This document shows positions 1 through 64,000 of a stretch of DNA of 64,000 nt, piece after piece. The notes beneath the pieces are model-generated. The model worked only from the letters and a program-made list of their open reading frames with translations, searched no databases and had not been told where the DNA came from. Location: NCBI GenBank assembly GCA_018334565.1, contig JAGXLU010000004.1, positions 13,909 to 77,908 of the forward strand, in the 5' to 3' direction. Source of the stretch: Halanaerobiales bacterium. GTDB taxonomy: Bacteria > Bacillota > Halanaerobiia > Halanaerobiales > M55B127. The position numbers and the translations under genes were made by a program. Each line of letters begins with the position of its first letter. Within the stretch, counting starts at the first letter, position 1.

Positions 1-191
1 ATTGGCGGTAATAGTGAATTTGCAAGATCCAATTTATCCATATCATAAGGGTTTTGAGGTGCTATGACAGGTGCAAAAAGAGCTCCAAGAAATAATATAG
101 AAATTACTACCAGAGCAGTAACAGCTAAAGGTTTTTTTATAAAATGTATAAAAAATTTTGTTTTTCTTATTTGATTTATTTTATTTAACAT
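1..191 (-). CDS. ABC peptide/nickel transporter permease, DppC/OppC-like, N-terminal part (gene continues past window start)
   Basis: Minus-strand ATG at 191 with a GAGGTGA RBS, 15 nt after the upstream permease stop. Reads MLNKINQIRKTKFFIHFIKKPLAVTALVVISILFLGALFAPVIAPQNPYDMD. Same N-terminal layout as the DppC-like paralog at 56329-57186 (..IVPHNPYDL..). Confidence 0.7.
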   Translation of the reverse strand, partial: MLNKINQIRKTKFFIHFIKKPLAVTALVVISILFLGALFAPVIAPQNPYDMDKLDLANSLLPP

Positions 192-206
192 ATTTTCATC
201 ACCTCA

Positions 207-1172
207 TTAATACCTTATTTTTGGATTGAGAAATGCATATGAAATATCAACAAGAACATTTAAAATAACAACAATTAAAGCCACTATTATTACATAAGTA
301 GCTACAACTGGAAAATCACTTTCATACATTGAGTTCAAAAGTAAATTTCCCGCTCCCGGCCACTGGAATATGCTTTCGGTTACTATAGAAAAACCAATTA
401 GCTGTCCAAATTGCAGACCTACCATCGTTATAACTGGTATTAAAGCATTACGTAAGGCATGTTTAAATAAAACAGATTTACCTTTTAGACCTTTAGCCCA
501 GGCAGTCCTGATATATTCTGCTCCAAGTACTTCCAACATTGCCCCTCTTGTAATTCTAAATAATAGGGCCATTTGAAACATACCTAAAGTAAAAGCAGGT
601 AAAATAATATGCCTCCATCCATCAAAGGTAAGTAGACCACTTCTCCAAAAGTTTAAAATCGTTACAGTTTCACCTCTACCTGAAGTTGGCATTATGCCTA
701 AAATTATAGAAAATATATAAATTAATAAAATTCCAACTAGAAATGTTGGTAATGAGATTCCGAGCAAAGAACCCGTCATCAAAAATTTGCTGGCAAAATT
801 TTGGGGGTTTGCAGACACAAAAACCCCTAAACTAATACCTAGAATCACAGCAAAGGCTTCTGCTACAATAGCCAGTTCTAAACTAGCAGGTAATCTTTCT
901 AATATTAAATTTAAAACAGGTACTTTAGTCACATAAGACATACCAAAGTTGCCCTGAAAAGCATTTTTTAAAAAATTAAAATACTGAACATAAAAAGGTT
1001 TATTTAAACCGAGGGCTTCTCTAACTTCAGCCCTCTGTGCCTGAGTGGCATAACGACCTGCCAAAGTCATTACAGGATCACCCAGATATTGAAAAATTAT
1101 GAAGGCTATAAAAGAAACTAAAAACAATACTATAATACCCTGTAATATTCTTCTACCAATAAAAGCGCCCAT
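207..1172 (-). CDS. ABC peptide transporter permease, DppB/OppB-like
   Basis: 321-aa multi-TM ORF. Clear paralog of 57202-58167 (shared blocks LGLNKPxYxQYFNFxKNA, LPTFLxGILLI, RxALRNxxIPVITxxGLQ). Confidence 0.9.
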   Translation of the reverse strand: MGAFIGRRILQGIIVLFLVSFIAFIIFQYLGDPVMTLAGRYATQAQRAEVREALGLNKPFYVQYFNFLKNAFQGNFGMSYVTKVPVLNLILERLPASLELAIVAEAFAVILGISLGVFVSANPQNFASKFLMTGSLLGISLPTFLVGILLIYIFSIILGIMPTSGRGETVTILNFWRSGLLTFDGWRHIILPAFTLGMFQMALLFRITRGAMLEVLGAEYIRTAWAKGLKGKSVLFKHALRNALIPVITMVGLQFGQLIGFSIVTESIFQWPGAGNLLLNSMYESDFPVVATYVIIVALIVVILNVLVDISYAFLNPKIRY

Positions 1173-1214
1173 TATATATACTCCTGCTCCTCTCTTATCT
1201 GCTTAATATCCTTT

Positions 1215-1835
1215 TAATCGGGTAATCGGTAGATGAATTAATTCATCTACCGACCTCCCACACCTCTGTAAAAAAGGTCTCATATACAGCAGTTCAATAA
1301 CTATCTGTAAATCTTTCGATTGTATTAACTTTCATATTACATTCCATGCTCTGAATATTTATTGAGAAATTCCATTTTCTTTTCAATTAAGAAGCTCTAA
1401 TTAAAAGTTGACTGTGTCCTTCATGTTCTATGAAGTAATAACCAAATATATAATTATCGTTCTGTCCTTTAAAGCCAAAATTTCTAATGGCATATAAGTA
1501 CTATGACAGAAACTGACTCTCATCATAATTCTTATTTCAACCACATATCTAATGTGTCCATGAGACCTCAAAGGTTAAGTATTAAGTCTTTTATTTTATA
1601 TATCAGCCACATTTACTGTAATAACTTTCGCACCATAAAAACTTTGGTTTGTTTAACAAACTTATCAAGTTATAGTCAGCCTCAAATGTGATTTAAGTTC
1701 CTCGGACCAAACTTTGTTTTAAACTTCCTTCAGATTTATAATCACCTACGCCGCCCTTTTCATCAGCTATCTCCTAGATCATGTTCGGAATTCGAGTCTT
1801 TCACACTTTAGATTTAATACATACCTGTCAAATTA
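1215..1835 (-). mobile_element. ORF-less group IIC intron-like RNA, probably a relic
   Basis: The minus-strand read starts right after a hairpin plus U-tract. It contains ordered group II blocks: ..CGAATTCCGAAC, AATCTGAAGGAAG, CACATTTGAGGCT, GATAAGTTTG..AAACCAAAGT, GTCATAGTAC, AAGGACAGAAC, a DV-like TTGAACTGCTGTATA..TACAGAGGTG, and the 24-nt palindrome GGTAGATGAATTAATTCATCTACC. No RT ORF. About 3/4 identical by eye to 24113-24440 over domain I. Confidence 0.7.
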
Positions 1836-1842
1836 AAAGAAA

Positions 1843-1864
1843 GCATGGAGCAAGCGCTCCATGC
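1843..1864 (-). terminator. Stem-loop plus U-rich tract after the binding-protein gene (intra-operon terminator/attenuator; intron attachment point)
   Basis: Minus strand reads GCATGGAGC-GCTT-GCTCCATGC followed by TTTCTTTTAATTT, 28 nt after the stop of 1892-3457. Confidence 0.6.
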
Positions 1865-1891
1865 CTGAATACTTATATTCTATATCAATTT

Positions 1892-3457
1892 CTATTTAAA
1901 TGACATTTCTTTAAATACTATCCAAGTATCTGGTCTGGGCACAAAATGAACACTACTGCCCTTATTTATTGCATAGGTATCTTCCTGATAATGAAGCGGT
2001 ATTACAGCCACATTTTCTCTTCCCATCGCCAGCCTATTTAGATCTTCTAATAGGCTTGCTCTGATTGCAGGATCTATAACTTTTTTACTTGCTTCATATA
2101 TTTGATCAGCTACCTGGTCAGAATATCTTGCTCCATTAAAGGTTCCATATCCAGTTTCTTCATCTATTGTATGAAGTAATTTAGAATATGATCTACCAAA
2201 ATCAAAAGTGCCATCAAACCAACCAATTAGATAAAAATCTAATTCATTATTCATGACCTCTTCAAAATATACAGATTTAGGTTTGGCGTCTACCTCCACA
2301 TCTATTCCAACTTTTGAAAGATAGCTTGCCACAGTTGCAGCAATTTGTTCATCCTGTACATACCTGTCATTAGGAGCAGTTAAAGTGATTGAAAATCCAT
2401 CACCATAACCTGCTGCTTCTAGAAGCTCTTTGGCTCTCTTGGGATCATATGGTAACCTTTCAATTTTTTCACTATATCCAGCTGTCGGTGGATCAGGTAT
2501 TTGAGCAGCCGGTGTAGCATGACCAAACATCACTTTGTCTATCAACTCTTCTTCATTAATCGCCATATACATAGCCTGACGTACTCTTACATCAGAAGTT
2601 GGCATTTTATCTTCATTACTCAGACCTAAATAAATAGCCCTTCTTGACGGTCTAGCAATTACTTGTAAATCAGAATTGTTTTCCACTGCCTCATACATAG
2701 TTACAGGTATCCCCTGTAAAATATCCACTTCACCACTACTGATAGTAGCAAGCCTTGTTGAAGCCTCAGTTACAGGTCTTATCTCTGCTTGTTTAACTTC
2801 AGGTACATCATCCCAATATTCTTCATTGGCACTCATTTTTAAATATGAGCCTTTAACCCATTCATCAAAAACATATGGTCCCGTACCAATTGGTTCAGTA
2901 CCCATTTTACCCTGTGATCTTTCCATTGTAGATTCTTTGTCCACAATAAAAACCTGATGCATGTTTTGATCGAAATAAGGGATTGAATCTTTAGTTACAA
3001 TATCAATTACCCATTCATTTCCATCTACAGTACTTACAGATTCTATGGATGACCCAAAAGAAATAAATTCTGATACTTCAGGATTTTCTAGTCTTTCTGC
3101 AAATGTATACTGTACATCTTCCCAGGTAAAATCATTCCCATTGTGGAATTTAACTCCTTTTCTTAGTTCAAATCGCCAGGTAAAACGATCAACTCTTTCC
3201 CAGTTAGTTGCCAAAGCTGGCATTAATTCACCCTTTGTATTCCTTTGTAAAAGTCCTTCAAACATATTACTCATTATCGAAAGATTCGAATCAGCATCTG
3301 AACCGTGTGGATTCATTGTCCTAGGTGGTGCCTCAACAGCAACTGAAACCTGACTATCTTGTGCAAAAACTCCCATACTCCCTATTAATAAAAGACTAAC
3401 AACAATAAATAAAATAAGAATCTTACTACTTTTAATACTCATTACTCTCCTCCTCAT
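1892..3457 (-). CDS. ABC transporter substrate-binding protein, family 5 (peptide/nickel)
   Basis: 521 aa with an N-terminal signal/TM segment. Shares WxFxLxKGVKFHNGxDF, GTGPY and EYWD/DYWG blocks with the paralog at 58231-59745. Confidence 0.9.
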   Translation of the reverse strand: MRRRVMSIKSSKILILFIVVSLLLIGSMGVFAQDSQVSVAVEAPPRTMNPHGSDADSNLSIMSNMFEGLLQRNTKGELMPALATNWERVDRFTWRFELRKGVKFHNGNDFTWEDVQYTFAERLENPEVSEFISFGSSIESVSTVDGNEWVIDIVTKDSIPYFDQNMHQVFIVDKESTMERSQGKMGTEPIGTGPYVFDEWVKGSYLKMSANEEYWDDVPEVKQAEIRPVTEASTRLATISSGEVDILQGIPVTMYEAVENNSDLQVIARPSRRAIYLGLSNEDKMPTSDVRVRQAMYMAINEEELIDKVMFGHATPAAQIPDPPTAGYSEKIERLPYDPKRAKELLEAAGYGDGFSITLTAPNDRYVQDEQIAATVASYLSKVGIDVEVDAKPKSVYFEEVMNNELDFYLIGWFDGTFDFGRSYSKLLHTIDEETGYGTFNGARYSDQVADQIYEASKKVIDPAIRASLLEDLNRLAMGRENVAVIPLHYQEDTYAINKGSSVHFVPRPDTWIVFKEMSFK

Positions 3458-3523
3458 TATTATATACTGTTCATTATATAAAAATATTGCTTTACTTGCA
3501 AACAGAATGAAATATTTTAAATA

Positions 3524-5053
3524 TTATGATAGTGCAAAACTGTCTCTAATTTTATTAATTAAAACATTAGAATCAATAAGTTCTTTTGCCTTCTTAATTT
3601 CTGGATACAATATCCTATCATGTTTGAGAAATCCTATATTTTCTCTGATACATTCATAAATTTTGACTGTGCCTTCTCCTAAATCCTGTTCTGGTTTTTC
3701 TGTTCTGAGATCAACTGCCTGAGCGGCTGTTAATAATTCGATTGCTATGATTTGAGCCACATTATCACAAATTTTATATAAATTTCTGGCACTGATTGAT
3801 CCCATACTCACATGATCTTCCTGATTGGCTGAAGTCGGAATTGAATCGGTACTGGAAGGATTAGCCAGTATTTTGTTTTCAGAAACAATAGAAGCTGAAG
3901 TATATTGGGCTATCATATAACCAGAGTTTAAACCTCCATGTCTAGTCAAAAACATTTCTAAACCATTATTTAAACTGCTGTCTATTAGTTTCGCTGTTCT
4001 TCTTTCTGATACATTACCAATCTCACTAACTGCCATACCTAAATAATCACTACTTAAGGCCAAAGGTTGTCCGTGAAAATTTCCTCCTGAAATAACCTTA
4101 TTCTGCCCGGAAAATATTAAAGGGTTATCAGTAACAGAATTAATTTCCCTTTCCACAATTTCTGTAACATGTGATAAACAATCTCTTGTCGCCCCATGTA
4201 TCTGTGGCCCACATCTTAAAGTATAAGAATCTTGCACCCTTTCATCATCTATATCTACCATTAGATTACTGTTTTTAATCAGTTTTCTTATATTTTGAGC
4301 TGATTTAATTTGTCCGGGATGAGGCCTCAATTTATGAATATCTTCATCAAAGGGTCCTTTTATACCTTTTAGCCCCTCTAAAGAAAGCGCCAATGCTAAA
4401 TCAATTGCGATAATTAGTTTTTTAGCCCTAATGATACTCATGGATTCTAAAGCGGACATCATCTGTGTCCCATTAATGAGCGCTAGACCCTCTTTACTAT
4501 CCAATTTGACAGGTTGAATGTCTTCCTTTTTTAAAGCTGTAATACTATCCACTATATCCCCTTTATATTTGACTTCACCCTTTGCTAACAGGGGTAATAC
4601 CATATGGGCTAATGGTACTAGATCACCACTGGCACCTACAGATCCTTGCTCAGGTATTAAAGGAATAATATCTCTGTTAAACATTTTAATCATACTTTTA
4701 AGTGTATGAAGTTTTATGCCCGAATAACCCTTAGCTAAAGCATTGATACGTAAAAGTATCATTGTTTTAGAGGTCTGGTCATCCAGATAGACTCCCGAAC
4801 CTGCAGCATGACTTACAATCAAGTTTTCCTGTAACTGTATTATTTTATCTTCCGATATTTTTTTGTTACTGAACTTCCCAAAGCCAGTATTGATACCATA
4901 AATTACTTTTTGGCTTTTTATAAATTTTTCTACAGTAGCCCTTGATTTCAAGATATTTTTTTCTGCTTGCTTAGATAAAGCAATCTTTTTATGAGAAAAG
5001 ATTATATCTTCAATTTTATCAATATTCAGATTTTCACCGTTTATATAGTACAA
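3524..5053 (-). CDS. hutH: Histidine ammonia-lyase
   Basis: 509 aa. Aromatic amino-acid lyase family with the MIO-forming ASG in GSVGASGDLVPLAH. Lies in the hut cluster. Confidence 0.9.
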   Translation of the reverse strand: MYYINGENLNIDKIEDIIFSHKKIALSKQAEKNILKSRATVEKFIKSQKVIYGINTGFGKFSNKKISEDKIIQLQENLIVSHAAGSGVYLDDQTSKTMILLRINALAKGYSGIKLHTLKSMIKMFNRDIIPLIPEQGSVGASGDLVPLAHMVLPLLAKGEVKYKGDIVDSITALKKEDIQPVKLDSKEGLALINGTQMMSALESMSIIRAKKLIIAIDLALALSLEGLKGIKGPFDEDIHKLRPHPGQIKSAQNIRKLIKNSNLMVDIDDERVQDSYTLRCGPQIHGATRDCLSHVTEIVEREINSVTDNPLIFSGQNKVISGGNFHGQPLALSSDYLGMAVSEIGNVSERRTAKLIDSSLNNGLEMFLTRHGGLNSGYMIAQYTSASIVSENKILANPSSTDSIPTSANQEDHVSMGSISARNLYKICDNVAQIIAIELLTAAQAVDLRTEKPEQDLGEGTVKIYECIRENIGFLKHDRILYPEIKKAKELIDSNVLINKIRDSFALS

Positions 5054-5117
5054 GATCCTTCTCCTTCCCTAATCAATATTGTAAATAAAATGTAAATATT
5101 TTTATTTATTTAAAATC

Positions 5118-5723
5118 CTATAATATCTTATTTAAACATAAATCCTCTATTCTATCAGCAATTATTTGGCTCTCTCTAACCAGATTTTTAGTTTTTTTAT
5201 TTAGTTTTTCTGTTTTGCTTTTATCTTTAAAAGATGCAGTGTTAATATACACATTGTAGGCTGCCCCTTTTATGCTCGAAATGGCCATCAAAGCAGCAAC
5301 TCCCACATCTGAAATTGCATTTTTATTACCTTTTTGAGCTACATCTTCTGTAATTTCTAAAATGCTTTTGGCAACTTTAATCGTTTCAAGTGGTGTTAAA
5401 GAGGCGTTATATAAAGCAGTTTGAATCGCTTCTTTCCGTTTTTGTATCTCCTGTTCTGTTTGTCTACTCATTTTAAAAGCCTCCATCACTTCGTTAAAAC
5501 TTAGAGCATCTTTATCAATTAATTCTAAAGCAAACTCAATATTCTCTTTTAATTTCTTCATATATTCATTGAGTTCACTGTCTTCTGTAAGGCTAATTAC
5601 CATTGATAATAAAGATGCTGAAAGTGCCGCCGATAAACCAGCCACACTTCCTCCACCAGGAGTAGGTGAACTGCTGGACAACTTATTGTTAAACTCTTTT
5701 AGACTCATATTTGCAAAACTCAT
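5118..5723 (-). CDS. Formimidoyl-THF cyclodeaminase / methenyl-THF cyclohydrolase family protein (FTCD C-terminal-like)
   Basis: 201 aa. The N-terminal SSSPTPGGGSVAGLSAALSASLLSMV is the family signature. Located between hutU and hutH. Confidence 0.8.
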   Translation of the reverse strand: MSFANMSLKEFNNKLSSSSPTPGGGSVAGLSAALSASLLSMVISLTEDSELNEYMKKLKENIEFALELIDKDALSFNEVMEAFKMSRQTEQEIQKRKEAIQTALYNASLTPLETIKVAKSILEITEDVAQKGNKNAISDVGVAALMAISSIKGAAYNVYINTASFKDKSKTEKLNKKTKNLVRESQIIADRIEDLCLNKIL

Positions 5724-5727
5724 TTTT

Positions 5728-7752
5728 TCACTCCTGTTTTATGTTTTTTTTAACTAACCCTTTTATTAACTCACCATCAGCAATATTAGGTATGGTGATT
5801 TGACCTCGACTGGCATTTTTTTGATTCCATTTATCAGCAGTCTCTAAAGCATTTTGGTTTCTTGCCCAGGCCCTTCTGGCAATTCCTCCATTCACATCCC
5901 AGTCTAAAGCGTTTTTTATAATATTGTCTATTCTTTTACTACCATCTAAAACAAGACCAAATCCCCCATTAAATGCCTTCCCAATACCAACTCCTCCTCC
6001 ATTGCTTTCTACAACCATACTCATGCCTCGAGCCGCATTACCTGCAAAACATTGTATCGACATTTCAGCCATTATATTACTACCATCTTTAATATTAGAG
6101 GTTTCTCTAAATGGCGAATCAGTACCTCCAACATCATGATGATCCCTTCCCAACATAATAGGACCCACTTCTTTTTTTCTAATTAACTCATTAAACTTTA
6201 AAGCTATATCTATTCTGCCTTGGGCATCAGCATATAATATACGCGCTTTAGATCCTACAACCAAATCATTATCTTCAGCATCTCTTATCCAGTTATAGTT
6301 GTCTCTATCCTGTGCCCTTCTCTCAGGTTCTATTTCCTGCATAGCAGCTTTATCAGTTTTTCTTAGATCCTCATCTTTACCACTTAAGCATACCCAGCGA
6401 AATGGACCATATCCATAATCAAAACAAATTGGTCCCATTATATTTTCCACATAGGAAGGAAAAATGAATCCCTCTGAAGTATCTGTTTTATTTTTTGCAA
6501 TTTCTTTTACATCAGCGTCAAAAACTGCTTTCATAAAACTATTTCCATAATCCCAAAAATTTGCTCCTCTTGAGACCAACTTTTTAAGAACTTTAAAATG
6601 ACGTCTCAGACTCCTATCCACCTCTTTTTTAAATTTTTGAGGATCATTTTGCATAAGCCGTCTTCCTTCTGCAAAAGTATAATCAACAGGAGTATATCCG
6701 CCCGAGTAAACGGCATGACATGATGTTTGATCTGATAATAATTCAATCTCTACCTTTTCTGTTTCAACATATTCTAACAAATCAACTATATTGCCATGGT
6801 AAGCTATAGAAACTGCTTCCTCCTTATTTTTATACTCCTCTACCCATGCAAATATTTGATTAAGATCAGAAGATTTTTTAGAGAGCCACCCCTGCTCAAA
6901 TCTCGTATCAATTCTAGATTTATCAACCTCTGCAATCACACCGACTCCTCCTGCAATTTCTACAGCTTTTGCCTGTGCACCGCTCATGCCGCCCAAACCA
7001 GAACTAATATATAAATGCCCCTTTAAATTTTTATCTTCTGGTATTCCCAAAAATAATCTACCCGCATTCAGCAAGGTTAGATATGTGCCGTGTACAATTC
7101 CCTGTGGACCAATATACATCCAACCTCCAGCAGTCATCTGTCCATAATTAGCAACACCCATAGCCGCTGCTTTATTAAACCATTTTTCATTATCAAACAT
7201 ACCGATCATTAGAGCATTTGTCACAATTACTCTTGGGCTACTCGGTCTGGAAGGAAATAAACCGAGTGGATGACCTGACTGGACTACAAGTGTCTGTTCT
7301 TCTGTCATAATCTCTAAATATTTTTTTATTAATCTGTACTGCATCCAATTCTGGCATACCTGACCCGATTCCCCATAAGTTACTAATTCATATGGATACA
7401 AAGCAACATCAAAATCTAAATTATTATCAATCATTAATTGGATAGCTTGACCCTCAATAGTATTGGCTTTATATTGATCAACAGGTTTGGCTTTAATTCT
7501 ACCCTGTGGTCTATACCTATATCCATAAATTCTACCTCTGTGTAATAATTCATCTAAAAATTCTGACGCTATCTCTCCATGTAAATGTTCAGGGATATAC
7601 CGTAAAGCATTTTTTAAGGCCAGTTCAATTTGATGCTTATTTAAATTTAACTCTCTTTTGGGTGCTCTTCTTATCTCGTTTTTAAACTCCTTTTTTTTTG
7701 GTAAAGAGTCCGGCAGTTTAACTTTTTGATTGGACTTTTGATATTTAACCAC
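5728..7752 (-). CDS. hutU: Urocanate hydratase (long form)
   Basis: 674 aa. Urocanase blocks GGWMYIGPQGIVHGT and SSGLGGMSGAQ. Starts 3 nt after hutI. Confidence 0.9.
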   Translation of the reverse strand: MVKYQKSNQKVKLPDSLPKKKEFKNEIRRAPKRELNLNKHQIELALKNALRYIPEHLHGEIASEFLDELLHRGRIYGYRYRPQGRIKAKPVDQYKANTIEGQAIQLMIDNNLDFDVALYPYELVTYGESGQVCQNWMQYRLIKKYLEIMTEEQTLVVQSGHPLGLFPSRPSSPRVIVTNALMIGMFDNEKWFNKAAAMGVANYGQMTAGGWMYIGPQGIVHGTYLTLLNAGRLFLGIPEDKNLKGHLYISSGLGGMSGAQAKAVEIAGGVGVIAEVDKSRIDTRFEQGWLSKKSSDLNQIFAWVEEYKNKEEAVSIAYHGNIVDLLEYVETEKVEIELLSDQTSCHAVYSGGYTPVDYTFAEGRRLMQNDPQKFKKEVDRSLRRHFKVLKKLVSRGANFWDYGNSFMKAVFDADVKEIAKNKTDTSEGFIFPSYVENIMGPICFDYGYGPFRWVCLSGKDEDLRKTDKAAMQEIEPERRAQDRDNYNWIRDAEDNDLVVGSKARILYADAQGRIDIALKFNELIRKKEVGPIMLGRDHHDVGGTDSPFRETSNIKDGSNIMAEMSIQCFAGNAARGMSMVVESNGGGVGIGKAFNGGFGLVLDGSKRIDNIIKNALDWDVNGGIARRAWARNQNALETADKWNQKNASRGQITIPNIADGELIKGLVKKNIKQE

Positions 7753-7755
7753 AAA

Positions 7756-9021
7756 TTAGTCCCCCTTTATTTTCCTATTTTTTAGGTCATTATTGAAAAC
7801 TAACTTTCCATTTTTAAAAACTTTTTGAACTAAATTAACACTGAAATTATAAAATAAATGATTATAATGAGGTGCATCAATAATCAACAGATCTGCCTTT
7901 TTGCCTATCTCAATACTGCCAACTTCTTTTTCTTTATTTAAAGCACATGCTGCATTTATTGTTAAAGCATTTATCGCTTCTTCAGGCGACATATTCATAT
8001 ACATTACAGCTAAAGAAAGTAGAAGTGGTATTGACTGAGAATAACTACTGCCCGGATTTAAGTCTGTAGCAAGTGCAACAGGTATACCCATTTCGATCAT
8101 CTTTCTGGCATCAGCATATTCTTCCTGCAAAGAAAATGCAGTTAGAGGAAGAAGAACTGCTATCACATTATTTTTTTTTAAACTTGTTAACCCTTTTTTT
8201 GATGTTTTCAACAAATGATCTGCAGAAACCGCTTTAAGCTCACCTGCTAATTGTGCAGCACCTGTGTTTATAATTTCATCTGCATGTATTTTCAATTCAA
8301 AGTCCAGTTCAGCTGCAAATTTTAATAATTTTTTGGACTGCTGGTAGTTAAAAGCCCCTTCATCACAAAAAACATCACAAAACTCAGCTAAATTTTCATC
8401 TGCTAATAATGGTATTACTTCTTTAATAATATAGTCTACATAACTATCAGAATCATTTTCGTATTCCTTTGGAACTGCATGAGCACCTAGATAGGTAGAT
8501 ATTATATCTATATCCTCTCTTTTATTTAATTGATCCATTACCTGAAGTTGTTTGATCTCTGTCTTTTTATCAAGCCCATAACCGCTTTTACCTTCCAGAG
8601 TCGTAACCCCATAACTTAAGAAGGCATCAAGCCTCTTGCTTGATATTTCTAGTAATTTATTAAAAGAAATTTCTCGGGTGGCCTTGACAGTGCTTAAAAT
8701 ACCTCCTCCTTTTTTTAAAATATCAATATAAGGGATGCCTTTCAGCCGCATTTTGAATTCCTCTGAACGATCACCTGCAAAAACAAAATGAGTATGAGGA
8801 TCAATAAATCCTGGCAAGACAACCTTTTTTTGTACATCTAAGACTTTTGCAAATTTATACTCATTATTTAAAAGCTTGGATTTGCCAAAGTCAACAATCT
8901 TACCATCGTTAATTACTAAATAAGCATCATCAATAACTTCGAGTTCCCCCATTTGAGGACCGACCTTGGGAGAACTATCTCCTACCTTCACAAGTTGAGA
9001 AATATTTTTTATTAAAAGCAT
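7756..9021 (-). CDS. hutI: Imidazolonepropionase
   Basis: 421-aa amidohydrolase with PGFIDPHTHFVFAG and KIHADE motifs. Its start overlaps the formiminotransferase stop. Confidence 0.9.
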   Translation of the reverse strand: MLLIKNISQLVKVGDSSPKVGPQMGELEVIDDAYLVINDGKIVDFGKSKLLNNEYKFAKVLDVQKKVVLPGFIDPHTHFVFAGDRSEEFKMRLKGIPYIDILKKGGGILSTVKATREISFNKLLEISSKRLDAFLSYGVTTLEGKSGYGLDKKTEIKQLQVMDQLNKREDIDIISTYLGAHAVPKEYENDSDSYVDYIIKEVIPLLADENLAEFCDVFCDEGAFNYQQSKKLLKFAAELDFELKIHADEIINTGAAQLAGELKAVSADHLLKTSKKGLTSLKKNNVIAVLLPLTAFSLQEEYADARKMIEMGIPVALATDLNPGSSYSQSIPLLLSLAVMYMNMSPEEAINALTINAACALNKEKEVGSIEIGKKADLLIIDAPHYNHLFYNFSVNLVQKVFKNGKLVFNNDLKNRKIKGD

Positions 9022-9923
9022 TATAAGTCCTCCAATAATCTATTCTCCATAACCTGCTCTTCTTTAAAATCATTTAATCTTAGATAATATTCTGCACTAT
9101 CAAAAAGAGCCTTAGCAGGTAATAAACCGATTATTTCACTTCCCGATATATTCACACCATATCTCTTGGCTTCGATTTTAACCATTTCAAAAGATTGGTA
9201 AAGAGAGGTTTGTGTATAATCAGTCATATTCATAGATACCTGCACAATATCTTTCTCTTTTAAATTAATACCTATTGCTTTAACATATCTTAACCCACCA
9301 TTGGAATTCCTGATTTTTTTAGCAATTTTATTGGCTATTTGAATATCTGAAGTTGCCAGATTAATATTGAATGCAACCAAAGGCATACGTGCCCCTATAG
9401 TTGTAGCACCAGCTGTTTTATGTAATTTAGTGGGCCCATAATCGGGTTTCCACTTTTCTTTTTTTATCTTGTCTTTAAATCCTTCATATTCTCCTCGTCT
9501 AATATCAGCTAGATTCTTCCTTTCTACAGTTTTAGCAGCTTCTTCATAAAGATAGATCGGCAATTTAAATTTATCTGCAGCCTTTTCAGCTACCTCGTTG
9601 GCTAGCTTAACTGCATCTTTCATTTCAACATTTTTTACCGGTGTAAATGGGACAACATCAACAGCTCCCATTCTGGGATGTTCTCCCTCATGTTTGTTCA
9701 TATCTATCAATTCAATTGCTCTTTCCATTGCTTCGATCACGGAATATTTTAACCCCGCATATCCTCCCAACAATGTTACCACTAATCTATTATGGTCTTT
9801 ATCAGCAGAATAATTTAAAAGTTTTACTTCACCATTTTTACGGAATGGTTCAACAATCATTTCAATTTTATCACTATCTCTTCCCTCACTAAAATTTGGA
9901 ATACATTCAAATAATTTGGCCAT
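9021..9923 (-). CDS. Glutamate formimidoyltransferase
   Basis: 300 aa. N-terminus is FECIPNFSEGRD, typical of the formiminotransferase domain. First gene of the hut block. Confidence 0.85.
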   Translation of the reverse strand: MAKLFECIPNFSEGRDSDKIEMIVEPFRKNGEVKLLNYSADKDHNRLVVTLLGGYAGLKYSVIEAMERAIELIDMNKHEGEHPRMGAVDVVPFTPVKNVEMKDAVKLANEVAEKAADKFKLPIYLYEEAAKTVERKNLADIRRGEYEGFKDKIKKEKWKPDYGPTKLHKTAGATTIGARMPLVAFNINLATSDIQIANKIAKKIRNSNGGLRYVKAIGINLKEKDIVQVSMNMTDYTQTSLYQSFEMVKIEAKRYGVNISGSEIIGLLPAKALFDSAEYYLRLNDFKEEQVMENRLLEDL

Positions 9924-9995
9924 AAAAATACCCCTCTTTTTAAAAAAATTGTACCACCATTAAAATGTTTATTAAAAAATTATAAATAATAGATT

Positions 9996-11276
9996 TTACA
10001 GGGAGGCTTCTTTAGCACCTTTATCTATGTCAACATAATATAACATTATTATACCCAATATAAAAAATGAAGCGACTGCCAATATACCATATCTAGAAGA
10101 ACCAGTCAGTTGACCTACCAAAGCAAAAACAAAAGGTCCAGTAATAGCGGCAAATTTACTAGATATACCATAAAATCCATAAAATTCTGCACTTTTTTCT
10201 TTAGGTATTAATACTCCATATAAAGACCTGCTTAAAGCCTGTGCTCCTCCTTGAACAGTACCTACTAAACCTGCCAAAACCCAAAAATCCAATGCCGAAT
10301 CAAGGTTATAACCCAAAAGTGTAATAATTAGATAAATTGACAGGGCTATATAAATTCCTTTTTTTGCCCCTATTTTTTTAGCTACCTTACCAAAAAACAA
10401 GGTAAAGGGAATTCCTACAACTTGTGTTAAAAGCAGAGCACCTATTAAATCATTTTGCCCGATTCCAACTTCCCTGCCGTATATTGTTGCCATTCTAATA
10501 ATTGTACCAATCCCATCATTATATATCCAGAAGGCTATTAAGAATTTAAATAACTCTTTATATTTTCTAACATTCTTGAAGGTATTAGTTACTCTATAAA
10601 ATCCCTGTTTTACATATGGTATTAAAGTAAATTTTCCTAAACCAAGCCTGGATTCAGGCAAGTTGATAAAAGCTGGTATAGAAAATACAATCCACCACAC
10701 AGAAACTGTTAGAAAGGCTATCCTCGTTGCCATAACAGAATTTGGAATACTGAATATCCCGGGTTTCATGATCATAACCAGATTAATCAAAAGTAAAAGT
10801 CCACCCCCTAGATAACCAGCTGAATAACCTAAGGTAGAAACATAATCTATTTGTTCTTTATCAGTGATAATAGGTAAAAATGAATCATAGAATATATTCC
10901 CACCTGAAAATCCAATATTAGCAAATATAAAAAAGATAGAAGCCATTATATATCTACCTTCAGTAATAAAAAATAATAGCCCAGTACCAATTACTCCTAT
11001 TAAAACAAAAATCTTTAAGAAGATTTTTTTTGACTTAGAATAATCAGCCACCGCTCCTAAAATGGGTGAGATTAAAGCAATAACTAACATTGCAATAGTC
11101 TGAGTATATCCCCAGTATGAGGTAGCTAAATTATCAGGTAGATTAGCTGCTGCTACATCATTATAAAAAATAGGTAATACTGCAGCTAAAATAGTTGTTG
11201 CGAATGCAGAATTTGCCCAATCATATAAAGCCCAGGAATATATCACCTTTTTCTCTGATTTATCTTTTTTTCCCAA
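9996..11276 (-). CDS. MFS transporter, UMF1/Atg22-like family
   Basis: 426 aa, about 12 TM. N-terminal YSWALYDWANSAFATTILAAVLPIFY is characteristic of UMF1. Confidence 0.75.
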   Translation of the reverse strand: MGKKDKSEKKVIYSWALYDWANSAFATTILAAVLPIFYNDVAAANLPDNLATSYWGYTQTIAMLVIALISPILGAVADYSKSKKIFLKIFVLIGVIGTGLLFFITEGRYIMASIFFIFANIGFSGGNIFYDSFLPIITDKEQIDYVSTLGYSAGYLGGGLLLLINLVMIMKPGIFSIPNSVMATRIAFLTVSVWWIVFSIPAFINLPESRLGLGKFTLIPYVKQGFYRVTNTFKNVRKYKELFKFLIAFWIYNDGIGTIIRMATIYGREVGIGQNDLIGALLLTQVVGIPFTLFFGKVAKKIGAKKGIYIALSIYLIITLLGYNLDSALDFWVLAGLVGTVQGGAQALSRSLYGVLIPKEKSAEFYGFYGISSKFAAITGPFVFALVGQLTGSSRYGILAVASFFILGIIMLYYVDIDKGAKEASL

Positions 11277-11404
11277 TCATATCTCCTCCTCCACTTATAA
11301 ATATATTATTCTTTAAGACTATATATTTACCTTTTTTATTTTGCACTTGATATATCTCATTTTTAAATATATAATTTAATTAATAATAGATGGGAGTGAA
11401 AAAA

Positions 11405-12277
11405 ATGAAAATAGCTCTTGTAACAGACAGTACTTGTGATTTAAATAGTGCTTTAACCCAAAAATATAATATTAATATTATTCCGCTTAGAATTCATTTT
11501 GGAACAGAAGAATACATAGATGGTGTTGATATTAGTTCATTAAGTTTTTTTGAAAAATTAAATAATAATCTACATATGCCCAAAACATCTAAACCGTCTA
11601 AACAAACATTTTTAGATAAATATAGAGAGCTTTCTTTAGACTACGATAAAATTATTTCTATACATGTTTCTAAAGGGCTCAGCGGGACCTATGAATCAGC
11701 TAAATTAGCCGCAAATGAACTGGGAAATGACAAAGTATATGTCTTTGATTCTGCCTCTATTTCTCTGGGCTTGGGTTTCCAAGTTATTATGGCTGCAAAG
11801 CTTATTAAAAAGAATTATAAATTAACAGAAATATATTCTAGATTAAAAAAATCCAAACAGAAGATAAGCTGCATTTTTACTGTGGAGGACTTAACTTATA
11901 TGAAAGAAGGAGGCAGAATTGGTCCAGCCAGGGCTTTCTTGGGCTCAATATTTAATATTAACCCAATCATTGAAATAAGCCCTAAAACCGGTAAAGTAAA
12001 TCCTTTAAATAAGGTCAGGGGAAATAAAAATACTCTCGCTGAAATGAGTAAACTTATTTATCAACAAATCAAAGAAGAAAAAATAGCCTGGATTGGTATA
12101 ATGCATGGTGATAGAAAAGAAAAAGCTAAATTGTTAACAAAAAAAGCAAAAGAGCTTATTCCTGAAAGTATTAAAACAACCTTTTTGGAAAATAGAATTA
12201 GTCCGACCTTAGGTTGCCATGTTGGTCCATCCGTTTACGCTTTTGCTGCTTTATATGGTGATCTATTAGATATATAA
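11405..12277 (+). CDS. DegV family fatty-acid-binding protein (FakB-like)
   Basis: MKIALVTDSTCDL.., SKGLSGTYESA, EGGRIG motifs. The ORF opens at 11390, but the GGGAGTG RBS favours the ATG at 11405. Confidence 0.85.
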   Translation: MKIALVTDSTCDLNSALTQKYNINIIPLRIHFGTEEYIDGVDISSLSFFEKLNNNLHMPKTSKPSKQTFLDKYRELSLDYDKIISIHVSKGLSGTYESAKLAANELGNDKVYVFDSASISLGLGFQVIMAAKLIKKNYKLTEIYSRLKKSKQKISCIFTVEDLTYMKEGGRIGPARAFLGSIFNINPIIEISPKTGKVNPLNKVRGNKNTLAEMSKLIYQQIKEEKIAWIGIMHGDRKEKAKLLTKKAKELIPESIKTTFLENRISPTLGCHVGPSVYAFAALYGDLLDI

Positions 12278-12311
12278 AAATCATCATCTATTAAAATACT
12301 GTTTTAGAATA

Positions 12312-12887
12312 TCAAGATATTTTACTTACCCATTCTTTTATTCTTCTTTTGTGTTCTCTTAATTTTAAATTAAAAATTGGAATATTTCTTTTACTGGCAA
12401 TTGATATTGCCTGTCCAGTCCCTCCTGTTATATTACTTCTATCGCGGTCAGTAATACAACCATCAGCCGTCCAGCAAATTACAAATTCTGATAAACAATT
12501 TAGATTTTTACCTAAAACTTGGTAAGTATCTCTAATAATTAATTTTTTAGATTTTTGTGTCAAATGTTCAAAACCAGGATGATTGTTTTTTGCAATTTCA
12601 ACCGCCTTATTATAATTATCTAACTTGGGGGACACTATATAATTTTTACCTTCCCTGTTCCGAAAATTTTTCCATGGCAAGTATATTTCAAAATCTCGAT
12701 TTGCCCTGTCTGCTCCTGCTTCAAAAGCAGTATCAGCACCCTGTGAACCACCTGATCTGAGTACGTACTTTTCTTTAGCCAACAAATAAGCTAATTCTTC
12801 CATAAGATTTAAAATTTCTTCTGGGGTATTATGACTACCAATACCAGAGTAATATACTTTTTTGTTTTTTGTTTTATTTGCAACCAT
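12312..12887 (-). CDS. SLOG-fold (DprA/Smf-like Rossmann) protein of unknown role
   Basis: 191 aa. Pattern GIGSHNTPEE..(20 aa)..VLRSGGSQGADTAFEAGA resembles the DprA-type GxGSR...SGxAxGxD nucleotide-binding core. AAAGGAG RBS. Confidence 0.5.
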   Translation of the reverse strand: MVANKTKNKKVYYSGIGSHNTPEEILNLMEELAYLLAKEKYVLRSGGSQGADTAFEAGADRANRDFEIYLPWKNFRNREGKNYIVSPKLDNYNKAVEIAKNNHPGFEHLTQKSKKLIIRDTYQVLGKNLNCLSEFVICWTADGCITDRDRSNITGGTGQAISIASKRNIPIFNLKLREHKRRIKEWVSKIS

Positions 12888-12966
12888 AATAAAACTCCTT
12901 TACAAAATAATGTAAATATGATAAAAATACAAGAGTGCTCAGATAATTTATTAAGGAGATGTAAAA

Positions 12967-13080
12967 GTGAGTAAAAAAGTTATATGTTCAGATTGCGAAA
13001 GTGCAAACTGGACTGGTTCTTTATATTGTAAGAAATGTGGGGCCAATTTGTTTAAATCTGAATATAAACAAAAAAGTTAA
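12967..13080 (+). CDS. Small zinc-ribbon protein (37 aa), hypothetical
   Basis: GTG start 7 nt after an AAGGAG RBS. Reads VSKKVICSDCESANWTGSLYCKKCGANLFKSEYKQKS (CxxC-x10-CxxC). Its stop overlaps the convergent sirtuin stop. Below the ORF-track size cutoff. Confidence 0.4.
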   Translation: MSKKVICSDCESANWTGSLYCKKCGANLFKSEYKQKS

Positions 13081-13829
13081 TTTATATCTTGCAGGCCCTG
13101 ATAAATTTTATCCATTATATAAGTTGCTTTGCCTGAAAGATATAAATCAGTTATCTGGTAGGTAAAATTCGACTTATTGGGATTTATTTCAATGATTTGT
13201 GCCCCATTATCAAAAGCTAGTTTTGGTATTAAAGAAGCAGGTGTTACCTCACCTGTAGTTCCAATAACAATAAAGAGATCAGCCTGTTCTGCTTCATCTA
13301 TAGAAGCCTGGTAAGCCTTTTGAGGAATTCCCTCGCCAAAAAATATATAATTAGGTTTTAAAACCCCGTCACACTTAGTACATCTAGGAGGCAAATCTTT
13401 CAAATAATCCGCTTTGAAATTATATATCCTACCACATTCTATACATATTAATTCTTTATAAGTTCCATGAAATTCATAGACATTCATACTACCTGCTTGT
13501 TGATGAAGATTATCAATGTTTTGTGTAATCACAGCATCGAAATATCCAGCCTTTTCCAATTTTGCAATTAAACGATGAGCTTTATTGGGTTCACAATCAG
13601 CAAACATGCTGTAAAAGAGTTTTTTATTTAACTCCCAAGATTTTAGAGGATTATTTATAAAGTAATTTATATCTAAAAAATAAGGGTCATATTCTTCCCA
13701 CAACCCCCCCTCTCCTCTAAAGGGAGGTATACCACTTTCTACCGATATACCTGCTCCTGTAAAGACAGTGGTATGCGCTGAATTTTTTATTAATTTGACT
13801 GCTTTTTTTATCTTTGGGTGATTTGACAC
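13077..13829 (-). CDS. cobB: NAD-dependent protein deacylase, Sir2 family
   Basis: 250 aa. GAGISVESGIPPFRG, TQNIDNLHQQAG, catalytic His in EFHG, and Zn cysteines CIECG...CTKCDG. Confidence 0.9.
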   Translation of the reverse strand: MSNHPKIKKAVKLIKNSAHTTVFTGAGISVESGIPPFRGEGGLWEEYDPYFLDINYFINNPLKSWELNKKLFYSMFADCEPNKAHRLIAKLEKAGYFDAVITQNIDNLHQQAGSMNVYEFHGTYKELICIECGRIYNFKADYLKDLPPRCTKCDGVLKPNYIFFGEGIPQKAYQASIDEAEQADLFIVIGTTGEVTPASLIPKLAFDNGAQIIEINPNKSNFTYQITDLYLSGKATYIMDKIYQGLQDIN

Positions 13830-14075
13830 ATATACCGCTCCTTTGATAATTTATTTTATCATTTTTTTGTTTATCATCTTTTAATAATAAATAATTTAAT
13901 AACCAAATTGAGCTTTCAATAAAAAAATTATAATTCTTTAATAAGTTTTTGCACTTGACAAATCGATCACCTTATTACAATATTTTTAAAAAAATCAATA
14001 ATTACATTTTTATTGCCTAACCGTCAGATTAGTTGTATTTAAATAATCCAACTTATCCAATTTTTCTGATTTAAC

Positions 14076-14106
14076 TTAAAAAGAAGGAGACTAAATAGCC
14101 TCCTTC
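14076..14106 (-). terminator. Rho-independent terminator about 250 nt downstream of the PEBP gene
   Basis: Minus strand reads GAAGGAG-GCTATTTAGT-CTCCTTC followed by TTTTT. Confidence 0.6.
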
Positions 14107-14359
14107 CCAATTTTATATTTCAATTACCATCTCACATCGAATGTTTCCACTTACAATTTGGTTATTTGATAATTTCAGACAATCCATCTAAACCGTCTAT
14201 TTTTAATTTATCTTTAAAATATAAAATATTGGCCTTCCATCATTTTATCAAGCCAACTCACAACTTACTCTGGTTATTACAAAACAATACTTATCCAAAT
14301 TTTTAAATCTTTATTGACCAGTTAATATAATATAATTAAATTGCATTTTCATTAGTGAT

Positions 14360-14839
14360 TTATTCTCTAGTATATTTCCCAATCAATTCGGAATTTTGTA
14401 ATTCATACTTTTTTATCTTTTCTTTTAAATCTTCTTTACTAATGTCATAAGGTAAATTAATTTTTCTATCTAAAATATATACACTAAAATGATAATTATG
14501 AACTCCAATTGGAGGAGCGGGCCCTCTATAACCTATTTCTCCAAAGTCATTTATACCTTGCTTAGCTCCCTGCAAAGAGCCCACTTTTTTAGTTCGACTT
14601 ATGTTTTTAGGAATATTATTATTTTTGACCGAAATATTCCAAATCATCCAATGGGTGAAGGTTCCACCTGGTGCATCGGAATCATCCATTATTACTGCAA
14701 TGCTCTCACCATCAGAAAGGATATTATTAATTGTAAGTGGAGGTGAGATGTCCTGCCCATCAGCAGTATATTTTCTTGGAATCATATCCCCATCTTTAAA
14801 AGCACTTGAAGTAATATTTAAATCCCTTTTCATTTTCAT
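14360..14839 (-). CDS. YbhB/YbcL (PEBP, Raf-kinase-inhibitor-like) family protein
   Basis: 159 aa. DDSDAPGGTFTHW and GYRGPAPPIGVHNYHFSVY blocks typical of bacterial PEBP. Confidence 0.85.
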   Translation of the reverse strand: MKMKRDLNITSSAFKDGDMIPRKYTADGQDISPPLTINNILSDGESIAVIMDDSDAPGGTFTHWMIWNISVKNNNIPKNISRTKKVGSLQGAKQGINDFGEIGYRGPAPPIGVHNYHFSVYILDRKINLPYDISKEDLKEKIKKYELQNSELIGKYTRE

Positions 14840-14852
14840 GCACCTTCTTAAA

Positions 14853-15158
14853 TTACTTGCCTTCCACTACTTCTTTAAAGGTTTTCCCAACTCTAAAGAC
14901 AGGAACTTTTCTGGCTGGTATAGTAATTTCTTCACCAGTCTGTGGATTTCTACCCTTGCGTGCACTTCTATCCCTAACCTCAAATGAACCAAATCCAATA
15001 AGTTGTACCTTGTCTCTTTTGTCTTCTGGTTTTTTTGCTTCTTCTTTTAGATAATTCATTATTGTGTCGATTGTTGTATTAATAGCCTCACCAGAATCTT
15101 TTTTTGTTAATCCAGTTTCTTCAGCAACCTTGTCAATCAAATCAGTTTTTGTCATCAA
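14853..15158 (-). CDS. hup: DNA-binding protein HU
   Basis: 101 aa. [12 protein letters not shown]..., [34 protein letters not shown]. Has an inserted acidic/basic stretch [13 protein letters not shown]. Confidence 0.9.
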
Positions 15159-15264
15159 TATTCAACCCCTTAATTTAAAGTTTTGTTCTTATTTTATTTA
15201 AATTATACAAAAGTTGTGAATTTCCTTCTTTTTTATTACTTTTATTCCTGAAATTACAACGTTT

Positions 15265-15600
15265 TTATGTATTTTTTGAACTTTTTCCAGTCCAAAATTT
15301 AATCCAATCACCCTGGCTGTTGTTAAATGTTAAAAATAAATAAAGACAGGCCGTTGCAGCTCCAAAAATCAACATCAAGACAAACCACATTATAAATTTA
15401 GAAATCTGCTCTTCTCTGTAATAAATCCAGCCTGAAAATATTATAAACATTATATAAATATCAATCAAGGTCACTTTGCCCCAGGTTAAAGATAAAATTG
15501 TACCTCCATCAGCACCAAAATCAGCATATATAAAACCATAAATAATTGCAACAGCCATTGTAATAAAACCTAATAATGATAAATATTTAGCCACTTTCAT
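15265..15600 (-). CDS. Small membrane protein, DUF1475-like
   Basis: 111 aa with 3-4 TM. Sits directly downstream of a DUF1295-like gene, an association I recall for DUF1475. Assignment is from memory only. Confidence 0.45.
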   Translation of the reverse strand: MKVAKYLSLLGFITMAVAIIYGFIYADFGADGGTILSLTWGKVTLIDIYIMFIIFSGWIYYREEQISKFIMWFVLMLIFGAATACLYLFLTFNNSQGDWIKFWTGKSSKNT

Positions 15601-15614
15601 CTGATTACCTCCAA

Positions 15615-16391
15615 TTATTGTTTTTTGGGAAACCAGGGGAAAAATTTATTTGTTTTTTTAGCATATTCCTGAAATTCCTCATCATCAGCATATCTTTCTT
15701 CTAAAAGAGGTACTCCTGATACAAATAAAAGTAGGTAAGTTATAGTGATAGGACTTATTATAAAAATCCAACTACTTGGAATAGAAAGTCCGATTATAAA
15801 AATTCCCCACCACATAGTTGCTTCACCAAAATAATTCGGATGACGGGTATATTTCCAGAGACCTTCTTTCATGATATGGCCATCTTTTTCTGAATCGGGT
15901 TTCGCAATGTAATTCTTCAACTGCTTATCTCCAAGTGATTCAAAGATAAACCCAATTATCCAGATTACTATACCTATAACATCAAAAACTTTAAAAGCAG
16001 CTGCGGGGTTGGAGTTTATATTTATTACAGAAGATACTATTAAAAACAAGAGGATCCCCTGTAAAACATATATTTGAAAAAATGATCTTAAATAAAAATA
16101 GTCCCAATTTTCTCTCCACTTTGCATATCGGTAATCTTCCGGTTTCCCTTTATTCCTTTTATATATATGAGAAGCAAGTCTTAATCCCCAAATAGATACC
16201 AGAATAGTAACTATAATCGATCTAAAGTTAAAATTACCTGTATTCAATAAAACAAAATACGAGGTTAATACAAATCCTAAACCCCATCCAATATCAACTA
16301 CTGCATTATTTTTTTTGATAATTGATATAATAAAAAACACTACAAAATATGCTAAAATAAATATCCCAGTCTGGACAAATATTGAGCTCAT
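15615..16391 (-). CDS. DUF1295 / steroid-5-alpha-reductase-ICMT-like membrane protein
   Basis: 258 aa, polytopic. C-terminal [20 protein letters not shown] motif typical of this family. Confidence 0.75.
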
Positions 16392-16394
16392 TTT

Positions 16395-18185
16395 TTATTC
16401 CTCCTTGTTTTCAGTCATTACTGATATCGCAACACTATTTCTGCCGGCACTCAAACCTATTACTGGAGATATTTCTTCAATAAATTCAGGTTGTTCTCCC
16501 AATAATTGAATAAATATATCTTTATACCGCTCTGCCCTGTTTATTCCGTCTCCATGTACGATTGAATATTTTTTTATACCGCTGGTTTTCTGATGCTCTT
16601 CAATAATATTTTTGATCTTTTTAGTAATACCCCTTTTGCTGAAAGCCTTATCGAATGCAATCCCATTACCTTCTTTGTCAAGAGAAACAATAGGTTTGAG
16701 ATTAAGAAGACTTCCTAATTTACCTTTCAAAGGACTTACTCGGCCTCCTCTAACCATATAGTCAAAATTGTCAACGCTTACATAGATATAAGTGTTTTTC
16801 TTTATTTCTTCCACATAATCTACGATTTCTTCATGTTCTTTTCCTTCTCTAATTTTTTCTGCAGCTTCCATAATCACAAGGCCTTGAGCTCCTGAATCCA
16901 GTTTGGAGTCTATTACAGAAATTTTAGTGCCATTATTAATGTTTTTGACCGCGGATTTTACAGTTTCATAAGTACCACTCAACTTACTTGAAACAGTGAT
17001 TACAATAATTGAATCATAATGATCTTCTAAAAAAGATAATTTATCCTCTACGGTTTTAATAGAGGGTTGGGCAGAAGTTGGATATTCTTGGGCCTGATCA
17101 ACAAGATCATAAAAGTTATCTGAATTTACAGTAATTTTATCAAGATATTTGGTTTCATCTATAATTAGATTAATCGGGATGACATGTATTTGATTTTCAT
17201 CTATATATTTTTTTGGTAAATCTGCTATAGAATCTGTAACAAGAGCTATATCAGCAACACGATTATATTTGATATTGTATTGAATGAGCATATCATCTAC
17301 TTTTTGATCAATAATATCACTGTAATTATTTACCTCAGCAAAAAATTCGGCCGGATTATTCGTATGAATGTGTATTCTCATTTTTTCCAAACTACCAGCA
17401 ATAATCAAAGAATCTCCCATTTTCTTAAGTATCTTTTTAATATTGGGAATTTCTTTTGTCACGTTTTCTATATAAGCTTCAGTACAATATCTATAATCAA
17501 TTTCATCTCCCTGGGTTAAAGCAGTTTCCTCATTTTCTAAGATTATTTCATAGCTTTGTATATCATGTATCCTACCTGTTTTTATAAATTCCAATATACC
17601 CGACAAAAAGTAGACAAAACCCTGAGCTCCAGAATCAACCACATGGGCTCTTTTTAATACTTCCAATTTATCTTTAGTTTCATCCAATGAGATTTTTGCA
17701 TATTTTAAGGATTCTGACATCAGTTCTTCAAAATCATCGGTTTTTGCTTTTATCTCCTCTAAAGATTTAGACCAATCTTTCATAACAGTTAACATGGTAC
17801 CTTCAACAGGTTCACTTATGGCCTGATAAGTATAATCAACAGCTTTTTTAATACTCTTTGCAAAGTTATTAACATTTAACCGATTTTCTGTTTTAATATT
17901 AATTTTGAGGCCATTGATGAACTGAGCAAAAATTATACCTGAATTCCCAATTGCTCCTTTTAAGGCAGCATCTCCCATAGAATTTAAAGTTGTATTAATA
18001 GACTTATCTGCAATAACATTTTCCATTACCATATTCATTGTTCGCGAGAGATTTGTGCCTGTATCACCATCAGGTACGGGAAATACATTAATTTTGTTTA
18101 GCTCTTTTCTGTTTTCAATAACCTCTTTTGCCCCTGATATGAAGGCATAATATAACCTTTCTCCATTAAGATATTTAATCTTCAT
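16395..18185 (-). CDS. DAK2 (FakA-like N-terminal and middle domains) fused to a DegV (FakB-like) domain
   Basis: 596 aa. N-terminus has FPVPDGDTGTNL (DhaL/Dak2). Middle has YRYCTEAYI..GDSLIIAGS..RIHIHTNNP (FakA linker domain). C-terminal ~290 aa has IALVTDSIADLP, SSKLSGTYET, RGGRVS (genuine DegV). Confidence 0.8.
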   Translation of the reverse strand: MKIKYLNGERLYYAFISGAKEVIENRKELNKINVFPVPDGDTGTNLSRTMNMVMENVIADKSINTTLNSMGDAALKGAIGNSGIIFAQFINGLKINIKTENRLNVNNFAKSIKKAVDYTYQAISEPVEGTMLTVMKDWSKSLEEIKAKTDDFEELMSESLKYAKISLDETKDKLEVLKRAHVVDSGAQGFVYFLSGILEFIKTGRIHDIQSYEIILENEETALTQGDEIDYRYCTEAYIENVTKEIPNIKKILKKMGDSLIIAGSLEKMRIHIHTNNPAEFFAEVNNYSDIIDQKVDDMLIQYNIKYNRVADIALVTDSIADLPKKYIDENQIHVIPINLIIDETKYLDKITVNSDNFYDLVDQAQEYPTSAQPSIKTVEDKLSFLEDHYDSIIVITVSSKLSGTYETVKSAVKNINNGTKISVIDSKLDSGAQGLVIMEAAEKIREGKEHEEIVDYVEEIKKNTYIYVSVDNFDYMVRGGRVSPLKGKLGSLLNLKPIVSLDKEGNGIAFDKAFSKRGITKKIKNIIEEHQKTSGIKKYSIVHGDGINRAERYKDIFIQLLGEQPEFIEEISPVIGLSAGRNSVAISVMTENKEE

Positions 18186-18598
18186 AAAACCACCTTTATT
18201 CTCTAATGAAAGTTTTTAACCAAAGTATATTATCATCTAAACCATAAAAATATCTCCAACAATATTTAAAAAATAGATTTGCTTTACTATTCAATTTACA
18301 TGATTATTTAGTATTAAGTTTTGGTAAGTTAAATTTACTTTCTTTAATTATTAACATTAATATATCCAATTGATAATTTTCTTTATAATTATTTGATTAT
18401 GTGGCTTTTTACTCTATAAGTAATTTATTTTTTACCTATAATTATCACCACATTAAAAATTATTTATTATTATCAATAATTATTATAAATAATCATATAA
18501 CAAATATTTTATTTTATCTGTAAAATAGTTAACCTTCATATATAATAGTGATGACCATTATTAACACCCATATTCTATTCACCTTTTAAAATATGCTT

Positions 18599-19351
18599 TT
18601 ATCTGCCTTGACTTAATCTTAAAGAAAACTCTTTAGGTAAATCTGTATCATTGAACTTTTCATGAACCTTATCAATATCATATTTGATTCTTTTAAAATT
18701 AATTACATTATTGATAAGATCAAAAGTAACATAACTGGATCTTGGATTCCCATCTCTAGGCTGACCTACACTTCCCACATTAATGACATAGTTGTACTCA
18801 GGATTTATTTCAAATTCACTTTGATCCATTCTAACCCAACCATTGCCCCTGTTATAATAACAAAAGGGTATATGAGTATGCCCTATGAACAAAATATCTG
18901 TGTTCATTATAAAAGGCTCTATAAGTTTTATATCGCTTGGGTTAAATACATATCTAAAAGGTGTTTCCGGCTCTGGGCTACCGTGTGCAAGTAAAATTTT
19001 ATTATCCTCTATTGTAATATTATTTCTTGTTTTTAATTTTTTAAGATAATCTAAACTACTCTGGCTTAACTGACTTTTAGTCCAATCAATAGATTTTTGT
19101 ACTGTGCCTCTAAACCAATTTTTATCAATTTTTTCAACCATTGATCGATCATGGTTACCTGCAATAACTTCTGAACAAACCTCTCTAATTTTCTTTACAG
19201 TCTTTTCTGGTTCTGGATTATAACCCACAAGGTCTCCCAAACATATTATATCATTAATTTGTAACATTTTAATTTCATTTAAAACAGTTTCTAATGCGGT
19301 ATAATTTGCATGTACATCAGAAATAATAGCAATCAAATTATTCTTAGCCAT
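18599..19351 (-). CDS. Metallophosphoesterase family protein
   Basis: 250 aa. SDVHAN, GDLVGYNPEP, GNHD, GHTH motifs. Confidence 0.85.
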   Translation of the reverse strand: MAKNNLIAIISDVHANYTALETVLNEIKMLQINDIICLGDLVGYNPEPEKTVKKIREVCSEVIAGNHDRSMVEKIDKNWFRGTVQKSIDWTKSQLSQSSLDYLKKLKTRNNITIEDNKILLAHGSPEPETPFRYVFNPSDIKLIEPFIMNTDILFIGHTHIPFCYYNRGNGWVRMDQSEFEINPEYNYVINVGSVGQPRDGNPRSSYVTFDLINNVINFKRIKYDIDKVHEKFNDTDLPKEFSLRLSQGR

Positions 19352-19475
19352 TTTTTGAAATAGGATGTTTTTATATTAAATCCTATTAAACCTCCCTGGT
19401 TTTCTTTTTTCTTTGCATAAGATTTAAAATTATTTATAATGATATCCAAACTTAATCTTAACCACAATTCATTTT

Positions 19476-20513
19476 TTATAATCTTTTTATTTTTTCTTGA
19501 TAAGGTGGTTTGATTACACCTTTTTCTGTTATGATAGCCGAAATATTATCAGCTGGTGTAATGTCAAAAGCCGGATTATATACATCAATTCCTTTAGGTG
19601 CTATCCGAATACTTCTTATTTCAGTAATTTCTTTATCCTCTCTCACTTCAATATCTATTTCTTCTCCCTTATCTATAGTAAAATCAATAGTTGAAGTTGG
19701 AGCAGCTACATAAAAGGGAATGCCATAATTTTTAGCAACTACTGATAACATAAATGTACCAATTTTATTAGCTGTATCTCCATTTCTAGCTATTCTATCT
19801 GCACCCACAATAACCTTATCAATCACTTGATCTTTTAATAAGGTAGCAGCCGCACTATCGACTATCAAAGTTGCTTGAATGTTTTCTTCCATCATCTCAA
19901 AAGCTGTTAATCGTGCCCCCTGCAACCGTGGTCTAGTTTCATCTATATATACCTTTATGCCCTTATCAGAAGCATAAGCTGCCCTTATTACGCCTAAAGC
20001 TGTACCATAACCAGCTGTTGCCAGAGATCCCGCATTACAATGTGTTAATATGATATCTCTCTCATTGATTAACTCATTACCATATTTGCCCAGTCTTTTA
20101 TTATTATTAATATCTTCTTGCACAATCCTGTTGGCCTCTTTTAATAAATTATCCATTATATAATTTTTTTCCAAATCTTTCTTAAAAGCTTTATTTAACA
20201 CATTTTCCATGCGCTTTATACCCCAGCTTAAATTGACTGCAGTAGGCCTGGTTGCTAAAATTTCACTTTTGGCCTGTTTGATTTCATTTGAGAAATCAAC
20301 TTCATCTTTTTCTATTAATTCCTTAACTGCAAGATAATATCCAAAAGCCCCGGTTGCCCCAATTGCTGGTGCTCCACGTACTACCATCTTCTTTATCGCT
20401 TGACAAACTTCCTGGTAGTTACTTGCCTCATAATATTTTATTTCCAGAGGCAAAATCCTCTGATCAATTAATTTCAAAACATTATCCTGAAAAATTAAAG
20501 TTTTATGCTTCAT
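19476..20513 (-). CDS. mtnA: S-methyl-5-thioribose-1-phosphate isomerase (eIF-2B alpha/beta/delta-like)
   Basis: 345 aa. VRGAPAIGATGAFG, LTHCNAGSLATAGYGTALGVIR, GADRIARNGDTANKIGT. Confidence 0.85.
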   Translation of the reverse strand: MKHKTLIFQDNVLKLIDQRILPLEIKYYEASNYQEVCQAIKKMVVRGAPAIGATGAFGYYLAVKELIEKDEVDFSNEIKQAKSEILATRPTAVNLSWGIKRMENVLNKAFKKDLEKNYIMDNLLKEANRIVQEDINNNKRLGKYGNELINERDIILTHCNAGSLATAGYGTALGVIRAAYASDKGIKVYIDETRPRLQGARLTAFEMMEENIQATLIVDSAAATLLKDQVIDKVIVGADRIARNGDTANKIGTFMLSVVAKNYGIPFYVAAPTSTIDFTIDKGEEIDIEVREDKEITEIRSIRIAPKGIDVYNPAFDITPADNISAIITEKGVIKPPYQEKIKRL

Positions 20514-20559
20514 TTAATAACACCCCTTAAATCTTATGTTGAATATCTCTATATATTAA

Positions 20560-20877
20560 TTACTTATCTTTAAAGTTTTTTGCTGCTTTGATGCGAGATA
20601 TTATAGAAGGATGAGATGTCTTATAGAGCTTTTCCCACCGGTTATATTTTAGATGGGATAAACTACTGTCAGCCAATTTAGCGAATGCTTTACCCAGCTC
20701 CACAGGATCATAAATTATATTGAAAGCAAATTGGTCAGCCTTTATTTCATATTTCCTACTTAAATATAGTTGTAGAGGGTTAATATATGGATAATGACAA
20801 TAAAATATAAATAAAAATTTTAACAACATTAGAATAATTATAATCAATAATCTTAAATAATTTTTGGTCAAAATCAA
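20560..20877 (-). pseudogene. M48 (Ste24/HtpX-like) peptidase remnant lacking the catalytic core
   Basis: A 105-aa ORF joins a TM-like N-terminus directly to the extreme C-terminal M48 block (SRKYEIKADQFA...SHPSIISRI). No HExxH anywhere. Confidence 0.55.
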
Positions 20878-21352
20878 AGTAAAAAAACAATAGAATAGAA
20901 GTAAATTTTATTATATTGTTTACTAATAGTAATTTATCTTTTTTATTGTTATATTCTCAAGCTTTTTCTCTACTTTTTTTATCAAATAAGTTTTCAAATT
21001 ATTTTGCATCCATTAATTATACCCAATCTCCTTATTTATCTAATAGAATATCATACAAAGAAATATCAGCGTTAACATTAAATACGATCTTCTTTTATTA
21101 ATTTATTCTATACTTTGAAAAAATTTCCTGCTTAGTTATTTTTATTATCATTAATTAATTTGATGTAATCAAACAATTTTTTATTAATACATTATACCAG
21201 GGAAATTATTTGCTGCTTATCAATTATTTAGTTTTTAATAAAATATTAATCAATCTACAAAATTCCTAAATGTAATAAATCAAATTTTATATTCTAATAG
21301 TAAAAAATATAAAGGGCGTTTTATAATATTCGAAATATTATTAACAGTATTT

Positions 21353-22462
21353 TCACAATTTCTTTTCAATTTGTTTTATTTTAAAAGCATTAAATATATC
21401 TGTTCTGGTAATGATGCCAACCAGCTGATCTTCCTGTATTACCATCAATCTACCAATGTCTTCTTCTAATAATATTTGTAAAGCCTTATTTACATCTGCT
21501 TCAGGTGATATTTTTTTAATATCGGTTGACATAATATCATCAACATAAATATTATGATGCTGATCTTTTTCTATTGTTCTTATATCCTCCATGGTAACAC
21601 AACCAATCAATTTGCCGTCTTTCATAACCGGATAACCACTGTGACTATGGTGAAGCATCTTATCCAGCAATTCTCGAACAGTCAGATCGCTGGAAATATA
21701 TGATACATCCTTACTCATTAATTCTTTAACCTTTAAATTAGATAATGTAGCTTTAATCAAACTATATTGAAATTCTTGATTTGCCCTCATATAAATAAAG
21801 AAAGCAATTAATACTAAAATAAAGTTACCATATAGAACACCAATGATCCCAAAAATAAAAACTATTGCTTTACTAATCCCTACTGCAATCTTTGTAGCAG
21901 ATAAAAAGTTTCTTTTTCTAGCTAAAAATGCCCTTAATACTCTGCCACCATCATTGGGAAAGGCTGGTATCAAATTAAATAAAGCTAAAAAAACATTTAA
22001 TTCCCCTAAATACAGGATGAAGAAAATAATATCTGGCATTACAATATTAAAACTTATTTGTGCTATAAAAATAAAGGTCAACCCAATTGCCAAACTAACC
22101 ATAGGTCCAATTATGGAAATGCGAAGTTCATCATCGGGATCTTCTGACATTTCTTTTATTTCAGCCACTCCTCCTAACAACATAAGGGTTATACTGTTAA
22201 TCTCTTGCCCCCTTGAACGGGCAACAAAGGAGTGTCCTAATTCATGTAAACCTACACTAATAAATAATGATAAAGTAATAAGCAAACCCAATATATAATC
22301 AGGAACTACCATATCACTATAACTAATATTCATTATTTCAGCCATCATTTCTATATTTGTTGATACTATCCAGGCAATAAAAGGTAGGGCCAATATAAAA
22401 CTGATATGTAGCTTAATTGGTATATTAGAAATACTACCAATTTGAACTGATTTTTTAAACAT
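21353..22462 (-). CDS. Site-2 protease family (M50) metalloprotease with tandem CBS domains
   Basis: 369 aa. HELGHSFVAR, the downstream NLIPAFPNDGGRVLR motif, and a C-terminal CBS pair. Confidence 0.85.
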   Translation of the reverse strand: MFKKSVQIGSISNIPIKLHISFILALPFIAWIVSTNIEMMAEIMNISYSDMVVPDYILGLLITLSLFISVGLHELGHSFVARSRGQEINSITLMLLGGVAEIKEMSEDPDDELRISIIGPMVSLAIGLTFIFIAQISFNIVMPDIIFFILYLGELNVFLALFNLIPAFPNDGGRVLRAFLARKRNFLSATKIAVGISKAIVFIFGIIGVLYGNFILVLIAFFIYMRANQEFQYSLIKATLSNLKVKELMSKDVSYISSDLTVRELLDKMLHHSHSGYPVMKDGKLIGCVTMEDIRTIEKDQHHNIYVDDIMSTDIKKISPEADVNKALQILLEEDIGRLMVIQEDQLVGIITRTDIFNAFKIKQIEKKL

Positions 22463-22474
22463 TAATATTACCCC

Positions 22475-23305
22475 CTAAAATTCAATTTCTAATTTTTTTT
22501 CAAAATCAAATGTTTTTCTATGAATTGGGGTAAAACCAAGCTCTTTTACAGCTATTCTGTGTTCTTTTGTTATATAACCATAGTTTGTATCAAAATGATA
22601 ATCAGGATATTTACCATGCAGTTTTTTCATTCTGTTTTCCCTATGCACCTTTGCCGCTATAGAAGCACAGGCTATTGTGTATATCTTCTTTTTTGTATTT
22701 TTTATAACTTTATTATCTCTTTTATTAATACCATATTTATAGTATATGAAGAAATCTTTTTCAATATTTAATTCAACTGCCTGCTCTAATGTCTCTTCTA
22801 TTTCTCTATAACCTGTTTTAATCGCTTCTTTCAAACCTAATTTATCAATTGCCTCCACATTAATATGCTTTATATTAATATATTCAGATTCATTTTTTAG
22901 CTTCTTAAAAATTTTTAATCTCTGTTTTTGAGTTAAATTATTACAATAATCAATACCCATAATTTCTGTGAAACGATTTAATTTCAATATACATAAGGTT
23001 AAAGGACCAGCTGCAGCTGTCAAACCAGTAACATAAAATCCATATATATTATGATAACCTTTGTTATATATTTGGTTTTCTATGTTTTTAAAAGTTGATA
23101 GTTTCCCTTTCAATTTCTGTATTTTATGATATCTTTTTTCACAATTTAATGCTATCTTAGTGGTAGTTTTTCTGCTATCAGTAAAAAGAGCATCAATTAA
23201 ATCACGATCTATCTCAATTTTTTTAATTAATCTTCTGATTTCAGCAACAGATTTATCAGTTATATTATATTTATCATCAAATTGTAATTTTGGTTTGTAC
23301 TTCAT
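22475..23305 (-). CDS. RNase HII-like protein with substituted active-site residues
   Basis: 276 aa. The C-terminus ACASIAAKVHRENRMKKLHGKYPDYHFDTNYGYITKEHRIAVKELGFTPIHRKTF is RNase HII-like. Where the family has IAGxDEAGRGPLAGPV, this protein reads IYGFYVTGLTAAAGPL. Confidence 0.65.
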   Translation of the reverse strand: MKYKPKLQFDDKYNITDKSVAEIRRLIKKIEIDRDLIDALFTDSRKTTTKIALNCEKRYHKIQKLKGKLSTFKNIENQIYNKGYHNIYGFYVTGLTAAAGPLTLCILKLNRFTEIMGIDYCNNLTQKQRLKIFKKLKNESEYINIKHINVEAIDKLGLKEAIKTGYREIEETLEQAVELNIEKDFFIYYKYGINKRDNKVIKNTKKKIYTIACASIAAKVHRENRMKKLHGKYPDYHFDTNYGYITKEHRIAVKELGFTPIHRKTFDFEKKLEIEF

Positions 23306-23454
23306 CAGATCAGCACCTTGTTTTTTTATATAAACTCTTTATTATATAATTATTCATTAAAGTCCAAAATCCTTTATATAAAGTACTTTATAACCCTGCA
23401 AAAACAATCGGTTTTATAATTTCACTTTTTATCACAAATTGTTTAATTTTTAAA

Positions 23455-23985
23455 TTTTTATGTTTTTTAAAACTAAGTTAATTACTTTCTTATCTTGAAT
23501 CTTCCTAGCTACTCTGGACATTAAAATATCATGATTAACTCGGTCAAAAAACTTTGAAAGGTCCATATCTACTATTCAATGTTTCCCGGATTGCATATAT
23601 TCTCTAGCTTAATTTACTACCATCTTCTGGTTGTGCCTCTTTCTGAATTCAAGACTACTGGCTGAAAATTCTTCATCAAATTTCCAGTCCGATTTCTGTA
23701 TCATTGCCAGCTGGTACGCAGGTATTTTCGGAGTTCCGACACCTGCATTCCATCTATTTTAGGAGCAATGTCTTTCTTCTCCATGTATTCCAGTGCTTAA
23801 ATACATTATCCCATAAAATGTGCTCCATCAATTCCATACTTTTCCTCTTGCGACACTTCTCCTATCAGCCGTAACGGATATGTTCAGCACTCCAATAGGC
23901 CCTTCGTACTTCCAGTGCCGGTATAACCCCTGTAGCATTTTCTGTCTTCATTGCATATCCATGTCGATACTCATATGTCCATCTC
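23455..23985 (-). pseudogene. Group II intron reverse transcriptase/maturase, fragmented
   Basis: Frame-hopping translation gives LMEHIL..NVFKALEYMEKKDIAPKIDGMQVSELRKYL and FSASSLEFRKRHNQ..IVDMDLSKFFDRVNHDILMSRVARKIQDKKVINLV (RT domains 0-4). There are several stops and frameshifts. The fingers-to-X/En part is absent. Confidence 0.75.
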
Positions 23986-24440
23986 TGATTTGATGTTCAA
24001 GCCTTCCCTGAATATCGTGCATCCCGGGAGTAACAACTACTTAAAGTAGTTATTGCTATAAATCAGTTAGACTAAAAACTTTGATGTGTTGTGAAACAGT
24101 ATACAGTACTATGACAGAAACTAACTTCTCATGCTAAATCTTATTTAAACCACATATATAATGTGTCCATGAAATCTCACAGCTTAAGTACTAAATCTTT
24201 CATTTCATATATCCGTCATATCTACTGTGATAACTTTCGCACAATAGGGACTTTGTTTTGTATTGCAAACTCATCCAGTTATATTCAGCCTCAAATGTGA
24301 TTTAAGTACCTCGGATGGAAATTTTGCTTTAGACTTCCTTCAGATTCGTAGTCACCTACGACACCCTTGTCTTTAGCTAATTTTTAAATCGTGTTCGGGA
24401 TTCAGGACTTTCCCCCTATAAATTAAGTGCATGCCTGTCA
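23455..24440 (-). mobile_element. Group IIC intron relic (domains I-III plus degraded, 3'-truncated RT ORF)
   Basis: Starts on the minus strand just after the csp terminator. Blocks: TATAGGGGGAAAGTCCTGAATCCCGAAC, CAAGGGTGTCGTAGGTGA, GAATCTGAAGGAAG, CACATTTGAGGCT, GGATGAGTTTGCAATACAAAACAAAGTCC, GTCATAGTAC, CAGGGAAGGCTTGAAC. RT-like reading frames follow. Confidence 0.8.
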
Positions 24441-24450
24441 AAAAAACAGT

Positions 24451-24478
24451 AAAGCCCCGGTTAAATAACCGGGGCTTT
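24451..24478 (-). terminator. Rho-independent terminator of csp
   Basis: Minus strand reads AAAGCCCCGG-TTATTTAA-CCGGGGCTTT followed by ACTGTTTTTTT. Confidence 0.8.
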
Positions 24479-24499
24479 CTTTTTAAAATATTAATCTAT

Positions 24500-24706
24500 T
24501 TACATTTTTTCTACATTTTCAGCTTGAGGACCACGCTCAGCTTCAACTATTTCAAATTCTACCTCTTCGCCTTCTTCTAAACTTTTATAGCCATCTTCAT
24601 TAATAGCAGAAAAATGTACAAAAACATCTTCTTCAGAGTCTTCCCTTTCAATAAATCCAAAACCTTTTCTAGAATCAAACCATTTAACTTTTCCAGTATA
24701 AATCAT
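24500..24706 (-). CDS. csp: Cold-shock protein (CspA family)
   Basis: 68 aa. [25 protein letters not shown] (RNP1/RNP2). Confidence 0.95.
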
Positions 24707-24741
24707 TTAAATATTCCTCCTGTATATATTTATTTATTATA

Positions 24742-24831
24742 TGGTGCCGGGGATCGGGCTCGAACCGATACGGGAAAATAATTCCCACCGGATTTTAAGT
24801 CCGATGCGTCTGCCAATTCCGCCACCCCGGC
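24742..24831 (-). tRNA. tRNA-Leu (anticodon UAA), CCA encoded
   Basis: The reverse complement GCCGGGGTGGCGGAATTGGCAGACGCATCGGACTTAAAATCCGG..long variable arm..GGTTCGAGCCCGATCCCCGGCACCA folds as a cloverleaf. Anticodon loop is CTTAAAA. Confidence 0.9.
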
Positions 24832-24860
24832 CGACTGCAACTTTTGTTGCAACATTTTAG

Positions 24861-24889
24861 ATTATAATATAAATAACAGTACATGTCAA
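24861..24889 (-). promoter_or_regulatory. Sigma-70-type promoter for tRNA-Leu (and probably csp)
   Basis: Minus strand reads TTGACA-17 nt-TATAAT, about 30 nt upstream of the tRNA 5' end. Confidence 0.7.
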
Positions 24890-24925
24890 GAAATTACAAA
24901 TCTTCTAAAACTATAAAATATGTTA

Positions 24926-26236
24926 TCAAGCTCTTTTATTATATACTTTTCTTTGTTTAACTTCACCTGACTTGTATAAGGCAAACTCTGTAGCAGCAGA
25001 TCCGGAAATTTCTGTAAATAAACTGGTAAATAAGATGATATTAAAAATTATGACCGCCACATCAACTTCTGTATTGGTTATATGTGCAAAATCTCTTTGA
25101 ACTATATAAGCCAAATCTAATGCGACACCTATCTGGGGCATAAGTCCAAAACCTATATATTTTTGGACACTGTTAGGTGCTTTGGCTATCTTTGCTCCAA
25201 TTGATGCCCCACCAATTTTCCCTATTAATCTTGTTATTGTATATATTAATGCTATTATCATAAATGAACTTGTAAAAATATTAGTGATTTGTATTTTGGT
25301 ACCGGCAAGTATAAAAAACAGTGCATATAAAGGCATAGTTAAAGTTTCTATTAAATCAGCTACTCCAATATGTCTTTTAGCAAAATTACAAAAAGCAAAT
25401 CCTACAAATAAATTATATATAAGTGGGGAAATATGAAGAGCAATTGATAGTGAAGTACCTCCAATCACTGTTAATAGTATCAAGAAAATCTTCTGTTTTT
25501 TTGAATGGTCAAAACAAATATACCTTTGAGAAACATAACCAATTGCTAGACCAAGACCGGCTGCTGATATAATTTTTACTAAGGGTAGAATAAAACCATT
25601 TACAATATTTAAAGCCTGCGCAGGATCAATAGTAATTAATGATATCGGTTCAACAAAACTAAATATAACGAGGGCTAAAGCCTCATCTAAAGCCAGAACA
25701 ATCATTAAAGTAGCTGAAAAAATACCCTGCACTCCATATTCTTTTAAAATCAAAACAGTTGCCGCAGGAGCAGTAGCTGTAGCAAAGGCTCCCATCAGGA
25801 TTGCTAAATAAGGTGGTTTGCCTATATATAACATACTCAATGATACCAATGCAAAAGCCCCTATAGATTCAAAAAGAATAATTAAAGTAAACTCCGTTTC
25901 CATTTTTTTTAGAACTTTAAGAGAAAGCGAAGTACCTATAGTAAAAGAGATAAAAGAAACTGCTAAAATCGTTACGAAGTCAAAAGAATTAATTAAATAT
26001 GCATACCAATCAATAAACTCCTCACTAAAAAAGGGGATTTGTTTTATAAGGCTAGAGCTAAATAGTGTTCCCACTAATACATAACCAGCCACACTGGGTA
26101 AACGAAATTTTTCAGTAAATGTATGGATTAAAAAAATAAATAATAATAATAAACCAATGATGAATATTATTTTATAACTTCTATGATGAACCATCATCCA
26201 ATTTTGCAAGTCTAATAAGTTATTGGTATAATCCAC
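24926..26236 (-). CDS. Cation:proton antiporter (CPA/Kef-type Na+/H+ exchanger family)
   Basis: 436 aa, about 12 TM, with the typical sodium/hydrogen exchanger family layout. Confidence 0.7.
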   Translation of the reverse strand: MDYTNNLLDLQNWMMVHHRSYKIIFIIGLLLLFIFLIHTFTEKFRLPSVAGYVLVGTLFSSSLIKQIPFFSEEFIDWYAYLINSFDFVTILAVSFISFTIGTSLSLKVLKKMETEFTLIILFESIGAFALVSLSMLYIGKPPYLAILMGAFATATAPAATVLILKEYGVQGIFSATLMIVLALDEALALVIFSFVEPISLITIDPAQALNIVNGFILPLVKIISAAGLGLAIGYVSQRYICFDHSKKQKIFLILLTVIGGTSLSIALHISPLIYNLFVGFAFCNFAKRHIGVADLIETLTMPLYALFFILAGTKIQITNIFTSSFMIIALIYTITRLIGKIGGASIGAKIAKAPNSVQKYIGFGLMPQIGVALDLAYIVQRDFAHITNTEVDVAVIIFNIILFTSLFTEISGSAATEFALYKSGEVKQRKVYNKRA

Positions 26237-26251
26237 TTATATCATCCTTTA

Positions 26252-27850
26252 TTAAATTTTTTCTCCCAATATCCAAATATATTCATTCTCCGTAAGATTA
26301 TGATTTTGATATGAAACTTCTTTGTTGCTTAAGTTATTAATTATAGTTAACTTTTTTTTATTTATTTTTCTTATTGAAATTATAAGCCCTTTTTCTGTTA
26401 TATATTCTGGTTCTGTTTTGAATAATGATGGGTTATTATTTTTAATTTCTATCATTTCCTTTAGGTTATTATAAATTAGAGCGGCCTCACTCTCAGGCTT
26501 ATTTAAAGCACTTTCTTTTCTTTTTTTATCAAAAGGCCCTCTGTTTAAATATCTGCTATCTTTATAACCATATTTTTCATTCATCTTCTGATAAAAAGCT
26601 ATATCATTCTCCATACCAATTTCATCTCCGAAATATATAATTGGAGTACCTTTAATAGAAAATAATATTGAGTAGGCTAATAAAATTTTTTTAACATCAC
26701 TACCCATTAAATTATATAATCGCCCAGAAATCCCTTCTCCCTCTCTAAAGCTCCAATGCTCATCTTTACGATAGTGCTGATTCATTAACTCTCTTTCTTT
26801 TTCTGTCACAAATTCCAAAGTTAATTCATCATGACATCTTAAAAAAGTAAACCAGGCTGTATTATCTGGCTGCTCTAAATTATCAATTATTGCAAGCTGC
26901 TTTATAATATAGTCGGGATCGTGCTCAGCTATTGATAAGAATATTTTGGGCATAATAGGAAAGTTATAAACTACATGACATTCATCCCCATTACCTAAGT
27001 ATTCAATAACATCTTTGGGCTTCTGGTTTGCTTCTGCAATCATAACTGTCCCTTCTGAAATCGCATCAAAGGTAGCTCTAAATATTTTTAATATTTTATG
27101 AGTCTCTGAGAGATTTTCACAATCAGTTCCTTCTTTTTTCCATAAAAAGGGAGCTGCATCCATTCTGAATCCATCCACACCTTTAGATATCCAATAAGTA
27201 AATGCTTTTATCATTTCATATAAAACCTCTGGATTTTTATAATTTAGATCGGGTTGAATATCATAAAACCTGTGGAAATAATAATCATCAGTTTCTTTAT
27301 TATATGTCCAGTTGCTATTTGATATTCCCTTTAAAAGCAACCGGGTGTCTTGGTATTTTTCTTTATTCTCATTCCATATGTAAAAATCACGATATTGAGA
27401 GTTTTTAGATTTTCTGGCATTTTTAAACCACATATGTTGATTAGATGTATGGTTAACTGCTATATCGAATACAATCTTTATATTTTTTTGATGTGCTCTT
27501 TTTATAAATTCAATAAACTCCTGGTTTGTGCCCAATTTACTTCTAATTTTATAATAATTGGAGATGTCAAATCCTTGATCTACCATTGGAGATTCTAAAA
27601 TAGGAAGCAGCCATAGTGTATTAACTCCTAATTTATATAAATAATCCAGTTTTTTAATTAATCCTTTGAAATCACTTGCAAAAAGATCAACATACAACGA
27701 ATATACTATACCCTCTTGATGCCAATCTAATTCATCTGGTTTATAATCTATCTCTTTTTGCCTTTCTTTTATTAAATATTCGAGTTTGCTTATGTAACGT
27801 TGATCCTTGGGGTATAAACTATCCCATAATTTTTGAATTTCAAAAAACAT
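26252..27850 (-). CDS. GH13 alpha-amylase-family enzyme, trehalose-synthase/amylosucrase-like
   Basis: 532 aa. DIAVNHTS, GVDGFRMDAAPFLWK, MIAEAN, FLRCHDELTLE catalytic-region blocks. Confidence 0.75.
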   Translation of the reverse strand: MFFEIQKLWDSLYPKDQRYISKLEYLIKERQKEIDYKPDELDWHQEGIVYSLYVDLFASDFKGLIKKLDYLYKLGVNTLWLLPILESPMVDQGFDISNYYKIRSKLGTNQEFIEFIKRAHQKNIKIVFDIAVNHTSNQHMWFKNARKSKNSQYRDFYIWNENKEKYQDTRLLLKGISNSNWTYNKETDDYYFHRFYDIQPDLNYKNPEVLYEMIKAFTYWISKGVDGFRMDAAPFLWKKEGTDCENLSETHKILKIFRATFDAISEGTVMIAEANQKPKDVIEYLGNGDECHVVYNFPIMPKIFLSIAEHDPDYIIKQLAIIDNLEQPDNTAWFTFLRCHDELTLEFVTEKERELMNQHYRKDEHWSFREGEGISGRLYNLMGSDVKKILLAYSILFSIKGTPIIYFGDEIGMENDIAFYQKMNEKYGYKDSRYLNRGPFDKKRKESALNKPESEAALIYNNLKEMIEIKNNNPSLFKTEPEYITEKGLIISIRKINKKKLTIINNLSNKEVSYQNHNLTENEYIWILGEKI

Positions 27851-27864
27851 AAAAACCTCCCTTA

Positions 27865-28767
27865 TTATTCATCAACTAACAACCCATATAAAATATCATG
27901 TTCACTAACCCTTAAATGCAATGTCCTCAAACATTTCATTACTTCTATTAAAATGATCAAACCCGGCAAAATAATATCTGCTCTGTGAGGATTTAAGCCT
28001 TTTACTTTCTTTCTTTTATTTAGTTCCAGCTTTCTCAATATATTTAATATTCTATTTATATCAGAGTATTTTAAAGTATAATTATGAATAACATTTGGTT
28101 CATAATCTTTTAACTTAAGCATAATTGAAGCAGCTGATGTTATAGTACCTCCTACCCCAATTAAATTATTTGTACCAGGTTTAATATCTAAACATTTTTT
28201 AAATTCATTATTGATATATATTGATATTTTTTCAATGACACTTTTAGATAAAGTTCCTTCCTTATTTTTAATAAATCTGTCTGCTAATCTTACTGCACCT
28301 ATATTAACACTAAATGTTTTTAACTCTTGTTGGTTGTCCTGACAAATAATCTCTGTGCTACCACCACCAATATCAATAATTATATAATTAGACAAATCTA
28401 AATCCTGAGAAACCCCCTTATAAGTTAATACAGCCTCTTTTTTGCCAGTAATAATCTTTAGTTCATAGCCAAAAGCATCTTTGATCCTTTGGATGAGTTC
28501 CTGACTGTTATTAACATCTCTTAATGCACTTGTACCTATAATTTTGACTGATTGGACATCATGTTTATCTATTTTTCGTTGAAATGAATCTATTGCATGT
28601 AGCCCCCGTTTTATAGCCTCTTTATTTAGTAATTTATTACTATCAACGCCTTCACCTAATCTAGTAGTGATTAAAGCTTTATCAATAACATTAATTTTAG
28701 AACCATTTTTCTCAGCTATTAATAACCTGGTAGAATTGGTACCCATTTCAATTATTGCTTTTTTCAT
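27865..28767 (-). CDS. Ppx/GppA family phosphatase
   Basis: 300 aa. IEMGTNSTRLLIAE, IDIGGGSTE (ASKHA fold). Confidence 0.85.
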   Translation of the reverse strand: MKKAIIEMGTNSTRLLIAEKNGSKINVIDKALITTRLGEGVDSNKLLNKEAIKRGLHAIDSFQRKIDKHDVQSVKIIGTSALRDVNNSQELIQRIKDAFGYELKIITGKKEAVLTYKGVSQDLDLSNYIIIDIGGGSTEIICQDNQQELKTFSVNIGAVRLADRFIKNKEGTLSKSVIEKISIYINNEFKKCLDIKPGTNNLIGVGGTITSAASIMLKLKDYEPNVIHNYTLKYSDINRILNILRKLELNKRKKVKGLNPHRADIILPGLIILIEVMKCLRTLHLRVSEHDILYGLLVDE

Positions 28768-29305
28768 CTTCTCTCATCTCCTTGCAAATATTACACTCTT
28801 GCGGCCAATCTGTATGACTAAAGATGGTTTTACCAACAGGATTTATTCTGTTTACCAGATAATCTGCTACATGGGAATGTAGACATTTTATACCCTTTTT
28901 ATCCTTGATACCACCTATTCCAGAATTTTTTAACGTTAAATATAGGTCATCAGAAATTTTTTTTATCATTTCTTTGTCTTCATTATCTAAAATTTCAAAT
29001 CTGCTTTCTGCATAATTTCTATGGGCTTTCCCCATCTTTTTAATCCAATTTAAATCATTATCAACCATGGCTTGCATCTTTTTAATCCAACCATTTTCTT
29101 CTAAAATTGATATTTCTTTCACTAGATAAGGACAGGTCAGCCAATAAATTGTTGGGAAAACCCTTTTATTCAAGAAAGGATGCACTTGTATTACGGCAGG
29201 ATAATTAAAAGGACATTTTATTGATATTCGAATCATCCCTTCAGGTTTTCTGTTTATCTGTTGTTTAACTATAAATTTTAATTCATTGTCTTTAACACAT
29301 TTCAT
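28748..29305 (-). CDS. DUF501 domain protein
   Basis: 185 aa. FPTIYWLTCPYL motif. Overlaps the downstream Ppx/GppA gene by 20 nt, a pairing I recall as conserved. Confidence 0.6.
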   Translation of the reverse strand: MKCVKDNELKFIVKQQINRKPEGMIRISIKCPFNYPAVIQVHPFLNKRVFPTIYWLTCPYLVKEISILEENGWIKKMQAMVDNDLNWIKKMGKAHRNYAESRFEILDNEDKEMIKKISDDLYLTLKNSGIGGIKDKKGIKCLHSHVADYLVNRINPVGKTIFSHTDWPQECNICKEMREDEKSNN

Positions 29306-29382
29306 AATATCAACCTTTGATTAATATTTTCACTTAAAAGTATACCACAAAAATTCAAAATCCCAAAGTATAAATAAAAAAA

Positions 29383-29399
29383 CACCCCCATCGGGGATG
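29383..29399 (-). terminator. Rho-independent terminator after the S1-domain gene
   Basis: Minus strand reads CATCCCC-GAT-GGGGGTG followed by TTTTTTTATTT. Confidence 0.7.
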
Positions 29400-29432
29400 T
29401 CTCTCGTGCAATTTATATATAATTAGCGTCCA

Positions 29433-29801
29433 TTAATTTCTGTTATTATCACCGCGCTTTTCGACTCTTTTCTTTATATCACTTTGACGTTCACTACTTT
29501 GTTGTAAAAACTCATCCATTTTTTCTTCAAAAGATTTATTGGGAGCATGATCAATTCGATCAGATGGATCCTGTAATTGTTTTATTGACAGCCCTATTTT
29601 GCCGTCGTTATCAATATTAATCACCTTTACTTTAACCTCTTCATCCTCCTCCAGGAAATTCCCAATATCTTTTACATAAGTGTTAGCTATTTCAGAAATA
29701 TGCACCAAACCTGTTTCTCCATCTGGCAATTCAATAAATGCTCCAAAATTTGTAATACCAGTTACTTTGCCTTTTACTGTACTTCCAACTTCAACGGACA
29801 T
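29433..29801 (-). CDS. S1 RNA-binding domain protein (YabR-like)
   Basis: The S1 domain is GSTVKGKVTGITNFGAFIELPDGETGLVHISE. The ORF opens at 29894, but the AGGAGG RBS supports the MSVEVGS start at 29801. Confidence 0.8.
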   Translation of the reverse strand: MSVEVGSTVKGKVTGITNFGAFIELPDGETGLVHISEIANTYVKDIGNFLEEDEEVKVKVINIDNDGKIGLSIKQLQDPSDRIDHAPNKSFEEKMDEFLQQSSERQSDIKKRVEKRGDNNRN

Positions 29802-29890
29802 ATTTAAAAAAATTCCTCCTTGGTATTTTATTATTAGTAACATAATTATATTATAGATAATTTGTTGTGTCAAATTATAATAAGACAAAA

Positions 29891-32041
29891 TCACAGTTTT
29901 CGTGACAAAGATATTCGTTTTCTCTTCTCATCTATAAAAATTATTTTCACTAACACTATATCTCCTGCTGAAATAACATCCAGAGGATGATTTATAAATT
30001 TGTGACTGAGCTCTGAAATATGTATTAATCCAGATTGTTTAATTCCAATATCAACAAAAGCACCAAAATCAACTACATTACGCACTGTGCCCTTTAAATT
30101 CATACCAACTTCTAAGTCCTCAATATCCATAATTTCATTTTTAAAAATAGGATCAGGTAACTGATCGCGGGGATCTATACCAGGTTTTTTTAAGTTTTTT
30201 ATAATATCCTTTAAAGTAAATTTGCCGATCTGGTATTTATTCATGAAGTAATTCTTATTAATTTTCTCTATATCTTGTCTTAATTTATTTAATTTCTCTT
30301 TATCTAAAATATCCTGGGGAGAATAACTAATTTCTTTCAAAACTAGTTCGGCTTCTTTATAGTTTTCAGGATGTATAGAAGTATAGGCAAAAGGGTCCTT
30401 CTTGCTGAAAAATCTTAAAAAACCCGAAGACTGTTCAAATGTTTTTGCACCTATTCCATACACTTCTTTGATCTGGTCCCTACTTGAAAACTCACCATTA
30501 GTCTGTCTGTATTTTACTATATTAAGAGCAACAGTACTATTAATACCAGATATATACTGCAAAAGTGAAGCGGAAGCTGTGTTTAAATTTACCCCAATCT
30601 GATTAACTGCCGATTCTACAACTTCTTTTAAAGAATTTTTTAATAATCTTTGATCTACATCATGCTGGTATTGACCGACACCAATAGATCTAGGATCAAT
30701 CTTTACTAATTCTGAGAGGGGATCCTGTAAACGCCTTGCTATAGATATAGCGCCTCTTACACTTACATCCAGATCTGGGAATTCTTGAATAGCTATTTGA
30801 GAAGCAGAATAAACAGATGCACCAGCCTCATTTACAATAATGTATTTGATTTTATCAATCGGTAAATTTGAAACAAATGATTCTGTTTCCCTGGAAGCAG
30901 TACCATTACCTATTGCAACAGTATCTATCTCATATTTTTTTAATAGTCCTATCAATATTTCTTCTGCTCTCTCTTTTTCATTTTGGGGAGGATGAGGATG
31001 TATTGTTTTATGAATTATAAAATCACTCATTTCATCGATTACAGCTACTTTACAACCGCTTTTAAAACCTGGATCAATTCCTAAAATCTTATGGTTCTTA
31101 TAAGGAGAAGACAACAAAAGAGATCTCAAATTTTCTTTAAAAATGTTTATTGCTTTTTTTTGAGCTTTATCTGTCAAATAATTTCTGAGCTCTCTATTCA
31201 GGGAAGGTTCTATTAATCTCTTAAAAGCATCCTTAATTATCTCAATTATAATTTCTGAATTAATTAAAATGCCTTCACTTGATAAACAGTCCTTAATTAT
31301 TTTATACATGGCCTCTCTTTCATGTAGGATGTTGACATTAATAATATCTTCATTATCTCCTCTATCAATAGCCATTATACTATGATCAGGAATTTTATTA
31401 ATTCCTTCTCTATATTCATAATATGCTTTATACTTATATTTTTTATCTTTAGACGACTTCTTTTTTTTAGTAGTGAGTATGCTATTGTTTTTCATAGCAA
31501 CCCTAATAGTTTTTCTTACTTCACTATTATTGGATATCTTATCAGCAATAATATCAAAAGCACCTTGGACTGCATCTTCAATATTATAAATATCTTTTTC
31601 TGCAGACACAAAATCTTCTGCCTTTTTTTCTATTTGTTTATTTAAATTACCCTCTGATATATAATCAGCCAGAGGTTTTAGACCCTGTTTGATAGCTTTA
31701 GTAGCCCGTGTTTCTCTCCTTTCTTTAAAAGGCCTATATATATCCTCAACTTCCTGTAAAGTTAGGACCTGATCAAGCTTTTTAATTATTTCTGTGTTTA
31801 ATTTGTTCTTTTTTTTCAAAATACTTTTGATCTCTTCTTTACGTAAAATTAATTTTTTTAAATATTCATTTTTCCCATTTATATCCCGTAGTTGATTTTC
31901 ATCCAAACCACCTGTTTGTTCTTTTCTATATCTCGCTATAAAAGGAATTGTGTTTCCACTATTTAATAATCTTACAGTTCTTCTGATAGATTTTTCTTTG
32001 ATCTTTAAATCTCTAACAATCATTTTAATAATATTATCCAT
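29891..32041 (-). CDS. tex: Tex-like transcription accessory protein
   Basis: 716 aa. N-terminal Tex domain, YqgF-like GIDPGFKSGCKVAV, HhH region, C-terminal S1 (GTVRNVVDFGAFVDIG). Confidence 0.9.
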   Translation of the reverse strand: MDNIIKMIVRDLKIKEKSIRRTVRLLNSGNTIPFIARYRKEQTGGLDENQLRDINGKNEYLKKLILRKEEIKSILKKKNKLNTEIIKKLDQVLTLQEVEDIYRPFKERRETRATKAIKQGLKPLADYISEGNLNKQIEKKAEDFVSAEKDIYNIEDAVQGAFDIIADKISNNSEVRKTIRVAMKNNSILTTKKKKSSKDKKYKYKAYYEYREGINKIPDHSIMAIDRGDNEDIINVNILHEREAMYKIIKDCLSSEGILINSEIIIEIIKDAFKRLIEPSLNRELRNYLTDKAQKKAINIFKENLRSLLLSSPYKNHKILGIDPGFKSGCKVAVIDEMSDFIIHKTIHPHPPQNEKERAEEILIGLLKKYEIDTVAIGNGTASRETESFVSNLPIDKIKYIIVNEAGASVYSASQIAIQEFPDLDVSVRGAISIARRLQDPLSELVKIDPRSIGVGQYQHDVDQRLLKNSLKEVVESAVNQIGVNLNTASASLLQYISGINSTVALNIVKYRQTNGEFSSRDQIKEVYGIGAKTFEQSSGFLRFFSKKDPFAYTSIHPENYKEAELVLKEISYSPQDILDKEKLNKLRQDIEKINKNYFMNKYQIGKFTLKDIIKNLKKPGIDPRDQLPDPIFKNEIMDIEDLEVGMNLKGTVRNVVDFGAFVDIGIKQSGLIHISELSHKFINHPLDVISAGDIVLVKIIFIDEKRKRISLSRKL

Positions 32042-32052
32042 TTGATATCATC

Positions 32053-32373
32053 CTATTTTTTTTCTTCTTCCTCCACTGGTATAAATAAGATTTCTCCTGG
32101 TTTAACTAAACCTAATTCTTCACGTGCAATCTTTTCTATGTACTCCAGATCTTTTACTTCCTTTATCTCATGTTCTAACTGTTTATTTTTCTCTAATTCA
32201 GTTTCTAATTTTTTGTTTAAGCTACTTAATCTTTCTTCCATTTTATTTACTCTTCTCATATTCAGAAATAATTTAAATGCAAAAATGACAATAATTATTA
32301 TTAACAAATAAATCATCGCTTTTTTAAAAAAAGATTCAAAATTCATAATTATCGTCCCTTTCAGTATTTCCAT
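32053..32373 (-). CDS. Septum formation initiator family protein (FtsB/DivIC-like)
   Basis: 106 aa. Single TM followed by a coiled coil, and C-terminal IEKIAREELGLVKPGE. Confidence 0.75.
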   Translation of the reverse strand: MEILKGTIIMNFESFFKKAMIYLLIIIIVIFAFKLFLNMRRVNKMEERLSSLNKKLETELEKNKQLEHEIKEVKDLEYIEKIAREELGLVKPGEILFIPVEEEEKK

Positions 32374-32612
32374 TGAAGTTAATAATTCTACTTATTTCAA
32401 ATTTTGATCAAACTAATTTTTCATCTATAGAAAAATTTGCATAATAAATCTTTTCAATATATTTTAACATTAATTAAGGCAAATTATCAATGTTTCTTAT
32501 CCATTCTTTTTGTTTATAGTTATTTATCAACAATTAAAAAAATAACTAAATCTTTAAAAACAATATTGCTTTTTGAGATATTTATGGGTTTTACTGCCTT
32601 AACGTAAATAAA

Positions 32613-32636
32613 GCAGCCGTTCACAAAACCGGCTGC
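32613..32636 (-). terminator. Rho-independent terminator after the sugar ABC ATPase gene
   Basis: Minus strand reads GCAGCCG-GTTTTGTGAA-CGGCTGC followed by TTTATTT. Confidence 0.7.
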
Positions 32637-32660
32637 TCAAATCCTTAAAACAATCTTTTA

Positions 32661-33770
32661 TTAAAAAATAGCTTCTTCCGTTTCATTATCAAAAATATGC
32701 ATTTTTTGAGTATAAACTCCCAATTTAATCTTATCTCCAACTTTAGCATCACTTTCCGCATCTACCCTCGCAATCATACTATGTTCATCTACAGATAAGT
32801 ATAAATAGATTTCTGAACCCATAGGCTCTACAACCTCAACCTCAGCTTCAAAAGAGTTTTCTTTTGTTATGTCTAAATCGTGAGAAATCCTAGCATCTGT
32901 TAAATCTTCAGGCCTAATTCCAAACACAACTTTTTTATTATCATATTCCTTCACCTTTTCTTTAAACATATCTGGGATCTTAATATTAAAGGCACCAGCT
33001 CCCTCTGCAAAATATTCATTACCGTCTTTGTGAATTGTTGCATCTAAAAAGTTCATAGCAGGGCTACCGATAAATCCTGCTACAAACATATTATTAGGTT
33101 TATTATATAATTCGAGTGGTGAATCAACCTGTTGAATAAAACCATCTTTAAGTACAACAATTCTATCTCCCATTGTCATCGCTTCAGTTTGATCATGAGT
33201 CACATAAATGACAGTAGTTTTCAATCTATCATGTAGTTTGCTTAACTCAGTTCTCATCTGTACCCTTAATTTAGCATCAAGATTAGAAAGGGGTTCATCC
33301 ATCAAGAACACCTTGGGCTCCCTTACAATAGCTCTGCCTAAAGCTACACGCTGTCTTTGCCCACCTGATAGTTGTTTTGGCTTTCTATCTAGTAGTGGCT
33401 CAATACTTAATATTTCAGCAGCATCATTAACACGTCTGTCTATATCTTCTTTAGGAAATTTTCTTAATTTAAGACCAAAGGCCATATTATCATAGACATT
33501 CATGTGAGGATATAGGGCATAGTTTTGGAAAACCATAGCGATATCTCTATCCTTTGGTGGTACATCATTTACAACTCGATCACCTATTTTAATCTTACCC
33601 TCTGTAATTTCTTCCAAACCTGCAATCATTCTTAAATCTGTAGATTTTCCACAGCCGGAAGGCCCAACTAAAACTAAGAATTCTTTATCTTTGATTTCTA
33701 AATCCTGGTCTTTAGCTGCAACCACATCTCCAAATTTCTTAGTAACATTCTCAAATGTAACACTGGCCAT
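32661..33770 (-). CDS. Sugar ABC transporter ATP-binding protein (MsmX/MalK/UgpC type)
   Basis: 369 aa. GPSGCGKST, LSGGQRQRVALGRA, FLMDEPLSNLD, and a C-terminal TOBE-like regulatory domain. No cognate permease is adjacent. Confidence 0.9.
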   Translation of the reverse strand: MASVTFENVTKKFGDVVAAKDQDLEIKDKEFLVLVGPSGCGKSTDLRMIAGLEEITEGKIKIGDRVVNDVPPKDRDIAMVFQNYALYPHMNVYDNMAFGLKLRKFPKEDIDRRVNDAAEILSIEPLLDRKPKQLSGGQRQRVALGRAIVREPKVFLMDEPLSNLDAKLRVQMRTELSKLHDRLKTTVIYVTHDQTEAMTMGDRIVVLKDGFIQQVDSPLELYNKPNNMFVAGFIGSPAMNFLDATIHKDGNEYFAEGAGAFNIKIPDMFKEKVKEYDNKKVVFGIRPEDLTDARISHDLDITKENSFEAEVEVVEPMGSEIYLYLSVDEHSMIARVDAESDAKVGDKIKLGVYTQKMHIFDNETEEAIF

Positions 33771-33789
33771 TTAATAATTCCTCCCTTTA

Positions 33790-34791
33790 TTAAATTTTTG
33801 TAGAATCACTTTTTTTTAAAGTCGGTTTCAAGACTTTGATTTTTTCTTCTGCCTGTTTATCATTTATTAATTTTATTAATATATCTGCAGCCATTTTACC
33901 TGCCTGACTCAAAGGCTCTATTACCCTGGTAAGATCGGGTTCTATGATGGAGTTAATGATTGTACCCCCATATGAAACAACAGGGTAATCCTGAGGTATA
34001 AAGTATCCACCCATTTTAACTGCTTCAACAAGACCTACAGATAATAAATCATCTGTGACAAAGAAACTATCTGGAGGTGTCTTGATATTTACAAGATCAA
34101 TAAAAGCCTGATAACCCGCTGACCTGCTTCCATCAGTTTCAATTATCAAATTATGATTAATTTTTTTGTTTTGTTCTATTAAAGCCTGGTTGTAACCTTT
34201 AATTTTTTCACTCTCAATATAATCATTATTATTACCTGTAATTAAGGCAATATTTTTATAACCTAAATCTAATAGATGTTTGGTTGCGAGATATGAACCA
34301 TAACTAGAATCAATTAAAATAGTTGGTATCAAAATTTCTTCGCAAAGTCTATTAACTAATACAATATTATTATTGCCTCTTAATTTTGTATTTAATATTT
34401 GATGATCTGCTATTTCACCTCCTAATATTACTGCTCCATCAACCCTTTTTTCTTCTAGTAAGTCTAGGTATGTTTTTTCCTTTGTTAGATCATTATGTGT
34501 GTTACATAAAATAATCTGATAACCTGCTTTTTCTGCCATTGCTTCAATATTCTCTATTATTTTAGAATAATTACCCTGAGAAAGTCCGGGCAATAATACA
34601 GCTAAGATATGGGTCTCCTGTTTAGCTAAACCTTGAGCAAGCTTATTGGGCTTAAAATTATATTCTTCTACAATCTTAAGTATCTCCTTTTTTTTGGCTT
34701 CACTAACTCCTTCTTTATCATTAATTGCTCGTGAAACCGTTGACTCCACAACACCAACCATTTCTGCAATATCTTTTAAGGTCAACGGCAA
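33790..34791 (-). CDS. LacI family transcriptional regulator
   Basis: 333 aa with a TTG start after AAGGGGGG. N-terminal HTH LKDIAEMVGVVESTVSRAIN, and a periplasmic-binding-protein-like core. Confidence 0.9.
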   Translation of the reverse strand: MPLTLKDIAEMVGVVESTVSRAINDKEGVSEAKKKEILKIVEEYNFKPNKLAQGLAKQETHILAVLLPGLSQGNYSKIIENIEAMAEKAGYQIILCNTHNDLTKEKTYLDLLEEKRVDGAVILGGEIADHQILNTKLRGNNNIVLVNRLCEEILIPTILIDSSYGSYLATKHLLDLGYKNIALITGNNNDYIESEKIKGYNQALIEQNKKINHNLIIETDGSRSAGYQAFIDLVNIKTPPDSFFVTDDLLSVGLVEAVKMGGYFIPQDYPVVSYGGTIINSIIEPDLTRVIEPLSQAGKMAADILIKLINDKQAEEKIKVLKPTLKKSDSTKI

Positions 34792-34816
34792 AATAATACC
34801 CCCCCTTATAAAATTA

Positions 34817-34832
34817 ACGCAAGGGCTTGCGT
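34817..34832. promoter_or_regulatory. Candidate LacI-type operator (imperfect 16-bp palindrome)
   Basis: ACGCAAGGGCTTGCGT has 14 of 16 positions symmetric. It lies 26 nt upstream of the LacI-family start codon. Confidence 0.4.
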
Positions 34833-34873
34833 AACTATAATATTATATTCAAGATTAAACCAAATAATCCTGC

Positions 34874-35464
34874 TTAACCATCTAATCTTTTTTTGTAAAT
34901 ATACCAATTTGTATTTCGTGAAACTTCTTTTATAATCATATCTCCAAAAATGGATTGGAGCTGTTCTTGGCCACATTTGATATAGTTAAAATATCCACCT
35001 GCTTCCAGTTTTTCCACTATATCTACAAGTAGGTTCCTTTCAAATTTATAATCCTGGATCAAAACAATTTTTTTTGCAATTCTTTTTGTTTCTTTAAAAA
35101 ACTTTAATCGAAGTTCTTGATCAATCCCATGGGCAACCATAGATGAAATTACCATGTCATAAGAATTATCATCACATTTGAGGCCTTCTTTAATATCTCC
35201 AGTCTCACATTCAAGATTATTTTCCATTCCCCTCTTAACCATTTCAGGTGCCACATCAATACCTTTGACACTATATCCTCTTGTTTGAAATACATAGCCA
35301 AAAGCCCCCGTTCCACAGCCTATATCCAATACTGTATTAATATTTTCATCTTTTATTAAATAAATATTATTATCTACAATTTTACCATAAGAATATACTT
35401 GGTATTTGAAAAAAAGCTGATAATATGGGGCTATTTTGTTAAAAAGTTTTCCGTGTTTATCCAT
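34874..35464 (-). CDS. Class I SAM-dependent methyltransferase
   Basis: 196 aa. The VLDIGCGTGAF motif is the SAM-binding motif I. Confidence 0.8.
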   Translation of the reverse strand: MDKHGKLFNKIAPYYQLFFKYQVYSYGKIVDNNIYLIKDENINTVLDIGCGTGAFGYVFQTRGYSVKGIDVAPEMVKRGMENNLECETGDIKEGLKCDDNSYDMVISSMVAHGIDQELRLKFFKETKRIAKKIVLIQDYKFERNLLVDIVEKLEAGGYFNYIKCGQEQLQSIFGDMIIKEVSRNTNWYIYKKRLDG

Positions 35465-35559
35465 TTTTTTTACCGCCCAAAAAGTTATTGGCCTGATTTA
35501 TTGATGGACTCCTCCCCTCGCATAAGTTTCGTCCCGCAAAAAACAAGAAAACTGAGTCT

Positions 35560-38208
35560 TTACTTTTCTTTCATCATCTCCACAAATATTTCTGCCAGCT
35601 TGGGATCAAACTGACTTCCTGCACATCGTTTTATCTCTGCTAAAGCTTCCTGTTTTGAGATAGCTTTGCTGTAAGGCCGAGCATGTGTCATAACATCATA
35701 GGCGTCTATAATAGAAATTATTCTGGCCAAATATGGTATATTTTCACCCTGTAAACCCTGAGGGTAACCCTCTCCATCCCAGCGTTCATGGTGAGCCAAT
35801 ATTTCTTGGGCTATCACTGCAAATTCTTCGGAGGCGGAAGCTATTTTGTAGCCTCTCTCAGGATGTTCCCTAATTATTTCCCATTCCTCTTCAGTCAACT
35901 CTCCAGGCTTAATTAATATCTCCTCAGAAATAGAAATTTTACCTATATCATGCAGAGAAGCCAGCAGTGATAATCTATCTAACTCTGAATGGGGAATGCC
36001 CAGTTTTATGCCCAATTTATAAGCAAGATCAGCCATCCTTGCTGCATGGTTTCGAGTCTCATCACTTTTGGTTGAAAGTGTATTCAGCAGATTCAGCACT
36101 AATCTATTTTTTCGGCTTCTGTTATCAAGAAGTTTGTTTTGATTTAAGGCATTATTTGCTTTTTTAAAAATATTATCTATGTCTTGCTCAACATTATTTT
36201 TAGTGGCAATACCTGCTCCTAAGGAAACAGACAATTCTTCTTCATTGGTTTTTTCACACCTTCTTTTTATCCGCTCCATAATCTCAACAGCCTTTTCTCT
36301 TCTGGTCTGTGTCAGTAATATAACAAATTCATCTCCTCCATATCTTGCCAGTATATCCTCTTTTCTTACACTATCTTTTAAAATTTTGGCTGTTTTAACT
36401 ATTAACTCATCACCTTTATTATATCCTAAGCTATCATTGATTATTTTCAGATCGTTTATATCTAGCATTATAATACTTATAGGTAGTTGGCGCTCTGTAT
36501 TTAGCCTTTTCACTTCTTCGCTCAAAAACCTGCGATTATAAAGACCTGTCAGCTCATCATGAAAGCTTTTATACTTTAATTCTTCCTCATAACCGATCCT
36601 TTCCAAGGCTACTGTGGTATGAGAGATTAATAATTCGGCCAGCTCTATATCTGTCTTTGTAAAAGTTTCCTTTCCTACTCTTACGGCCTGAAACACTCCA
36701 TAATCCCCTACCGGTATACTGATTACTGATTTGTAAGAATTTTTGACGGGTTTGGCTTCGGGATTATTGGCAATATTATCGGTAACAAAACTTTCGCCCC
36801 GGCGATAAGTTTTACCTGCTATCCCCTCAGTTATAGCCATTTTTTTAGATTGGGCATTAGAAGTGGTAGCCCTAGGTATAAGTAGTTTGTCTTCCACCAA
36901 CGATATATCAGAGAAATTAAAGTCCAATAGATTTTCAGCAGCTTCTATAGTCATTTCACATACCTTCTGTTTATCTTTTGCTTTTTTGAAATCTACGGCA
37001 ATTGCATGCAGATTTTTGATTGCTTTTTCTTTTTGCTTGAGCTTGGTTATATCCTGAGCAAATGTAAATTCATAATCCTTATCTCCATATTTTAAATAAC
37101 AGCTGGTAATCTGGACGTGAATTTTTTTTCCTTCTTTGGTTTCAAGCTTTGTTTGGATTATTTCAGTACCTTTTTCTTTCACCAAAGCCCATCTTGCCTT
37201 GCGTTCTCCTTTCCAATAATTAGGATCAATATCTGATATCCTCTTACCAACCAATTCCTCTTGCGAATAGTTAAGCATCTTACAGATTTCATTGTTTACG
37301 TATTCAATTTTACCTTCAGGTGTTATCCAAAAGATTCCCAAAGCCGCGTAATCTACTGAAAATTGAGTTATTTGCATTCTTTTTATCATATTCTTAAGGT
37401 TAGATCTCATTTTAAATAAATTTTCTATCATCTCACCAATTTCATCTTTGCGATTTCTATAATTATTTAGGCTGGATTTGTTGGTTAATTTCAAATCATA
37501 ATCATTGAATTGTTCTAAAGTATCGGCTACTAAAATGAGAGGCTCGGTAAAATAACTAGATAGTATATAAGTCAAAAATAAAACAAAAAATAATACTCCT
37601 ATACCAATCAAAATAAAATCATTTCTTGAATCTGCATAAGCTGCTTCAATATCATTAATATAAACCCCGGTTCCGATAATCCAGCCCCAAGGTTCAAATT
37701 CTTCAATATAAGAAAGCTTCGGTTCAATTCTATCTTCAACCTCATAATACTGCCAGTAATATTCAAGATATCCTCCATTTTGTTGTTCTATAATTTGGAT
37801 CATCTCTCTAAAGAGATATTTACCTTCCTGGTCCTGAATATCACCAATATATTTATCAACCAGTTCAGGAGCATAAGGATGCATCAACATGACAGGCTCT
37901 TTATTTTGTATCCAGTAATAATTCTGATTGCCAGGACCATAAATCATATTTTCAATAGTAATTAAAGCTTGATTTTGAGCGTGTTCTTCGGTTAATAACC
38001 CGTTTTGTTCCAGTTTATGAAATCTTCTTAAAACTCCTAAACTAACTTTCACCATTTTCTGAGTCTGAAGACGTTTTTCTTCATATAAATTTTCTTTTAA
38101 ATTACGAAGGGAATAAAAAGCAAAAATTAAAACTATTGATAAGATAATTAGAAAAATAAAAACCATTAATTTAAATTTTATTCCACGGGAAAAAGTTGGT
38201 ATTCTCAT
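35560..38208 (-). CDS. Membrane sensor: Cache-HAMP-PAS-GAF-GGDEF-HD-GYP
   Basis: 882 aa. Periplasmic Cache-like loop between two TMs, PAS (PEGKIEYVNNEICKMLNY), GAF, GGDEF (RYGGDEFVIL), HD-GYP (HDIGK..HHERWDGEGYP). Confidence 0.85.
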   Translation of the reverse strand: MRIPTFSRGIKFKLMVFIFLIILSIVLIFAFYSLRNLKENLYEEKRLQTQKMVKVSLGVLRRFHKLEQNGLLTEEHAQNQALITIENMIYGPGNQNYYWIQNKEPVMLMHPYAPELVDKYIGDIQDQEGKYLFREMIQIIEQQNGGYLEYYWQYYEVEDRIEPKLSYIEEFEPWGWIIGTGVYINDIEAAYADSRNDFILIGIGVLFFVLFLTYILSSYFTEPLILVADTLEQFNDYDLKLTNKSSLNNYRNRKDEIGEMIENLFKMRSNLKNMIKRMQITQFSVDYAALGIFWITPEGKIEYVNNEICKMLNYSQEELVGKRISDIDPNYWKGERKARWALVKEKGTEIIQTKLETKEGKKIHVQITSCYLKYGDKDYEFTFAQDITKLKQKEKAIKNLHAIAVDFKKAKDKQKVCEMTIEAAENLLDFNFSDISLVEDKLLIPRATTSNAQSKKMAITEGIAGKTYRRGESFVTDNIANNPEAKPVKNSYKSVISIPVGDYGVFQAVRVGKETFTKTDIELAELLISHTTVALERIGYEEELKYKSFHDELTGLYNRRFLSEEVKRLNTERQLPISIIMLDINDLKIINDSLGYNKGDELIVKTAKILKDSVRKEDILARYGGDEFVILLTQTRREKAVEIMERIKRRCEKTNEEELSVSLGAGIATKNNVEQDIDNIFKKANNALNQNKLLDNRSRKNRLVLNLLNTLSTKSDETRNHAARMADLAYKLGIKLGIPHSELDRLSLLASLHDIGKISISEEILIKPGELTEEEWEIIREHPERGYKIASASEEFAVIAQEILAHHERWDGEGYPQGLQGENIPYLARIISIIDAYDVMTHARPYSKAISKQEALAEIKRCAGSQFDPKLAEIFVEMMKEK

Positions 38209-38289
38209 TGCCTTTTTTAATTCCCCTCTCCTGTTATATAATTGGCCTACTTCCTGTTCTTTGCTGTCGCTAAAAACGATGATTCTTAT

Positions 38290-38800
38290 TAGTTCAGGAC
38301 TATCTCTTAAACCAATATTACGCCGAATGCCCTAAAGTATTAAATGTATGTTTTTTTGAAAATTAGGTCTACAATATTATCTCTATGGTAGTTAAATCCT
38401 CGTTCACAATTAAAGTTCTATTCTTGACTTTATGTATTCTACCACATTAAGGACAGGTATTAAATGTTCTAAATGTAATTTTGATATTCAACTTCAATAC
38501 CAACAAATTTAGCTTTAAATGCTAAGATATTGGTTATTTTTATATACCAATTGATAAAGACTTTGATTAAAAGTAGTACTAACATTAATATTTTCGCTTA
38601 TAACTTCAATATCTCAAATTACAAAAAGCTTTGTTTTTAATACAATAAATAATATAATAGCTTGTGGGTTTTGCAACACATCTATAATCTTATTTCTACT
38701 TTTATAAAGAAGTTGCTTCTTTATCCGAAAGACATTTTGTTTTGCAATTTGATTAACGCTTTATTTCTAAATCTGATAAAAAAGTTCAATTTGCAGTCTT
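38290..38800 (-). pseudogene. IS605-family TnpB relic, heavily decayed
   Basis: Frame-hopping minus-strand translation gives TnpB-like pieces: ..KTKLFVI-DIEVISENIN.., ..FKAKFVGIEVEYQNYI.. (LxYKAexxGixV pattern), NTCP-CGRIHKVKNRTLIVNEDLTTIEII (Zn-finger/RuvC-III region). Many stops. Confidence 0.45.
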
Positions 38801-38858
38801 TGTAAACAACAATAAAAATTATTTTTAAATTTAATTTGAGCATCATACTAAGAACAAT

Positions 38859-39515
38859 TCAAATTTTAAACCCTAATATTTTTGTTAAATTTATATCTTT
38901 GACCGAGTCAAATCGATAATCAGCATGTCCAACTCTTGATTCTGGGCCAATCCCTACCGCAATCATATCAGCTGCCAAAGCAGCATCTATACCTGCTTTT
39001 GCATCTTCAAAAACCACGCATTCTTCTGGTCTTAAATTTAACTTTTTTGCTGTATGTAAAAATAAATCTGGAGCTGGCTTGTTTTTTTTAACACTATATC
39101 CATCTGAAATTACATCAAACATATCCGCAATATCTAATTTTTTTATAACTGTTTTTGTATTTTTACTGGCTGAAGCTATTGCCATTTTATAACCTGCCTT
39201 TTTTGATCGTTGCAATATATCAAGAATTCCGTCCAGCAAATTATTGCGATCAATGGTTTTTAAATAGTCATTGTAATAATTATTCTTTCTCTCAGCCATT
39301 CTTTTTCTTTTTTCAGGAGTAACTCCTCTATTATTTTTTTCTAATAATAAATCCAGACATTCCAGACGAGAAACACCCCTAAACTTTTCATTAAATTCTC
39401 TGTCAAATTCCATCCCTTCTTCTTCGGCCAACTGCTTCCAACCTAAATAGTGATATTCAGCAGTATCTGTAATAATCCCATCTAAATCAAAAATTAGACC
39501 CCTTATTTTTTTCAA
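38859..39515 (-). CDS. pgmB: Beta-phosphoglucomutase
   Basis: 218 aa HAD protein. FDLDGIITDTAEYHYLGWKQLAEE and VFEDAKAGIDAA. Confidence 0.85.
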   Translation of the reverse strand: MKKIRGLIFDLDGIITDTAEYHYLGWKQLAEEEGMEFDREFNEKFRGVSRLECLDLLLEKNNRGVTPEKRKRMAERKNNYYNDYLKTIDRNNLLDGILDILQRSKKAGYKMAIASASKNTKTVIKKLDIADMFDVISDGYSVKKNKPAPDLFLHTAKKLNLRPEECVVFEDAKAGIDAALAADMIAVGIGPESRVGHADYRFDSVKDINLTKILGFKI

Positions 39516-39534
39516 AATTAGCCCCTCCCTTTGA

Positions 39535-40110
39535 CTATAATTTAAACCTTTCTAAAAGTTTATTATCTTCATCTAAGGTTGGTTTCCAGATTTCTATTAT
39601 ATTTGCTCGACAACTACGAGGAGTGTTTACTCCATCAAATCTAAAACACAAATGTTTGAAATCCTCATTAAATTTTTTTTGTTTTTCAGCAAAAACCGTA
39701 CTCGCTAAAGATATGTGAAATCTCCATTCTTTGTAATTATCAATAGTTGAAATATGAGCTTTTTCTAACTTCTCATGAAGTTCTCTACTGAAATTAACTA
39801 ATTTTTTATTCTCTTCTACATTTAAAACCAAAAAATTATTATCCTTAAAAGAATAACAATCAAAATTTTTAACAAAAATATCTATTTCAGAATATTTTAC
39901 AAGTGTTGATTTTATAATTTTAACAGCATCTTTTAACTTCTTTTTATATATCCTATCCAGAGTAATATGAATTTCAGGATATACATTATTTGGATAAAGT
40001 TGAAATTCTGAAGCCAGTCTTTTTTGTAAAAATCGGGCTAGTTTTAAAACGTCTCCTTCTGGTTTTAATACTATGAAATATTCTTTATCAAATGAAGAAT
40101 TTTTAATCAT
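39535..40110 (-). CDS. 2H phosphoesterase superfamily protein (LigT-like)
   Basis: Two HxT/S motifs (EIHITL, RFHISL). The ORF opens at 40179, but the ATG at 40110 overlaps the upstream stop (ATGATTAA) and is the likelier start. Confidence 0.6.
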   Translation of the reverse strand: MIKNSSFDKEYFIVLKPEGDVLKLARFLQKRLASEFQLYPNNVYPEIHITLDRIYKKKLKDAVKIIKSTLVKYSEIDIFVKNFDCYSFKDNNFLVLNVEENKKLVNFSRELHEKLEKAHISTIDNYKEWRFHISLASTVFAEKQKKFNEDFKHLCFRFDGVNTPRSCRANIIEIWKPTLDEDNKLLERFKL

Positions 40111-41374
40111 AAAGCGTCTTCCCATATCTATTATTAATAAATGAACAAAGTTCTTTATTATCATTTGTTTCAAATACATTATTATTTTTCTTTATCTTAT
40201 GAAATAGAGCTGTGATTTCTCCTTCAGTAAAGTCCCTTTCTTCTATTTCGGGGGTTGTTATAAATAAAATGTCCTTGTCTTTAAAATTTGCAAGCACCCT
40301 TATATTATCTAAATTACCCCAACCAAAAGGTGTATTCGACACAATAATAAGGTCAGCATCACTAATCTTTTTTTCGTTTTTCTGTACTGCTTTATTATCA
40401 ATTGGGGCAAAAGGAGGAATTTCAACTACTTCAAAATTTAATCTCTTTGCCTCTGCCCAATCCGTATCTCCTCTATTTAATACCCCACAGCTTACCCTGA
40501 TATTAAGATCATTTAATATACTCATTATATCTTTGCCTGTACCTCCACCACATATTAAATGAACTATAAAACTATTTTTTTTACGTCTTTGTATGTTTTT
40601 TGAATGAGGAATAATTATTACATAAGGCCTTTCTGTTATTGGATTATATTTTATATCAACATTTGTTTTATATACCTCACTGATGTTTTCTTTTGTAATA
40701 ACCTCATCAACTTTACCTATAGTGTGAATATAACCCTGATTTATTAATATTAACTTATCACAATACTGGCTAATTAAATTCAAATCATGTGAAACAGCCA
40801 AAACAGACATATCTAGTTTATTATTTAAATTTGAAATCAGGTCAAATATATTTCTTTGGTAATTAATATCCAAACTTGCTGTTGGTTCATCAAGCAGTAA
40901 AAGTTCAGGTTCCTGGACTATCGCACGGGCAATAATAACCCTTTGACGTTCTCCACCACTTAAGTTTTGGATTGATTTATCTTTGAACTTCTCAGTATCC
41001 GTTAATTGCAGAGCCTCGTCGACTTTTTTTCTATCTTTTTCACGTACTCTTCCCCAACGATCCTGATAGGGATTACGACCCATCATAACCAAATCATAAA
41101 CTGTGAAATTAAAATTGATCTCTGAATCTTGAGGTACAACAGCCATCTTTTTAGCGAGATCTTTATATGAATAATTATTTAACAAATCCTTATCCAGATA
41201 AATAAAACCTTGGTCGGGATCCAATAACTTACTTATATTTTTAAGTAAAGTTGATTTGCCCGAACCATTGGGACCAATGATACCAATAAATTCATTTTCT
41301 CTTAAATGAAAATCAATTTGATGCAGTATTTGTTGTTCACCATACGAAAAGTCTATACCTTTTAATTTTAGCAT
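40103..41374 (-). CDS. ABC ATPase (FepC/BtuD iron-siderophore/cobalamin type) with ~170-aa C-terminal extension
   Basis: GPNGSGKSTLLK, LSGGERQRV, LLLLDEPT in the first ~250 aa. An unassigned domain follows (..IVHLICGGGTGKDI..). Confidence 0.8.
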   Translation of the reverse strand: MLKLKGIDFSYGEQQILHQIDFHLRENEFIGIIGPNGSGKSTLLKNISKLLDPDQGFIYLDKDLLNNYSYKDLAKKMAVVPQDSEINFNFTVYDLVMMGRNPYQDRWGRVREKDRKKVDEALQLTDTEKFKDKSIQNLSGGERQRVIIARAIVQEPELLLLDEPTASLDINYQRNIFDLISNLNNKLDMSVLAVSHDLNLISQYCDKLILINQGYIHTIGKVDEVITKENISEVYKTNVDIKYNPITERPYVIIIPHSKNIQRRKKNSFIVHLICGGGTGKDIMSILNDLNIRVSCGVLNRGDTDWAEAKRLNFEVVEIPPFAPIDNKAVQKNEKKISDADLIIVSNTPFGWGNLDNIRVLANFKDKDILFITTPEIEERDFTEGEITALFHKIKKNNNVFETNDNKELCSFINNRYGKTLYD

Positions 41375-41380
41375 TTTTTA

Positions 41381-42394
41381 TCACCAAATCTCTTTTTTGG
41401 TTTTTCTAAGTAAATAGATAAAGTAGGGTCCTCCGGTTAAAGCAGTGATTATTCCGACAGGTATTTCCATTGGAGCTAATAATATACGAGCCAGATTATC
41501 ACTTATAATTAAAAACATACCACCCAAAATTGCAGCTGTAGGGTATAGTTTTTTGTGGTCTGGCCCTACAAGTAATCTTGCAATATGAGGCACAATAAGA
41601 CCAATAAAACCTATACTTCCACTAACTGAAACTACAGAAGCAGTAATCAAAGAAGCCCCTACGATTAAATACTTTTTGGTCTTCTCAACATCCACACCCA
41701 AGTGTTGAGCATGGGTCTCACCTAATAAAATCAAATTTAAATCTTTTAAGAAAAATATAATCATCACATTCCCTATAAGGAAATAAGGTATCATTAATTT
41801 TATATCATGCCAGCTGGCCGTAGATAAACTGCCCAAAAGCCAATATATTATTTTTTGTAAATCCCTCGTCCCAATTACCATAAAAAATGACATGAGGGCA
41901 TTTAAAACAAAACCTACAGCTACGCCAGCCAATAAAAAAGTTACAACAGGTACTTTCCCATTTGTCTTAGCTAAGTTATAAACAATGTATACAGTAATTA
42001 AAGCACCAACAAATGCGGTCAAAGGAATAGTACTAAAAAACAAAAAACTAAACTGAAGATTTAACACAATTGCTATGGTTACTCCAGTGCCTGCTCCAGC
42101 AGAAATACCAACAATATAGGGATCAACCATTGGATTTCTTATAACACCTTGAAAGACAACTCCTGCTATTGATAACCCGGCTCCAACCAAAAAGCCAAGT
42201 ATTATTCGTGGTAATCTAATTTGATTTATAATGACATTCAATGAGTTATTCATGTCTTTTTTAGAAAATATTATCTTTACAACTTCATAAGGAGAAAGAT
42301 TCACTGATCCCAAACTTAAAGAGATTATACTTACTAAAATAAGTCCTGCAATAATAATTAATACTAAGTAAAAATAGTTTATCTTCTTCTTCAT
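41381..42394 (-). CDS. FecCD/BtuC-type ABC permease
   Basis: About 9-10 TM. C-terminal PVGIITALTGGPYFIYLL is typical of FecCD. The GGAGG RBS supports the MKKKINYF start (ORF opens at 42457). Confidence 0.85.
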   Translation of the reverse strand: MKKKINYFYLVLIIIAGLILVSIISLSLGSVNLSPYEVVKIIFSKKDMNNSLNVIINQIRLPRIILGFLVGAGLSIAGVVFQGVIRNPMVDPYIVGISAGAGTGVTIAIVLNLQFSFLFFSTIPLTAFVGALITVYIVYNLAKTNGKVPVVTFLLAGVAVGFVLNALMSFFMVIGTRDLQKIIYWLLGSLSTASWHDIKLMIPYFLIGNVMIIFFLKDLNLILLGETHAQHLGVDVEKTKKYLIVGASLITASVVSVSGSIGFIGLIVPHIARLLVGPDHKKLYPTAAILGGMFLIISDNLARILLAPMEIPVGIITALTGGPYFIYLLRKTKKEIW

Positions 42395-42500
42395 AAATTC
42401 GACCTCCACTACATTTCTAACATATACTATAACATAAATTTTATACTTTATCCACAATATATATTATCTATTAAACCCCCATAATCTTTAGTAAAACTAC

Positions 42501-44861
42501 CTAATAATTGATAATTATTTTTTCTGTAATTCCATATTCTCTATCATTATTAATAAAAGATATCTGATCATTTAACTTTAAGACCTCAATACTTATTTTG
42601 TCCTTGGTTATTTCTATTTTATATTTGTTATTCCTTAATACTATATTAAAAGAGACCTTCTTCCATCTATCAGGTAAATTAGGTTCAATATATACTTTAT
42701 CCTCCCTATAATTTACCCCCGCAAAGCCAAATACTATTGCCTGCCATAATATTCCCAATGAGGCTGCATGAAGACCTTTATCACTGCTCTTCATATTTTC
42801 CCCTAAATCTATTTTAGATGCCCTATTAAATAAATTGTAGGCTTTATTAACTTCGCCTATATAACTGGCAACTAATGCATGTATACCCGGGCTTAAAGAA
42901 GAATCGTGTAATGTTATAGGTTCATAATAAGCAAAATTAGATTTTATTACATCCTCTGTAAATTTATTTCTTAATAAAAATACTAACATTACTACATCGG
43001 CCTGCTTACATACTTTTGTTTTATTAATTTGTTCCCAACTTAGATCATTAAAAATTGCATCTATTGGAGAATTTTTATATTTTTTTAAATCAATTTCTTT
43101 TAAATCAAAAAAACCTTCATGCTGAGGTATAATGTTATCTTTATTAATCTTAGGTATGTATAGCTTGTTGCTTTTATCTTGCCAATCTATTATTTCTTTT
43201 TCATTTAAGCCAATTTTGTTTTTTAAAAACCCAAAATATTTTGTATAATCTTCTTTTAAGTTTGCTACATATTCTAAGGCTTTTTCAAACTGCCAGTGTA
43301 CCATATGATTCGTAAAAGCATTGTTGTTAACCTCTTTTTTATATTCATCAGGACCCATTATATTATTTATTTCATATCTGTTTTTCTTTTTATTATACTC
43401 AAGACGTGAAGCCCAAAATCTGCTACTTTCAAAAAATATCTCAAAACCATAATCTTTCATAAAGTTAAAATCTTTTGTGAGGCGGTAGTACTCTGCAACC
43501 ATATATTGTACATCGGCAGTAATATGGTGTTGTAACTTACCGCTTAATATCTCGATTTCTTCACCTGTTTCTATATCGATCCCTCCATATTCAGGTGTTG
43601 TCTCTTGACCACTTCTAGCACTTTCCCAGGCATACATGGCTCCTTGATAACCATTTATCTTTGCTTTTTTGCGGGCACCCTTTAATGTGTTATACCGGTA
43701 TTTTAAGAGTGTTTTAGCTATTTGAGGATAATTATAGATAAAGAAAGGCAGCATAAATATTTCTGTATCCCAAAATACATGTCCTTTATAACCCGCTCCA
43801 CTTAATCCTTTAGCAGCTATACTTATTCTATTATCATGAGCAGGAGTCATTTGAATCATATGAAAGAGGGCAAATCTTATCGCTAACTGATCAAAATTAT
43901 TACCCGATATTTTAATGTCCATTTCATCCCAGATCGATCTCCATTTTTTTATATGCTTTAATTTGCAATCCTCATATCCTCTTTTTTTATTGTTTTTTAA
44001 ATTGCTTAATGCAGTATCTTGTAGCTCATCTATATTTTCTAGATCTTTATCCCTTTGGCTATAGACACTGAAATATTTACATATACTCACTTTTTTATTT
44101 TGAAGAAGATCAAATTTGATAATTCTTTTTAGTTTTCTTCTTTCCGATAAAACAGATTCTTCAGTTTTAATATTTTCTCGCTGGGATGATATTTCATGGC
44201 TGAGGGCAAAACAAAGTTTTAATGTCGATTGTTGTGTTTCTGGTTCATATACTAAATTGTCATCTACTAATCTTTTCATACCTTCTTTCAGATGCTGAGT
44301 GCCACTATTACTCGTTCTGGCGTTATATCCGTATCTTATTTTTATCTCACCCGAAAAATTTACAGCCTCCAGCTCTATTTTAGATAAAGCAGAATGCAGA
44401 TTAAACATCGAGATAAACCTTTCAAAATAAAACTTAACTTTGTGACCTTCCTTATTTTCCCAGAGAAATTCTCTAATGAGTAAACCATCTTTCAAATTAA
44501 GACGCCTACTGTATTGATATATCTTATCCTTAGTTAAATCAACTTTATTGTTGTTAATAAATATTTCAGTCTTTATCCAGTCCGGTAAATTGGGCATCTC
44601 CGTTACTTCACCCGGGAATTGATCAAATATACCTGCAACATAAAAACCAGGTCTTTCATTTGGATAACTCTCTTCCAAAGTACATCTGCTACCCATATAT
44701 CCATTCCCTAAGCAAAATATAGTTTCATATTTAGCCTGATTTTCAAGCTTAAATTCTTTCTCTTCTACTATCCAATTCTTATATCTACAGCTGCCGCTAT
44801 CATATTCAATAGTCAATTCAAACCCTCCTCGAACTTTTCTTATACCAACAAACAAAAACAA
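42501..44861 (-). CDS. GH65 glycoside hydrolase / disaccharide phosphorylase (maltose/kojibiose/trehalose type)
   Basis: About 770-786 aa. GHVFWDTEIFMLPFF and other GH65 catalytic-domain blocks. A TTG at 44816 behind GAGGAGGG is an alternative start. Confidence 0.85.
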   Translation of the reverse strand: MFLFVGIRKVRGGFELTIEYDSGSCRYKNWIVEEKEFKLENQAKYETIFCLGNGYMGSRCTLEESYPNERPGFYVAGIFDQFPGEVTEMPNLPDWIKTEIFINNNKVDLTKDKIYQYSRRLNLKDGLLIREFLWENKEGHKVKFYFERFISMFNLHSALSKIELEAVNFSGEIKIRYGYNARTSNSGTQHLKEGMKRLVDDNLVYEPETQQSTLKLCFALSHEISSQRENIKTEESVLSERRKLKRIIKFDLLQNKKVSICKYFSVYSQRDKDLENIDELQDTALSNLKNNKKRGYEDCKLKHIKKWRSIWDEMDIKISGNNFDQLAIRFALFHMIQMTPAHDNRISIAAKGLSGAGYKGHVFWDTEIFMLPFFIYNYPQIAKTLLKYRYNTLKGARKKAKINGYQGAMYAWESARSGQETTPEYGGIDIETGEEIEILSGKLQHHITADVQYMVAEYYRLTKDFNFMKDYGFEIFFESSRFWASRLEYNKKKNRYEINNIMGPDEYKKEVNNNAFTNHMVHWQFEKALEYVANLKEDYTKYFGFLKNKIGLNEKEIIDWQDKSNKLYIPKINKDNIIPQHEGFFDLKEIDLKKYKNSPIDAIFNDLSWEQINKTKVCKQADVVMLVFLLRNKFTEDVIKSNFAYYEPITLHDSSLSPGIHALVASYIGEVNKAYNLFNRASKIDLGENMKSSDKGLHAASLGILWQAIVFGFAGVNYREDKVYIEPNLPDRWKKVSFNIVLRNNKYKIEITKDKISIEVLKLNDQISFINNDREYGITEKIIINY

Positions 44862-44933
44862 TAAGTGCTTTTCTTAAAATCAGACAGCCTTTATTAAAGT
44901 TATTTAAATATTCTTACAATTTATAAATAAAAA

Positions 44934-45009
44934 TGGAGCGGAAAACGGGATTCGAACCCGCGGCCTTCTCGTTGGCAACGAGATGCTCTACCAGCTGAGC
45001 TACTTCCGC
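44934..45009 (-). tRNA. tRNA-Gly (anticodon GCC), CCA encoded
   Basis: Reverse complement is GCGGAAGTAGCTCAGCTGGTAGAGCATCTCGTTGCCAACGAGAAGGCCGCGGGTTCGAATCCCGTTTTCCGCTCCA. Anticodon loop is TTGCCAA. Confidence 0.9.
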
Positions 45010-45026
45010 TTAGGTTATTATATTTA

Positions 45027-45111
45027 TGGTGGAGGGGAGAGGATTTGAACCTCTGTAGGCATCGCCGGCAGATTTACAGTCTGCTCCCTTTAGCCACTCG
45101 GGCACCCCTCC
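45027..45111 (-). tRNA. tRNA-Tyr (anticodon GUA), CCA encoded
   Basis: Reverse complement is GGAGGGGTGCCCGAGTGGCTAAAGGGAGCAGACTGTAAATCTGC..variable arm..GGTTCAAATCCTCTCCCCTCCACCA. Confidence 0.9.
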
Positions 45112-45143
45112 ATAATTAATTTATAGGCTTTAAATCCTTATTA

Positions 45144-45172
45144 ATAGTAATATATTTTGTCCTGTTTGTCAA
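45144..45172 (-). promoter_or_regulatory. Sigma-70-type promoter for the tRNA-Tyr/tRNA-Gly pair
   Basis: Minus strand reads TTGACA-17 nt-TACTAT, about 30 nt upstream of tRNA-Tyr. Confidence 0.65.
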
Positions 45173-45436
45173 GAGTAAAATTTTCTTAAAACTACTAAAA
45201 TAATGATATAAATTCTGTAATATAAAGATATACTATTACTGTAAAAAGAACAATTGGTAATCCTTGTTTTATTAATCTCCCTTTATTATTCTTGATATTA
45301 AGAAATAATTGTTATATTCTAAAGTTAAATTATTTTATTGCCTTTTTAATGTCATTAACATTTATATCTTTAATATTGATTTATCAAAAAGGTTATACTT
45401 TTTATTAAAAAATAATTAAATTTGGAGGTTTACTTT

Positions 45437-45868
45437 ATGTTACAAGGTGTTTTGTTTTCTATTTTAGCGGGTATTATGGTCTCATTACAGGGTATATTTA
45501 ACACCCGAGCCAGTGAACATATTGGCTTATGGCAGATAAATACATTGGTTCACGGCTCAGGCTTAATTCTAGCAACAATAATTTTAGTAACTTTTAGTAA
45601 AGGGGATTTTACTAATATTAAAAATGTTAATCCATATTATTTAATCGGAGGTTTTTTGGGAGTAATAATAATTTTTAGTGTAATCAAAGGAATATCTGCT
45701 CTGGGAGCTAGTTATTGTATAACAATACTGATTGTCACTCAAATTATTGCCAATGCATTAATTAACTATTACGGAGTATTTGGCGAACATATTATAAATT
45801 TTTCTTGGACAAAAATCATTGGTATTCTTATGATGATAACAGGAGTATTACTTTATCAGTTAACTTAA
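45437..45868 (+). CDS. DMT-superfamily small membrane protein (DUF606/YdcZ-like)
   Basis: About 143 aa with 4-5 TM. GGAGG RBS before MLQGVLFS (ORF opens at 45422). Confidence 0.6.
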   Translation: MLQGVLFSILAGIMVSLQGIFNTRASEHIGLWQINTLVHGSGLILATIILVTFSKGDFTNIKNVNPYYLIGGFLGVIIIFSVIKGISALGASYCITILIVTQIIANALINYYGVFGEHIINFSWTKIIGILMMITGVLLYQLT

Positions 45869-46003
45869 AAAATAATCTCAACTACTAATTTTAGTTAATT
45901 GAATATTAAACTACCATATGGAAACTTTTTTAAACCTAATCCAGAAGATATCTATAATCACAAAATTTAATTGATAAGGTTAATTAATATTTCTCATGAT
46001 ACA

Positions 46004-47218
46004 CTAATCTCCATTCTTAACTTTATACATATTTTGATCTGCTGAATTATATATATCTGAGAAATGCGTTTTTTTGTTTTTGGCAGTTTCTGTCCCTAGA
46101 GAAATACTCAAAGGCACAGGTAAATCTTTTTCGTGGTTCACTATTTTAATCTTATGTTCAATTCTATCACAAATATTTTTTGCTTCTAAAGAATCTGTTT
46201 CAATTAATAATATAACAAATTCGTCTCCACCAATTCGCGCTGCAATATCTTCTGTTCTGAGGGTTTCTTTTAAAATATTTGCAATTTTTTTTATGTATTT
46301 ATCACCTAATACATGACCATAATTATCATTAATGTATTTTAGATTGTCAATATCACCGATTATTATGCTGATGGGATGTTTTCTGGAATTTTTTAATCTT
46401 TGGATTTCATTATTTAAATATCTTCTATTATATAATCCCGTCAATTCATCGTGGTAAGACAAATATCGAACTTTTTCTTTAGCCTTTTTTTGCTGGTCAA
46501 TATCAATATATATTCCAACTGCACGCAGGGGTTGGTTTTTTGCATCCCAAGTAGTTATGCTCCCAATATTTCTTACCCACTTCCATTCTCCTTCAACAGT
46601 TTTTATCCGGTATTCCATTTCAAAGATTTCAATATCTCCCTGTGTCAATTTATCAATATTTCCTTTGAATTTTTTTATATCATCTTTATAAATAATATTT
46701 ATTAATTCTTTATATTTAACTCTTTCAGTAAATTTATATCCTAAAATATTAACCCATTTTTCATTATGATACACCTCACCTGATTTTATATCCCAATCCC
46801 ATATGCCTATGTGTGCCCCTTTTACTGCTAACTCTAATCTGTTTTTATGTTTTTTGATTTCTCGTTCCCGCTGTCTTTTTTCAGTAACATCAATTATATT
46901 TACAAGCTTTTTATCATCTGGGAGTACTTTTGTTCTAAAATCTATATATTTAGTTTCGCCGTTTTTGGTGGCTATTTTTAAATTTTGATAAGACCTCTCT
47001 CTTTTAATATTTTCTTTAAACCATTTTTCCACTTTACTACTTTTTCCCGAATCAAGAAAAGCAAACTTGAACCAGGTTTTAATATTTTGGATATCTTCCT
47101 GCGTATATCCGATAATATCACTGGCAGTTTTGTTAATATATAAAAAATTATTTTGGGAATCTAGTAGCAAAACACCTACTATCAAATTATCTAAAAGTTG
47201 TAACGGTCTTTTTATCAT
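46004..47218 (-). CDS. PAS-PAS-GGDEF diguanylate cyclase
   Basis: 404 aa. Two PAS/PAC modules, YHDELTGLYNRRY, RIGGDEFVIL. Confidence 0.85.
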   Translation of the reverse strand: MIKRPLQLLDNLIVGVLLLDSQNNFLYINKTASDIIGYTQEDIQNIKTWFKFAFLDSGKSSKVEKWFKENIKRERSYQNLKIATKNGETKYIDFRTKVLPDDKKLVNIIDVTEKRQREREIKKHKNRLELAVKGAHIGIWDWDIKSGEVYHNEKWVNILGYKFTERVKYKELINIIYKDDIKKFKGNIDKLTQGDIEIFEMEYRIKTVEGEWKWVRNIGSITTWDAKNQPLRAVGIYIDIDQQKKAKEKVRYLSYHDELTGLYNRRYLNNEIQRLKNSRKHPISIIIGDIDNLKYINDNYGHVLGDKYIKKIANILKETLRTEDIAARIGGDEFVILLIETDSLEAKNICDRIEHKIKIVNHEKDLPVPLSISLGTETAKNKKTHFSDIYNSADQNMYKVKNGD

Positions 47219-47356
47219 TGTTGAAAAACCCTTTCCAATAAAATATATCTAAAAACATCCATTAACTTTTGTTATATATATCTTTTTTGAATCGAAATAT
47301 TTTTATAAACCAAAAATTCAATTTTTTACTATATTTTGATCTAAATTATTTTAAAT

Positions 47357-48598
47357 TCACGAAGCTTGTTCCTTGAATTTTCCCAAAATAAAATAAATTG
47401 TTATTATGGTAATAAAAGTAACTATAGATAGCAAAATCCAACTATAAGAATATGAACCTGACCGATCAGCCATGTAACCAAATATAGGTGGGCCGATAAT
47501 TATTCCAGTCCTGACAAAGACCAAAGAAAGGCCAATGCCTATACCAGTCTTATCTATATCTACCTGATCAGAAATAGCAGAAAAATATAAGCCCTGCCAT
47601 CCACGACCTGTTGCTCCAAGTAAAAAAGCACATATAAATATTATTAACAAAGATGGATTAAAATTATTCATAAAACCAAAAGTAATAAATACAATACTCG
47701 CCAATATACCTAAATATAAGAATCCATTTCTCTTAATATTATTAAATATCCTATCATTTAATAGACCCCAAGCAGGCCTTCCTGCTACACTTCCTATCTG
47801 CAAAAACATAAATCCGACTCCGGCCATCACTTCTTTAAAACCATAATCCATATATAAAAACAAAGTGAAATGTGTCACTACAATACCGGAAATTACGCCG
47901 AAGTAAAAACCTAAAATACAGAGTACAAATAGATATTTGTTATTAAAAAGTATGATGATATCCTCGGTAATAGTATTATCTATTTGCTCATCTTTAATTT
48001 TGTTTTTTTTATCTTCATGACCATCAAAATAAAGTAATTTAAATAAAATAGCAACAATAAAAAATAGTAAACCCATTATAATTATATCAACACGCCATCC
48101 CAGGTTTTCGCCAATCCAAGGTATTAAAACTGCTCCAATTACACCTCCTAAAGGGAAACCCAAAGTCATAATACCCATTACAGTAGATTGATTATCTGAT
48201 CCAAAATTATCAGCAATACCTTTACTACTGGTTGGTAATATCATACTTAAACCTAATCCAGTTAGGGTGGCAAAGATAAGTATAATAATAAAACCGGAGG
48301 CAAAAGCATGAAAAATAATAAAAAGACCCATAAAAACAAGCCCCATGATCATACTCTTTTTAACTCCCCAGTAATCAGCTATTCTACCCGATAAGATTGC
48401 TACGATTGTCGAACTGGCATATAAAAATGTTGAATATAGGCCTACTTGTGTCCTGGTTAAACTAAATTCTGCCTGTAAAAATGGAAACAATGTCATTATT
48501 CCATTTCTATATATTCCTGCCATAATACCTGCGAAGGTTATTAAAAAAAGAATCTGTATATTCGAAGTTTTTTTGGTTTTTTGTCTGTTTTTTTCCAT
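47357..48598 (-). CDS. MFS transporter
   Basis: 413 aa, 12 TM, GRIADYWGVKK-type loop 2-3 motif. Confidence 0.8.
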   Translation of the reverse strand: MEKNRQKTKKTSNIQILFLITFAGIMAGIYRNGIMTLFPFLQAEFSLTRTQVGLYSTFLYASSTIVAILSGRIADYWGVKKSMIMGLVFMGLFIIFHAFASGFIIILIFATLTGLGLSMILPTSSKGIADNFGSDNQSTVMGIMTLGFPLGGVIGAVLIPWIGENLGWRVDIIIMGLLFFIVAILFKLLYFDGHEDKKNKIKDEQIDNTITEDIIILFNNKYLFVLCILGFYFGVISGIVVTHFTLFLYMDYGFKEVMAGVGFMFLQIGSVAGRPAWGLLNDRIFNNIKRNGFLYLGILASIVFITFGFMNNFNPSLLIIFICAFLLGATGRGWQGLYFSAISDQVDIDKTGIGIGLSLVFVRTGIIIGPPIFGYMADRSGSYSYSWILLSIVTFITIITIYFILGKFKEQAS

Positions 48599-49077
48599 TA
48601 TTATATCATTCCATTTTTATTTTATAATATTATATCAAAGCATATTTTAATTTCAATATTTTCAATTTTTATAAACAAAATAATTATTAGATTTAATTTA
48701 TATTTTCGCTTCTCTTGTATGCTGAAATGTTTTGTGATTTATTGTAAGGAATTTAATATAATTTATCAATTTAACCCTCTATGTTATTAAACATTATACA
48801 TAAGTTATTAAAATATGTCTATTGTTTTACAAATTTATTCTTTTAATTATTTTATACATCTTACTTAAAATGTTTTTAATCATAGAAATCTAATGTGTAA
48901 GATCTATGTTATAATAATTATATAACTTTGTGGACTTGATAAATATTATTAACTACATTTTATAAAAAAAGATGGTTTTATTTATTTTTTATCTAAAACA
49001 ACCAAGAAAACCCACCCAAGCTACTATATTGCATGGAGATGAATTAATTATTTTAAATTTAATTAGATATTGAATTT

Positions 49078-49376
49078 AAAATTAATCTTTCCCTTGATTT
49101 TCAATATAATCTTTAATTATCTCAATAGTAGCACCACCAGTAGATACAATACAGTAGTTTTTAGACCAAAAAGCAGACTCTCAATTGTTGTTCATACTGC
49201 TTTTTAATAAGTCTTGAAGATGCAGTTTTTAAAGTATTAACCAATTTAGATAATTGTATTTGTGGTGGGGTTTCAAAGAGAATATATACATGTTCTTGCT
49301 CCCCTCCGAACTCTAAAACATTACAATCTTTATCATTAAGTAGCCTAATAAATATCTTTTCTAGTTCTTCAAGCAT
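49078..49376 (-). pseudogene. IS200/IS605 TnpA (Y1 transposase) fragment, N-terminally truncated and frameshifted
   Basis: ..NVLEFGGEQEHVYILFETPPQIQLSKLVNTLKTASSRLIKKQY.. then, after a frameshift, FWSKNYCIVSTGGATIEIIKDYIENQGKD-stop. The N-terminal ~30 aa are missing. Confidence 0.7.
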
Positions 49377-49379
49377 TTC

Positions 49380-49862
49380 AGGAATGATGTATCCGTGACT
49401 ATATTTTGTAATTATATCAAAGATTATTTACATAAAGCTAGTAGAAAAATAATTGATTTAGCAATTGAATACAAAGTATCTACTATCATAATTGGAGATA
49501 TAAAGAATATTAACCAAGGTAGCAAACTTAAATCTTTTGTTCAAATACCAATTCAATGATTAGTAGAGTTAATTGAGTACAAAGCTGAATTAGAAGGTAT
49601 TCAAATTGTTAAAATCAACGAAATCCATACATCAGGTTGCAGTTCTATAGACCTAGAAAAATTAAATGAATTTAACTATAATAACTCTAGAAGAATTCAA
49701 GAGATCTGTTTAAAACAAGAAATAAACTAATCAATGCTAATATCAATGGTTAATTAAATATAATGAGAAAATACTCAAAAGATAAATTTATTCCCAAAAT
49801 GCTAAAACAGATTAGGGATAATAAAGTTGTGGACACTCCTTCAAGATTAAGGGTATCCTAAT
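49380..49862 (+). pseudogene. IS605-family TnpB C-terminal fragment
   Basis: IKDYLHKASRKIIDLAIEYKVSTIIIGDIKNINQGSKLKSFVQIPIQ-stop-LVELIEYKAELEGIQIVKINEIHTSGCSS... with several stops. The N-terminal half is absent. Divergent to the TnpA fragment. Confidence 0.7.
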
Positions 49863-49947
49863 TATTAGGAGGAAACTCAAAAACCAAACATCTTGTAAAT
49901 CTCTCTAGTAATATACTGCTTTTTTAAGGTATATGAAGTAAGAGAAG

Positions 49948-49981
49948 CTCTATCTAAATCTTGTTTTTGATTTAGGTAGAG
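49948..49981 (+). repeat. Subterminal imperfect palindrome (probable IS605-family right-end hairpin)
   Basis: CTCTATCTAAATC-TTGTTTTT-GATTTAGGTAGAG lies about 90 nt after the TnpB fragment. Confidence 0.45.
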
Positions 49982-50143
49982 AGGTTCACATGATTTAGTA
50001 TTATTACAAAAACCTTCAATACTTAGAAATTAATATAAGTAGTTTATATTTTTTTACAAAGATTTATAAAGGAGATAATATGTTTTTCTATAAATATTCA
50101 ATTAATACAATTTTTTATTTCAAAAAAGAAAGGGCCGATCATA

Positions 50144-50437
50144 ATGAACAAAAAATGGATAATTATTATTTTAGTTATTCTCATATTATTATTGCTTACA
50201 AATCCAAGTATTGATGATTTTTCTGATTTTATGCTAGACGAATTTATTAAAAGACAAAACTTGAGCTCTTTTCAAGAAATGATGGTTCAAACTCTGGGCC
50301 CTTCTCTACTTGAAAACTATACTGAAAGATATAATTTACAACTAATAAGTGTCTATAAGATAAATATCCCTGAACAGAATTTAAGATATACTGCAATTGG
50401 AATATTGACTAGATTTATAGTGTGGGAATCAAGATAA
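50144..50437 (+). CDS. Small membrane-anchored protein (DUF4359-like)
   Basis: 97 aa. N-terminal TM followed by TNPSIDDF. Family assignment is from memory. Confidence 0.45.
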   Translation: MNKKWIIIILVILILLLLTNPSIDDFSDFMLDEFIKRQNLSSFQEMMVQTLGPSLLENYTERYNLQLISVYKINIPEQNLRYTAIGILTRFIVWESR

Positions 50438-50603
50438 TTTTATTTATTAAATTTTAGGTGGCTTTTTACTTTATTGTTCATTCAAGTTGAGGTAAAAAAA
50501 TAAAGGATATTTATGATTTTTAAACAAATATACTTATGGGAATGATTATTAATATCAGAATAACTTTAACTACAGGAGTAATATATATTTTAGGAGGTTA
50601 AAA

Positions 50604-51050
50604 ATGTCTGAAACGAACAATCTATTAATAATTGTAAACAACGGAATGGATAAAGCATATAACCAATATGCTTCATACGTAGTAGCCTTTATGGCTAAAC
50701 AAATAGCTGGTATTGAAGATGTGACTGTATATTATGGACCACAAGGTGTTGTTATGACACAAGAAGGTAAATTGGCCAATCTGGAAATCACACATGATAT
50801 CAAAGAATTAGTTGCAGGTCAATTGGATGGTGTAACAGTAGATGCTCTCCCAGATAATTTAGAATTATTAGCACGTTTTGTCAAAGAAAAATTAGGTGTT
50901 AATATCGTTTCCTGTGGAACCTTTAATGTAATTGATGGCATTTCAAAAGATCTAGAAGATACATCCAATATGGAGGACTTCATTGACCCTATAAAATTAC
51001 CCCAGGCAGCTCAAGCTTTATTAGAAGCAGATAAAATATTATACTTTTAA
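50604..51050 (+). CDS. DsrE/DsrF-like (COG2044-type) protein
   Basis: 148 aa with a strong AGGAGG RBS. Small alpha/beta protein, LLIIVNNGMDKAYNQYASYVVAFMA pattern reminiscent of DsrE-like proteins. Confidence 0.45.
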   Translation: MSETNNLLIIVNNGMDKAYNQYASYVVAFMAKQIAGIEDVTVYYGPQGVVMTQEGKLANLEITHDIKELVAGQLDGVTVDALPDNLELLARFVKEKLGVNIVSCGTFNVIDGISKDLEDTSNMEDFIDPIKLPQAAQALLEADKILYF

Positions 51051-51085
51051 TTTAAAAAATAATTTATTACTCCTGGAATTTCCCA

Positions 51086-51116
51086 TGGGAATCCTTTAAA
51101 GGGTTCCCATTTTTTT
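51086..51116 (+). terminator. Rho-independent terminator of the DsrE-like gene
   Basis: TGGGAATCC-TTTAAA-GGGTTCCCA followed by TTTTTTT. Confidence 0.7.
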
Positions 51117-51310
51117 ATCCCCTACTAAATATTATATTTTCAAAACACATCAAAATGGTTAAAAGATAAATGATTAATCATCTACTTTCTTTGCACAACT
51201 CTGTATATAAGGATCTCGTATACATTGGTTCAATAATTATTTATAAATCCTTCAATTATATTAACTACCTTATTACCGAATTGTAGCCGATAAAGCCTCG
51301 CCTATGTTAA

Positions 51311-51331
51311 TAGCCGGTGATGAATCGGCTA
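51311..51331 (+). repeat. Probable IS200/IS605 left-end hairpin
   Basis: TAGCCG-GTGATGAAT-CGGCTA lies about 95 nt upstream of the tnpA start. Confidence 0.4.
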
Positions 51332-51424
51332 TTTTAGTTTTTAATCAACTTGAAAATTAAGCCTTTAAACACGAATCCCTTTTATGATATAACACATTTA
51401 ATAATTGATATTAAGGCGTTTTTA

Positions 51425-51815
51425 ATGATGAATACCTACAAAAGTACAAGATACGCAAAGTTCCTTTTAAACTATCATTTTATATGGATACCTAAATATA
51501 GAAAACATATTTTAGACAATCCTGAAATCAAACAATTAACTTGAGATACTATTAATGAATTAGCTGATACACATAATTTTGAAGTATTAACTACTTACTG
51601 AAATGATGCCAGACCATATACACCTTTTTTATATCAGCTTTGCCTAAGTATTTTTCCAGTAAGCTAATGAACATCATTAAAGGTACTACTGGAAGAAGTA
51701 TATCAAAACACTTTCCAAAATTGAATATTAAAGGTTCTGTATGGACTAGAGCTTATTTTGTGGCCACTGCTGGCAATGTTAGTTCAGAAACTATTCAACA
51801 CTATATTGAAAATTA
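51425..51815 (+). pseudogene. IS200/IS605 TnpA (Y1 transposase), disrupted
   Basis: MMNTYKSTRYAKFLLNYHFIWIPKYRKHILDNPEIKQLT-stop. Other frames then give MPDHIHLF.. and KLMNIIKGTTGRSISKHFPKLNIKGSVWTRAYFVATAGNVSSETIQHYIEN. Confidence 0.8.
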
Positions 51816-51827
51816 AAGGTGATTAAT

Positions 51828-51905
51828 ATGCAATTGACTTATGTTTTAAAATTACCCAAACCAACTAAAAGAAAACAAAATATATTTTTAAACAATATTG
51901 CAGAA
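51828..51905 (+). pseudogene. TnpB N-terminal stub (about 26 codons)
   Basis: MQLTYVLKLPKPTKRKQNIFLNNIAEVV is a typical TnpB N-terminus 12 nt after tnpA. Coding similarity stops abruptly where the intron-like sequence begins. Confidence 0.6.
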
Positions 51906-52720
51906 GTAGTTAGGCACCGTCAAGCTGTCGTGTCTATAGGCACTTGCTCACCTACAACTTCCCTCACGACTTACCAGCCTTTGACTCAATAATCCAGTCC
52001 ATTAACCCCTGTTCTTCATGATATTATCAACTGCGTTTTAAAAATCCAATCGCACCTGCTTATATATTATTACTCAGGTCACAGTGTTTCTGCCCTGTCT
52101 TACCTACGGTTTTTCTTCCCCTTAAGCACCATCCGGCAAACTCACTTTCTATCAGTGTCTAAACTACTTAACAGTTAATCAACCACTCTTATCTTGTCTC
52201 CAATTTCGGATAGCATCAGTACCCTTCACTCCAGTTGGCTTTTTCCTCGGAACAACTATCATCACTACTATGGTAACGTCTGAATACTGATGTAGCTTTA
52301 CTTCAGTTTTCCCACTAAAGGTTATACCTCCGCTTACTCAATCCAGTCTGGTTTGAGACTCATCATCATCACCATCTTGCAGTCATTTTGACCCTAAGCA
52401 CACCCATCAACTCAACATACTCCTATGGTCTATTGGACTTCCCCATTGTGTGGGAAGGTCGCCGTTGATGAATGCCACCCCTGGTTCATATATTATTCCG
52501 GACTAACTGCTCGCCTCAGACTCTTCAGATTCCACCTCACAGTGAACACCCTGTCCTTGTCGGCTTCATGTACCGTCATTTATAAACTTAGGCTGAAGTT
52601 TGTGTTCTCCGTTTACTCACCCATTTCGTCTGTAAATGCCACAATATCTCAACCATATTTTCCATACTTCCAGCACAGATAGAATTTTCATCTACTATTG
52701 GTATAGACTACGAGACACAC
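51906..52720 (-). mobile_element. Group II intron 5' portion (domains I-III and start of IV), 3'-truncated
   Basis: The minus strand begins GTGTGTCTCGTAGTCTATACC, 11 nt after a hairpin plus U-tract. It contains AGCCGACAAGGACAGGGTGTTCACTGTGAGGTGGAATCTGAAGAG and many complementary segments. It is visibly GC-richer than its flanks and has no credible ORF. Confidence 0.6.
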
Positions 52721-52731
52721 CACGACAAAAA

Positions 52732-52753
52732 GAGCCCCGATTGCTCGGAGCTC
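52732..52753 (-). terminator. Terminator-like hairpin plus U-tract immediately upstream of the intron 5' end
   Basis: Minus strand reads GAGCTCCG-AGCAAT-CGGGGCTC followed by TTTTT. Confidence 0.5.
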
Positions 52754-53041
52754 AAGGAGTAGTAGCACATATGAAAATTTGTTTCCCATTTAGTTTTAGT
52801 GAAAATATTAACTGTAGAATGGGGGTTAATAAAAATATCAATATCCTTACTAAAACTTTTTTACTGTAAAATAATTATAGCAATGAAATATGTAATAAAT
52901 GTGTAATAAATGTAAAAAAATATGTTAATTCAGCAATCTTGATGTTTTGGTAATTATTTAATCAAAATTATTATTAAAAAATGAAATTAACTAAATGATT
53001 TGATTTATAATTATTCTTCTTTTATAATTCCTATCTAATAT

Positions 53042-53066
53042 AAAAACCCTTACCTTAAGGTAAGGG
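53042..53066 (-). terminator. Rho-independent terminator of the dpp-amidohydrolase operon
   Basis: Minus strand reads CCCTTACC-TTAA-GGTAAGGG followed by TTTTT, 27 nt after the stop of 53093-54268. Confidence 0.8.
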
Positions 53067-53092
53067 ACTGATAATATGATAATTTTATATTT

Positions 53093-54268
53093 CTACATTA
53101 CTTTTTCACCCGATTTATAAACATCTACCACCTCAAAAATATCTTCAATATTCTCGTGTGGATCTCCCTTAATAACAACCATATCAGCATACTTGCCTTC
53201 TTCAATAGAACCATATTCCTCTTTTATTCCAAGTAATTCTGCTCCGCCCAGCGTAGCGGCTTTTATAGCCTTCATAGGCGACATACCTGCTTTGACCATT
53301 AATTTTAATTCATATGTGTTCTTTCCATGTTTGTTAAATGGAGTTCCAGCATCTGTCCCCATTGCTATTTTTACACCATTTTGGTGAGCTAATTTGAAAC
53401 TTGCATGATGAGCATTAATTACCTTTTTAGCCTTTTCTACTGCATATGTAGGAATCCCATTTTCTACTCCATATTCTACAATCCAATAGGGGGCTACTAA
53501 GGTTGCTACTAAAAAAGTCCCTCTTTCAATCATCATCTCAACGGTCTTCTTATCAAGAAAAATACCGTGTTCAACCGAATCAATCCCTGCTTTAATAGCA
53601 TTTTGAATACCTGTAGTTCCCTGAGCATGTGAAGCAGTTTTTTTGCCTGCCTTATGAGCTTCTTCTATAGCTACCCTCATTTCTTTTAAAGAAAATTGAG
53701 GAGAACCTGGCTCAACTCCTTCGGTCATAACGCCACCTGTTGCCATAATTTTGACTACATCCACACCTGCCTTTAGCTGTTCACGCGCCGCTTTTCTCAC
53801 ATCACCTGTTCCATCTGCCTCTCGACCCATTCTATAACCATGACCGCCAGTCATTGTTATGAGCTTACCTGCAACCTGCATGCGAGGTCCCTTTAATAAG
53901 CCTTTTTGCTCTGCTTCTCTCAATCCAATGTCATAATAGTTATAGCCCCCTAAATCTCTTACATAAGTGATACCAGACTTTAAAGCTTTTTGCAAGGCAT
54001 GTTCTGCCTTAATTATAGTTGATGCATCATTCTCATTTTCACGTTGTTGATGGGGGTCATTGGAAGCATCTGATAAAGAATGTATATGAGCATCTATGAT
54101 ACCAGGAACAACAGTCTGACCTTTTAAATCAAAAACTTCAACATTATTCGGAATATTAATATTACTCCCTACTCTTCTAAATCTTCCATTTTCTATGATT
54201 AACTTAGCATCACTTATCATTTTTTCATTTTTTACATCTATCAACTTAAAATTTTTATACGCCTGCAT
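53093..54268 (-). CDS. Metal-dependent amidohydrolase (COG1228-type; dipeptidase/imidazolonepropionase-like)
   Basis: 391 aa. PGIIDAHIHS, ..ASHAQG.., SVEHG, GTDAG motifs. Confidence 0.8.
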   Translation of the reverse strand: MQAYKNFKLIDVKNEKMISDAKLIIENGRFRRVGSNINIPNNVEVFDLKGQTVVPGIIDAHIHSLSDASNDPHQQRENENDASTIIKAEHALQKALKSGITYVRDLGGYNYYDIGLREAEQKGLLKGPRMQVAGKLITMTGGHGYRMGREADGTGDVRKAAREQLKAGVDVVKIMATGGVMTEGVEPGSPQFSLKEMRVAIEEAHKAGKKTASHAQGTTGIQNAIKAGIDSVEHGIFLDKKTVEMMIERGTFLVATLVAPYWIVEYGVENGIPTYAVEKAKKVINAHHASFKLAHQNGVKIAMGTDAGTPFNKHGKNTYELKLMVKAGMSPMKAIKAATLGGAELLGIKEEYGSIEEGKYADMVVIKGDPHENIEDIFEVVDVYKSGEKVM

Positions 54269-54317
54269 AATTATCTCCCCTTTTCACCAGTTTATTTCTA
54301 TTTAGTTTATCCATTTA

Positions 54318-55283
54318 CTATAGTTGATGGCAAGCAACCTTTCTGCCATTTACCTCTTTTAATTCTGGTTCTTTCTTTAAACAAATTTTCTCTGCATATT
54401 TGCAGCGAGAATGAAAGTAACATCCCTGAGGAAGTTGGATAGGATCAGGTACATTTCCACTTAAAACCGAAAAATTTTCTTTTGTTGTCGTCGTAAGCTC
54501 AGGTATGGAATTAAATAAGGCTTTTGTATATGGATGAAGTGGTTCAGCAAATATATCTTTTTTATCACCAATTTCAAAAATCTTACCTAAATACATAATC
54601 GCAACTCGGTCACTTATATGTTTGACCACGCTTAAATCATGAGCGATAAATAAAAAGGTTAAATCAAATTCATCCTGTAAATCCATCAATAAATTTAAAA
54701 TTTGAGCCTGAATTGAGACGTCAAGAGCAGAAATAGGTTCATCTGCTACTATAAAATCAGGTTCCATTGACAAACTTCTTGCAATACCTATCCTTTGACG
54801 TTGGCCACCACTAAATTGATGTGGATATCTATTTAGATATGAACCATCAACCCCTACTTTATCAAGTAAGTTTAGAATATAATCTTTTTCTTCTTCTCGC
54901 GAAACAATATTGTGGCTCCTAATCGGTTCTTGAATAATATCTTTAACTTTTTGTCTGGGGTTTAATGATGAAAATGGATCCTGAAAGATCATTTGCATTT
55001 TTTCTTTTAACCCAAACTTCTCCTTTTTAGACATTTGACTTATTTTTTTGCCACAATAACTGATCTCTCCCTCAGTCGGCTCATAAAGCCCTAAAATAGT
55101 TCTTCCGATCGTAGATTTACCACACCCACTCTCACCCACTAAACTCAAAGTTTCACCTTTATTTATGGAAAATGAAACGCCATTTACCGCATGGACCTGG
55201 CTATTTTTATTTAGTAGATTTGCTAGAAAACTATCATTGACTGAAAAATGCTTTTTTAGATTATTTACTTCTAGTAATTTCAT
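54318..55283 (-). CDS. Peptide ABC transporter ATP-binding protein, DppF/OppF-like
   Basis: GESGCGKST, FSGGQRQRIGIARS, ADEPISALD, C-terminal oligopeptide ATPase extension. The MKLLEVNN start is preferred (ORF opens at 55301). Confidence 0.9.
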   Translation of the reverse strand: MKLLEVNNLKKHFSVNDSFLANLLNKNSQVHAVNGVSFSINKGETLSLVGESGCGKSTIGRTILGLYEPTEGEISYCGKKISQMSKKEKFGLKEKMQMIFQDPFSSLNPRQKVKDIIQEPIRSHNIVSREEEKDYILNLLDKVGVDGSYLNRYPHQFSGGQRQRIGIARSLSMEPDFIVADEPISALDVSIQAQILNLLMDLQDEFDLTFLFIAHDLSVVKHISDRVAIMYLGKIFEIGDKKDIFAEPLHPYTKALFNSIPELTTTTKENFSVLSGNVPDPIQLPQGCYFHSRCKYAEKICLKKEPELKEVNGRKVACHQL

Positions 55284-55284
55284 T

Positions 55285-56286
55285 TTAACCCACTCCTGCA
55301 ATTAACTCTTTCTTTAACTGGCAGGCTTCACTACATGTAGAATAATGATTATTACTAATCTTTTTAAATTCATTATCCCTATTTTTACAATAATCCGTTT
55401 TTTTACTACACCTTGAACGAAATTTACAGCCTGCTGGTAGATCAAGAGGACTCGGCATTAAACCTTTAATTTGTTTTAATCTCTTTTGATTTTTATCAAG
55501 AACAGGAATCGAATTTATCAAACCTTGTGTATATGGGTGAGCAGGATTACTTATTATAGATCCTTTAGAACCATATTCTATAATATCTCCTGCATACATC
55601 ACCAAAATCCGATCTGCAATCTCTGAGACCAAGGCCAAATCATGTGTAATAAATATAAGAGAAGTCTGTCTGTCTTTTATCAAATTCTGCATAAGATTAA
55701 TTATTTGAGCTTGAATAGTAACATCAAGTGCTGTGGTAGGTTCGTCAGCAATAATTACTTCTGGATCACTGGCTAAAGCAATAGCAACTACAACCCTTTG
55801 ACGCATGCCCCCGCTCAACTGGTTGGGATAATGTTTCATCCTTTTTCCTGGAGAAGAAATACCTACCATATTAAGTAGTTCAACTGCTCTATTTTTGGCT
55901 TTCTTGCGTCTATAATTAAGATGAAATTGTAAAACTTCAATTAACTGTTGCCCAATAGTAAGCACAGGGTTTAAGGAAGCCATAGGATCTTGAAAAATCA
56001 TGGAAATTTTTTTCCCTCGGATCTTAATCATATCTCTTTCATTCATCTTCATGAGATCCTGACCTTTAAATTTAATCGAGCCTTCTAATATTTCTCCAGG
56101 AGGATCAATTAATCTTAACAGAGAAAACCCAGTAACTGATTTACCAGCTCCTGATTCCCCAACTATTCCAAGTATCTCACCTTTTTTAAGATTAAAGTTT
56201 ACACCATTTACTGCCTTTACAACACCATCTTTGGTATTGAAAAATGTTTTTAGATTTTTCACTTCTAATATTTTTTCCCTCTGCAT
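55285..56286 (-). CDS. Peptide ABC transporter ATP-binding protein, DppD/OppD-like
   Basis: 333 aa. GESGAGKSV, LSGGMRQRVVVAIAL, ADEPTTALD. Confidence 0.9.
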   Translation of the reverse strand: MQREKILEVKNLKTFFNTKDGVVKAVNGVNFNLKKGEILGIVGESGAGKSVTGFSLLRLIDPPGEILEGSIKFKGQDLMKMNERDMIKIRGKKISMIFQDPMASLNPVLTIGQQLIEVLQFHLNYRRKKAKNRAVELLNMVGISSPGKRMKHYPNQLSGGMRQRVVVAIALASDPEVIIADEPTTALDVTIQAQIINLMQNLIKDRQTSLIFITHDLALVSEIADRILVMYAGDIIEYGSKGSIISNPAHPYTQGLINSIPVLDKNQKRLKQIKGLMPSPLDLPAGCKFRSRCSKKTDYCKNRDNEFKKISNNHYSTCSEACQLKKELIAGVG

Positions 56287-56328
56287 TCTTTTTCCTCCTC
56301 TATTCTCTACTTTTACATACAGAAGATA

Positions 56329-57186
56329 TTACTTTAATTTGGGATTTAATACATCTCGCAGCCAATCTCCAATAATATTAATACTCAATACTATCATAAC
56401 CAAAAATCCACCCGGAAAAACCACCAACCACCATTTTCCGCTTAACAATCTTTTATAACCATCAGAAATCATAAGACCTAAAGAAGGTTCTGTCAAAGGT
56501 ACACCTATTCCTAAAAAACTAAGGGTCGCTTCTAACATTATAACCTGGGCAATTTGTACAGTAGCGATCACTATGATCGGGGTTAAAATATTTGGTAAAA
56601 TATGCCTGATCAATATTTTTGTATTATTTATGCCGATCAACTTAGCTGCTTCAACATATTCACTATTTTTAATAGAAAGAGTAGAACCTCTTGCTGTTCT
56701 TGCATATGTCACCCAGGTAGCAAGGCCAATAACAACAATTAATTTGAAAATCCCACGACCCAAAAAGGCCATAACTGTAATAGCTATTAACATAGTTGGA
56801 AAAGAAAGCTGTATATCAGCCATTCTCATAATAATACTGTCTATCTTACCTCCAAAATATCCAGCTACCATACCTAAAGTAACTCCTATTATTCCTCCTA
56901 AGATAACAGCAGAGAATCCCACCAAAAGAGAAATTCTTGTTCCATATAAAATGGTACTTAAAATACCTCGACCCTGTAAATCGGAGCCCAATAAAAATTT
57001 ATCCACTCCATTTTTCATCCATATAGGTGGTTTCATACTATCCATAAGAGATACAGAAGCAAGGTCATAAGGATTATGGGGAACAATAAAATTTGCAAAT
57101 ATACTAGATAATATGATCACTGTCAAAATAATAGTTGCTATGATAACCATTTTATCTCTCTTAAAATAATAGATGAGATCTTTCAT
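56329..57186 (-). CDS. Peptide ABC transporter permease, DppC/OppC-like
   Basis: 285 aa, 6 TM, EAAKLIGINNTKILIRHILPN (EAA loop). Confidence 0.9.
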   Translation of the reverse strand: MKDLIYYFKRDKMVIIATIILTVIILSSIFANFIVPHNPYDLASVSLMDSMKPPIWMKNGVDKFLLGSDLQGRGILSTILYGTRISLLVGFSAVILGGIIGVTLGMVAGYFGGKIDSIIMRMADIQLSFPTMLIAITVMAFLGRGIFKLIVVIGLATWVTYARTARGSTLSIKNSEYVEAAKLIGINNTKILIRHILPNILTPIIVIATVQIAQVIMLEATLSFLGIGVPLTEPSLGLMISDGYKRLLSGKWWLVVFPGGFLVMIVLSINIIGDWLRDVLNPKLK

Positions 57187-57201
57187 TTATTTTTCCCCTC
57201 C

Positions 57202-58167
57202 TTAACCTAATTCGATCCGCGGATCAAAGTAATAATATAATAAATCGACGACTAAATTTATAGCTGCAAACAAAGCAGCAATGACCAAAATATATGACAT
57301 AATCACAGGTCTATCAAGCCTATTAATTGAATCCAAAATAAGTTTTCCCATCCCTGGCCAGGCAAATATTTTTTCTGTTATCATGGAAAACGCAATTAGC
57401 CGACCAAGTTGAAGTCCTATTACTGTAATTACTGGTATCATAGTATTTTTTAAAGCATGTCTGATATAGACTATTTTTGCTGGCATACCTTTTGCCCTCG
57501 TAAATAAAATATAGTCCTGCTTGAGCACTTCCTGCATGCCGGCTCGAACAAGTCTAATCAGCATTGCAACCATATATAAACCTAAAGTTGCTGCAGGCAT
57601 AATGATATGTTTTAACCCATCTAATGTAAAAAAACTGGAATGTATTCCTAAAAATTGGGCGACTTCCCCCCTTCCAGACGATGGTAATAAGGAGAAATTA
57701 ACTGCAAATAATAAGATTAACAAAATACCAGACAAGAAAGTCGGCAATGATATACCTGCTAGAGAAGAAAACATAATCAATTTAGATAAAATACTTTCGG
57801 GTTTTATTGCTGCATACATACCAGCTGGAATCGCAATCACAATTGAGATCAATATTGCTGCAACAGCTAGCTCCATTGTTTTGGGTAATCTTTCTAAAAC
57901 CAAGCTTAAAGCAGGTACCTGCTGATAGTATGATATACCCATATCGCCTTTTACAGCATTTTTTATAAAATTAAAATATTGAATATATAAAGGCTTATTA
58001 AGACCAAGCGTTTCTCTTAATTCTTCTACTGCCCAGGGCTCTGCCTCGGGCGGCAATAAAGTTTGAACTGGATCACCATTAATATTAATCATGATAAAAA
58101 CTATTATTGAAACCGCAAATAGTACAATTAAAGTCTGCCATATTCTTTTGCCGGTATATATTAGCAT
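57202..58167 (-). CDS. Peptide ABC transporter permease, DppB/OppB-like
   Basis: 321 aa. Paralog of 207-1172. Confidence 0.9.
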   Translation of the reverse strand: MLIYTGKRIWQTLIVLFAVSIIVFIMININGDPVQTLLPPEAEPWAVEELRETLGLNKPLYIQYFNFIKNAVKGDMGISYYQQVPALSLVLERLPKTMELAVAAILISIVIAIPAGMYAAIKPESILSKLIMFSSLAGISLPTFLSGILLILLFAVNFSLLPSSGRGEVAQFLGIHSSFFTLDGLKHIIMPAATLGLYMVAMLIRLVRAGMQEVLKQDYILFTRAKGMPAKIVYIRHALKNTMIPVITVIGLQLGRLIAFSMITEKIFAWPGMGKLILDSINRLDRPVIMSYILVIAALFAAINLVVDLLYYYFDPRIELG

Positions 58168-58230
58168 GGGATACTCCTTTCTCTACTTATAAAATGCATT
58201 GAGGAGGGCTATTGCCCCCCTCATAATTGC

Positions 58231-59745
58231 TTAATTATCAAAACCCATAGTAGAAATTTTTACATACTTATCAGGTCTTGGTGTCCATTTTATATTTTCC
58301 TTCATACCATAAAGCTGCTGCTGATAATGCAACGGCAGATAAGCAACTTCTTCAATACCTATTCTTACAGCTTCCTGCATAATTTTTGATCGCTTCTCTT
58401 CATCAAGAGTCATAGCAGCTTCTTCTATTAATTTATCCACTTCTTGATTACTGTAATTACCAAGATTAAAACGGCCATAACTATCTTCTGGTGTATGCAA
58501 CAAACCATCTAAGAATTGGATTCCATCTCCTAAAGAATTTGTCCATCCTAATAGATAAAAATCAGTATTTCTTGATAATACTTTATCAAAATGGGCTGAT
58601 TTTGTCTGGACATTTAATTCTACATTAATACCTACACGTGCCAGTTGAATAGCAACCGCCTGAGCTATCTGACCATCATTCATATAACGGTCATTAGAGG
58701 AATCAAATTGAATTGTAAATCCATCTGGATATCCTGCTTCAGCAAGAAGTTGTTTTGCCTTTTCTGGATCATAAGGAACTCTCTTAACATCAGGATTATA
58801 TCCAAATATTGTATCAGGATAGAATTGTCCTGCCTTATATGCATGGCCATTCATAACATGTTCAACAATTGCATCTTCATTAATAGCATGATAAACCGCT
58901 TGTCTAACCTTTAATTTGGAAAATGGTCCCTCTTGAGTATTAACTCCTAAAAAGATCAATCTTAATCCCGGTCTTGTAACTACTTTAACTCCTTTAGCTT
59001 CTTCGACTCTTTCAACATCTTGTACAGGTAGATCCATTAATATATCTACTTCACCACTTAAAAATGATGATACCCTTGTAGCAGGATTTGAGATAGGTTT
59101 TAATATTGCTTTATCAACTTCTGGTTTTTCACCCCAGTAATCTTCATAAGCAGTTAGCACCATCTCTTCATCTTTTTCCCAGGAAGATACTTGATATGGT
59201 CCTGTTCCAACCGCATTATTTTGCAGGTGCTGATCACTATTAGCTTCAACATAGTCTTTTGAACAAATCAATATACGACCTATTTTCCTTGGTAAAATTG
59301 GATAAGGAAAATTTGTTTTTATTGCTATGGTATAATCATCTATAATTTCTATACTTTCTACTTGACCAACAGGAGATTTAAATTGAGATTTAGGATGGTT
59401 TTTAGCTCTTTCTATAGAGAACTTGACATCCTCAGCATCAAAATCATCTCCATTGTGAAATTTTACTCCTTTTTGTAGATGAAATACCCAAGTAGTATCA
59501 TCTTCAACTTCCCAAGAGGATGCCAATCCAGGCTGTATATCCATATTTTCATCAAGGTGTACCAGCCCTTCAAAAATATTCATTTGGACAGATATTGTTG
59601 GTGTCTCACTAAGCATAATAGGGTCAAGGGTTAAGGCGTCAGATGGAGTAGCAATAGTCATTGTCTCTGCTACTATAGTAAAATTTATCAACAATACAAA
59701 AGTCATTGTAACTAATATTAATCCAAACAATCTCGTCTTTTTCAT
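58231..59745 (-). CDS. ABC transporter substrate-binding protein, family 5 (peptide/nickel)
   Basis: 504 aa with a signal peptide. Paralog of 1892-3457. Confidence 0.9.
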   Translation of the reverse strand: MKKTRLFGLILVTMTFVLLINFTIVAETMTIATPSDALTLDPIMLSETPTISVQMNIFEGLVHLDENMDIQPGLASSWEVEDDTTWVFHLQKGVKFHNGDDFDAEDVKFSIERAKNHPKSQFKSPVGQVESIEIIDDYTIAIKTNFPYPILPRKIGRILICSKDYVEANSDQHLQNNAVGTGPYQVSSWEKDEEMVLTAYEDYWGEKPEVDKAILKPISNPATRVSSFLSGEVDILMDLPVQDVERVEEAKGVKVVTRPGLRLIFLGVNTQEGPFSKLKVRQAVYHAINEDAIVEHVMNGHAYKAGQFYPDTIFGYNPDVKRVPYDPEKAKQLLAEAGYPDGFTIQFDSSNDRYMNDGQIAQAVAIQLARVGINVELNVQTKSAHFDKVLSRNTDFYLLGWTNSLGDGIQFLDGLLHTPEDSYGRFNLGNYSNQEVDKLIEEAAMTLDEEKRSKIMQEAVRIGIEEVAYLPLHYQQQLYGMKENIKWTPRPDKYVKISTMGFDN

Positions 59746-59867
59746 TTTTATCTACTCTCCTTCTCAATACTCTTAATATGAAATATTAGCTATACTTTTA
59801 AATTTGATTATAAGAAAGATAAGATCCTAACTACTCTCTACTCACCCCCTAATATATATGTATGTAT

Positions 59868-60087
59868 TACAAAACCCCTATTCCCGGTTAAGGAAATAGG
59901 GGTACCATCCTTACAGCATAATTAATTACCTTAAAAAAGATAACCAGTCAGGATAACGGTCGACAACTCCGTCAAAACTTAATAACCTTTCAGTTAAGCA
60001 ACTCATGGGTGATTTTCAACGCAGAATCTTTACCGTTTCGCACCATCCCGGCTCTCTTTAAAAGATTATCTGAATCTACTACTCCCA
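59868..60087 (-). promoter_or_regulatory. T-box leader (tRNA-sensing riboswitch) with terminator
   Basis: The minus strand shows stem I with AGAGAG and the distal GGATGGTGCGAAACGG. The specifier-loop region is GTTGAAAATCACCCA. The T-box core is AAGGATGGTACCCC, overlapping the terminator CCCCTATTTCC-TTAACC-GGGAATAGGGG followed by TTTT. Confidence 0.65.
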
Positions 60088-60137
60088 ATCACAGTTATTT
60101 AAATATTTATAAATGTAATTATAATTATTTAAGATGT

Positions 60138-60166
60138 ATAATACCAAAATAATCTTATGATGTCAA
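60138..60166 (-). promoter_or_regulatory. Sigma-70-type promoter of the T-box/dpp operon
   Basis: Minus strand reads TTGACA-17 nt-TATTAT, about 50 nt upstream of the T-box stem I. Confidence 0.65.
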
Positions 60167-60346
60167 GAATTTAAAAGGATTAAATGTTAAAAAAATTTAT
60201 TATTATAATTAGTCCATGCATTAACTCTTTAGGTAAAACTTAAGATATATGCATTATTCTCCTATGAATAGTTAAAATATTTATCAACATTTTTTGTATA
60301 TTTTATCAATATTGATTTATATAAAAATCCATAAAATCAAATATAA

Positions 60347-60754
60347 TCACCGTTCTTTAAAGGTCCAATATCTGTTACCACCAAAATTAATAACGATTGC
60401 AATAATCATTGCTAAAACTTCTGAATATAATTCTAAAATATTAAATATTTCAATAAATATTGAAATATTGATTAATTTAAAACCTAAGGCTAAAATATTT
60501 ACTATTATAAATTTTATTAAAATCTGAGTAGAGTGCCTGTGTTTAAATGTCCACTTCAAATTCCAAAAATAACTATTAACTAAACCCATAAAATAACCGA
60601 TAGTACTAGCAAAAATATAATAAACTCCTAAAAATTCAAATAATAAATAAAAAGAAACAAGAGAAACAATAGTATTTGTTATACCTACAATTGAAAATTT
60701 TATAAATTTAATCACATCATTGCTAATCATTATCATTATCCTCATCAAAACCAT
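60347..60754 (-). CDS. GtrA family membrane protein
   Basis: 135 aa with 4 TM. FIKFSIVGITNTIVS N-terminus and C-terminal GNRYWTFK motif. Confidence 0.8.
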   Translation of the reverse strand: MVLMRIMIMISNDVIKFIKFSIVGITNTIVSLVSFYLLFEFLGVYYIFASTIGYFMGLVNSYFWNLKWTFKHRHSTQILIKFIIVNILALGFKLINISIFIEIFNILELYSEVLAMIIAIVINFGGNRYWTFKER

Positions 60755-61676
60755 ACTTTTCTTTTATAATATATTGTGGTCTTTTTTTTAATTCTTTATA
60801 AATCCTGCCTATGTATTCGCCTAATATTCCCAATGTTAATAATATTATTCCACCTAAAAATAGATTTGAAACCATGATTGAACTCCAGCCGATAATAGTT
60901 TTTTCTGTGAAGTACTTCAAGTAAATTATCCTTAATATGTAAATAAAACTAACTCCAGAGATTAAGAGGCCAAAAATAGTAGCTATCTTAAGAGGAAAAG
61001 TAGAAAAAGATGTTATGCCATCCAATGAAAATTTAATCATCTTAGATAGTGAATAGCCTGTTTCTCCCGCATTTCTTTCATCACGATCATATTCAATATA
61101 GGTCTGTTTAAATCCCACCCAGGTAACCAAACCTCTAATGAATCGATTTTTTTCAGGCATATTATTTAACTGTTCTACAACTCTCCTGCTTATTAACCGG
61201 TAATCACCAGTATCTAAAGGTATATCAACTTCCGATATAGAGCCTAATATCCTATAGAATAATTTTGCTGTTTTCCTTTTTAAAAAACTCTCACCTGCTC
61301 TGCTTTTTCGCTTAGCATATACTACATCATACCCAGATTTGTATTTATTATACATTTTTTCAATTAGTGCGGGTGGATCCTGTAAATCAGCATCAATAAT
61401 AACAGCAACTTCTCCTTGGACATGTTCCAGGCCAGCCGTTACAGCAACCTGATGACCAAAATTTCTTGAAAAATCAATTAATTTTATATTTTTATCTTGT
61501 TCAATTAATTCATGTATCTTTTTTACTGAACTATCTTCACTACCGTCATTGACAAATATTATTTCATAAGCAAGATTCATATCTTTTGAAATAACATCTA
61601 TAAGTCTTGCATATAAAGGACTAATATTCTCTTTCTCAAAATAAATAGGAACTACCACAGAAATATCTTTCTTCAT
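60723..61676 (-). CDS. GT2 polyprenyl-phosphate glycosyltransferase (GtrB/ArnC/DPM1-like)
   Basis: 317 aa. ISVVVPIYFEKENI, FVNDGSEDSS, IDADLQDPP, and two C-terminal TM helices. Confidence 0.85.
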   Translation of the reverse strand: MKKDISVVVPIYFEKENISPLYARLIDVISKDMNLAYEIIFVNDGSEDSSVKKIHELIEQDKNIKLIDFSRNFGHQVAVTAGLEHVQGEVAVIIDADLQDPPALIEKMYNKYKSGYDVVYAKRKSRAGESFLKRKTAKLFYRILGSISEVDIPLDTGDYRLISRRVVEQLNNMPEKNRFIRGLVTWVGFKQTYIEYDRDERNAGETGYSLSKMIKFSLDGITSFSTFPLKIATIFGLLISGVSFIYILRIIYLKYFTEKTIIGWSSIMVSNLFLGGIILLTLGILGEYIGRIYKELKKRPQYIIKEKYGFDEDNDND

Positions 61677-61678
61677 AT

Positions 61679-63289
61679 TTATTTAACTCCTTTAAAGTTT
61701 TTAATTACCAATATATCTCTATAGGTTTTTATAATCTCTAAGTTTTTAAAATCATCCTTTATCTTATTATAGTCTTCATCATCTAAAAAAGCGTAAACAA
61801 ATTCATTTGCTCTTAAATAATCTTTTAATTTATCTATATCTTTAATATAATATATTTTTGTCTTGGAATAAAATACTAAGCTAGCAGGTTCCATTTCAAG
61901 AGAACTTAACACCTTAACTTCATTTGTGATATTTGTTGGTAGAGCCCCGGCTAAAGTTTTAACTGGTTTAAACTCTTCTGCTAAAGGCATCACTAACGCT
62001 ATTATCAACACTAGAATAATATAGGCTACCGTGATATATGTAACTAACGATCTGTATTTTTTTTCTTTCCAGAAATATACTGAGTAACTTATAATTCCAC
62101 CCGCAATAAATATGTTCGGGAAATAAAATAAAATATCTAAAACTTTAAGATATTCCCTAAGATCTCTCTCAACCATAGGTCTGATATAATTTAATCCAAA
62201 TATCATAATCACGCCAATTAATATTAAAATTGTATTAGACACTAAAAGTTTTCTGATACCTTTACCTGTTTTAATTAACCTATCCCACCAGGCAGCAATT
62301 AATAAAGCAAAAGCCGGATATGCAGATAATATATAACCAGGTAATTTAGTACTAGCAATACTGAAAAATACTAATATTACAAAAATCCAGATTATTAATA
62401 ATCTGTACTTGTCTCTATTCCCCTTCCAATTATTTTTAATCATAGGTATAATCCACGGTATAAATGCACTCCAGGGAAACAGGCCTAAAAATAAAACAAA
62501 AATATAATAATACCAGGGTCCACCATGTGTTTCAATAGCTGTGGAAAAACGAGTCAGCATATGATAACCAAAATATTCTGTTAAAAAATTATTACCATGA
62601 TTAATATAAATTATTACATGCCAGGGAAGGACTATTAAAAAATATAAAAGAACAGATAACCAGGTTTTTAAATATTTAAATTCTTTTATTAAGGAAATAG
62701 GACCAATATAAAATAAAACTATCAAACCAGGAAGTCCTATTGCTATTGGACCTTTGGTTAATGTGCCTAATGCCATGGTTAAACCCATTAAGATATAATA
62801 TTTGCGATCTTTAGAAATACCGAGATAAAATAAGAATAAACTCGTTGTAATAAAAAAAGTTAAGGGTACATCCATATATAGTATGCGTGATTGTATTAAA
62901 TATTGAAAACTGGTACCTAAAATTAAACCTGTTATAATAGCAGTTCTTCTGTTAAACAAAAGTTTTGCAAAATAATACAAAATAACAATATTTAAAAAAC
63001 CAAAGATTACTGGGCCAATCCTAGTAGTGAGTTCACTTACACCAAATATACTATAAAAAAATGCTGTAACCCATAATATAAGAGGGGGTTTATCAAAACG
63101 AGGCTCAAAATTAAAATATGTATTTATATAATCATCTCTAAGGACCATTTCTCGAGATATTTCTGAATAGACCCCTTCGTCAAGATCCCACAAAGAATTT
63201 GTTCCTAAATTTATTGTATATAGTGGTAACAAAATAATTAATATTAATAATACAACCTGCCAATCCTTCCAGTATTCAATATTTAACAT
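61679..63289 (-). CDS. GT-C family glycosyltransferase (GT39/ArnT/PMT-like)
   Basis: 536 aa, more than 10 TM. N-terminal DEGVYSEISREM and FDKPPL motifs typical of ArnT/PMT-type enzymes. Confidence 0.8.
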   Translation of the reverse strand: MLNIEYWKDWQVVLLILIILLPLYTINLGTNSLWDLDEGVYSEISREMVLRDDYINTYFNFEPRFDKPPLILWVTAFFYSIFGVSELTTRIGPVIFGFLNIVILYYFAKLLFNRRTAIITGLILGTSFQYLIQSRILYMDVPLTFFITTSLFLFYLGISKDRKYYILMGLTMALGTLTKGPIAIGLPGLIVLFYIGPISLIKEFKYLKTWLSVLLYFLIVLPWHVIIYINHGNNFLTEYFGYHMLTRFSTAIETHGGPWYYYIFVLFLGLFPWSAFIPWIIPMIKNNWKGNRDKYRLLIIWIFVILVFFSIASTKLPGYILSAYPAFALLIAAWWDRLIKTGKGIRKLLVSNTILILIGVIMIFGLNYIRPMVERDLREYLKVLDILFYFPNIFIAGGIISYSVYFWKEKKYRSLVTYITVAYIILVLIIALVMPLAEEFKPVKTLAGALPTNITNEVKVLSSLEMEPASLVFYSKTKIYYIKDIDKLKDYLRANEFVYAFLDDEDYNKIKDDFKNLEIIKTYRDILVIKNFKGVK

Positions 63290-64000
63290 CCAATTACCTC
63301 ATCTCGTTTGTCTACAATCCAAAAAGGTTGTGACCATAATTTTATATTATCATTTGTGTTTATTACTTCAATCCTAATAAAACCTTCGTCTCCTCCGAAT
63401 TGATAAAAGGAATTATTAGATTTTTCACTTTTCACTATTTCATTTTTTTTATTTATATAATCTATTTTATATCTTTTATTAGTTTTGACACTGAGCTTTT
63501 TATTAAATATTTGAAACTCTGCATCTACTCCCTGAGTACAATAAAAACTTCCTCTATTTAAAGCTTTTTTTAAAGCTTTTTCTGTTATATTCTCTGTCTT
63601 AACCATCACCCAACTTTTGTTAATATCTTCTTTTTTATGCGTATCATCAACTGCAAGTGCCCAAATAGGTTTTTGGGGCCCATACTTATTTAGTAAGATA
63701 TGCCAGTATTTAAGATTAGATTTTTCATCAGAAAAATGATTATTTATTTCTATGAATTTAATATTGTTAAGCTTTAATAAAAACTCTATGTCCCATCTTT
63801 GTGTACCTAAACCACTAATTGTAGCGGGGTGATTAATAATATTTATATTAGTACTGTTTAATATTTCATCAACATCAGTTAATCTATTTTTTGATATTTT
63901 ACCCTTAACAAATAACCTATTTAAATGTCTTCCTAGCGGCCAGAATGGATCGATAATCGTCATCTCTTCACCAACAATTGTAATAAAATTTTCAGTATCA
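63283..64000 (-). CDS. PHP/CehA-like metallohydrolase, C-terminal part (ORF open to window end)
   Basis: The reading frame continues upstream of the listed Met to position 64000. The NHP...AVDDTHK... pattern resembles PHP-fold phosphoesterases. Weak assignment. Confidence 0.35.
   Translation of the reverse strand, partial: DTENFITIVGEEMTIIDPFWPLGRHLNRLFVKGKISKNRLTDVDEILNSTNINIINHPATISGLGTQRWDIEFLLKLNNIKFIEINNHFSDEKSNLKYWHILLNKYGPQKPIWALAVDDTHKKEDINKSWVMVKTENITEKALKKALNRGSFYCTQGVDAEFQIFNKKLSVKTNKRYKIDYINKKNEIVKSEKSNNSFYQFGGDEGFIRIEVINTNDNIKLWSQPFWIVDKRDEVIGC

Follow-up and report, generated by a model that had tools for sequence, protein, structure and literature searches.

Within an ABC transporter operon of the window (the whole 64-kb stretch of DNA analysed here), a gap of 720 nt separates, read on the minus strand, the stop of a binding-protein gene (1892) from the start of a permease gene (1172). 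The question raised by this locus is what occupies a gap of that length, and whether its content is alive or dead. An earlier note on this DNA had proposed that the gap is not plain spacer and is of group IIC intron origin, and had considered for it both a fossil and a stand-alone ribozyme of the HYER type. The primary study of HYERs is reportedly that of Liu et al., in Science in 2024 (doi 10.1126/science.adh4859). HYERs are defined as IIC introns that lack an ORF and act as hydrolytic endonucleases (PMC11754743, PMC12990946). Interest in ORF-less introns as compact programmable nucleases is recent. Bacterial ORF-less group II introns were long thought to be rare (PMC4424553).

The reading preferred here, with a probability of about 0.8, is that the gap holds a non-autonomous IIC intron that would have been reverse-spliced behind the hairpin of the operon with a reverse transcriptase acting in trans, and that is now catalytically dead and simply co-transcribed.

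Insertion Site and Extent of the Element

The features of the locus, in the order of transcription, are the following.

1892..3457 (-), upstream gene, SBP_bac_5 substrate-binding protein of a peptide/nickel-type ABC transporter
1841..1866 (-), terminator/attenuator-type hairpin AGGCATGGAGC-GCTT-GCTCCATGCTT, with a T-rich tail TCTTTTA to 1834
1217..1833 (-), ORF-less group IIC intron derivative, 617 nt
207..1172 (-), downstream gene, BPD_transp_1 ABC transporter permease

The hairpin GCATGGAGC-GCTT-GCTCCATGC with its T-run was the sole terminator-like site in 1100–1960, where 0.2 would be expected by chance, and the insertion point lies 9 nt past its stem. Orthologues of the binding protein with 79–82% identity were detected in Halanaerobiales MAGs and in a Logan assembly. 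The gene order hutU-FTCD-hutH-SBP-permease-permease-tilS is common to the window and to the loci L012, L013 and L014, and at these loci the SBP–permease spacer measured 105–109 nt and was intron-free (3/3 loci). The hairpin and its tail are conserved in the three spacers, e.g., as GCATGGAGC...GCTCCATGCTTTCTTATATAAAAAAG in L014.

The ends of the element, at 1833 (5') and 1217 (3'), were set by intact relatives, described below, and by these empty sites. After removal of 1217–1833 the flanks of the window read CTTTCTTTTA/TAAAAGG (here and below a slash between flank and element, or at the empty site, marks the junction), which aligns without offset with the intron-free spacer of L014, CTTTCTTATA/TAAAAAAG. 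Since the flanks rejoin in register, the element measures 617 nt and begins 9 nt after the stem. Positions 1217–1833 of the window are an insertion, and its placement 3' of a terminator stem-loop, as claimed in the earlier note, was confirmed both by the singularity of that site and by the empty sites of the three syntenic genomes.

Identity and Domain Anatomy

The element reads AUUUGACAGG ... UUACCCGAU and was delimited as a group IIC derivative by nhmmer and BLAST matches to its family; the IIC-like sequence blocks that had been listed for the gap were all present on its minus strand. The Rfam model RF02001 (group-II-D1D4-3) matched 1580–1751 (-) with 78 bits, above its gathering score of 32 (E=7e-14 with the entire window searched), and gave further matches in the window at 24189–24361 (-) with 125 bits and at 52368–52546 (-) with 32 bits. 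With RF00029, the DV/DVI model, nothing was obtained at E<=10 in a 900-nt search around the element, and a search of 111 nt gave 10.1 bits and E=8 at 1217–1294 (gathering score 40). The Rfam check that had been proposed was therefore positive for domain I and negative for domains V/VI. Domains III, V and VI and the 3' end ...CGAU were collinear with those of a full-length IIC intron of Clostridium botulinum. The idea that the shared blocks come from another repeat family was discarded, as the covariance-model match and the collinear arrangement with a genuine IIC intron decide against it.

The largest ORF in the gap encodes 62 aa on the opposite strand, as had been stated, although it is not the only one, as there are two shorter ORFs, one of 47 aa on the minus strand and one of 40 aa. 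None in the gap reached the size of an intron-encoded protein, and tblastn with the IIC LtrA of C. botulinum gave no match in the element; the claim that a reverse-transcriptase ORF is absent was thereby confirmed. As domain IV carries no reverse transcriptase/maturase ORF, the element is classed as an ORF-less derivative rather than as a complete retroelement. With respect to the features of class IIC, the window copy showed the domain I match and the insertion past a terminator, and lacked the DV match, the GUGYG terminus and the ORF. Domain V of this class is a hairpin of ~34 nt that carries the catalytic triad, a 2-nt bulge and a distal helix. Judged by its sequence, it is a real, degenerate ORF-less IIC intron derivative. 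Its parts are as follows.

1829..1833 (-), 5' terminus AUUUG; GUUUG in the intact relatives, GUGCG in the C. botulinum intron, canonical GUGYG
1580..1751 (-), domain I core, including AAUCUGAAGGAAG; RF02001 match
1464..1507 (-), domain III, GUCAUAGUAC ... GCCA-loop-UGGC ... AAAGGAC; collinear with GGUCAUAGUAC...GGGAAGGAC of C. botulinum
1296..1458 (-), domain IV, ORF-less, a 13-bp closing stem round several short hairpins (RNAalifold on the intact copies)
1262..1293 (-), degenerate domain V; triad CGC changed to UGC, distal helix lost, 3' strand CGUAUG changed to U-UUUU
1219..1260 (-), domain VI, with a palindrome inside and the branch-point A in an A/A 1x1 internal loop

The departure of the 5' end from GUGYG was thereby upheld, with a different terminus: TTGAC, previously taken as the end, lies two bases further in than the true end AUUUG. 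The perfect DNA palindrome reported at the position of domain VI is present and is 28 nt long (TCGGTAGATGAATTAATTCATCTACCGA, 1226–1253) instead of 24 nt. The RF00029 alignment runs as far as ...CCUACCCGAU. Class IIC introns have a bulged branch A 7–8 nt from a 3' end ...AY; the window copy preserves the 3' end ...CCCGAU, with a candidate branch A 7 nt from the end, opposite another A.

A full-length, ltrA-bearing IIC intron from the C. botulinum plasmid NZ_CP063960.1 served as comparator. Its 5' end follows a terminator as TTTTCTTTTAT/GUGCGCCCAGCAUG..., its DV is GAACCGCCGUAUACCGAACGGUACGUACGGUGGUGUG and its 3' end UCCUACUCGAU. With this intron and those of Oceanobacillus iheyensis (O.i.I1) and Bacillus halodurans (B.h.I1) the element shares the RF02001 domain I core, the DIII motif GUCAUAGUAC...GGAAGGAC, the DV basal helix GAACYGCYGUAU/…UACRG.GGUGUG, a DVI followed by ...C(C/U)CGAU, and the insertion a few bases past a Rho-independent terminator hairpin and T-run (PMC4748821). 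It differs from them in having no intron-encoded protein, in beginning with AUUUG (GUUUG in its family) and not GUGYG, in having G.A for G.U opposite the triad G and, in the window copy, in having lost the DV distal helix.

ORF-Less Relatives in Other Genomes and Metagenomes

Scanning of representative genomes with a 21-mer of domain I yielded L001, a contig from the MAG of an uncultured member of the Halanaerobiales. Its element is 85% identical to the window copy over the full length, contains no ORF, and matched RF02001 with 126 bits and RF00029 with 36.0 bits. Another contig from the genome scan, L002, had no Rfam match and no BLAST similarity to the element and was treated as a chance match.

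Metagenomes were scanned with a 21-mer of DV/DVI, which gave nine further contigs. One of them (L004) is the window's own locus in another sample, 99.4% identical over 4389 nt, and copy-1-type loci, i.e., those with the type of copy found in the window, were represented in the metagenome scan by this single locus. The remaining contigs correspond to three insertion sites with distinct flanks: A (L001, L009, L007), B (L003, L005) and C (L008, L010, L011). At all three the layout is a hairpin, a T-run and GTT/GTTTGACAGG ... CCTACCCGAT/TT. The full-length ORF-less relatives measure ~621–625 nt and are 83–85% identical to the window copy; intact elements are located at 3000–3620 of L001, 5723–6343 of L003 and 8904–9528 of L008. 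Elements A and B differ from each other by 3–7 nt in 624 (~99% identical), C is ~95% identical to both, and 92–98 positions separate the window copy from these three. The identity of ~99% between A and B indicates that the family was recently mobile. No matches to the element were obtained in a scan of viral contigs, and with blastn against plasmids the similarity to IIC introns of Clostridium (~72%) was confined to domain I, the search being of use only as the source of the full-length comparator.

The 5' end of the family is GUUUGACAGGCAUG, with U and not G at position 3. Its domain V is GAACCGCUGUAU-ACG-AGAUC-CGU-AU-GUACAGAGGUG, in which one C-G pair has become U-A by compensation and the G.U usually found opposite the triad G is replaced by G.A. 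Domain IV consists of ~160–205 nt of short hairpins (~205 nt in the intact elements), and its region in the window copy is ~85% conserved with L001. The DIII loop carries the self-complementary AAAUUU. In the distal DIII stem of the window copy, GUUA/UGAC has changed to GCCA/UGGC; one pair is altered on both strands, and in another a substitution on a single strand preserves pairing.

State of the Window Copy

In the window copy the first G is replaced by A (AUUUG vs GUUUG in the intact copies). Its domain V folds into the basal helix and a 14-nt open loop (-5.1 kcal/mol, z -0.9, about that of shuffled sequence), whereas that of L001 retains the bulge and the distal helix (-9.6 kcal/mol, z -2.35); the failure of the distal helix to pair, pointed out previously, was thus corroborated by both the fold and the RF00029 score, 10.1 bits vs 36.0 bits in L001. 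The RF02001 score is likewise lower, at 78 bits vs 126 in L001 and 125 in copy 2, a related intron of the same window treated below. At the base of DVI, CCUCCU has become CCGAUU, and the altered loop yields the palindrome; the branch A, a true bulge in L001 (7 nt from ...CCCGAU), faces an A in the window copy. The DV basal helix, the J2/3-like AAGGACAGAAC and the 3' CCCGAU are retained. The U at position 3 and the G.A opposite the triad G also occur in the intact copies and are thus lineage features and not decay, so that, of the departure from GUGYG, the change G1 to A can be read as decay and the rest is partly a trait of the family.

Over 342 aligned positions of DI–DIII, the window copy had 41 unique substitutions, compared with 12 for copy A and 20 for copy 2, which is pseudogenised (relative-rate test, p=8e-5, under the assumption that the shared ORF-less architecture groups the window copy with A). 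Across the element, GC-to-AT changes (49) exceeded AT-to-GC changes (18), and the GC content of the gap is 32%, against 31% for the window.

Compensatory changes affect a stem of domain I, the stem of DIII and a hairpin of DIV, which implies that part of the divergence arose under structural constraint. When the 92 substitutions of the window copy were placed on the RNAalifold structure of the intact copies, 31 pairs were broken vs 29.7 expected; copy C seemed constrained in this test, but that result is circular. When the MFE structure predicted from copy A alone was used, neither of the two sequences departed from the null. For the domain I pairs defined by Rfam, 37 of 47 were canonical in the window copy and 40 in copy A, against 33.9 +/- 2.2 at random, which is not significant. 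The pair-breaking statistics were therefore used as evidence neither for nor against decay. Their lack of significance, like the compensated helices, cautions against regarding the entire RNA as free of constraint during all of its past.

The window copy is most likely a dead relic in which key catalytic features are missing; the suspicion that it may be a fossil is borne out by the lost 5' G, the destroyed DV distal helix and a substitution rate above that of its relatives. The simplest reading is that it would have been a functional RNA for some time and would then have died in place.

A working ORF-less intron, spliced from the operon transcript and perhaps mobilised by a reverse transcriptase/maturase encoded elsewhere, would account for the six-domain layout, the DV basal helix, the DVI hairpin and the 3' GAU, as well as for the compensatory changes in several helices; its close relatives were recently mobile, and trans-acting proteins that serve ORF-less introns are on record (PMC4424553). 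It is nevertheless unlikely here, given the change of G1 to A, the destruction of the DV distal helix and bulge region, the altered first base of the triad, an RF00029 score of 10 bits, a branch A that is no longer bulged, the single copy-1-type locus in the metagenome scan and the lack of an intact protein gene within the window.

The other active form to be weighed is a HYER-type stand-alone ribozyme, that is, a hydrolytic endonuclease acting in trans on DNA or RNA and guided by a short exon-binding sequence. Cleavage by HYERs is sequence-specific, with a recognition site of ~6 nt. The element resembles HYER1–6, by description only, in being IIC-derived, naturally ORF-less and ~0.6 kb long (~620 nt vs 637 nt for the published HYER1; PMC12990946, PMC11754743) and in having a short palindrome in the DIII loop: its AAAUUU is self-complementary, and HYER1 and HYER5 dimerise via a DIII palindrome (PMC12990946). 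Hydrolysis, however, uses the same DV-centred active site, which appears to be broken in the window copy, the pattern and rate of substitution look neutral, and the loop palindrome is AT-only and could be due to chance. For the window copy this proposal of the earlier note found no support and is very unlikely; it is retained only for the intact relatives elsewhere. The window copy would then be of a known kind, the HYER-type ORF-less IIC intron, but a fossil of it, in keeping with the preferred reading of a dead, co-transcribed intron.

Polymorphism and Possible Role in the Operon

Between the window and L004 the element differs by 1.13%, the flanking third codon positions by ~0.94% and all coding sequence by 0.51%. 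These values bear on co-option by the host, by which the element would serve as a long structured intercistronic leader that alters permease expression, for instance by providing an internal promoter or an RNase site or by hindering read-through. Such a role could be suggested by its position, in the sense direction, after a conserved attenuator-type hairpin and before the ribosome-binding site of the permease and by its maintenance in a second sampled population (L004), and IIC-attC introns with outward promoters are described (PMC3001079). Co-option is, however, quite unlikely, as the element is as polymorphic as third codon positions, promoter-like sites do not exceed chance (5 found vs 3.9 +/- 2.0 expected) and three related genomes run the same operon without the element. 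A catalytically dead and simply co-transcribed intron remains the preferred reading.

Other Intron Remnants and Proposed Origin of the Element

Two further remnants of group IIC introns were characterised in the window.

23471..24444 (-), copy 2, a related IIC intron behind another terminator hairpin, truncated at its 3' end
51157..51290 (-), degraded 3' piece of a member of the window copy's family, covering the last part of DIV, then DV and DVI, 82% identical by BLAST to L001 501–614

The domain I of copy 2 (24104–24444) is intact-looking and sits behind the terminator of a cold-shock gene. Copy 2 shows 90% identity to L001 over 347 nt and ~81% to the window copy over 356 nt (~24100–24445), the similarity ending at GTCATAGTAC; the sharing of sequence blocks with 24113–24440, noticed earlier, is thus real. 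Its frameshifted reverse-transcriptase remnants (23471–23713) matched Pfam RVT_1 with 27 bits and, in tblastn, the LtrA of C. botulinum with 42% identity over 81 aa (E=1.5e-14). The fragment at 51157–51290 was recovered by nhmmer (E=1.3e-17) and gave no match to RF00029.

The 64-kb window contains remnants only and no intact reverse-transcriptase ORF, and a search for a full-length parent with the remnants of copy 2 returned only fragmentary group II reverse transcriptases. An active enzyme could be encoded elsewhere in the genome, outside the 64 kb. In the account of Simon et al. (2008) given in PMC4424553, bacterial ORF-less introns co-reside with related protein-encoding introns. The window agrees with this pattern in holding an ORF-less copy together with a related reverse-transcriptase-bearing intron (copy 2), and departs from it in that copy 2 is frameshifted and truncated and no helper is visible in the 64 kb.

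The history proposed under the preferred reading starts from a group IIC intron that would have lost its protein gene and become non-autonomous. As is usual for IIC introns, it probably entered the operon by reverse splicing just downstream of a terminator-type hairpin, here the conserved SBP–permease stem-loop and T-run, while a related full-length intron provided the reverse transcriptase in trans; a degraded intron of this sort survives at 23471–24444. The insertion would have interrupted no reading frame and left both the hairpin and the ribosome-binding site of the permease undisturbed. The damage to the 5' G, to domain V and to the branch site is predicted to have abolished splicing, mobility and any HYER-like cleavage, so that the 617 nt would now ride unspliced in the read-through transcript, probably drifting towards the AT-rich composition of the host. 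The intercistronic gap can now be annotated as a probably inert mobile-element scar, and the genome appears to hold a small graveyard of IIC introns behind terminators.

Prospects of the Intact Family

The intact, recently mobile family in related contigs is a more interesting by-product of this analysis than the window copy. With a bulged branch A, intron-like ends and recent movement, the intact relatives seem to behave like introns or retroelements. The window copy may tentatively be regarded as a dead member of a living family, whose intact elements would be active protein-less IIC retroelements or HYER-type ribozymes; this is possible, rather less than an even chance being given to it. 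Such an active family could possess an unusual core, formed by GUUUG, the G.A at the triad, a structured DIV of ~205 nt and a self-complementary DIII loop. By analogy with HYER1, that loop could allow the intact elements to dimerise. Residual activity of the window copy itself is a much less likely extension.

The intact Halanaerobiales relatives are thus candidates for asking whether a G.A at the triad and a GUUUG 5' end support catalysis, and how protein-less IIC elements move, and the dead window copy offers a natural loss-of-function comparison. Among the metagenomic contigs, L006 fuses the 5' flank of site B to the 3' flank of site A, a chimera of the kind expected from a repeat.

Intact relatives and the probable intron relic

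Three intact ORF-less IIC elements were found outside the window, at three different sites, each located behind a terminator:

L001 (site A), 3000-3620, (-): intact ORF-less IIC element
L003 (site B), 5723-6343, (+): intact ORF-less IIC element
L008 (site C), 8904-9528, (-): intact ORF-less IIC element

The elements were ~621-625 nt long, two of them being ~99% identical, and had GUUUG as 5' end, a bulged branch A and a catalytic triad in which the G faces A (G.A). They are candidates for an active family, either non-autonomous or of the HYER type (hydrolytic endonucleolytic ribozymes, ORF-less derivatives of group IIC). In a further metagenome contig, L006, the element had the 5' flank of site B on one side and the 3' flank of site A on the other; this contig is an assembly chimera, because the element is a repeat.

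The terminal loop of domain III (DIII) carried a self-complementary hexamer in the relic (window 1478-1487) and likewise in L001, L003 and L008; it reads AAAUUU in the majority of copies, with AAUAUU at site B. A DIII palindrome has been reported as the dimerisation route of HYER1 and HYER5 (PMC12990946). The hexamer could also be a chance product of an AT-rich loop.

In domain VI of the relic, four departures from the family consensus, namely C to U and one inserted U in the loop, and GA in place of UC at the 3' base, each helped to perfect a 28-nt DNA palindrome (window 1226-1253). These changes look more like DNA-level correction of a quasi-palindrome than like selection on the RNA.

The hairpin and T-rich tail between the binding-protein and permease genes (window 1834-1891) were shared by four related genomes, the window's own and the three with the intron-free spacers of the syntenic operons L012-L014. 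Their conservation suggests that the hairpin is a working intra-operon attenuator, older than the intron.

Other group II intron and IS remnants in the window

Additional remnants were located as follows:

23471-24444, (-): second IIC intron, following a terminator that belongs to a cold-shock protein gene (24500-24706)
51157-51290, (-): decayed, isolated 3' fragment (DIV end, DV, DVI) of the relic's family
~52200-52760, (-): fragment of domain I, from a different group II intron
51350-51816 and 49395-49559, (+): split IS200-like Y1 transposase in two adjacent short ORFs, and weak OrfB_IS605 (TnpB) fragment

The second IIC intron started with UUUUG and had a well-preserved domain I (RF02001, 125 bits), a frameshifted and truncated reverse-transcriptase ORF, and no DV or DVI left. 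The decayed 3' fragment was 82% identical to L001, with the triad changed from CGC to CAA, and was adjoined by IS200-type remnants. The different intron's fragment was GC-richer (47%), scored 32 bits with RF02001, just at threshold, and 21 bits with RF01998, was directly preceded by a terminator-like hairpin (GAGCTCCGAGCAATCGGGGCTC + TTTTT), and showed neither ORF nor DV. The split transposase matched Pfam Y1_Tnp (22 and 51 bits), with a weak OrfB_IS605 (TnpB) fragment alongside; these pieces look like a degraded IS200/IS605 element separating the two intron fragments.

Follow-up and report, generated by a model that had tools for sequence, protein, structure and literature searches.

To our knowledge, RNase HII is generally regarded as near-universal and invariably catalytic, and our literature searches on natural inactive RNase HII and pseudoenzymes found no published natural RNase HII lacking the DEDD residues. 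The four catalytic carboxylates have been described as "absolutely conserved" (PMC3025331), and mutations in the active site lower or fully abolish activity (reviewed in PMC13492167). In the numbering of T. maritima (Tm) RNase HII, which we use for all canonical residues (D18, E19, D107, D124, etc.), the GRG motif forms the bulge that senses the 2'-OH, with R22 in the minor groove, while K47 lies on the scissile phosphate; Y163 senses the junction, R141 and R182 stabilise GRG, and K138 contacts a phosphate (Rychlik et al., 2010; PMC3025331). The N-terminal extension of Bacillus RNase HII is described as acting in substrate binding (Muroya, 2002; Permanasari, 2013; both as cited in PMC13492167).

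The window analysed here (the whole stretch of DNA, 64 kb in length) encodes a protein deposited at NCBI as MBS3810612.1 (locus tag KGY44_01945, PGAP name "hypothetical protein"). We conclude that it is a pseudoenzyme belonging to the RNase HII family (type 2 RNase H) that has long been maintained; its most likely role is that of a non-cleaving nucleic-acid binder, which we put at about an even chance. As first annotated, the ORF is intact, running from ATG to TAG. It comprises the following parts:

22475..23305 (-): complete ORF of the RNase HII-family protein, predicted to be catalytically dead (hereafter dead RNase HII); ATG start, 276 aa, TAG stop.
23314..23319 (-): Shine-Dalgarno sequence AAGGTG of this gene, located 8 nt ahead of the start codon and conserved among relatives.
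23051..23305 (-): residues 1-85, N-terminal helical extension, probably of the Firmicute RnhB type, with the clade-conserved peptide MKYxPKLQFxDKYNI ahead of it; placed by alignment to 5y9p and NF000594.
22970..23050 (-): residues 86-112, strand beta1 of the former active site together with the "GRG" loop; the sequence now reads IYGFYVTGLTAAAGPL; Y91 for D18, V92 for E19, G94-L95-T96 for GRG.
22931..22969 (-): residues 113-125, corresponding to the mobile loop that bears DSK in canonical enzymes; here Y120-C121-N122, and YSN in the majority of relatives.
22688..22744 (-): residues 188-206, from Y188-Y189-K190-Y191 through K199 to T204-K205-K206; by alignment, Tyr and Lys at former carboxylate sites (Y189 for D107, T204/K205 for D124).
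22505..22681 (-): residues 209-267, kept C-terminal helix-loop-helix domain; pN/pS 0.13; invariant K219 (=K138), R222 (=R141), Y244 (=Y163) and R263 (=R182).
22478..22504 (-): residues 268-276, C-terminal tail FDFEKKLEIEF, conserved in the clade; model confidence low.

The initial annotation had recognised an RNase HII-like C-terminal half, and Pfam RNase_HII (PF01351) indeed matches residues 98-266, leaving out the DE strand (E = 4.2e-14; 53.3 bits vs. a gathering cutoff of 25.8). All nine NCBIfam RNase HII equivalog models, including NF000594 and NF000595, remained below cutoff, the best reaching 141.4 bits vs. 243. The same annotation described the N-terminal extension as mimicking Firmicute RnhB proteins. 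The resemblance probably goes beyond mimicry to homology: residues 19-85 align with residues 7-75 of S. aureus RNase HII (5y9p) and with NF000594 positions 2-246. The domain model RNase_HII_N (PF27457) had no reported match in the window protein and no precomputed match in clade members. A structure prediction, proposed earlier as a check, gave an RNase HII fold (AF2, pLDDT 91.9, pTM 0.86). Foldseek against the PDB returned 34 matches with E <= 0.001, all of them RNase HII/H2/H3 and the top ones RNase HII/H2; the best had E = 2.5e-15 and TMt 0.84-0.85 to solved RNase HII, whereas matches to RNase HIII were weaker (E = 1e-7 to 6e-5). The dead RNase HII probably derives from a Firmicute-type RnhB with an N-terminal helical extension.

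The catalytic positions were placed in three ways: by aligning the protein pairwise (HMMER) with the RNase HII enzymes of T. maritima and S. aureus, by MAFFT alignment with canonical sequences, and by aligning the clade profile with PDB chains. The three alignments concur at every motif and at all but one of the four catalytic positions. In all of them D18 corresponds to Y91, E19 to V92 and D107 to Y189, whereas D124 falls on T204 (HMMER) or K205 (MAFFT and clade profile), both non-acidic. Of the loop G21-R22-G23, now G94-L95-T96, the first Gly is kept and the Arg and second Gly are gone; D45-S46-K47 has become Y120-C121-N122, an entire replacement of the DSK motif. The replaced DE motif of the initial annotation is thus seen in every alignment. 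The loss of the last catalytic Asp holds as well, but its site is T204/K205 in "KNTKKK", just upstream of the "KKKIYT" quoted there. The exchange of the third Asp, D107 to Y189, is an additional observation absent from that annotation. Acidic residues at the four catalytic positions would have refuted its non-catalytic reading, and none of the three alignments places one at any of them.

The replacements are shared by the family. All four catalytic positions are non-acidic in 23/23 members, the residues being Tyr (18) or Phe (5) for D18, Val (20), Ala (2) or Ser (1) for E19, Tyr (17) or Phe (6) for D107, and Thr (22) or Ile (1) for D124. In the former GRG loop the R22 position is L, I or M and the third position is variable, and the former DSK loop reads Y (23/23), S (21/23), N (21/23). 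Equivalents of G21, K138, R141, Y163 and R182 are kept in every member. Four charged residues contact the RNA-containing (cleaved) strand, and the equivalents of three of them (R22, K47, K122) are lost or variable. New conserved basic residues have appeared (K199 and K206, both invariant, and K/R190). Of the acidic residues in the core, just D154 and E223 are invariant or nearly so, and their counterparts in canonical enzymes are conserved but not catalytic. The replacement residues probably cluster, judging from the positions of their canonical counterparts.

Loss of the DEDD carboxylates together with the GRG Arg, its second Gly and the DSK motif would make the two-metal cleavage that defines RNase HII impossible; with all metal ligands gone, metal-dependent cleavage 5' of a ribonucleotide in a duplex is predicted to be absent. 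We consider it very improbable that the protein is a still-active RNase H working through unconventional residues or borrowed metal ligands. The fold and the kept equivalents of Y163, K138, R141 and R182 would fit such an enzyme, but residues termed "absolutely conserved carboxylates" (PMC3025331) are non-acidic throughout the family, the conserved core acids that remain, D154 and E223, are not catalytic ones, and active-site mutations cut or abolish activity (PMC13492167).

The 23 relatives (46-93% identity) were all recovered either from MAGs of uncultured Halanaerobiales or Bacillota or from metagenomes of hypersaline sites. An intact ORF of 271-276 aa is present in more than 30 independent contigs (NCBI, JGI, ENA, Logan), every full-length copy being undisrupted, and the ribosome binding site and length are conserved. 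Synonymous sites are saturated between clade members, and the dN/dS range of 0.11-0.17 is taken from unsaturated pairs: NG86 values were 0.107 (dS 0.45), 0.129 (dS 0.74) and 0.16 (dS 0.99), and 0.17 between the window gene and its 93% relative (for comparison, 0.04-0.055 for the adjoining protease gene). By region, pN/pS is 0.03 for beta1-"GRG"-beta2, 0.05 for the former DSK loop and 0.28-0.36 for the middle of the domain, making the remodelled strand and loop of the former active site the most constrained segments of the protein. In residues 1-85, modelled by AF2 as three helices, 23/85 positions are invariant and pN/pS is 0.17.

A recently decaying gene, or an assembly or annotation artefact, is barely credible on these data. 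The bare "hypothetical protein" label at NCBI and the decay near the gene in the window's lineage (an M48 remnant, loss of DUF1232, an intron relic) might suggest one, but they are set against intact 271-276-aa frames in all those independent contigs, dN/dS of 0.11-0.17 with synonymous sites saturated between clade members, and a conserved RBS and length, on which grounds we rejected the pseudogene reading. Purifying selection at this level, strongest on the remodelled site, instead marks a maintained pseudoenzyme. Conservation in relatives had been suggested as a check on the proposal of a maintained, probably non-catalytic protein rather than a pseudogene, and that proposal agrees with what we found: replacements common to 23/23 members, all DEDD-less, the selection just described, an RNase HII fold, and a conserved Shine-Dalgarno sequence and operon partner.

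That the strongest purifying selection (pN/pS 0.03-0.05) lies exactly on the replaced active-site elements also bears on what the site may now do. The former active site may have been rebuilt as a Tyr/Lys pocket for recognition of a small ligand or nucleotide, or for chemistry that needs no metal, a Tyr perhaps acting as the nucleophile; the protein would then be an enzyme or a sensor rather than an inert binder. The replacements are themselves conserved (Y/F91, Y120 in 23/23, Y188, Y/F189, Y191, T204, K199, K206), yet we rate this quite unlikely: no catalytic-type His/Arg constellation is evident, and the aromatic residues may do no more than stabilise the protein by filling the space that carboxylates and metal ions once occupied. 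Nor is any such pocket in the RNase H-like superfamily known to us, and literature searches brought up none. A wider possibility, which we also hold to be unlikely, is that the Tyr/Lys site serves a ligand, a nucleic-acid feature or metal-independent chemistry, as the first neo-functionalised RNase HII, possibly signalling to the CBS-domain site-2 protease encoded next to it.

This protease belongs to the surroundings of the gene, which are as follows:

21353..22462 (-): site-2 protease (Peptidase_M50) of 369 aa bearing a C-terminal pair of CBS domains; co-oriented with and downstream of the dead RNase HII gene.
22463..22474 (-): 12-nt intergenic spacer GGGGTAATATTA with the Shine-Dalgarno sequence of the protease gene; without terminator.
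23395..24442 (-): 1,048-bp insertion specific to the lineage; it is the 5' relic of a group II intron and separates the dead RNase HII gene from the csp terminator; outside the functional unit.
24500..24706 (-): cold-shock (CSD) gene, the conserved upstream neighbour; own terminator hairpin at 24451-24478.

Two statements on these neighbours in the initial annotation proved accurate, namely the M50-CBS gene, whose ATG lies 12 nt after the stop codon, and the adjacent intron relic, which has an Rfam group-II-D1D4-3 match at 24189-24361 (-) with 125 bits. At all relatives' loci the spacer to the M50-CBS gene is 12-19 nt and carries a second Shine-Dalgarno sequence. The order at all loci is amylase-csp-[dead RNase HII]-M50/CBS-(DUF1232-M48)-mtnA. 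The window's lineage shows some local decay, with an M48 remnant, DUF1232 lost and the intron relic. We rejected an anti-phage defence function, as there is no PADLOC match and the chromosomal synteny is stable, and also a phage origin, the sole PHROG match being a functionally uncharacterised RNase HII-like family.

The dead RNase HII gene stands beside M50-CBS at all 10 GTDB-species loci, and was present at 11/11 metagenomic loci having an M50-CBS ortholog of at least 77% identity and sufficient upstream sequence. In every genome of the lineage the two genes lie directly side by side, 12-19 nt apart and with coupled Shine-Dalgarno sites. This arrangement would be expected if the protein were dedicated to the putatively co-transcribed protease as its regulator, adaptor or substrate, the RNase HII scaffold serving as a protein-protein module with no nucleic-acid role. 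SpoIVFB, a CBS-bearing M50 protease, is controlled by partners encoded nearby and provides a precedent, and the remodelled pocket and the terminal peptides are the most conserved surfaces, as for an interface. We nevertheless find a dedicated partnership doubtful. The association is absent at 54/54 distant M50-CBS loci: none has an RNase HII gene nearby or shares a conserved upstream partner, and most have a divergent gene there. The linkage was observed in one fairly narrow lineage only and may be inherited synteny that does not require functional coupling. The model shows no transmembrane segment in the dead RNase HII, and the protein is strongly basic (pI 9.6; K+R 56 vs. D+E 35) with nucleic-acid-contact residues kept.

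Nucleic-acid binding without cleavage is our preferred reading, and it is supported by the retained C-terminal domain, the equivalents of Y163, K138, R141 and R182, the N-terminal extension and the high pI. The RNase H-like core and C-terminal helical domain were kept as the metal ligands were lost; conserved Tyr/Phe, Val and Thr now stand at the carboxylate positions, with invariant lysines beside them. The sole acidic patch of an otherwise basic substrate groove would in this way have turned aromatic and basic, making metal-independent, non-cleaving binding of nucleic acid the most likely role on grounds of ancestry and charge. The gene may share one transcript with the M50-CBS site-2 protease, no terminator lying between the two, directly downstream of a cold-shock RNA-chaperone gene. 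General nucleic-acid binding is plausible, but unchanged recognition of the canonical single-ribonucleotide junction is unlikely to have survived, and this junction is probably not the target, since neither the contacts R22, K47 and K122 nor the second glycine of GRG have been retained. On the other side, Y163, R141 and R182 could have been kept for structural reasons alone, and the very strong constraint on the pocket would be explained equally well by a new specific ligand or by an interface with another protein.

The gene lies outside the canonical cluster rpsP-rimM-trmD-rplS-(lepB)-rbgA-rnhB-yraN. We found the canonical rnhB context for two sequences, P0031 and P0503, the latter from a "Bacillota bacterium" MAG, a separate assembly. 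The off-canonical position is only suggestive of paralogy, because the nearest canonical relatives (the P0253 group) are likewise off-context. Within the 64-kb window and the relatives' loci compared, there is no second, canonical RNase HII/HIII gene, and tblastn with Ffh, S16, RimM, TrmD, L19, LepB, RbgA, YraN and ComM gave no match. A homolog search with P0031 recovered RnhB of Clostridia and Bacilli only, with no RnhB from Halanaerobiales, and one with P0253 recovered short metagenomic contigs only.

These results suggest that bacteria can put the type 2 RNase H scaffold to a new use, and that the Pfam-level "RNase_HII" and JGI "ribonuclease HII" labels over-call activity in this Halanaerobiales lineage of halophilic anaerobes. 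If carrier genomes are without any active type 2 RNase H, how ribonucleotides leave DNA becomes a question. Engineered dead RNase H serves as a hybrid probe, and by analogy a natural non-cleaving variant could have a binding specificity that is instructive or of use. For the present, the narrow and uncultured host range limits how far this extends in practice.

Among known systems, the best match in sequence and fold is the Firmicute-type RnhB (PF27457 RNase_HII_N plus PF01351; S. aureus 5Y9P, B. subtilis/G. stearothermophilus RnhB). The dead RNase HII resembles it in length and overall architecture, with an RNase H-like core, a C-terminal helix-loop-helix and a helical N-terminal extension that is probably homologous, and keeps the motifs ASIxAK(K138)VxR(R141), GY(Y163)xTxxH and HR(R182)K(S/T)F. 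It differs in the replaced DEDD residues, GRG Arg/second Gly and DSK, in scoring below every NCBIfam equivalog cutoff, in lying off the rplS-rbgA-rnhB-yraN locus, and in its extra conserved N- and C-terminal peptides. The nearest canonical relatives are a group of "long" metagenomic RnhB (P0253, P0255, P0256, P0265, P0266; 272-293 aa), which score 159-122 bits against the clade profile and share with the clade an extra N-terminal "QLxL/F" peptide, a "DSRKTTT" stretch and a C-terminal tail. P0253 and P0404 also lie outside the rbgA context, like the dead gene. Unlike the clade, the long group keeps DE, G(R/K/C)G, D(S/C/G)K and both later Asp, is presumably active, and has no linkage to csp or M50-CBS.

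A degenerate site is also found in P0367, a 202-aa metagenomic RNase HII-like protein with VDFAGITS in place of DEAGRG and no DSK. In an NJ tree the clade sits on a long branch beside this sequence, a placement that possibly reflects long-branch attraction. P0367 keeps the equivalents of D18, D107 and D124, has no N-terminal extension and has lost the K138 equivalent, and it looks like a separate, partial degeneration. RNase HIII (RnhC), of the type 2 RNase H fold, has likewise diverged in its junction-sensing module, lacking the GRG Arg and the Tyr (PMC3025331; PMC13492167), but it keeps the catalytic carboxylates, is active and has a different N-terminal domain. The dead RNase HII shows the opposite pattern, Tyr kept and carboxylates lost, and is a far better match to RNase HII.

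Naturally inactive RNase H-fold domains are familiar in other settings: the connection subdomain of retroviral reverse transcriptase and the RNase H-like domain of Prp8 act as scaffold or binding modules after carboxylate loss. Those domains are type 1-like and lie within large viral or eukaryotic proteins, whereas the dead RNase HII is a free-standing bacterial protein of type 2.

The ORF is intact and lies 12 nt upstream of a protease gene, as the initial annotation had it:

22475-23305 (-): dead RNase HII ORF, with ATG start, 276 aa and TAG stop
21353-22462 (-): M50-CBS site-2 protease gene, whose 369-aa product (Peptidase_M50 and two CBS domains) starts 12 nt downstream of that ORF

In Pfam, the 276-aa protein scores against RNase_HII with E = 4.2e-14 (53 bits; cutoff 25.8), in a local alignment that begins at residue 98, past the strand normally bearing the Asp-Glu pair. 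It also matches nine of nine NCBIfam 'ribonuclease HII' equivalogs, every one far under its curated cutoff (best score 141 bits vs 243), which is why NCBI labels the entry (MBS3810612.1, KGY44_01945, 'Halanaerobiales bacterium' MAG) hypothetical. From alignment A1 of canonical RnhB and the dead clade (the 23 relatives with the same replacements), AlphaFold2 gave a model with a mean pLDDT of 91.9 and a pTM of 0.86 that supports the RNase HII-like assignment. In the PDB, its significant Foldseek matches are RNase HII/H2 only, plus H3 more weakly, led by E. coli RNase HII 7UWE, T. maritima 3O3F, and S. aureus 5Y9P (E ~3e-15; target-normalised TM 0.72-0.85). The three helices formed by residues 1-85 align to the extension at the N-terminus of S. 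aureus RNase HII.

Residue roles in T. maritima RNase H2 (Rychlik et al., 2010; PMC3025331) served as reference for mapping by three independent alignments: phmmer against PDB chains, MAFFT with canonical RnhB, and the whole-clade profile against PDB chains. They assign every motif alike, and three of the four catalytic residues as well; only at D124 do they disagree.

T. maritima residues, their window-protein equivalents, and per-position counts over the 23 clade sequences
D18: Y91; Y 18, F 5
E19: V92; V 20, A 2, S 1
D107: Y189; Y 17, F 6
D124: T204 (phmmer) or K205 (MAFFT, clade profile); T 22, I 1 at the T204 column
G21-R22-G23: G94-L95-T96; first Gly 23/23, position 2 L/I/M, position 3 variable
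D45-S46-K47: Y120-C121-N122; Y 23/23, S 21/23, N 21/23
K122: K202; K 11/23 only
K138: K219; 23/23
R141: R222; 23/23
Y163: Y244; 23/23
R182: R263; 23/23

The three alignments thus put no acidic residues at the four catalytic positions, and the window protein is an RNase HII-fold protein predicted to be unable to bind the two catalytic metal ions. Across the clade, the ex-carboxylate positions are ringed by new invariant basic residues (K199, K206, K/R190) and surrounded by aromatics (Y88/F, F90, Y188, Y191, Y209).

Selection on the gene was estimated by Nei-Gojobori dN/dS on codon alignments from independent loci, for pairs with unsaturated synonymous sites:

L001-L009: dS 0.45; dN/dS 0.107 (dead RNase HII gene), 0.040 (adjacent protease gene)
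L002-L006: dS 0.74; dN/dS 0.129 and 0.055, respectively
L004-L006: dS 0.99; dN/dS 0.16 and 0.051, respectively

The window gene and its 93%-identical relative differ by 27 synonymous and 20 non-synonymous changes (ratio 0.17). In most other pairs synonymous sites are saturated and protein identity is still 47-64%, which shows that the gene has long been maintained in its dead state. The most tightly constrained regions of the protein are its remodelled ex-active-site elements, with pN/pS of 0.03 at residues 86-112 (ex-active site) and 0.05 at residues 113-125 (ex-DSK loop), against 0.13 in the C-terminal domain, 0.17 in the N-terminal extension, and 0.28-0.36 in the middle of the core. This pattern is the reverse of that expected from decay. 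A pseudogene reading is ruled out by the dN/dS values of 0.107-0.17 together with the lowest pN/pS at the remodelled site; the protein is under selection and kept as a pseudoenzyme, maintained as first proposed.

A search of 5.8 billion proteins returned about 23 clusters that form one tight clade (46-93% identity, nearly all 271-276 aa), beyond which the next matches are ordinary RNase HII at no more than 35% identity. With one genome scanned per GTDB species, the gene occurs in ten of them, each represented by an uncultured Halanaerobiales or Bacillota MAG and none belonging to a cultured genus. When 1.84 billion representatives were searched exhaustively with HMMER, the clade profile retrieved 14,644 RNase HII relatives; among the best 150, the DE pair is missing only in the clade's own representatives and one short protein, P0367. 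The nearest canonical sequence, P0253 (276 aa, 159 bits), keeps every catalytic motif and has in common with the clade an extra N-terminal peptide, a 'DSRKTTT' stretch, and a C-terminal tail. This places the origin of the clade in the 'long' Firmicute-type RnhB; in the tree the clade sits on a long branch, so its exact sister group is not fixed.

The added 'QLxL' peptide at the N-terminus and an 'F.F...QL.L' tail at the C-terminus are common to the dead clade and the 'long' canonical subgroup (P0253, P0255, P0256, P0265, P0266; 272-293 aa). The genes for P0253 and P0404 are not in the usual rbgA-rnhB locus (contexts L021 and L022); the former neighbours a BFN-domain gene, the latter a PIN/ParA-like pair. 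P0367 is a partly degenerate, 202-aa metagenomic RNase HII-like protein without the N-terminal extension; it has VDFAGITS in place of DEAGRG, no DSK, and Asn at the K138 equivalent, and keeps the D18, D107, and D124 equivalents. Its degeneration is apparently independent of the dead clade.

Gene order at every locus is alpha-amylase, cold-shock (CSD) gene, dead RNase HII, and M50-CBS protease, usually followed by DUF1232, M48 peptidase, MtnA, and metallophosphoesterase. The csp (CSD) gene ends in a strong hairpin terminator, AAGGTG is conserved 8 nt upstream of the dead RNase HII ATG, and the 12-19 nt gap to the protease gene holds the latter's SD; a search for a terminator-like site between these two genes found none. 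The protease alignment retrieved 68 loci from metagenomes; dead RNase HII lies directly upstream in 11 of the 11 among them that have a protease ortholog of at least 77% identity and enough upstream sequence. Loci with a distant M50-CBS (identity up to 43%) have an RNase HII gene within 4 kb in 0 of 54 cases and no common upstream partner. The linkage is therefore absolute inside the lineage and unseen outside it. Canonical RnhB P0031 and P0503 are encoded in the rpsP-rimM-trmD-rplS-(lepB)-rbgA-rnhB-yraN cluster, and the dead gene is not. No canonical rnhB or rnhC copy occurs in the 64-kb window or any fetched locus, which leaves the initial annotation's 'paralog' a tentative label; co-existence of an active copy matters because rnhB and rnhC form a synthetic lethal pair in B. 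subtilis (PMC13492167).

Other features of the window are as follows:

23395-24442 (-): 1,048-bp insertion, group II intron D1-D4 segment (Rfam match 24189-24361, 125 bits)
24451-24478: csp terminator hairpin
1580-1751 (-) and 52368-52546 (-): further group-II-D1D4-3 matches (78 and 32 bits)
20563-21013 (-): M48 (HtpX-like) peptidase remnant, downstream of the M50-CBS gene
24742-24831 (-): tRNA-Leu(TAA)
24926-26236 (-): Na+/H+ exchanger gene

The Rfam match confirms the intron relic suspected beside the gene. The insertion contains neither D5/D6 nor a reverse-transcriptase ORF; the 93%-identical relative (L017) lacks it, whereas L018-L020 and L033 carry it. Bacterial group II introns of the terminator-targeting kind insert just after terminators, and its position directly after the csp hairpin fits this habit. 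The 52368-52546 match lies inside a 4.5-kb stretch (about 48.6-53.1 kb) without an ORF of at least 150 aa, and these further matches point to multiple copies or relics of group II introns in the genome. The M48 remnant is internally deleted (residues 3-79 and 304-380 left, about 225 gone), and the DUF1232 gene found between M50-CBS and M48 in other lineage members is missing; this is local gene decay beside a well-maintained gene. The tRNA and exchanger genes separate amylase and csp in the window lineage, including L018 and L019, and in other members csp follows amylase directly. In the Salar de Ascotan MAG (L001, 3426-4975), the conserved block is preceded upstream by an IS200/IS605-type pair (Y1 transposase and OrfB/TnpB) together with split Ppx-GppA ORFs.

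The substrate groove of the canonical enzyme carries positive charge everywhere but at the carboxylate-rich active site (PMC3025331). In the window protein this patch would have turned aromatic and basic. The C-terminal domain, whose grip on the non-cleaved strand is mainly one of shape, is conserved. The Tyr163, K138, R141, and R182 equivalents are likewise conserved, and so is the N-terminal extension, on whose part in how Bacillus enzymes bind substrate a review cites two papers (PMC13492167). With a pI of 9.6, the protein is most economically read as a non-cleaving, metal-independent nucleic-acid-binding protein. Its lost carboxylates and predicted fold agree with the initial annotation's probably non-catalytic RNase H-fold protein. 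We do not retain the 'RNA/DNA-hybrid binder' suggested there, since a protein that has lost R22, K47, K122, and the GRG bulge's second Gly is unlikely to recognise the RNA-DNA junction in the canonical way. The rebuilt site is so extremely constrained that a newly acquired ligand pocket, or an interface with another protein, would explain it equally well; for the latter, the conserved operon makes the M50-CBS protease an obvious candidate partner. The gene is restricted to an uncultured lineage, and its role in nucleic-acid binding is a putative one.

No account of a natural DEDD-less RNase HII turned up in full-text literature searches. Since pseudoenzymes commonly occur in many families, and inactive domains with an RNase H-like fold are known from other contexts, the concept is not new. 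Within RNase HII, the DEDD-less variant is well supported and apparently undescribed, and it has the unusual signature that its dead site is the best-conserved part of the protein.

Follow-up and report, generated by a model that had tools for sequence, protein, structure and literature searches.

Probable relic of a reverse transcriptase-encoding class C group II intron behind the csp terminator of an uncultured Halanaerobiales bacterium

Class C (IIC) group II introns recognise the stem-loop of a terminator instead of an IBS2. Well described members are B.h.I1 of Bacillus halodurans, O.i.I1 of Oceanobacillus iheyensis and GsI-IIC of Geobacillus stearothermophilus. For B.h.I1 a distance of 3-11 nt between terminator and intron was reported, and an AGGAA within an 11-nt bulge in the epsilon-prime region of domain I is unique to IIC introns (PMC1702495). 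In bacterial genomes, group II introns are mostly present as truncated or inactivated copies (Zimmerly & Semper 2015, PMC4424553; Abebe et al. 2013, PMC4028801). In the TeI3 family of Thermosynechococcus elongatus, ORF-less introns are mobilised in trans by the reverse transcriptase (RT) of a related intron (Mohr, Ghanem & Lambowitz 2010, PMC2882425). They are proposed to derive from one loss of the ORF, after which the shortened intron multiplied, and this IIB-like family of a cyanobacterium is the one well-studied case of proliferating ORF-less introns (PMC2882425).

Here we analyzed a stretch of 64,000 nucleotides (the window) from a metagenome-assembled genome (MAG) of an uncultured Halanaerobiales bacterium. 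On the minus strand, the sequence from 24443 to ~23450 very probably is what remains, in inactive form, of an RT-encoding IIC intron that once was full-length; it is here named c2. Its anatomy, homology and class, the empty sites in relatives, its fixation and its decay were observed, while the mode of its insertion and the later date of its 3' loss are inferred. A further copy at 1217-1833 is referred to as c1 (copy 1). The csp-rnhB spacer that holds c2 is currently without annotation in the MAG.

Like B.h.I1, O.i.I1 and GsI-IIC, c2 has a small domain I with the AGGAA bulge, a 4-nt EBS1 loop and a sense insertion a few nt past an intrinsic terminator (PMC1702495, PMC4424553). Additionally, its RT remnant is closest to the RT of GsI-IIC, and its sister copies have a domain V with CGC triad and short distal stem. 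Unlike the three introns, c2 lacks domains V and VI as well as the RT palm and thumb, and its ORF is frameshifted. Unlike canonical IIC introns it starts with UUUUG (GUUUG in its family) and not with GUGYG, and its domain III is enlarged. The model RF01998 matches canonical relatives but misses the c2 family.

The IIC-attC introns of integrons (PMC3001079) share with c2 the class C ribozyme and RT lineage and a stem-loop DNA target. However, the target of c2 is a canonical terminator with T-run and not attC, integron context is absent, and c2 lacks the 3' end, which bears outward promoters in IIC-attC introns. From typical inactivated group II copies c2 does not differ fundamentally: it is fragmentary, located outside of housekeeping genes and close to mobile-element debris, with the loss on its 3' side. 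The fragment itself matters little. It is an ordinary molecular fossil of an inactive and already known type, as expected for class C retroelement debris behind a terminator.

Composition of c2 and its terminator target

The first-pass annotation had placed a second class C intron copy behind the csp terminator, with domain I on the minus strand directly after it and, by eye, about three-quarters identity to 1497-1831 within the copy at ~1215-1835. Our analysis is in agreement with this. The model RF02001 (group-II-D1D4-3) matched c2 at 24361-24189(-) with 125.1 bits (E 3e-25, cmscan), compared to 78 bits for c1 (1751-1580). The two copies shared 80.6% identity over 356 nt (24455-24100 versus 1844-1493, blastn, E 3e-88), which puts them into one family. 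The coordinates were corrected, so that intron position 1 of c2 is 24443 and 24444-24478 comprises the csp terminator and its tail. The features of the locus and of the related elements in the window are summarized in Table 1.

Table 1. Features of the csp-rnhB locus and of related intron elements in the window
Feature	Position	Strand	Evidence
csp gene, 68-aa cold-shock protein, upstream 'exon' gene	24500..24706	-	ORF; Pfam CSD on identical protein
csp intrinsic terminator hairpin, 12 bp, 4-nt loop	24451..24478	-	orthologous to terminator of empty-site relatives
5' flank ACUGUUU, 7 nt from stem to intron; last 4 nt GUUU = IBS1 position	24444..24450	-	
c2 5' end UUUUG and domain I	24189..24443	-	RF02001 125 bits, alignments, EBS1 table
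c2 domain II, J2/3 and start of domain III (GUCAUAGUAC)	24095..24188	-	last part common to ORF-less family (blastn)
c2 copy-specific enlarged domain III (ends GGGAAGGCUUGAAC) and 5' domain IV before ORF	23838..24094	-	sequence read directly
RT remnant 1, MELMEHILWDNVFKHWNTWRRK, RT N-terminus, block 0	23772..23837	-	likeness to intact RT N-termini by eye
RT remnant 2, other frame, IDGMQVSELRKYLRTSWQ	23704..23757	-	tblastn: L009 RT residues 79-96, C. botulinum RT residues 45-61
RT remnant 3, third frame, two in-frame stops, SDWKFDEEFSASSLEFRKRHNQ..VDMDLSKFFDRVNHDILMSRVARKIQDKKVINLVLKNIKI	23453..23692	-	tblastn E 1e-17
~53-nt segment from last RT homology to flank shared with empty-site relatives	23397..23449	-	
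Conserved rnhB upstream region, original 3' flank, in all empty-site relatives	23306..23396	-	alignment, blastn
c1, 617-nt ORF-less family member, starts AUUUG, 7 nt past terminator 1866-1841	1217..1833	-	
Isolated decayed 3' fragment of same family (end of domain IV, domains V and VI)	51154..51276	-	blastn 77-80% to c1, L007

The 12-bp hairpin of the csp terminator (24478-24451(-)) is followed by a T-run and has a folding energy of -25.8 kcal/mol (z = -5.9). The distance from the end of the hairpin to intron position 1 is 7 nt for c2 and c1 alike, which lies inside the range of 3-11 nt of B.h.I1, and c2 is inserted in sense orientation, on the same strand as csp. All relatives (12/12) were placed 5-13 nt past a hairpin with T-run.

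Domain I of c2 is short (~255 nt), as in IIC introns. It contains an unpaired AAUCUGAAGGAA bulge between two helices at ~24337-24326 (RF02001 alignment), a block which was found in all relatives. Domains I and II were 80-90% identical to six other copies, among them c1, L007, L013, L014 and L015 (blastn), and c2 groups with the GUUUG clade, separate from the canonical GUGYG relatives. The identity to the ORF-less family stops at ~24095-24100 (blastn). For the middle part of c2 (24100-23830) no homologue was present in any fetched locus except for its own orthologues. Since domain I (125 bits) scores like apparently intact family members (126-133 bits, RF02001), the ribozyme half is little decayed and the inactivation of c2 is not readable from the domain I part alone.

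A non-canonical TTTGACAGG had been noted as the 5' end of both window copies. The alignments recovered it in both, but it is not the true terminus. A G directly precedes TTTGACAGG in four better-preserved family members; together with the EBS1-IBS1 boundary this defines GUUUG as the 5' end of the family. Both c2 (UUUUG) and c1 (AUUUG) have lost G1. The canonical relatives all begin with GUGCG, GUGUG or GUGCA and not with GUUUG.

The EBS1 loop of c2, GCAAUACA, is located at 24266-24259 with EBS1 at 24264-24261. Here, AAUA and the flank GUUU pair at 2/4 positions, which is weaker than in most relatives. Pairing was 4/4 in the canonical L006, L008, L010, L012 and L016 and in the family members L007, L013 and L014, which validates the EBS1 position. 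It was also 4/4 in c1 (loop UAAA, flank UUUA), which was read by hand outside of the scripted EBS1 table.

RT remnant and missing 3' part

A shattered RT ORF with an internal deletion had been described as well, and the peptides quoted for it were recovered. The RT ORF of c2 is broken into three fragments, each in a frame of its own, and three in-frame stops interrupt it. Using the RTs of intact relatives, tblastn mapped only residues 79-96 and ~140-220 onto c2; a deletion of ~130 nt after remnant 2 has taken out RT blocks 1-2. Remnant 3 represents residues ~140-220 of ~470. No RT sequence follows, and the C-terminal half of the ORF is missing. Remnant 1 was not aligned to the RT N-terminus by tblastn, and Pfam gave no family for the stitched fragments 1 and 2.

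As expected from the RT-like translations, the stitched RT peptide matched TIGR04416 (group_II_RT_mat, E 1.2e-19) and RVT_1 (E 4e-6). Among solved structures it matched IIC RTs only, namely 6ar1 (GsI-IIC, E 3e-24), 5hhj, 5hhl and 7uim, and this assignment of the RT to class C is by PDB chain matches of a remnant of ~80 aa. No match with the structures of the IIA RT LtrA or of the IIB RT was obtained among the PDB chains.

The first-pass annotation had c2 ending without domains V and VI. Consistent with this, RF00029 gave no match at E <= 1 in 22000-25500. However, RF00029 is unsuited to domain V of the IIC clade studied here, since the intact relatives L009 and L018 also stayed below threshold. 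For this reason a dedicated covariance model of domains V-VI (R1) was built from eight relatives and run without filters over the whole window. It showed 12 pairs with compensatory changes, and the observed covariation score was reached by 0/500 shuffles. R1 detected no domain V or VI near c2; its only matches in the window were 1217-1299 and 51154-51235 (the latter with 32.8 bits, E 6.5e-6). These two pieces were rejected as the missing part of c2, because they belong to other copies. The missing 3' half is not located elsewhere in the window either (tblastn with two intact RTs), and the same search found the RT remnant of c2 to be the sole one in the 64 kb.

Lacking domain V, c2 has no catalysis for splicing or reverse splicing, and lacking the RT it cannot be copied. 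As domains V and VI are absent, c2 was classified as the remains of a IIC intron and not as one that could still function. Within the segment that follows the last RT homology, ACCGAUUGUUUUUG (23412-23399) was aligned by MAFFT with the 3' arm of the terminator of empty-site relatives. It was considered as a second, older terminator and rejected, since the present hairpin already is the orthologue of the terminator of the relatives.

Empty sites, divergence and proposed history

The csp-rnhB spacer had a size of 141-151 nt in the related Halanaerobiales loci L024 and L032-L041 versus 1194 nt in the window, and thus c2 is an insertion. The relic was present in more than ten independent assemblies from JGI, ENA, NCBI and Logan. 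At least eight contigs from JGI and ENA span csp, relic and rnhB in the same three-segment order with small indels only; the Logan contig L001 stops upstream of csp and is not among the spanning ones. We conclude that the relic is real and, across the strains of the species that were sampled, fixed. The idea that faulty metagenome assembly produced the truncation, with a repeated intron collapsed or chimeric, could draw on the host being a MAG and on the related contig L029 (DATFJK010000033.1), which switches species exactly at csp and ends within the relic. Given contigs with the same relic from four sources and the spanning contigs, it is scarcely credible.

Two population haplotypes were distinguished, with a substitution divergence of 3.4% in the relic and an indel of 13 nt. 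Elsewhere the haplotypes differed by 0.8% at codon third positions and by 1.0% in other intergenic DNA. Within the locus the relic diverges fastest (3.4% versus 0.3-1.1%), and as it diverges faster than the neutral proxies, plain neutral decay is not the full explanation. Gene conversion from other copies was considered as a source of the raised divergence and found unsupported, as 9/11 of the differences in domains I and II are derived in haplotype B.

Selection could in principle have kept the relic as an exapted element, for example serving csp as a structured 3' UTR or read-through RNA, or rnhB as a spacer or promoter element. Its fixation and the intact-like score of domain I would fit to this. 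However, the relic diverges fastest at the locus and carries the 13-nt indel polymorphism, it lies behind a strong terminator, and the conserved block upstream of rnhB is intact and outside of the relic. Furthermore, it contains one weak promoter-like match (9/12), fewer than in shuffled sequence. Exaptation is accordingly very improbable. Most probably, c2 is a neutral spacer of 1 kb between the csp terminator and the promoter region of rnhB.

By analogy to characterised IIC introns, an intron RNP would have recognised the csp terminator stem-loop together with a short IBS1. Reverse splicing into the DNA would have taken place 7 nt past the stem in the orientation of csp transcription, and the intron's own RT would then have copied the inserted intron into DNA. 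An insertion just past a terminator costs the host little. Afterwards, G1, the ~130 nt with RT blocks 1-2 and the reading frame would have been lost, the latter by two or more frameshifts and three stops. A later deletion probably removed everything 3' of RT residue ~220, roughly 0.8 kb, which would have comprised the RT palm (YADD), the thumb/maturase domain X and the ribozyme domains V and VI. A target-primed reverse transcription that aborts would leave an intron shortened at its 5' end; since the loss in c2 is at the 3' side, we infer a later deletion at the DNA level.

Alternatively, one large internal deletion might have led from RT residue ~220 into domain VI, so that the relic would be 24443-23407 and both exon junctions would survive. 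The ~53-nt segment ends with ACCGAU followed by UGUUUUUG, resembling the 3' terminus of the family (CCCGAU/U), and the empty-site relatives carry UUUUUUG right after the terminator stem. However, this match comprises just 6-7 nt in AT-rich DNA, a likeness without statistical support, and the segment has no DVI hairpin, no match to R1 and no excess folding (z = 0.03). Identity of the flank to the closest empty-site relatives is only ~72%, too low for the original junction to be reconstructed. We regard this variant as rather unlikely.

An ORF-less element is present behind the csp terminator of MAG BLK6-1.bin.131 (L031), too. A single ancient insertion that decayed differently in both lineages would account for the terminator of the same gene being occupied, and window and L031 share 81.6% identity over csp, terminator and 350 nt of intron. 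Yet the element of L031 has 79% identity to c2 versus 88% to L013 of its own MAG, and the identity of c2 to L007, which lies at an unrelated locus, amounts to 88.5%. The terminator of L031 also resembles those of the empty-site L032 and L035, and nine other relatives are empty. Common descent of the two insertions is thus improbable, though less so than exaptation.

ORF-less sister copies and search for an intact master copy

c2 belongs to a Halanaerobiales-specific IIC sub-family with the 5' end GUUUG, of which all other copies found are ORF-less and 617-621 nt in size. Six of them (c1, L007, L013, L014, L015 and L031) align end to end, and at least five Halanaerobiales MAGs carry the ORF-less family behind unrelated terminators. 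RT remnants next to the ORF deletion are absent from these copies. L007, L014 and L009 have a domain VI and, before it, a domain V with CGC triad and a short distal stem; in c1 domain V is damaged and domain VI intact. c2 itself stands outside of the ORF-less set, as it keeps RT remnants and differs in domains III and IV.

The first-pass annotation had proposed one family that repeatedly targeted terminators and then decayed. This fits c2, but for c1 decay is only part of the story: c1 belongs to an ORF-less derivative, conserved and uniform in size, which has spread in this form through Halanaerobiales genomes, and is not random debris.

A search for an intact master copy, which had been suggested, returned none in GTDB representative genomes, JGI metagenomes or protein searches. 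An exact 20-mer of domain I had no hit in the GTDB representative genomes and only orthologous loci of c2 in the JGI metagenomes. A degenerate 23-mer gave 12 loci in the GTDB representative genomes, the close ones all being ORF-less copies. The full-length loci L008, L009 and L018 are GUGYG relatives with only ~74% identity. With the stitched RT, a word-indexed protein search yielded fragments only (<=230 aa, <=60% identity). An exhaustive phmmer search with the last 41 RT residues found no near-identical RT, which is a weak test given the short query and a library clustered at 50%.

The sister copies of c2 resemble the TeI3 introns in their shared architecture and size and in occupying different sites with good EBS1-IBS1 pairing, so that, as argued for TeI3, one loss of the ORF may have preceded their multiplication; in this comparison c2 would equal the ORF-containing TeI4-type relative. 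In contrast to the IIB-like TeI3, the ORF-less family here is IIC and terminator-targeting and extends over several MAGs versus one genome. Moreover, neither the protein searches nor the 64-kb window gave an intact RT as driver, and mobility in trans is putative, as read from the sequences.

We tentatively suggest that c2 may be the fossil of an autonomous RT-encoding partner, in a LINE/SINE-like manner, of an ORF-less GUUUG 'mini-IIC' that would spread in trans behind terminators across Halanaerobiales, with the csp terminator struck independently in two lineages. If so, L007 and L014 may still splice and move when an RT is supplied. The value of c2 lies in this context: it is the only RT-bearing copy found of the GUUUG sub-family, which otherwise consists of uniform ORF-less elements in several genomes. 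As a natural data set, a terminator-targeting IIC counterpart to TeI3 with empty and filled sites and one terminator struck more than once independently would be useful, bearing on the spread of non-autonomous introns and on the 5'-end variants tolerated by the IIC ribozyme.

A third intron-like region of the window (c3) had no match in PLSDB plasmids. The window also contains an IS200-like pseudogene and two further intron fragments, located within ~1.6 kb of each other.

Identity and class of the csp relic

The element studied here, named the csp relic, lies behind the terminator of the cold-shock protein gene csp (24443 to ~23450, minus strand). A complete match to the group-II D1-D4-3 model of Rfam (RF02001) lay at 24361-24189 with 125.1 bits (E 3e-25), and the first copy of the window (here c1) scored 78 bits at 1751-1580. 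Pairwise blastn showed both to be homologous, with 80.6% identity over 356 nt (24455-24100 against 1844-1493, E 3e-88). The hairpin and the Rfam match confirm what the first-pass annotation had proposed, a second intron copy behind the csp terminator. Given the Rfam and blastn matches together with the matches to TIGR04416 and RVT_1 described below, each element of this observation is genuine and chance is far exceeded.

The RF02001 alignment displayed the domain I (DI) bulge of class C (IIC) introns, and the terminator geometry was of the same type. Among all PDB chains the reverse transcriptase (RT) remnant matched only IIC RTs (GsI-IIC 6ar1, E 3e-24; also 5hhj, 5hhl and 7uim). The intact RT of L009, a full-length relative, reached 514 bits against GsI-IIC but only 142 against the IIA protein LtrA and 126 against a IIB RT. 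Additionally, DV was of the CGC type in sister copies, and their DVI had its bulged A 7 nt before the 3' end. Since DV, DVI and the canonical 5' end are missing, the csp relic is derived from a IIC intron and is not a functional member.

Features of the csp locus, of the ORF-less copies and of other mobile-element traces (window positions unless a locus is named)
Feature	Position	Strand	Remark
csp	24706-24500	-	ORF call
csp terminator hairpin	24478-24451	-	12 bp, then T-rich tail
DI-DII and start of DIII	24443-24095	-	80-90% identity to other family members
Relic-specific middle	24094-23838	-	enlarged DIII, start of DIV
RT residues 79-96	23757-23704	-	tblastn
RT residues ~140-220	23692-23465	-	tblastn, E 1e-17
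ORF-less copy c1	1217-1833	-	
ORF-less copy, L007	3000-3620	-	
ORF-less copy, L014	4289-4908	-	
ORF-less copy, L013	428-1048	-	
ORF-less copy, L015	106-726	-	
ORF-less copy, L031	4262-4878	+	
tRNA-Leu(UAA) with its promoter	24742-24889	-	tRNA 35 nt upstream of csp
Promoter of tRNA-Leu(UAA)	24889-24861		perfect TTGACA-17-TATAAT
Isolated 3' fragment	51154-51276	-	end of DIV, DV, DVI; decayed
Y1 transposase pseudogene	~51425-51820	+	IS200-like
Third relic	~51900-52720	-	group II-like, more GC-rich
Terminator of third relic	52732-52753		
IIC intron, L005 (C. botulinum p3BKT015925)	2982-4860		frameshifted RT
IIC intron, L006 (B. smithii pDSM4216)	2993-3632		compact, ORF-less, ~640 nt

5' end and the ORF-less family

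Alignment with twelve relatives placed intron position 1 at 24443, 7 nt past the terminator stem. Canonical relatives (C. botulinum and B. smithii plasmids, Bacillota MES13, Lutibacter sp. B2, Hathewaya and C. ganghwense) start with GUGCG, GUGUG or GUGCA right behind hairpin and T-run. Four Halanaerobiales copies (L007, L013, L014, L015) start with GUUUG, c1 with AUUUG and the csp relic with UUUUG. EBS1, which occupies loop positions 3-6 in GAGUUU-NNNNNNNN-AAAC, paired with the last four exon nucleotides (IBS1) at 4/4 in five canonical introns and at 3/4 in two. The EBS1/IBS1 pairs were AACA/UGUU in both L007 and L013, UAUA/UGUA in L014 and UAAA/UUUA in c1 (read by hand, as the script pattern missed it); the csp relic retained 2/4. 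The pairing in the relatives therefore confirms the 5' boundary. The family 5' end is GUUUG, G1 having been lost in both window copies. The shared TTTGACAGG is indeed present in both, but lies one nucleotide inside the true terminus for which it had been taken.

End to end, c1 aligned with five ORF-less elements at 77-85% identity, all six being 617-621 nt long; RT remnants were found in none of these copies. Each has its own hairpin ahead and unrelated flanks. The family occurs in at least five Halanaerobiales MAGs behind unrelated terminators, and its EBS1-IBS1 matches co-vary with the insertion site. This co-variation, the uniform size and the unrelated terminators suggest that the ORF-less unit itself was mobile in trans. 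The arrangement parallels TeI3/TeI4 of T. elongatus, whose copies proliferated in trans after one ORF deletion (PMC2882425). One family behind unrelated terminators was correctly recognized initially, with c1 belonging additionally to a size-uniform ORF-less set. L007 and L014 folded into canonical DV and DVI; in c1 the distal DV helix was destroyed.

In a neighbor-joining tree of DI-DII the csp relic fell within an unresolved cluster of ORF-less copies, apart from the full-length GUGYG introns. It is the only family member found with RT sequence, and genome, metagenome and protein searches found no intact master copy. Its middle part had no homologue in the fetched loci except in its own orthologues.

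RT remnant and missing 3' part

The RT peptides initially quoted were located in three different frames. Stitched together they matched the group II intron RT/maturase profile TIGR04416 with E 1.2e-19, covering positions 90-164 of its 353, and RVT_1 of Pfam with E 4e-6. The proposed shattered RT ORF held in both the profile search and the tblastn map. The latter was obtained with the intact 471-aa RT of L009 and the C. botulinum plasmid RT. Between the two pieces, 23 nt stand in for ~51 expected residues, hence ~130 nt (RT blocks 1-2) are gone; past residue 220 neither query found RT homology at the relic. The missing 3' part corresponds to ~835 nt in L009, comprising RT palm and thumb followed by DV-DVI.

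The Rfam DV model RF00029 gave no match in the relic at E ≤ 1. As it also fails to detect DV in intact relatives, we built a dedicated DV-DVI covariance model from eight relatives. Covariation in 12 sequences supported its structure, with two-sided changes in 12 pairs (observed score reached in 0/500 shuffles) and 91.9% pairing against 37-44% in slid controls. Scanned unfiltered against the whole window, it matched only at 1217-1299 (66.8 bits) and 51154-51235 (32.8 bits) and not near the csp relic, which, as first noted, ends without DV/DVI.

Insertion, decay and further mobile-element traces

Proteins encoded in the window are identical to MBS3810612, MBS3810619 and MBS3810624 of an NCBI MAG annotated as Halanaerobiales bacterium. 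Syntenic loci, found by looking up Csp cluster members, are arranged as amylase, (Na/H exchanger), csp, rnhB, M50 peptidase. The csp-rnhB spacer measured 141-151 nt in L024, L032-L035 and L036-L041, against 1194 nt in the window, where the flank common to these empty sites picks up again at ~23396-23383. The relic is an old and fixed insertion. An assembly artefact was ruled out, since the same lesions were found in JGI, ENA and NCBI contigs; the Logan counterpart L001 stops upstream of csp, short of the relic. In L031, from the same assembly as L013, a 617-nt ORF-less member sits behind the same csp terminator. We read it as a probable independent hit because it is closer to L013 (88%) than to the csp relic (79%) and follows a terminator similar to those in genomes with an empty site.

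Very probably, a IIC intron inserted behind the csp terminator, suffered losses and is now neutral spacer. The IIC RNP would have reverse-spliced there after the split from the empty-site relatives, a mechanism presumed from published IIC behaviour (PMC1702495, PMC4424553). G1, the RT reading frame and RT blocks 1-2 would have been lost afterwards, and 0.8 kb at the 3' side by DNA deletion. We infer a later deletion because abortive reverse transcription would have shortened the intron from its 5' side instead. That a few terminal intron nucleotides survive at 23412-23407 appears unlikely.

The relic would today drift as neutral spacer. Comparison of 23450-24443 with L003, L019, L025, L027 and L030 revealed two circulating haplotypes, with substitutions at 3.1-3.8% of positions (about 3.3%) and an indel of 13 nt at 23926-23938 between them. 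For the same haplotype pairs, divergence was 0.3-1.1% in flanking genes, 0.80% at codon third positions and 1.0% in other intergenic DNA, so the relic exceeds the neutral proxies (Fisher p 3e-7 and 7e-6). Nine of the 11 DI-DII differences were derived in haplotype B. This pattern rules out selective maintenance. Contig DATFJK010000033.1 (GCA_035269185.1, 1-3928; L029) is 98.6% identical to an empty-site species (L039) through the csp end, then 99.7% to haplotype B, and stops inside the relic; this reflects either recombination between species at csp or a chimera of the assembly.

A tRNA-Leu(UAA) gene, itself preceded by a promoter, lies ahead of csp, and a joint transcript of the two may extend as far as the terminator targeted by the intron. 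On plasmids, the L005 intron adjoins an IS21-like element and the L006 intron has a good DV (RF00029, 47 bits); the PLSDB gene table, which is incomplete, has no gene entry beneath either. The isolated 3' fragment in the window belongs to the ORF-less family and shares 80% identity with the 3' end of L007. It may have inserted in 5'-truncated form, or may be what is left of the tail of the third relic next to it. This third relic starts with GUGUG 11 nt past its terminator hairpin and matched RF02001 at borderline (32.2 bits, 52546-52368) and RF01998 with 21 bits; it contains no RT remnant, and PLSDB plasmids gave no match to it. Between third relic and fragment lies the Y1 transposase pseudogene, which is interrupted by stops and a frameshift and, once its frames are stitched, matches Pfam Y1_Tnp at E 1.6e-30, making the region a small mobile-element graveyard.
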